Assembly: GCA_027339965.1 (NCBI GenBank)
Contig: DAHWNL010000013.1
Span: 1-10,283 of the forward strand
DNA from: Granulicella sp.
GTDB taxonomy: Bacteria; Acidobacteriota; Terriglobia; Terriglobales; Acidobacteriaceae
DNA: 10,283 bases
Direction of reading: 5' to 3'
The position numbers were made by a program, and so were the translations under genes. This document shows, piece by piece, positions 1 through 10,283 of the stretch; position 1 is the first letter of the stretch; each line of letters opens with the position of its first letter. The notes under the pieces were generated by a model that saw only the letters and a program-made list of their open reading frames with translations, was not told the origin of the DNA and ran no database searches.

Positions 1-4
1 TCTC

Positions 5-1360
5 CTAAGGAACAACCTTGATGGGCACCAGTTGAAAGCCGAGTTCTCGCGCTTGCGCGTGCAGTCTGGCCGATTTCTGGTGCCGCCGACGCTCCTCCTG
101 TTTTTGAAAGATGGTGGCATCGTACTGTTGATGGGTAGTAACCATGTGGTAGATGATCCGGGCGAGCTTGTGAGCGGTTGCGGTCATGGCCTTTGGAGTT
201 CCCATGCGGGCTTTCATACGGCGGAAATAGTCTCCGAGGAAACTGTCGCTGCGGTTCAACGCCTGTGTAGCCACACGCAGGGAAAGTGCGGCACGATTCT
301 TGGTGGGACGGGTTCTAGAGGATAGGACCTGGCCGCCGCTGATCCTTGGGTCTGGGCACAGCCGCAGCCAGGAGCAGAAGGCGGCGGCGGTCGGAAATCG
401 AGCCAGATCCGGACCGATCTCCGTGAGCAGCATTTGTGCGGTTAAGGCGTTGATGCCGGGAATCTCGGTCAGGTCCACTCCGAATGCCCGATAGAGGTCC
501 TCGCGCAATTGCGGTGGTTCATTCCTCCAGGGAACCTTGCGAGCACGGCGCTTGCTTCCCTGCGGAGGCTGTTCGCCTTCAGCAACTTTGGAGGGAAGCC
601 GTTGCATCATTTGCTTGACCTGTGCGTCAACTTCCTGGATCAACTCCTGGTAATACCGGTAAGCCTTAAGGGACTGGCGGAGTGTGAACAGGTGCTCCTC
701 GCGGTAGTCGCCGACCAGCGACTTCATGATGGTCTCCTCGCTGGCGCGAATCCGTGGGTGACGCAGTTGAGCCAGTTTATGCGGATCGCGCTCTCCAGCC
801 AGGATCGCGTCCATGATGGCCAGGCCGGTAATGCCATCGAGGTCGCTAATGACGTGATGAATCTGCAGGTTCATCTGGTCGAGCGCCTTCTGCATGTGCT
901 GCAGATGAAGGGTGGCCAACTGAATGAGGTTGTCGCGATGGCGCCACAGCGATCGGATCGCGCAGATTTCGTCGTCGGGGCGGAAGGATCCGCGCAACAG
1001 GCCCACGGAATGAAGGTGCTGAATCCACTGGCAGTCGGAAACATCGGATTTCCTGCCGGGCACGTTCTTGACGTGATGGGCGTTGACCAATCGCACGTCG
1101 ATCTTGCGCTTTTCCAGAATCTGAAACAGCGGTATCCAATAAACGCCTGTGGATTCCATGGCTACGGTGCGGATATGACATCCCTGGAGCCAATCCGCCA
1201 GCCTTTCCAAATCGACGGTGAATGTGGGGAAGCACCGAATGGGTTCCGGATCGCGGTCGGCAGGAACCGCAACGAAGATCTCCGTTGCTCCAACATCGAT
1301 TCCGGCGGCATTCGGCTCAATTACGGGCAGGCTGACAGCCTTGTTGTGCTGCTTGGGCAT
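5..1360 (-). CDS. IS110 family transposase (DEDD RuvC-like recombinase), ~451 aa
   Basis: N-terminal DEDD motifs GIDVG, AMESTGVYW and PGRKSDVSD. C-terminal Transposase_20-type region LTEIPGI...EIGPDLARFPTAAAFCSWLRLCP..RISGG (conserved SG serine) and ATAHKLARIIY. ATG at 1360 (MPKQHN) is preferred over the track start at 1420 because GGAG lies 5 nt upstream. The TAG stop at 5-7 coincides with the element end. Confidence 0.96.
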   Translation of the reverse strand: MPKQHNKAVSLPVIEPNAAGIDVGATEIFVAVPADRDPEPIRCFPTFTVDLERLADWLQGCHIRTVAMESTGVYWIPLFQILEKRKIDVRLVNAHHVKNVPGRKSDVSDCQWIQHLHSVGLLRGSFRPDDEICAIRSLWRHRDNLIQLATLHLQHMQKALDQMNLQIHHVISDLDGITGLAIMDAILAGERDPHKLAQLRHPRIRASEETIMKSLVGDYREEHLFTLRQSLKAYRYYQELIQEVDAQVKQMMQRLPSKVAEGEQPPQGSKRRARKVPWRNEPPQLREDLYRAFGVDLTEIPGINALTAQMLLTEIGPDLARFPTAAAFCSWLRLCPDPRISGGQVLSSRTRPTKNRAALSLRVATQALNRSDSFLGDYFRRMKARMGTPKAMTATAHKLARIIYHMVTTHQQYDATIFQKQEERRRHQKSARLHAQARELGFQLVPIKVVP

Positions 1361-1384
1361 GACCACTCCGTTTCTGCCCCGCCG

Positions 1385-1555
1385 CGCCGGCCTGGACCGT
1401 GCAAGAAGGTAGTCTCCCAAACGAGATCGTCAGCCCCAATGTCTGAGGCTGCGCGTCATCACTGTACTGAGCACGGGGTCCAGAACCACACTGCCGGACG
1501 AGCTTGGTAAGGCATCAGTGAGCCGTCGGTCTTAGCTGCCAACGCTCGGGACTCC
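1385..1555 (-). ncRNA. Putative IS110 bridge RNA (target-binding loop ~1485-1532, donor-binding loop ~1392-1483)
   Basis: Lies in the non-coding end upstream of an IS110 recombinase. On the minus strand it has two repeated modules UGAUG-hairpin-CUCGU-N5-AG. Closing stem 1392-1402/1471-1483. The apical stem 1431-1438/1444-1451 pairs fully (one G-U) only as a minus-strand RNA. The N5-AG segments match the element end and the flank. Exact transcript ends are unknown. Confidence 0.75.
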
Positions 1556-1558
1556 TCC

Positions 1559-1564
1559 AGCCTA
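1559..1564 (-). promoter_or_regulatory. Candidate -10 box (TAGGCT) for the bridge RNA/transposase transcript
   Basis: TAnnnT hexamer directly upstream of the structured region on the minus strand. No convincing -35 box in the linear element. Confidence 0.35.
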
Positions 1565-1624
1565 AAACAAAGCGCTCGACCTTTGTTCCTTACCTGACTG
1601 TCCAGACCTCGGTCTGGTCCCCCA

Positions 1625-1642
1625 CTGCCGGTGGATACTTAC
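1625..1642. mobile_element. Possible IS66-family terminal inverted repeat remnant (minus strand GTAAGTATCCACCGGCAG)
   Basis: IS66 termini begin with GTAA(G). This 18-bp segment lies exactly between the inferred IS110 boundary and the start of ISL3 homology and fits neither element. No IS66 ORF is present in the window. Confidence 0.45.
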
Positions 1643-1824
1643 TGATGAACTGGTTCCGGGCCAAAGGCGAGTTTTCGAGCGCCGCCGTCGAGGGTCTGAA
1701 CAACAAATGCCGAGTGGTTACCAGACGATCCTACGGTTTTCGAGCATACAAAGACATCGAACTCGCTATGTATCACACTCTTGGACGGCTGCCCGAACCG
1801 GAGTCTACCCACAGATTCTGCTGA
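1642..1824 (+). pseudogene. 3' fragment (60 codons) of an ISL3 family transposase, truncated by insertion
   Basis: Manual translation gives LMNWFRAKGEFSSAAVEGLNNKCRVVTRRSYGFRAYKDIELAMYHTLGRLPEPESTHRFC* (TGA 1822-1824). It contains the ISL3 signature S/N-x-x-x-EG-x-NNK-x5-R-x-x-YGFR. Not in the supplied ORF track. Confidence 0.9.
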
Positions 1825-1830
1825 GGAGGC
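1807..1830 (+). repeat. Right terminal inverted repeat of the ISL3 element (ACCCACAGATTCTGCTGAGGAGGC)
   Basis: Overlaps the transposase stop and ends 6 nt later, followed by AT-rich ATTATTCG (1831-1838), consistent with the 8-bp AT-rich targets of ISL3. The partner IR is outside the window. Confidence 0.6.
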
Positions 1831-2306
1831 ATTATTCGGTGAAAAATTACCGGTGGCGGGGAGAGGAGCCGGCTGCTACGTGAGGCAAAGGACAGGGTTG
1901 TTGCGCACTGAATGCTGGGTTCCGGAAAGCCGATTGAGCTTTGAGCCAGCCTTCGGCGAAGTTGGTGCGGGAAAGATGGAGAGCGACAGCCTCTCGCCCT
2001 GCAACCAGGACCCGTTTGTGAGGTCCCAGTCTGGGAAGAGCGAGTTCGCGCCGAGAGTCGTATGATTTCCGCATTGGATCTGTTGGCTACCGCTGCAAGC
2101 GCAAAGCCAAGAGGTCGATTGCAAGCGCGCCGAAGCAGCCGGCGAGGCGCGGCGGAGGATGGAGCAACAGCCAGGGCGCGCAGTGGTCTGGGCTGTTTGG
2201 TTAAGGACGGAGCTTTGATTTTCAACAAGCTCCCACAGCCAACACGACGGAGTTCCCCAACAGGATTGCTCAAGCAGAGTTTTCCGGAGAGGATTGCAGG
2301 TTTCAA

Positions 2307-5153
2307 ATGATGAATCGTACGGATCGATCTCAACTTCGACTGGCAGTGACACTGTTTGTTGTTTTGGTGCTGGGGGCTGTTTCCGGCAGTCTTGTCCGTG
2401 CGGAGACTGCGCAGCCATTGCAGGGATCTGCCTCGAAGGCGCCAGGCCTGTACAATCCTGTTGCTGCTCCAAGCGCCATTGTAACCTTGGGACGAGCGCG
2501 ATTCACGGTTCTAACCTCACGGCTAATTCGCATGGAATGGGCGTCGAACGGGCTCTTTGAAGATCATGCTTCCCTGGTATTTTTAAATCGCAGGTTGTCG
2601 GTTCCCAAGTTCCGTTCCCGTATCCAACGATTAGACGGCGGTCGAGTTCTTTCCATCGACACAGAGTATCTGCACCTTGTCTATCGCGTTGTTGCCACCA
2701 GCGACGGGAAGTTCACTCCAGATGACTTGCAGCTTCAATTCACGCTGAACGGCAAACCGGTTGAATGGCGCCCGGGGATGAAAGATCCGGAAAATCTGCT
2801 GGGAACAACCCGCACTTTGGATGGCGCCAATGCCGGCGATACAAGCGAACCGATCGGGCAGGGTCTGGTCTCCCGATCCGGCTGGGTGCTTGTGGACGAC
2901 TCCAAGACACCTCTTTTTGATTCTTCAGATTTCCGCTTCTCGGCCGGTGAACAGAGCCCATGGCCCTGGGTGACGGAACGGCCGGCAGGAGACCGACAGG
3001 ACTGGTACTTCTTCGGCTATGGGCACGACTACAAGGCGGCTCTGGGCGCGTACATCCAAGTGGCGGGCCGCATTCCCCTGCCCCCCTACTTCGCCTTTGG
3101 CGCCTGGTGGTCGCGTTACTGGGCGTACAGCGATCAGGAGCTGCAGCGACTGATCCATGATTTCCGTGAGAGCAGTGTGCCGCTCGATGTTCTGGTTGTC
3201 GATATGGATTGGCATCTGACGGCGCCACAACTCAAGGGCCAGGTCGACCAATCCGGGCAGCAACTGGGATGGACTGGATTCAGTTGGAACAAACTCTTGT
3301 TTCCGGATCCCGCCGGATTCCTTCAGTGGGTGCACTCGCAAGGGATGAAGGTCGCGTTGAACCTGCACCCCGCAGGAGGCATTGAGCCATGGGAGACAAG
3401 GTATCCGGAGATGGCCAAGTCTATGGGCGTCGATCCGGAGTCGAAAAGATACATACCATTTGAGATCACGGACAAGAGATTCGCCACCAACTACATGAAG
3501 GTCATGCATCATCCGCTGGAGAAGGAAGGCGTTAACTTCTGGTGGCTCGATTGGCAGCAGGGGGCCCGGACGGCGCTACCGAACCTGAATCCAACCTGGT
3601 GGCTGAACTATGTATATTTCACGGACCAGGCGCGGGAGGGCAAGCGGCCGATCCTCTTCGGTCGGTGGGGAGGTTTGGGGAATCATCGTTATCAGGTAGG
3701 ATTCTCCGGCGATGTGATCTCCACCTGGGACTCGTTGGCCTTTCAACCGTGGTTCACTGCAACTGCCGCCAATGTCGGATACGGTTATTGGAGCCACGAT
3801 ATCGGGGGGCACCTTCCGGGCGTCGATTCACCGGAACTTTTCACGCGATGGGTGCAGTTTGGAGCCTTCAGTCCAATTCTGCGCACGCATGTATCGCTGG
3901 ATCCGGAAGCGGAGCGGCGCATATGGGCCTATCCTGAACCGTATTCGGATATCATGCGCAAGGCATATCAGCTTCGCTACGCGCTGATTCCTTACATTTA
4001 CACCGAGGCAAGACGGACCTACGACACCGGGGTCGCATTTCTCCATCCCTTGTACTACGACTGGCCGAACGCTGCCGCCGCCTATGACAATCGAGGGGAG
4101 TACATGTTCGGCAGCCAGATGCTGATCGCGCCAGTGACTGCGCCTGCCGATCCAGTGACACACCTGGCGACAAAGTCGATCTGGCTTCCAAAGGGCTCGT
4201 GGATTGAGTGGCAGACAGGAAAGCATTTCACAGGTCCAGTTCAGATAAGCCGTAGCTTCAGCATTGGCCAGACGCCGGTGTATGTTCATCCGGGAGCGAT
4301 CATCCCTATGGCTCCCCCGATGGCCTACACCGGGCAAAAGCCGGTGGATCCGCTGATTCTGACCATTTTCCCCTTGGACGCGGGGATGAAGTCGAGCTAT
4401 ACGCTCTACCAGGATGCGCGCGATACGAACGCCTATCAGGATGGACAGGCAGCATGGACGACGATTCATGCGCAGCAGCAGATTGATGTGCTGACCCTGC
4501 GCATCGATCCTGTTCGTGGGAGTTACCCCGGGATGCAACGCACGCGAAGCTATGAGATACGTCTGCCGGACGACTGGCCGCCTTCGTCAGTAACTTTGAA
4601 CGGGAAAGCACTTGCATACCGGGCCGGAGAACAAGGCGCTGGTTGGAACTACAAGGGAGATACACTCACGACGACGATCCGGACGCCAGAGGTTCGAGTG
4701 GATCAACCGGCGGTCTTCCGCATTGCCCTGCCTGACGGTTCAAACGCGCGGCTGCCGGAGCTGGATGGCTTTCCTGGAGCGCTGGAGCGATTGCACGAAG
4801 CTTCCGTGGTGATCGACTCAACCCATCCGCTGGCATGGAGGCCGGACCCCTTGGTGGATGCCATGCAGACCGGAGATCGGATCACCTACCATCCCAATGA
4901 GGCCCAACAGCAGTTGGGTGCGTTTCAGAACGAATTGCAAGCTGCGCAGGAGGCCGTGCTGGCTTTGAAAGATGAAGGCGTGAAGGCGCAGCAACACATG
5001 CAGCAAGGAAAGATCAGGTACTATCCGCAGCCGTTTGTCGCCGCTCATGAAAAGAACCTAGAAACCAGACAGGTAGACGATTACGGAGACAACTTCAGAC
5101 GTGTGCTGGCTCTTATGCAAGATGCGCGCGACGACGCTTCAGAGACGAAGTGA
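2307..5153 (+). CDS. Secreted glycoside hydrolase family 31 (GH31_u1-like alpha-glucosidase) with C-terminal beta-sandwich (DUF5110-like) and helical tail, 948 aa
   Basis: GH31 motifs G-x-WWSRYW, PLDVLVVDMDWH, nucleophile FWWLDWQQG, acid/base GFSGD, WSHDIGGH, RWVQFGAFSPILRTH and YMFGSQMLIAPV. Sec-type signal peptide (hydrophobic core, VRA|ET). GGAGAGG at 2286-2292. The start could be 2310. Confidence 0.95.
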   Translation: MMNRTDRSQLRLAVTLFVVLVLGAVSGSLVRAETAQPLQGSASKAPGLYNPVAAPSAIVTLGRARFTVLTSRLIRMEWASNGLFEDHASLVFLNRRLSVPKFRSRIQRLDGGRVLSIDTEYLHLVYRVVATSDGKFTPDDLQLQFTLNGKPVEWRPGMKDPENLLGTTRTLDGANAGDTSEPIGQGLVSRSGWVLVDDSKTPLFDSSDFRFSAGEQSPWPWVTERPAGDRQDWYFFGYGHDYKAALGAYIQVAGRIPLPPYFAFGAWWSRYWAYSDQELQRLIHDFRESSVPLDVLVVDMDWHLTAPQLKGQVDQSGQQLGWTGFSWNKLLFPDPAGFLQWVHSQGMKVALNLHPAGGIEPWETRYPEMAKSMGVDPESKRYIPFEITDKRFATNYMKVMHHPLEKEGVNFWWLDWQQGARTALPNLNPTWWLNYVYFTDQAREGKRPILFGRWGGLGNHRYQVGFSGDVISTWDSLAFQPWFTATAANVGYGYWSHDIGGHLPGVDSPELFTRWVQFGAFSPILRTHVSLDPEAERRIWAYPEPYSDIMRKAYQLRYALIPYIYTEARRTYDTGVAFLHPLYYDWPNAAAAYDNRGEYMFGSQMLIAPVTAPADPVTHLATKSIWLPKGSWIEWQTGKHFTGPVQISRSFSIGQTPVYVHPGAIIPMAPPMAYTGQKPVDPLILTIFPLDAGMKSSYTLYQDARDTNAYQDGQAAWTTIHAQQQIDVLTLRIDPVRGSYPGMQRTRSYEIRLPDDWPPSSVTLNGKALAYRAGEQGAGWNYKGDTLTTTIRTPEVRVDQPAVFRIALPDGSNARLPELDGFPGALERLHEASVVIDSTHPLAWRPDPLVDAMQTGDRITYHPNEAQQQLGAFQNELQAAQEAVLALKDEGVKAQQHMQQGKIRYYPQPFVAAHEKNLETRQVDDYGDNFRRVLALMQDARDDASETK

Positions 5154-5235
5154 TCCCGAAATCAATCCGGGACAGCGGCGTGTGTTCCAGGTGAGAAAGA
5201 TGCGCAAGTGAGTATAAGACGGCTTTTGGGAAGGC

Positions 5236-5261
5236 AGCTTCCACCATGCTGGGTGGAAGTT
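5236..5261 (+). terminator. Stem-loop downstream of the first GH31 gene (possible weak terminator)
   Basis: CTTCCACC (5238-5245) / GGTGGAAG (5252-5259) with a 6-nt loop, extendable by G-U and A-U pairs. No proper U-tract. Confidence 0.3.
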
Positions 5262-5707
5262 GACGAGTGTTTTCTGTGGCAGGAATCCTTCCGGAAGTTT
5301 TGGACAGAGGATGACGTTGGCGGCGAGGTCAGAGTAATGGTCTGCCTCCGTCGTGGACTGCGGAAGTCCCAGGGCAGTCGATGCGGCATTGGCGTCGACT
5401 CAGCACATGCGTGCATTTCATGGCATGCGCATTCTTTCCGGAGAGGCGTCTTCATTCACCGGATGAATGACCCGCGACCTGAATGCTTCGCGGTTCATGA
5501 TTGCTTGTCACGGAGCCCGCGAAGCTGCAATTTCACCGCGAATGAATGCAGCGCGCGCCGGACAGCCGATTGGAGATCTTCTTCAAGAGGACGGGATGGG
5601 AGTGGGAGCGTCAAGCGGCGTTCGCATGGAGGCATGCTGCCAGGGAATGAAGATATTCTGAATAGACAGGCTGATCCATTCAACGTTTTCGAGAGGCTGA
5701 TAGACCG

Positions 5708-6799
5708 ATGTTCGAGACAATTCCAGATTCCATGCAGGCTGCGGTGTACCGAGCAGTGAATGTTGTCCAAACGGAGACCATCCCGGTTCCGCAGATTGGC
5801 CCGGGTGAGGTGCTGATGCGCGTGGATACGTGCGGGATCTGCGGCACGGATCTGAAGAAAATTCACACCGGGTCACACTCGGCGCCACGGGTCTTCGGCC
5901 ACGAGATGGCGGGGACGATCGCCGCGGTGGGCAGGGGAGTGCGAGGATTCGGGGTGGGGGATCGGGTGATGGCCTTTCACCACATTCCTTGCGGAGTTTG
6001 CTTCTACTGCCGAAAGAAGACCTTTGCACAGTGCGAGCGATATAAGAAAGTGGGTACCACGGCCGGGTTGGGAGAGGCTGCGGGCGGCGGCTTTGCGGAG
6101 TATATCCGGGTGATGGAATGGATTGTGGGCGACGGAGCCCGGCCAGCCGGTCTGGTCCGCATACCCGACGATATTCCGTTTGAGCAGGCAGCGTTTCTTG
6201 AGCCGGTGAATACGTGCTTCAAGGCGATCCGTCTGCTGGATCTGGAGCCGGACGATACGGTGCTGGTGATGGGACAGGGAAGCATCGGCATTCTGCTCGC
6301 GGCATTGGCGCGGCAGACGGGGGCGACGGTCTTGACCTCAGACATGTATGCCGAGAGGCATGCCATTGCAGCGCACTATGGGTTGGATCACCCTCTGGAT
6401 GCGCGCGGTGATGTGGTGGGAGCCTGCAAAGCGGCCACCGCAGGGCGCGGAGCGGATGTGGCGCTGTTGGCGGTCGGCTCTGATGCTCTGATTGCGACGG
6501 CGATGCAGGCTATTCGACCGGGTGGCAGGGTGATGCTGTTTGCCAGCACGCAGCATGGAGAGGCAAAGTTCGATCCTGCAGCGGTATGCATGGAGGAGAA
6601 GACCCTGATGGGTTCCTACTCGGCGTCAGTGGCGATTCAGCAGGAAGGAATCGACCTGGTCTTCGAAGGGTATCGATCCGGCAAGCTGGATCTTACCCGG
6701 CTTATCTCGCACCGATTCTCGCTGCAAGAGGCCTCTGCGGCGATTCATCTGGCTTCGCATCCCAGAGCGGATTCGATGAAGATCGTGCTCAAGCCTTGA
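5708..6799 (+). CDS. Zinc-dependent medium-chain alcohol/polyol dehydrogenase (L-iditol 2-dehydrogenase-like MDR), 363 aa
   Basis: Catalytic Zn motifs CGICGTD and GHE; structural Zn CGVCFYCRKKTFAQC (C-x2-C-x2-C-x7-C); EP motif; Rossmann GQGSIG followed by an acidic residue (LTSD), suggesting NAD(H). GAGAGG at 5691-5696. Alternative start at 5732. Confidence 0.95.
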   Translation: MFETIPDSMQAAVYRAVNVVQTETIPVPQIGPGEVLMRVDTCGICGTDLKKIHTGSHSAPRVFGHEMAGTIAAVGRGVRGFGVGDRVMAFHHIPCGVCFYCRKKTFAQCERYKKVGTTAGLGEAAGGGFAEYIRVMEWIVGDGARPAGLVRIPDDIPFEQAAFLEPVNTCFKAIRLLDLEPDDTVLVMGQGSIGILLAALARQTGATVLTSDMYAERHAIAAHYGLDHPLDARGDVVGACKAATAGRGADVALLAVGSDALIATAMQAIRPGGRVMLFASTQHGEAKFDPAAVCMEEKTLMGSYSASVAIQQEGIDLVFEGYRSGKLDLTRLISHRFSLQEASAAIHLASHPRADSMKIVLKP

Positions 6800-7103
6800 G
6801 TCGGAATAAATCAAGTGAGTCGCCGCGGAGCGAGGCCGGACCAGAGCGGGTGCTTCCGCGAAGTGCGGGCCAGGCACTCCGAGAAGCCGCAAAGCGGAAA
6901 CCGCTGTTGTGCTCGGACGGGTCGTCCATGAACCTTATCGCTCGTCCTCGCTTGGAGGAGACGGGTGATTCCGATGGACGCAAATTGGGAATAGCATTTT
7001 TAGTGTTGATGGGTAGACCGGAGAGGGCTTACAGTCGCGTTTTCATTGGAGAAAACGCCCATGGAGGTCGAGGCGTCGCGTGAAACCTGCACTGAAAACT
7101 GCT

Positions 7104-9599
7104 TTAGCGGATGACCTGGATGAGGCTGCTGGTTGATCCGCTCCAGGCCGGAGAGCCGCTGTGGCTGAGCTGTCCGGTAGCGTCATTCCAGTGCAGTCTG
7201 GTGATGTGGAAGCTACCCTTTTCATATGAGTAGGTCTTTCCGTCGTCGTTGAAGAGAGTGAAGTCAGCGTCTGCGCCTGGAAATATCTGCAACGCATTGA
7301 TCTTCTGCGGTTGAGAGGTGCTGAGAATCCGACTTCCCAGAGGAATGATGGATCCTGCCCGGACGAAGAGGGGGAGAACGTCAATCGGGGCAGAGACGGT
7401 GATCGTCTGACCGCCCTTGTAACGCTGCTTTGTCCAGTAGTTAAACCAGGCTGTTCCGGCCGGCAGATACACTTTGCGGCTTGTCGCTCCCTGTTCGGTG
7501 ACAGGGGCAACCAGAAATGCCGGACCGAACATGTACTCATCGCGGATGTCAGCCACCTTCTGGTCGTGCGGAAAATCCATGAACAGGGCCCTCATATACG
7601 GTGCGTCCGTCTGGTAGCTCTGATATGCGACGGAGTAGATATACGGCAAAAGCTGATAGCGCAGGCGAAGATATTTCTCAAGTATTGGCTCGGCCTGTTT
7701 CCCATAGGCCCAAACTTCGTTATGACTTCGAGCTCCATGAGCCCGCATGACCGGTTGGAAGACTCCCCACTCAAACCAGCGTACAAAAAGCTCTGGATAA
7801 TCCGAATAGCTCTTGACCGTGGCTTCCGCGCCCGCAGGACTTACCAAAGGCGTATGTTCGGGCTGGTAATCCGCGGGAAGATGGGGTGGGCGGAAACCCG
7901 CAATATCGGTGTCCCAGTAAGGGAAGCCAGAGGCCGTAAAGTCCAGTCCAGCCGGAATTGAGCGCTTGAGCATGTCCCAGGTGGCCGTGATGTCGCTCGA
8001 CCAGAAGACGGCACCGTTGGCTTGCGCGCCCAGATACGCTGCTCGGGCCAGGAGAAAAACGCGGCGCTGGTCGCCAAAGTCCCGCCGGAAGCCGTCATAA
8101 ACGGAAGCAGTATGGAACAGGGGGTAGATGTTGTAGTCCTTGCGCCCCGATCCGACGTAAAAGAAATCATGGAGGGGATCGATATCGGGTTCAGTTTCGT
8201 CGAGCCAGATATAGCTGAAGCCGTCCTTCTTCACGTACTCATCACGAATCTTTTCCCACCACCATCTGGCAGCGGCGGGATTTGTGGTGTCGATGTTGGG
8301 GCCAATGGAGTCGGGAACGCCATCGGAGTCGGGTTTGCCATCGGCTTTGCGAATAAACCAGCCATTTTGTTCCAGCATCTTGTAGTACTTGGAGTCGGTG
8401 GCGAAGTGTGGCCAGACACTGATCAGCGTGGAGATGCCCATCGAGTGGAGCTGCTTGTTCATGGCTGCCGGATCAGGCCATCGGCTGGGAACCAAGTCAA
8501 AGTTGCCATACGCCGTCATGTTGAAGAAGTCTACGACCAGGATATCGAGCGGCAGATTGCGCTCCCGGTATCCCTTGGCGACGCTCAGCAGCTCATTTTG
8601 GCTGGCGTAGATCATCTTGCTCTGGATGAAGCCGTATGCAGGCTTCGGCAACATGTGTGCGGGGCCGGTGAGTTGGCGGTATCCTGCGTAAACCTCATCC
8701 GTGTTATCGCCGGCGATGACGAAGAAGGAGACTCGGTCTCCCACGTCAGAGGACCACACATTCTTAAGGTTGAATCCGAGATCGATGGTGGTCTTCGATG
8801 GGTTGTCCCAGATCAGGCCGTAGCCGCGGCTGGAAACCAGGAAGGGAACACAGACGCTCTCTCCACCCACTGCGTCATAGTTTTGCCAACAACGGATGCG
8901 ATGGTCTCGGAGATCCAAAAAGCCTTGCTGGTGCTGTCCAAGACCGTAATAGTGCTCGTCGGCCGGAGAGTCAAAGACGGCTGATACCTGGAATTCCGCG
9001 TCCGCCTTCGCGATGCTTGAGGATCCCTCGCCGGATTTTTCCCCTTGGTTTGGAGTCATGTTCCAGCGCCGCAGAGAGAGCAGCGGTTTCCCGGATGCAG
9101 TTGCAATCGAGATGAGGTCGTTGAAGGGCCCGGTGACTGGGACTGGACCGTTGATATGGTGCGCAGTGGCGGCGAAGGCCGCCCTGGTCGCCTTGCTCAG
9201 CGGCAGGATGAGCGGCGGCTGATCTCCCGGGCCAATGCGGATAGCCATTTTGCCCGACCGAATCACCTCAGATCCATCCGCGGCCTGCTGGCTGGACCAC
9301 CCCTTCATCGATGGAGCACCCGAGATCCCATATCCAGGCTGAGCAAGAGCAGCGGATCTTTCTGTGCTCAAGGTGATGCGAACGATGTTGGGAGCATAGG
9401 GCTCAATGGCCACGGTACGTCCGTTTCGCGATAGCACGATTGGCGTATCGGCGGCCCACGCGGGCCGGCAACTCATCAGGATCGTTCCTAGCGCCAGGGC
9501 GACTCCGGCCGCACCAACAGAGCGCCACATCGTCCCTCTCCTGCATTCCGCCGACGCTGTCCCGGGAATCTCTACGTTCAAGCCGTGCCTTGATTTCAT
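7104..9599 (-). CDS. Secreted glycoside hydrolase family 31, XylS-like putative alpha-xylosidase, 831 aa
   Basis: YYGLGQHQ, VPFLVSSRGYGLIWDNPS, PLDILVVDF, nucleophile WLDETEP, acid/base WSSDI, YWDTDIAGF, RWFEWGVFQPVMRAHG and YMFGPAFLVAPV. Signal peptide ends AWA|AD. RBS GAGGTG precedes ATG 9599; an alternative ATG at 9530 also has an RBS (GGAGAGGG). Confidence 0.95.
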   Translation of the reverse strand: MKSRHGLNVEIPGTASAECRRGTMWRSVGAAGVALALGTILMSCRPAWAADTPIVLSRNGRTVAIEPYAPNIVRITLSTERSAALAQPGYGISGAPSMKGWSSQQAADGSEVIRSGKMAIRIGPGDQPPLILPLSKATRAAFAATAHHINGPVPVTGPFNDLISIATASGKPLLSLRRWNMTPNQGEKSGEGSSSIAKADAEFQVSAVFDSPADEHYYGLGQHQQGFLDLRDHRIRCWQNYDAVGGESVCVPFLVSSRGYGLIWDNPSKTTIDLGFNLKNVWSSDVGDRVSFFVIAGDNTDEVYAGYRQLTGPAHMLPKPAYGFIQSKMIYASQNELLSVAKGYRERNLPLDILVVDFFNMTAYGNFDLVPSRWPDPAAMNKQLHSMGISTLISVWPHFATDSKYYKMLEQNGWFIRKADGKPDSDGVPDSIGPNIDTTNPAAARWWWEKIRDEYVKKDGFSYIWLDETEPDIDPLHDFFYVGSGRKDYNIYPLFHTASVYDGFRRDFGDQRRVFLLARAAYLGAQANGAVFWSSDITATWDMLKRSIPAGLDFTASGFPYWDTDIAGFRPPHLPADYQPEHTPLVSPAGAEATVKSYSDYPELFVRWFEWGVFQPVMRAHGARSHNEVWAYGKQAEPILEKYLRLRYQLLPYIYSVAYQSYQTDAPYMRALFMDFPHDQKVADIRDEYMFGPAFLVAPVTEQGATSRKVYLPAGTAWFNYWTKQRYKGGQTITVSAPIDVLPLFVRAGSIIPLGSRILSTSQPQKINALQIFPGADADFTLFNDDGKTYSYEKGSFHITRLHWNDATGQLSHSGSPAWSGSTSSLIQVIR

Positions 9600-10083
9600 C
9601 TGTCACCTCTGAATCCAAGAAGGATCGAAGAAACTTGCGTGCCGGGAGCGCTCCTTCCGCGCTCGGGGATGGAAGAGCGCAGGTTCCAAGGCGTCCTTCC
9701 TCCGCTGAATTCATCTGCCTTGCCCCCGGCGGTGGATCCCTGGATCCGTGCTGAAATACAGTGTAATTCCAGCTCGCCCAAGGATCTCAACTTGCCGGGA
9801 AGGGTTGCACTCCTTCCGTGCAGACCCCTCAATTCTCTAATTTTTACCACAGCGTTATCTTCTCGAGTCGTTGTGGTTTCTCTGCTGCCTGCTTGATTTC
9901 GTGCCTCGTTTTGCGGATGAAGTGAGGCTCCCGGGAGAGATTCCAGCAATGCCCGCAGCAGAGGCGCAACGATGGAACATAGACAGGGTTACGATCTCCA
10001 GCGATAGGTTGGAACTGCGTCCAGCTCGCTGGAAGTTGCTGCGCGCATGGTCGCAAAGAAGCAGGCTGATTTGACTGCCGATG

Positions 10084-10119
10084 GCCCCGCCCGGCCGGGC
10101 CGTCATTCATGGGCGGGGC
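10084..10119. repeat. GC-rich 9-bp inverted repeat spanning the stop codon of the partial CDS
   Basis: GCCCCGCCC (10084-10092) / GGGCGGGGC (10111-10119), with an overlapping 12-bp palindrome GCCCGGCCGGGC (10089-10100). No U-tract. Confidence 0.4.
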
Positions 10120-10282
10120 GAACCGATGAGTGCTTTTGATTCGGGGCGAGCTCCTGTCTGGTAACGATGGGCACGTAGCCGATCTCCAGTCCTTTGGGAG
10201 GGGTGACGATGAGGGCCGAGTCAAGCGTCGCCAGCGATCCATGGCTAGGGGGCGCGATGTAGTTGCGGCCAAGCGGCCAGTT
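10103..10282 (-). CDS. C-terminal 59 aa of a hypothetical protein (partial, runs off the right edge)
   Basis: Open frame from the window edge: NWPLGRNYIAPPSHGSLATLDSALIVTPPKGLEIGYVPIVTRQELAPNQKHSSVRPAHE* (TGA 10103-10105). Protein-like composition and mostly G/C third positions. The TPPKGLEIGYVPIVTRQE segment looks familiar to me as a conserved hypothetical C-terminus (recollection, unverified). Not in the ORF track. Confidence 0.7.
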   Translation of the reverse strand, partial: NWPLGRNYIAPPSHGSLATLDSALIVTPPKGLEIGYVPIVTRQELAPNQKHSSVRPAHE

Positions 10283-10283
10283 G

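Follow-up and report, generated by a model that had tools for sequence, protein, structure and literature searches.

The window, the whole stretch of DNA analysed here, is a complete contig of 10,283 nucleotides from Granulicella sp. and begins one nucleotide outside an IS110-family insertion sequence. The element spans positions 2..1626 on the minus strand (about 1623 bp without one copy of the core), the points at which nucleotide homology to relatives begins and ends, with junctions in 69 and 64 relatives from two sets of contigs. A copy of the core dinucleotide lies at each end (2-3 and 1625-1626), reading CT on the plus strand and AG in gene sense. The recombinase gene occupies 5..1360 on the minus strand, with its ATG at 1358-1360 and its TAG stop codon at 5-7. 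Upstream of the gene lies the left non-coding end (1361-1624; 264 nt), while the right non-coding end is limited to the 2 nt between the stop codon and the core. This combination of a long upstream and a short downstream non-coding end is the IS110-type layout. A 10-bp inverted repeat connects the right end (6-15) with 1583-1592, the left copy being situated 33 nt inside the element. The right end itself reads CCTTAGG-AG in gene sense (2..10, minus strand) and is followed by a sole base of right flank (1..1, A in gene sense), where the contig ends. On the other side, the left half of the target (1627..1643, minus strand) is the left end of a repeat unit; it reads GTAAGTATCC-A-CCGGC in gene sense and makes up the 5′ arm of the target hairpin. 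Next to it and outside the element is the C-terminal remnant of an ISL3-family transposase gene (PF01610; 1642..1824, plus strand), cut off at 1642 as judged from alignment with copies in the same genome and from contigs carrying an intact copy, which diverge before 1642/1643. The neighbourhood of the element is a patchwork of repeat unit and truncated ISL3 gene.

The recombinase reading frame is intact and encodes a protein of 451 aa of the DEDD/Tnp type. Its N-terminal RuvC-like DEDD domain matches PF01548 (E=1e-19, residues 19-163), and its residues D22 and E69 are unchanged across 16 relatives and align with the IS621 chain. The C-terminal Tnp domain matches PF02371 (E=2e-11) and contains S341, which is kept in at least 90% of relatives and aligns, in the family-profile alignment, with the SG-motif serine of 8wt6. 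We take that serine to be S241, a number that comes from the published account and not from the alignment. The protein scores 263.8 bits against the NCBIfam equivalog NF033542, for which the cut-off is 140. A pairwise PDB search with the recombinase protein gave no IS621 match at E<=10, whereas the family profile reaches 8wt6, the IS621 transposase, at E=1.1e-8 and aligns the D and E of the DEDD region as well as the SG serine. Together, the domain and equivalog matches support the view of a preliminary description of this DNA that the gene would encode an IS110-family RNA-guided transposase. The same description had called the transposase, at ~451 aa, long; this length is not unusual, and members of the IS110-proper subgroup, to whose size class it belongs, measure 395-455 aa according to the accessible part of PMC11187229. 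The branch with transposases of ~450 aa is widespread in soil and peat, in Acidobacteriota, and relatives of ~50% identity are carried on Paraburkholderia and cyanobacteria plasmids.

The placement of an element end at 2-8 had been a guess from the edge of the contig, and is confirmed by relatives in which the right junction is complete. In these relatives the order is LT-AG-element-AG-RT, and in uninterrupted sites it is LT-AG-RT, the window itself showing only 1 nt of right flank; by this comparison, insertion duplicates nothing beyond the shared core dinucleotide. GC and GG were also considered as the core and rejected, as AG alone is shared by the two junctions in every clade, and empty sites of the observed length are obtained only with the AG model. 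Among relatives sharing the guide of the window copy, 15/18 have AGCCGG as their right flank. The right flank of the window's own copy was sought at contig ends of its own genome and was not identified; in that genome the element is single-copy with one junction, and uninterrupted homologues of the relatives' flanks are present at the length that the model predicts.

Further information on the ends comes from contigs in which they are joined. One of these, L015, closes on itself with an overlap of 141 nt in 1777 nt, i.e. 1636 bp, and has the junction CCTTAGG-AG-TGAAAT. The same order of right end, AG and left end (RE-AG-LE) is found in the L132 contig and at a junction in L081; all three, L015 included, could be circles or tandem copies. 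All of these junctions come from relatives, none of the kind being seen in the window's own genome. On the plus strand, the predicted circle junction of the window copy is GGTCCCCCA-CT-CCTAAGG; it had been foreseen with four C before the CT core, where there are five, but the type of junction is the one present in the relatives' circular contigs. Across the RE-LE junction of L015 (1-450), no sigma-70-type promoter match was obtained with the consensus of E. coli, which may not apply to the host. The proposed boundaries and CT core are supported by their agreement with the relatives' right junctions, the uninterrupted sites and the circular contigs with RE-AG-LE.

Comparison of sites places the target in the AGA loop of a GC hairpin, CCNCCGGC-AGA-GCCGGN'GG, the hairpin that comes first in a multi-copy repeat unit. 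The reconstructed empty site is found in 25/301 genomes of the same family, at up to 24 per genome, and a reversed control pattern is found in 0. Nearly all of the empty sites fetched (19/20) lie within one and the same repeat unit.

The left non-coding end contains a candidate bridge RNA (1386..1626, minus strand), extending from the core to the 3′ strand of an outer helix and delineated by RNAalifold and pair counts on 35 sequences. It contains a 5′ stem-loop (1602..1617; helix H1, 1614-1617/1602-1605), in which 3/4 pairs are changed on both sides among relatives. This is followed by the single-stranded UAAGGAACAA (1583..1592), the left copy of the 10-bp inverted repeat, and by the 5′ strand of the outer closing helix H2 (1538..1543), which pairs with 1386-1391 and has 5/6 pairs changed on both sides. 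Two stem-loops are enclosed by H2. The target-binding stem-loop (1484..1531) is composed in the comparative fold of H3 (1527-1531/1484-1488) and H4 (1512-1517/1499-1503), and the donor-binding stem-loop (1392..1483) of H5 (1471-1483/1392-1402) and H6 (1453-1461/1422-1430), where 8/11 and 4/8 pairs, respectively, are changed on both sides. All of these features lie on the minus strand. In the 35 sequences, 96.8% of 1361 cells are paired compared with 88.0% in shuffles, and 24/39 pairs are altered on both sides compared with 12.2; none of 500 shuffles is as high on any of five structure measures, and sliding the helix partners leaves at most 41.9% paired. Folded as a single sequence, by comparison, the RNA does not exceed shuffles in stability (z = 0.07). 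The strand of the RNA is fixed by three G-U pairs, invariant or nearly so, that are compatible with the gene-sense strand only. In loop 1, the internal loop of the target-binding stem-loop, an alternative mini-hairpin (alignment columns 204-207/211-214) is also 92.9% paired, so that the exact geometry given here for this loop is provisional. An IS621-like reading, with the 9-mer as a 5′-side left guide followed by this mini-hairpin, was rejected as the main model; no right guide follows, and H5 and H2 would need the same bases. Rfam covariance models gave 0 matches at E<=1 over window positions 1-2400, which is informative only if Rfam 15 includes a bridge RNA family. The 21 listed sequencing runs include no RNA datasets, and the contigs used here cannot show transcription. 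The compensatory changes indicate that the upstream non-coding end encodes a conserved structured RNA with a 5′ stem-loop, two internal-loop stem-loops and an outer helix, and the conserved scaffold anticipated for an alignment of relatives is found.

The internal loops carry segments that resemble the junctions of the element. The 5′ strand of loop 1, ACGGCUCAC (1518..1526, minus strand), contains CGGCUC, complementary to G-AGCCG, which is the second core base with the right flank. Its 3′ strand, U-CCGGC-AG-UG (1489..1498, minus strand), has the layout N5-AG-N2 and is composed of five nucleotides of left flank, the core and, in a handshake-like position, the first two nucleotides of the element. 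In loop 2, the 3′ strand UUUGGG-AG-AC (1412..1421, minus strand) corresponds to the right end, TTAGG-AG, apart from a single G-T wobble, and thereby matches the donor half-site.

These correspondences were examined in two independent sets of relatives, namely 69 loci with 25 distinct guides from genome contigs (set 1) and 64 loci with 27 guides, 15 of them new, from metagenome contigs that were analysed once the rule was fixed (set 2). In set 1, the 3′ strand of loop 1 agrees with its own left junction at 6.39/7 variable positions, compared with 2.52 at the junctions of other guides. Summed over families, this gives 154/175 in set 1 and 160/189 in set 2, with 81/105 for the new guides, and 0/20000 permutations reach any of these values, on the understanding that the permutation tests (20000 throughout) count related families as independent. 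The right flank is followed in the same manner by the 5′ strand of loop 1, with family sums of 100/140 (set 1) and 88/135 (set 2; 0/20000 each) and of 52/85 when only new strands are counted (20/20000). When this strand is placed in shifted registers there is no signal, 1678 and 16331 of 20000 permutations scoring as well. By these comparisons, the two strands of loop 1 co-vary with the two flanks of the target. The 5′ strand is a second target guide, which the preliminary description had missed.

Loop 2, by the same kind of evidence, co-varies with the right-end half of the donor. In set 1, 12/13 combinations of 3′ strand and right end are concordant, as are 50/52 loci of set 2, in which the end was located without using the guide. 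The variants TTAGG, TTGGG, TCAGG, TCAAG, TTGAG and TCAGA recur in guide and right end alike. The handshake-like bases of loop 1 equal element positions +1 and +2 in 61/65 and 50/65 cases (0/20000 permutations). The first handshake base of loop 2 matches the target in 40/65 (19/20000 permutations), mostly as A:A, and the second position does not match (6/65). Testing the 5′ strand of loop 2 in a fixed register revealed no left-end donor guide, and a scan of all RNA columns against element positions +1 to +8 returned only the two handshake columns and clade-level correlations. Co-variation with the left-end half of the donor was seen only for the two handshake-like bases located in loop 1. Loci that break the rule are L074, L081, L015 and L054 in set 1 and L168, L138, L153, L132 and L156 in set 2. 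Of these, L015, L081 and L132 are accounted for by RE-LE junctions, L074 and L138 have the appearance of chimeras, and misalignment may lie behind L153, L156 and L168.

Internal copies of junction sequence could also be DNA sites, either recombinase-binding sites or subterminal repeats recognised by protein, instead of RNA guides. The 10-bp inverted repeat between 1583-1592 and 6-15 would suit such an arrangement, as would the subterminal inverted repeats carried by IS1111-type relatives (PMC11208160). However, the variable segments track flanking host DNA, which lies outside the element, and they are located in internal loops whose helices are maintained through compensatory and G-U changes, a constraint at the level of RNA. 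Moreover, a guide G stands opposite a DNA A in 18/52 loci of set 2, which is a wobble only for an RNA that pairs with the bottom strand. DNA sites are accordingly regarded as very improbable. It could equally be proposed that the structure is a 5′ leader that controls only the translation or stability of the recombinase mRNA, with the flank matches as a by-product of site copying or repair; the outer helix stops 25 nt short of the start codon, and leader and gene form one uninterrupted stretch. Such a function would leave unexplained that each strand of loop 1 carries a guide matching a different flank, at a constant register beside the core, that target sites free of the element exist, so that the flanks were not copied from it, and that the 5+2+2 layout equals the IS621 design template. 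We give the leader hypothesis almost no weight, and interpret the segments as guides of a bridge RNA.

The strings from which this interpretation started were all found where they had been reported. The window contains the 9-mer CACTGCCGG at 1489-1497 and again at 1623-1631, but at no other place (2 occurrences compared with 0.14 expected; at least two in 2/200 shuffles). The module CT-N5-ACGAG is likewise present at 1414-1425 and 1491-1502, although by itself it does not exceed chance (2 compared with 1.11 expected; at least two in 64/200 shuffles). Its ACGAG blocks and the CATCA blocks correspond to the 3′ and 5′ strands, respectively, of the inner helices H4 and H6. CTCCCAA (1414-1420) agrees with CTCCTAA (2-8) at 6/7 positions, and the difference, an RNA-sense G against a DNA A, is a G-T wobble with the bottom strand, as had been argued. 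Statistics within the window are weak, and the real support comes from relatives. There, the proposal that both N5 segments should co-vary with ends and flanks is upheld, the segments changing in step with left flank and right end in dozens of relatives that nature has reprogrammed.

Whether the window copy itself is functional is a separate matter, as the RNA and its guides could be real for the family and this copy an inactive relic. It is present once in the assembly, its contig breaks at the right end, and it is surrounded by a patchwork of repeat unit and truncated ISL3 gene. Against this, the 451-aa reading frame is intact, the helices and guides of the window copy all fit the family consensus of an HMM-anchored alignment, and its guide matches its own left flank at 9/9 positions. 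Contigs of 99-100% identity are found in runs of several studies, and in a run of another study a near-identical copy has a left flank that differs from 1629 on, ending CCAGC-AG, which speaks for mobility. An inactive relic is considered unlikely.

The closest template for this RNA is that of IS621 from Escherichia coli (8wt6; PMC11208160, PMC11208158), which comprises a 5′ stem-loop, a target loop and a donor loop, with a 5+2+2 arrangement of guide, core and handshake written RRRRR-CC-HH (according to the part of PMC11208160 available). Both elements combine a recombinase with DEDD and Tnp domains and a non-coding end upstream of the gene. In both RNAs the three modules follow in this order, each internal loop surrounds a small hairpin, and the 3′ strand of each loop holds five guide bases, AG as the complement of the CT core, and two more bases. 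The target is also a repeated palindromic element in each case. The scaffold had been described as unlike that of IS621, which holds only in part; the modular plan is shared, and the differences lie in the sequence, an additional outer helix and the orientation with respect to the gene. The proteins are too distant for a pairwise match, with 451 aa here and a chain of 328 residues in IS621. The RNA measures ~240 nt rather than 177 nt, encloses both loops in the outer helix and has ~70 additional nucleotides after the 5′ stem-loop. In IS621, the CT strand is gene-sense and the right end is the left donor, but here CT is antisense and the left end lies 5′ of CT. The order of the guides is also reversed. 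In IS621 the left guide sits on the 5′ strand and is identical to the gene-sense left flank; here that flank is matched by the 3′ strand, and the 5′ strand holds the complement of the gene-sense right flank. For the 7+1 left donor guide of IS621, the searches described above found no counterpart.

Likenesses extend to the seekRNAs of the IS1111-type ISEc11, ISPa11 and ISKpn4 and the IS110-type ISEc21, as far as they are described in the accessible part of PMC11187229. These too are transposase-associated RNAs from a non-coding region, with short matches to both strands of the target and natural reprogramming among relatives. In IS1111-type seekRNAs the complement of the top strand precedes the match to the bottom strand, as it does here, while the order is opposite in ISEc21, the sole IS110-type element tested in that part of the source. 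The non-coding region, on the other hand, is downstream in the IS1111 type and upstream here, the IS110-type position, with the stop codon 2 nt from the core. Subterminal inverted repeats in the IS1111 group measure 7-17 bp; the repeat here is of 10 bp, with its left copy 33 nt inside. ISPpu10 of Pseudomonas putida, according to the part available (bioRxiv 10.64898/2026.03.19.712850), similarly inserts into identical copies of an intergenic repeat with a GC-rich stem-loop target. In that element, the stem-loop adjoins the paired region as a 5′ extension and has been tested by mutation, whereas here the core lies within a 3-nt loop and both arms of the hairpin are guide-paired half-sites, as known from sequence alone. 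In the accessible parts of the literature on guide polarity, the remark on IS1111 and IS110 order (PMC11187229) was found and nothing on an upstream RNA with inverted polarity, which is not proof that none has been published.

Taken as a whole, the locus is very probably an IS110-family insertion sequence whose left non-coding end encodes a ~240-nt bridge RNA. The left non-coding end would be transcribed in the sense of the recombinase gene, and comparison of relatives shows the fold of the predicted RNA to consist of a 5′ stem-loop and two pseudo-symmetric internal-loop stem-loops clamped by the outer helix. By the same comparison, loop 1 reads the target and loop 2 the donor. CGGCUC on the 5′ strand of loop 1 pairs with the gene-sense strand of the right flank, and CCGGC-AG on its 3′ strand with the opposite strand of the left flank and core; the UG that follows corresponds to the element's first two bases, in the manner of the IS621 handshake. 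UUGGG-AG on the 3′ strand of loop 2 pairs with the strand opposite CCTTAGG-AG, the right end. If the mechanism is analogous to that of IS621, the complex of recombinase and RNA would then join the circle junction (right end, core, left end) with the target, and strand exchange would take place at the CT/AG core.

To our knowledge, bridge RNAs are the only guides that specify both recombination partners. A handful of bridge orthologues are being engineered for genome rewriting. The locus adds a clear case to the RNA-guided bridge recombinases described in 2024 and is not a new kind of system; it shows such systems to be readable from raw sequence alone, and reveals no new principle. What it adds is a well-resolved natural example from a distant branch, with ~40 distinct natural guide sets that point out the programmable positions (5 + core + 2 on one strand, 5-6 on the other) and those tolerant of mismatches, and a defined hairpin-loop target. 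Only the inverted polarity and the absent left-end donor guide may be unexpected to a specialist. It is conceivable, albeit doubtful, that this branch uses an architecturally distinct class of bridge RNA, characterized by a position upstream of the gene as in IS621 but with opposite polarity, an outer-helix clamp and a left donor half without a loop guide. In such a class, the CT strand being antisense to the gene, the RNA-bearing left end may serve as the ‘left donor’, a guide order thus far reported for seekRNAs of the IS1111 type, and the left donor half may be held via the conserved single-stranded AAGGAACN, which is complementary to N'GTTCCTT of the right end. If so, the donor site would be free to flip its polarity with respect to the guide-RNA gene in the course of evolution, and donor recognition would be non-uniform across the IS110 family.

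The recombinase gene of the element occupies positions 8-1360 on the minus strand and encodes a protein of 451 aa, recognized by both Pfam and NCBIfam. The protein contains both domains of IS110-family recombinases (PF01548, E=1e-19; PF02371, E=2e-11) and scores 263.8 bits against the NCBIfam model NF033542, "IS110 family RNA-guided transposase", for which the cut-off is 140. Because the stop codon lies at 5-7, the start of the 10283-bp contig, which the window covers in full, coincides almost exactly with the element end. A non-coding stretch of 264 bases (1361-1624) lies upstream of the gene, and this locus, as judged from sequence, is a candidate bridge RNA belonging to a divergent element of the IS110 family, with target guides and a right-end donor guide that are directly legible. 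The preliminary description, which had proposed an IS110 bridge RNA here, identified a real feature and interpreted it essentially correctly, given that the guides co-vary in relatives and the helices show compensatory change. This is the only copy of the element in the source assembly (3.8 Mb, 88 contigs). A second, distinct IS110-family recombinase gene is found on another contig of the genome (C10:3158-3592, plus strand; PF01548, 45 bits; open frame of 350 aa), and plasmids of Paraburkholderia, Nostoc and other cyanobacteria carry proteins ~50% identical to the recombinase (plasmid records H1-H12). The rest of the contig consists mostly of two long open frames, at 2307-5153 (plus strand, 948 aa) and 7104-9599 (minus strand, 831 aa).

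All of the strings named in the preliminary description are present where it placed them. Two copies of the 9-mer CACTGCCGG are present in the window (1489-1497 and 1623-1631) against an expectation of 0.14, with two or more copies in 2 of 200 shuffles, while two copies of the CT-N5-ACGAG module compare with 1.11 expected, and at least two were present in 64 of 200 shuffles. The case from the window alone is therefore weak, and testing on relatives was needed. Scanning one genome per species gave 378 stretches that code for relatives; 80 loci were retained. Read in gene sense, the sequence common to close relatives runs from AG-TGGGG on the left to GTTCCTTAGG-AG on the right and diverges outside these limits; no dinucleotide other than AG, which is CT on the plus strand of the window, is shared by the two junctions in every clade. 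In close relatives the left flank ends GTAAGTATCC-N-CCGGC and the right flank begins AGCCGG-N'-GG, where N and N' are mostly complementary, so that a target hairpin, CCNCCGGC-AGA-GCCGGN'GG, is predicted with the core in its loop. A right junction could be read in 18 of the relatives that carry the window's guide, and in 15 of these the right flank is AGCCGG.

This prediction is supported by uninterrupted copies of the site. Two flank homologues on contig C14 of the same genome (~3725 and ~3895) are exactly the predicted length, although these repeat copies are loop variants only (AAA or CAAAA) that do not contain the AG core. Among 301 genomes belonging to the same family, 25 contained the reconstructed empty site itself, with a maximum of 24 copies in one genome, whereas the same pattern read backwards was found in none of the 301. 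When empty sites were fetched, 19 of 20 lay inside one repeat unit that starts GTAAGTA or GTAAATA and goes on to CTTTA and a second hairpin. This multi-copy unit of the bacterial family (window 1627-1643; C14:3725-3790 and ~3880-3935; loci L172-L191) is ordered as GTAAGTATCC, a GC hairpin whose loop has 3 nt, CTTTA, the second hairpin and further sequence, and one genome has as many as 24 exact copies of the first hairpin bearing an AGA loop. Two contigs of one public run match the window over 1605-1643 and then differ, which places the left edge of the unit at 1643. A run from another study contains an element contig with 3 differing letters over 231, whose left flank departs from the window from 1629 on and ends CCAGC-AG. 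As read from these flanks, the element's insertion site is the loop of a repeated hairpin, as is also reported for IS621 and ISPpu10. The C-terminal 60-odd codons of an ISL3-family transposase (1642-1824, plus strand; PF01610, and alignment with two other copies in the genome) are broken off at 1642, the start of the repeat unit that holds the element. Intact ISL3 relatives in public runs have upstream sequence that differs from that of the window.

The guides were compared with the junctions by placing loci in the columns of A1, an alignment of 35 diverse non-coding ends, with its HMM (79 of 81 matched, 73 full-length). The 3' strand of loop 1 (1489-1498, U-CCGGC-AG-UG) reads as five nucleotides of left flank followed by the core and by element bases +1 and +2. 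In the 69 loci whose flank was long enough, which represent 25 distinct guides, all seven variable positions matched in 45, six in 15, five in 5 and fewer in 4; the mean match was 6.39 with a locus's own junction versus 2.52 with the junctions of other guides, and none of 20000 permutations equalled the family-level sum of 154/175. The 5' strand (1518-1526) is complementary, in a fixed register, to the second core base and the right flank (100/140; 0/20000 permutations), while registers shifted by 1 or 2 gave 1678 and 16331 of 20000. The 3' strand of loop 2 (1412-1421, UUUGGG-AG-AC) corresponds to the right end, whose variants TTAGG, TTGGG, TCAGG, TCAAG, TTGAG and TCAGA recur jointly in guide and end, the common G-for-A difference being a G-T wobble. 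This first loop 2 comparison was partly circular, since the right end had been located with the help of the guide. The analysis was then replicated under the same fixed rules on 79 further loci from metagenomes, with the right end located by the conserved GTTCC motif alone. Here, the left junction gave 160/189 (64 loci, 27 guides) and its 15 new guides 81/105, each with 0/20000 permutations; the right flank gave 88/135 (0/20000), or 52/85 for new strands only (20/20000); and 50 of 52 loci were concordant at the right end. The N5 segments thus co-vary with the left flank and the right end in two sets of relatives.

RNAalifold on A1 yielded six helices: a 5' stem-loop (H1), an outer helix (H2; 1538-1543 paired with 1386-1391) and two stem-loops (H3/H4 and H5/H6), each with an internal loop flanked by an outer and an inner helix. 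The ACGAG and CATCA blocks noted earlier form the opposite strands of H4 and H6, the inner helices. Of 1361 cells, 96.8% are paired against 88.0% on shuffling, and 24 of 39 pairs are changed on both sides against 12.2; none of 500 shuffles reached the observed value on any of five measures, and sliding the partners by 1-3 columns left at most 41.9% of cells paired. Three invariant or nearly invariant G-U pairs would be A-C mismatches if the opposite strand were RNA, which confirms the gene-sense strand assumed at the outset. The stability of the single-sequence fold is not unusual (z = 0.07). A mini-hairpin beside the loop 1 guide (A1 columns 204-207 with 211-214; window ~1477-1487), with two pairs changed on both sides, competes with H3 and H5 and may represent an alternative conformation; as 92.9% of its cells are paired, the fine geometry given for loop 1 is provisional.

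Several loci depart from the simple pattern. In L015 (whole contig), L132 and L081 (40-60), the apparent "left flank" is an element's right end, which meets the left end at a single AG core, and the two ends of the L015 contig overlap by 141 nt, closing it on itself; these junctions are either excised circles or tandem copies. L074 and L138, with both junctions from one lineage and loop guides from another, are possibly recombinants between related elements, and the guide-rule exceptions L153, L156 and L168 may be misaligned. At L060, L159 and L152 loop 1 carries a guide identical to the right end (TTAGG-AG or TCAGG-AG) of related elements, and the locus directly follows such an end, which suggests insertion beside other IS110-family copies. 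Loci L105-L113 and L130 share the guide ACCTGC-AG at flanks CCAGC, CCCGC, CCGGC or CCTGC, so that any base seems to be tolerated at guide position 3, counted from the 5' side.

Beyond two handshake-like bases, no guide was found for the donor's left-end half. The single-stranded UAAGGAACAA that follows the 5' stem-loop (1583-1592) forms a 10-bp inverted repeat with the right end (6-15) that is kept in all clades. In one multi-copy family both copies of the repeat have changed (AAGGACC with GGTCCTT), and of 19 distinct combinations 12 form a Watson-Crick pair at the neighbouring position, a value reached by 75 of 20000 permutations. This repeat may supply what donor recognition otherwise lacks, and RNA-DNA pairing, a protein site and mRNA end-pairing are candidate roles. 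No RNA run containing the sequence was present among the 21 public runs listed, nor was a sigma-70-type promoter, by an E. coli consensus that may not be the host's, found across the natural junction of right and left ends in L015.

In the sections available of the IS621 reports, each loop is ordered as stem, left guide (7 + core), small stem-loop, right guide (5 + AG) and two handshake bases (PMC11208160 supplement 7; PMC11208158), the last of which pair with the other DNA after strand exchange (PMC11208160; PMC11208158). The 3' strands of both loops have exactly this 5 + AG + 2 layout. The extra bases of loop 1 equal element position +1 in 61 of 65 distinct sets and +2 in 50 of 65 (0/20000 permutations), and the first of loop 2 equals the first right-flank base in 40 of 65 (19/20000), whereas the second does not match the right flank (6/65). 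The RNA-DNA geometry is therefore that of IS621 when the CT strand is called "top". In IS621, however, the CT strand is described as the gene-sense strand and the right end as the left donor (PMC11208160; PMC11208158, in part), whereas the CT strand here is antisense to the gene, which puts the RNA-bearing left end 5' of CT. In the terminology of Siddiquee et al., the sequence complementary to the top strand precedes the one matching the bottom strand, an order that the part of that report available gives for IS1111-type seekRNAs, with the non-coding region downstream of the gene, but not for the one IS110-type element tested (PMC11187229). No description of an upstream guide RNA with inverted polarity was found in the literature covered, that is, text and a minority of supplements without figures. 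The length of the transposase (~451 aa), which had been described as long, falls in a known size class, given in the same source as 395-455 aa for the IS110-proper subgroup (PMC11187229). The protein is very distant from that of IS621, with no pairwise match between the two; a profile of 16 family members matches the IS621 structure 8wt6 (E=1.1e-8). The element keeps a moderate interest for its inverted polarity, its outer clamp helix and its left-end donor recognition.

What the first reader, a model, noticed from the sequence alone, without database searches (positions are those of the whole stretch)
1625..1650. IS110 seems to have inserted into the terminus of an IS66-like element, itself inserted in an ISL3 transposase
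Seen: between the inferred IS110 boundary and the ISL3 reading frame lies CTGCCGGTGGATACTTAC, whose reverse complement starts GTAAGTATCC. Established: IS66 ends start with GTAA and make 8-bp target duplications, and some IS110-family elements (IS4321/IS5075) specifically target transposon terminal IRs. Inference: a three-level nest, with the bridge-RNA guide programmed against another mobile element's end, meaning hitch-hiking on or inactivation of IS66. TGATGAAC (1643-1650) would be the IS66 duplication.
Basis: partly seen in the sequence, partly recalled or inferred. Interest (0 to 1): 0.75.

Follow-up and report, generated by a model that had tools for sequence, protein, structure and literature searches.

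The report
RNA-guided transposon targeting IS200 end hairpins
An RNA-guided jumping gene (IS110) here sits in the tip of the DNA hairpin that another jumping gene (IS200 type) needs in order to move, and its relatives hit the same spot again and again, so one mobile element is programmed to parasitise another.

Summary
The nest is real, but the middle element is not IS66. Bases 1627-1642 are the outer half of the right end of an IS200-group element (ISMex34-like, Y1 transposase): hairpin arm, ATAC, then the TTAC cleavage site, whose reverse complement is the 'GTAA'. The IS110 (2-1626, CT core at 2-3 and 1625-1626) sits in the hairpin's TCT loop. ISL3 coding sequence resumes at 1643, so TGATGAAC is ISL3 codons, not a duplication. 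The same 18-mer occurs uninterrupted in 3 loci, once just after an intact IS200 tnpA. Relatives of this IS110 sit in the right or left IS200 hairpin in 75 of 80 pattern-found loci and 10 of the 12 closest protein-found loci. Both target guides of the bridge RNA covary with the target. None of 18 complete host elements has terminal inverted repeats; one shows a 7/8 duplication-like match. The left flank is not assembled, so the 5' part of ISL3 is inferred, and hitch-hiking versus inactivation is open. IS110s that target other elements are known; IS200 ends as a target were not found in my searches. The scan noted an IS110 in a host hairpin repeat elsewhere, but not this target.

The parts
1..1 (+). 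First base (T) of the TCT loop of the IS200 right-end hairpin; the contig stops here
   Evidence: Relatives continue on this side with the complementary arm; one base only in the window, so inferred
2..3 (+). IS110 core dinucleotide (CT; AG on the IS110 coding strand), right-end copy
   Evidence: a right-end/AG/left-end junction of a relative is assembled in L035
2..1626 (-). Whole IS110 element with both cores (1623 nt plus one repeated core)
   Evidence: Full-length relatives measure 1605-1644 nt between the same landmarks, one deleted copy 1476
5..1360 (-). IS110 DEDD recombinase, 451 aa
   Evidence: Pfam, NCBIfam; start at the ATG of 1360 from the alignment of relatives
6..15 (+). Sub-terminal inverted repeat of the IS110, right copy
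   Evidence: 8-9 of 9 bases complementary in all 46 inserts the script printed, with changes on both sides in mini copies
1583..1592 (+). Sub-terminal inverted repeat of the IS110, left copy
1390..1560 (-). Predicted bridge RNA (two parallel loop modules); RNA ends not known
   Evidence: Alignment and consensus fold of 15 relatives, 14 of 31 pairs with a change on both sides; single-sequence fold not better than shuffles (z -0.36)
1520..1525 (-). Right target guide CGGCT(C), reverse complement of the target right of the core
   Evidence: Best window of the scan: 77 of 135 matches, shuffle mean 39.3, max 56
1489..1497 (-). Left target guide CCGGC + core AG + TG
   Evidence: Best window of the scan: 115 of 135 matches, shuffle mean 43.8, max 61
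1414..1420 (-). Probable left donor guide
   Evidence: 33 of 35 matches against shuffle mean 25.5, max 33: weak because nearly invariant
1602..1617 (.). Small hairpin in the IS110 left end, kept in the 59-66 nt mini elements
1625..1626 (+). IS110 core dinucleotide (CT), left-end copy = last two bases of the hairpin loop
1627..1634 (+). 3' arm (GCCGGTGG) of the IS200 right-end hairpin
   Evidence: Uninterrupted hairpins with this arm in L032, L135, L156
1635..1642 (+). Spacer ATAC and right cleavage tetranucleotide TTAC: end of the IS200-group element
   Evidence: TTAC in 35 of 54 distinct right ends at a fixed register, flank beyond it variable; guide AAAG with TTAC in 15 of 21
1643..1830 (+). 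3' remnant of an ISL3 element: last transposase codons (stop 1822-1824) and right end
   Evidence: homologues match from 1642 to 1828-1831

Best explanation
An IS200-group element (tnpA-only, ISMex34-like, or one of its 210-430 nt ends-only derivatives) inserted into an ISL3 transposase gene by single-strand peel-and-paste, 3' of a CT-N-N tetranucleotide and without duplication. An IS110 whose bridge RNA reads CCGGC-AG-AGCCG then recombined at the AG core, which on the other strand is the TCT loop of the IS200 subterminal hairpin. The left and right IS200 hairpins share these 12 bases, so one guide covers both ends of every such element. The insertion replaces the 3-base loop with 1.6 kb and most likely stops TnpA from using that end until the IS110 leaves. 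For the IS110 the benefit is a repeated, self-renewing, non-essential landing site, as REPs are for IS621 and ISPpu9. Shown by sequence comparison: identity of the host end, the insertion point, use of both ends, guide covariation. Inferred: order of events, the ISL3 5' part on the left, loss of IS200 mobility, expression of the RNA.
For: Exact 18-mer uninterrupted in 3 loci; in L135 it follows an intact tnpA whose left hairpin holds an IS110 left end. L169 is a complete IS200 with IS110 in the right hairpin (PF01797 7e-37). L212, an IS110-free element of the same build, scores NF033573 122.9 bits against a cut-off of 55 and is 74% identical over 98% of its length to the element annotated ISMex34, which has the same two hairpins and a TTAC end. 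Of 80 metagenome loci classified (80 of 97 found), 58 have a right-end flank, 17 a left-end flank and 5 neither. Of the 12 closest protein-found loci, chosen without regard to flank, 10 have IS200-end flanks. Of 38 distinct events of this guide type with both flanks, 35 classify as IS200 ends on both sides. Left guide and target tetranucleotide of the host covary: last base complementary in 26 of 28, shuffle mean 14.3, max 23 of 20000. Bridge guides covary with targets across 46 and 38 relatives. Intact ISL3 homologues read CTGC just before this junction, which fits the CT-N-N rule. Contigs of run X6 carry two other flanks after 1643/1644 and an intact ISL3 allele that joins at 1642.
Against: The window holds one base left of the IS110, so its own left arm and ISL3 5' part are unseen. 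No ISMex34-like tnpA is in this assembly. The metagenome pattern contained CCGGCAG, so the 75 of 80 count is enriched; only bases beyond the pattern were used to classify. L028 and probably L024 are off-target. The C14 copy has a 7 of 8 match between its left and right flanks, and no intact homologue of its host gene was found to settle it. Kin are not independent: the 28 left ends fall into only 7 guide/target types, 3 of them dominant, and 2 rows fail. No right donor guide was found. No RNA run was listed to test expression.
Confidence: 0.88

Rival explanations
1. Same anatomy, but the IS110-carrying IS200 end still works: TnpA moves the composite, so the IS110 hitch-hikes rather than inactivates.
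For: The same ends-only element with the IS110 in its right hairpin stands at three different sites (L122, L140, and the L141 group), with IS110 98.8-99.3% and host 97.0-98.8% identical. An ends-only element with a mini insert stands at two sites (L181, L182). The stem arms are predicted still to pair across the insert (P 0.95-1.0 in 3 of 3 composites folded as ssDNA). X6 shows three flanks after the same half-hairpin. A 28-nt insert in an IS605 right end was reported in elements that had replicated (PMC7290912, passage).
Against: Independent insertion into pre-existing copies explains all of this. L032 has the L181-type host with an empty right hairpin and IS110 in the left one, and one mini-insert type occurs in different hosts and in both ends. 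TnpA recognises hairpin structure, called indispensable in PMC7290912 (also PMC3201880).
Confidence: 0.2
2. One reading: the IS110 hit the terminal inverted repeat of an IS66-like element, with TGATGAAC as an 8-bp duplication.
For: The reverse complement starts GTAA; IS66 tnpC pieces exist in this genome (5 matches); one host copy (C14) has a 7 of 8 flank match.
Against: 0 of 18 complete host elements start with GTAA at the other end, and end-to-end complementarity is at most 4 of 12. Flank matches are 0-4 of 8 in 17 of 18, including the three near-identical siblings of the C14 copy at 2 of 8. IS66 tnpC hits 0 of 177 IS110 loci. TGATGAAC is ISL3 coding sequence.
Confidence: 0.01
3. 1627-1642 is the IS110's own left end and the hairpin arms are its own terminal repeats, so the IS110 went straight into ISL3 at CT 1642-1643.
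For: Close relatives share TAAGTATCC-N-CCGGCAG at the left; ISL3 similarity starts at the CT of 1642-1643; an X4 contig ends at 1643.
Against: The arms exist joined by a 3-base loop with no IS110 (32 distinct uninterrupted hairpins). 17 of 80 relatives have a left-end interior there instead. The L035 junction joins the IS110 ends at AG without these bases. The guide matches these bases as a target, and in relatives it changes with them.
Confidence: 0.02
4. The IS200 end is real but only abuts an ISL3 remnant; the 5' part of ISL3 is lost or elsewhere, or the host is a solitary left/right hybrid hairpin rather than a whole element.
For: No 5' part of this ISL3 copy was found in the assembly. Hybrid hosts (left-end outer half plus right-end outer half) make up 5 of 38 two-sided events and exist empty in 2 of 301 genomes.
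Against: The junction falls exactly after a CT-N-N of the intact ISL3 reading, as a clean insertion predicts; the assembly is in 88 pieces and breaks at this repeat.
Confidence: 0.15

Closest known systems
IS621 and ISPpu9 (IS110 group, REP-targeting; PMC11208160, PMC12288879)
   Same: DEDD recombinase, bridge RNA in the long left end, 2-base core (AG in ISPpu9 as here), target is a repeated palindrome; ISPpu9 also has a non-autonomous companion (MITEPpu9).
   Different: The target is the working end of an active IS family, not a REP. [quoted passage not shown] There is a 9-10 bp sub-terminal repeat, against 2-3 bp for the IS110 group. The recombinase is 451 aa, against 315-330 for the IS621 branch.
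IS4321/IS5075 (IS1111 group; target Tn21-family terminal inverted repeats; Partridge and Hall 2003, seen only as a title in a reference list)
   Same: An IS110-family element aimed at another element's ends, able to hit both ends; sub-terminal repeats; top-strand guide before bottom-strand guide (the IS1111 order in PMC11187229).
   Different: The target is a single-strand hairpin recognised by a Y1 HUH transposase, not a double-stranded inverted repeat of a DDE transposon; the non-coding region is upstream here.
ISEc21 (IS110 family; targets IS3-family transposase codons; PMC11187229)
   Same: An IS110 with upstream non-coding region whose natural target is another IS.
   Different: It hits coding sequence and has the opposite guide order.
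ISMex34-like IS200/IS605 elements and ends-only derivatives (PATEs; IS608 mechanism, PMC3201880; PMC7290912)
   Same: The host element: Y1 tnpA, hairpin at each end, guide tetranucleotide at the 5' foot, no terminal repeats, no duplication. The AAAG/TTAC pair is the one IS608 uses at its left end.
   Different: Here AAAG/TTAC serves the right end, and the target is CT-N-N (mostly CTAA, CTAT); no tnpB in the complete copies seen (656-659 nt).

Membership tests
IS66 (middle element) | Terminal inverted repeats starting GTAA at both ends (feature recalled; paper search returned nothing) | tested here: not met
   0 of 18 complete host elements; at most 4 of 12 bases complementary
IS66 (middle element) | 8-bp target duplication (recalled) | tested here: not met
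   0-4 of 8 in 17 of 18, 7 of 8 in the C14 copy; not testable for the window's own copy
IS66 (middle element) | tnpA/tnpB/tnpC genes | tested here: not met
   tnpC query hits only this genome's own IS66 loci, 0 of 177 IS110 loci; tnpA and tnpB were not queried against these loci
IS200/IS605 (middle element) | Y1 HUH transposase tnpA between the ends | tested here: met
   For the family: L169 PF01797, L212 NF033573, L135 with the exact right end. The window's own copy is cut off; no such tnpA in the assembly
IS200/IS605 (middle element) | Subterminal hairpin at each end | tested here: met
IS200/IS605 (middle element) | Guide tetranucleotide at the hairpin foot pairs with the cleavage tetranucleotide | tested here: met
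   Left: 26 of 28 at the last base, shuffle mean 14.3. Right: AAAG/TTAC in 15 of 21. Pairing of the first two guide bases is from PMC3201880; the fourth-base pair is recalled
IS200/IS605 (middle element) | No terminal repeats, no target duplication, insertion 3' of a fixed tetranucleotide | tested here: met
   three copies in G009 share CTAT on the left and differ beyond both ends
IS200/IS605 (middle element) | Single-strand peel-and-paste by TnpA | not testable with these tools
   needs biochemistry
IS110 family (inner element) | DEDD RuvC-like domain plus PF02371 domain | tested here: met
IS110 family (inner element) | Short core repeated at both ends; ends join in a circle | tested here: met
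   CT at 2-3 and 1625-1626; end-to-end junction assembled in relative L035, which may be a circle or a collapsed tandem
IS110 family (inner element) | Non-coding RNA with guides for both halves of the target | tested here: met
   Covariation scan, consensus fold; expression not shown
IS110 family (inner element) | Donor-binding loop with left and right donor guides | tested here: inconclusive
   Left donor guide weak (33 of 35 against 25.5); no right donor guide stood out
IS110 group in the narrow sense (IS621 type) | Long non-coding region upstream of the gene | tested here: met
   264 nt upstream (1361-1624), about 1 nt downstream of the stop
IS110 group in the narrow sense (IS621 type) | Bottom-strand guide 5' of top-strand guide; sub-terminal repeat only 2-3 bp | tested here: not met
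   Order reversed (1525-1521 before 1497-1493); 9-10 bp repeat
IS1111 group | Sub-terminal repeats of 7-17 bp and top-strand guide first | tested here: met
   but the left copy lies 32 nt inside the end
IS1111 group | Non-coding region downstream; transposase of 330-350 aa | tested here: not met
   Upstream; 451 aa
IS1111 group | Placement in the IS1111 clade of a transposase tree | not tested
   No ISfinder reference set on hand
ISL3 (outer element) | DDE_Tnp_ISL3 transposase | tested here: met
   C-terminal 59 aa, PF01610 30.5 bits against a cut-off of 23; below the whole-protein NCBIfam cut-off
ISL3 (outer element) | Both ends and the 5' part of the gene present around the nest | not testable with these tools
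   Contig ends at position 1; run contigs extend past it but their letters were not returned

The most novel reading that the evidence does not exclude
A clade of IS110 elements, with its own 59-66 nt non-autonomous minis, lives as a dedicated parasite of IS200-group ends: one guide reads the hairpin shared by both ends; the interrupted end either still travels with TnpA, giving the IS110 a second route of spread, or is switched off and on by IS110 entry and exit; TTT-loop hairpins, which lack the AG core, are escape alleles; and sister clades have been re-aimed at a conserved 3' region of other IS families. The bridge RNA has an IS1111-like guide order in an upstream position with no clear right donor guide, which would be a third layout.
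Probability: 0.2. Interest if true: 0.8.

Novelty: new variant of a known kind. Interest (0 to 1): 0.62.

Why it matters
It adds a new class of natural target for RNA-guided bridge recombinases: the single-strand recognition hairpins of IS200/IS605 elements, the family that carries TnpB and IscB, although the hosts seen here are tnpA-only or ends-only. It turns 'why do IS110s aim at palindromes' into a testable case with defined alleles (TCT loop open, TTT loop lacking the core), and sets up a direct test of whether TnpA tolerates an insert at the hairpin tip. The natural 59-66 nt minis mark out a minimal donor, and the reversed guide order widens the set of bridge-RNA layouts for engineering. 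It is also a warning for annotation: comparing copies alone would wrongly add 16 bases of target to this IS110's end.

Tried and rejected
IS66: rejected on ends, duplication and genes. 1627-1642 as the IS110's own end: rejected. GGTTCT at 1487-1483 as right target guide: no covariation (32 of 135 against 34.1). My first right-guide and donor-guide test used the wrong register and gave nothing; a scan over all positions replaced it (5 of 51 rows dropped for gaps, Ns or a circle junction). The first host guide/target test used a fixed spacer and mis-registered several of 28 rows; it was redone with a 9-11 nt spacer chosen on the first three bases only, so its first-base result is partly circular and only the fourth base counts. 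Left flank: not in the 88 contigs. Contigs of runs X2, X6 and X10 run past position 1 (by about 81, 44 and 1949 letters by record length), but the letters were not returned. Intact homologue of the gene interrupted on C14: not found in 151 genomes. No RNA holder listed. Rfam: no match. Sigma-70 and terminator scan: none. Single-sequence RNA fold not better than shuffles. Contig depth is higher over the IS110 than over the unique flank, but the tool says this is no copy number, so I did not use it. Scripts 45 and 46 ended in errors; their unfinished parts were rerun.

Full report
Setting. The window is the whole of contig C46 of an 88-contig assembly; the closest relatives of its IS110 lie mostly in Acidobacteriota assemblies (record titles). 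An IS110 recombinase runs 1360->5 on the minus strand. An ISL3 C-terminal fragment follows at 1643-1824. The rest of the window (two GH31 glycosidases, a zinc dehydrogenase) is unrelated.

Where ISL3 resumes. Five homologous ISL3 stretches (C12 of this genome, G005, two in G009, G007) match from 1642 and read L-L-M/L-N-W across the junction. TGATGAAC is therefore ISL3 coding sequence. An intact ISL3 allele joins at 1642 in run X6 (7 differences in 77 bases), and two other flanks follow 1643/1644 in the same run.

Where the IS110 ends. Close relatives share TAAGTATCC-N-CCGGCAG on the left and AGCCGG-N-GG on the right. These two flanks are inverted repeats of each other and change together, which points to a hairpin target rather than IS110 ends. 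The core is AG on the coding strand (CT at 2-3 and 1625-1626). Relative L035 has its right end joined to its left end through one AG, without the flanking bases.

What the target is. Contig C14 holds a 213-nt element ending in AAAG-CCTCCGGC-TTT-GCCGGAGG-ATAC-TTAC, with a similar hairpin near its other end. The same right end was found in 6 of 101 genomes of the genus, none with the reversed control pattern. G009 has three copies that all follow CTAT and differ beyond both ends. L212 carries the same ends around an IS200 tnpA and is 74% identical to the plasmid element annotated ISMex34, which has the same build. The window's exact 18-mer stands uninterrupted in L032, L135 and L156; in L135 it follows an intact tnpA. 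In 28 distinct left ends the last guide base pairs with the last base of the upstream tetranucleotide in 26 (shuffle mean 14.3, max 23); these fall into 7 types, so the independent support is smaller than 28. Right ends pair AAAG with TTAC in 15 of 21. This is the guide/cleavage-site arrangement described for IS608 (PMC3201880, passages; PMC6006769, passages). Of 18 complete host elements none has terminal inverted repeats, and 17 have no flank duplication; the C14 copy has a 7 of 8 match, its three siblings 2 of 8, and the interrupted frame reads on without a duplication. IS200/IS605 elements make neither (PMC7290912, passages). IS66 features are recalled; one search found no paper with them.

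How often. A scan of metagenomes for the IS110 left end gave 97 matches; I classified the 80 with full flanks: 58 right-end, 17 left-end, 5 neither (53, 10 and 4 after removing duplicates). The pattern held CCGGCAG, so this count is enriched. The protein search is blind to flanks: 10 of the 12 closest loci have IS200-end flanks, L024 is doubtful and L028 is not one. Among 42 distinct events with both flanks, 4 belong to a sister group with other guides. Of the other 38, 21 are right hairpins, 9 left hairpins, 5 left/right hybrids with the interior gone, and 3 unclassified on one side. IS200 tnpA lies in 10 of the 177 IS110-related loci, IS66 tnpC in none; most hosts are ends-only.

The RNA. 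Across relatives with different targets, the best same-strand match to the five bases left of the core is at 1497-1493 (115 of 135, shuffle mean 43.8, max 61; 46 sequences). The best reverse-complement match to the five bases right of it is at 1525-1521 (77 of 135, mean 39.3, max 56; 38 sequences). In the window these read CCGGC and CGGCT, which spell the 12 bases common to both IS200 hairpins. A left donor guide is probable at 1420-1414; a right donor guide was not found. The top-strand guide lies 5' of the bottom-strand guide, the reverse of IS621 (PMC11208160 section 6) and the order given for IS1111 elements (PMC11187229, abstract and passages), although the non-coding region is upstream and the protein is 451 aa. 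A 9-10 bp sub-terminal repeat (6-15, 1583-1592) is kept in full and mini copies. The consensus fold has 14 of 31 pairs with two-sided changes; expression is untested.

Extras. Sixteen distinct 59-66 nt minis, made of the two IS110 ends only, occupy the same site. Uninterrupted hairpins have TCT (16), TTT (15) or TCC (1) loops. TTT lacks the core, and the only IS110-free copy in this genome has TTT at both ends; that this is escape is a guess.

Mechanism. Most likely order: the IS200-group element entered ISL3 after CT-N-N (intact homologues read CTGC there), then the IS110 entered the loop. IS110 excision was described as scarless (PMC11208160), while a 2025 preprint reports copy-out that leaves the original in place (10.1101/2025.10.25.684509, abstract), so the block may or may not be reversible. 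Hitch-hiking is not excluded: near-identical composites stand at several sites and the stem is predicted to re-form. But L032 shows the same host with the insert in the other end, so repeated insertion suffices.

Prior work. Targeting of other elements is known: Tn21 repeats (title only), IS3 codons, REPs (PMC12288879, passages). Searches listed no paper whose title or abstract start describes IS110 in IS200 ends; I did not read most listed papers. The supplements of PMC11187229 and PMC11208160 held none of the searched terms (one picture-only file each was not searchable). Sections 6 and 13 of the first and 6 and 12 of the second do not mention it. ISfinder, subscription papers and bioRxiv supplements were out of reach and may hold a note. 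Earlier scan notes describe an IS110 in a host hairpin repeat and a case where the arms were the element's own ends; I tested the latter reading here and it fails.

Verdict. It is a new variant of a known behaviour, well supported by comparison, with the left flank and the functional consequence still to be shown.

Noticed in passing
L112, L115, L119, L121, L131, L137, L155, L158, L159, L163, L165, L171, L178, L181, L182, L189 (also L190-L192, L196, L200, L202, L206): 59-66 nt mini-IS110s made of the left-end hairpin and the sub-terminal repeat only, with no RNA and no gene, in the same IS200 loop; the repeat shows two-sided changes.
   Followed up: partly
L036-L039, L074, L097, L103, left flank of the IS110: Sister IS110s with other guides insert into a conserved non-coding stretch about 100-200 nt past the end of other transposase genes (IS3-like by a recalled C-terminal motif in L036, L037, L074, L097; another type in L038). 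The same stretch follows different transposases and may be a structured passenger element. Families not tested with Pfam.
   Followed up: partly
L031, L115, L123, L156, L166 (with insert); L215, L216 (empty): Solitary hybrid hairpins: left-end outer half joined to right-end outer half with the IS200 interior gone, about 45 nt.
   Followed up: partly
G000 C14:3725-3937 (L208): 213-nt IS200 ends-only element with TTT loops at both ends, inserted in frame-breaking position in another transposase-like gene (family not tested); three 97%-like siblings in G009.
   Followed up: yes
L026, L121, L158, L159, L165, L189, between the two IS200 hairpins: Ends-only hosts whose interior carries REP-like palindromes (label by resemblance, not tested).
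   Followed up: no
L035: A 1777-nt high-coverage contig holding the right-end/AG/left-end junction of a relative: a circle or a collapsed tandem.
   Followed up: no
L113, L124, L126, L129, L142, L162, L167, L183, L185: IS110 left ends in IS200 right hairpins that break off within about 60-300 nt, with no recombinase match behind them.
   Followed up: no
G000 C82:17417-17644 and C54:39029-39226: Two Y1-family hits in this genome (about 35 bits) that do not match the ISMex34-like tnpA.
   Followed up: partly
window 2307-5153 (+), 7104-9599 (-), 5708-6799 (+): Two GH31 glycosidases with DUF5110 and a zinc-binding dehydrogenase; ordinary.
   Followed up: no
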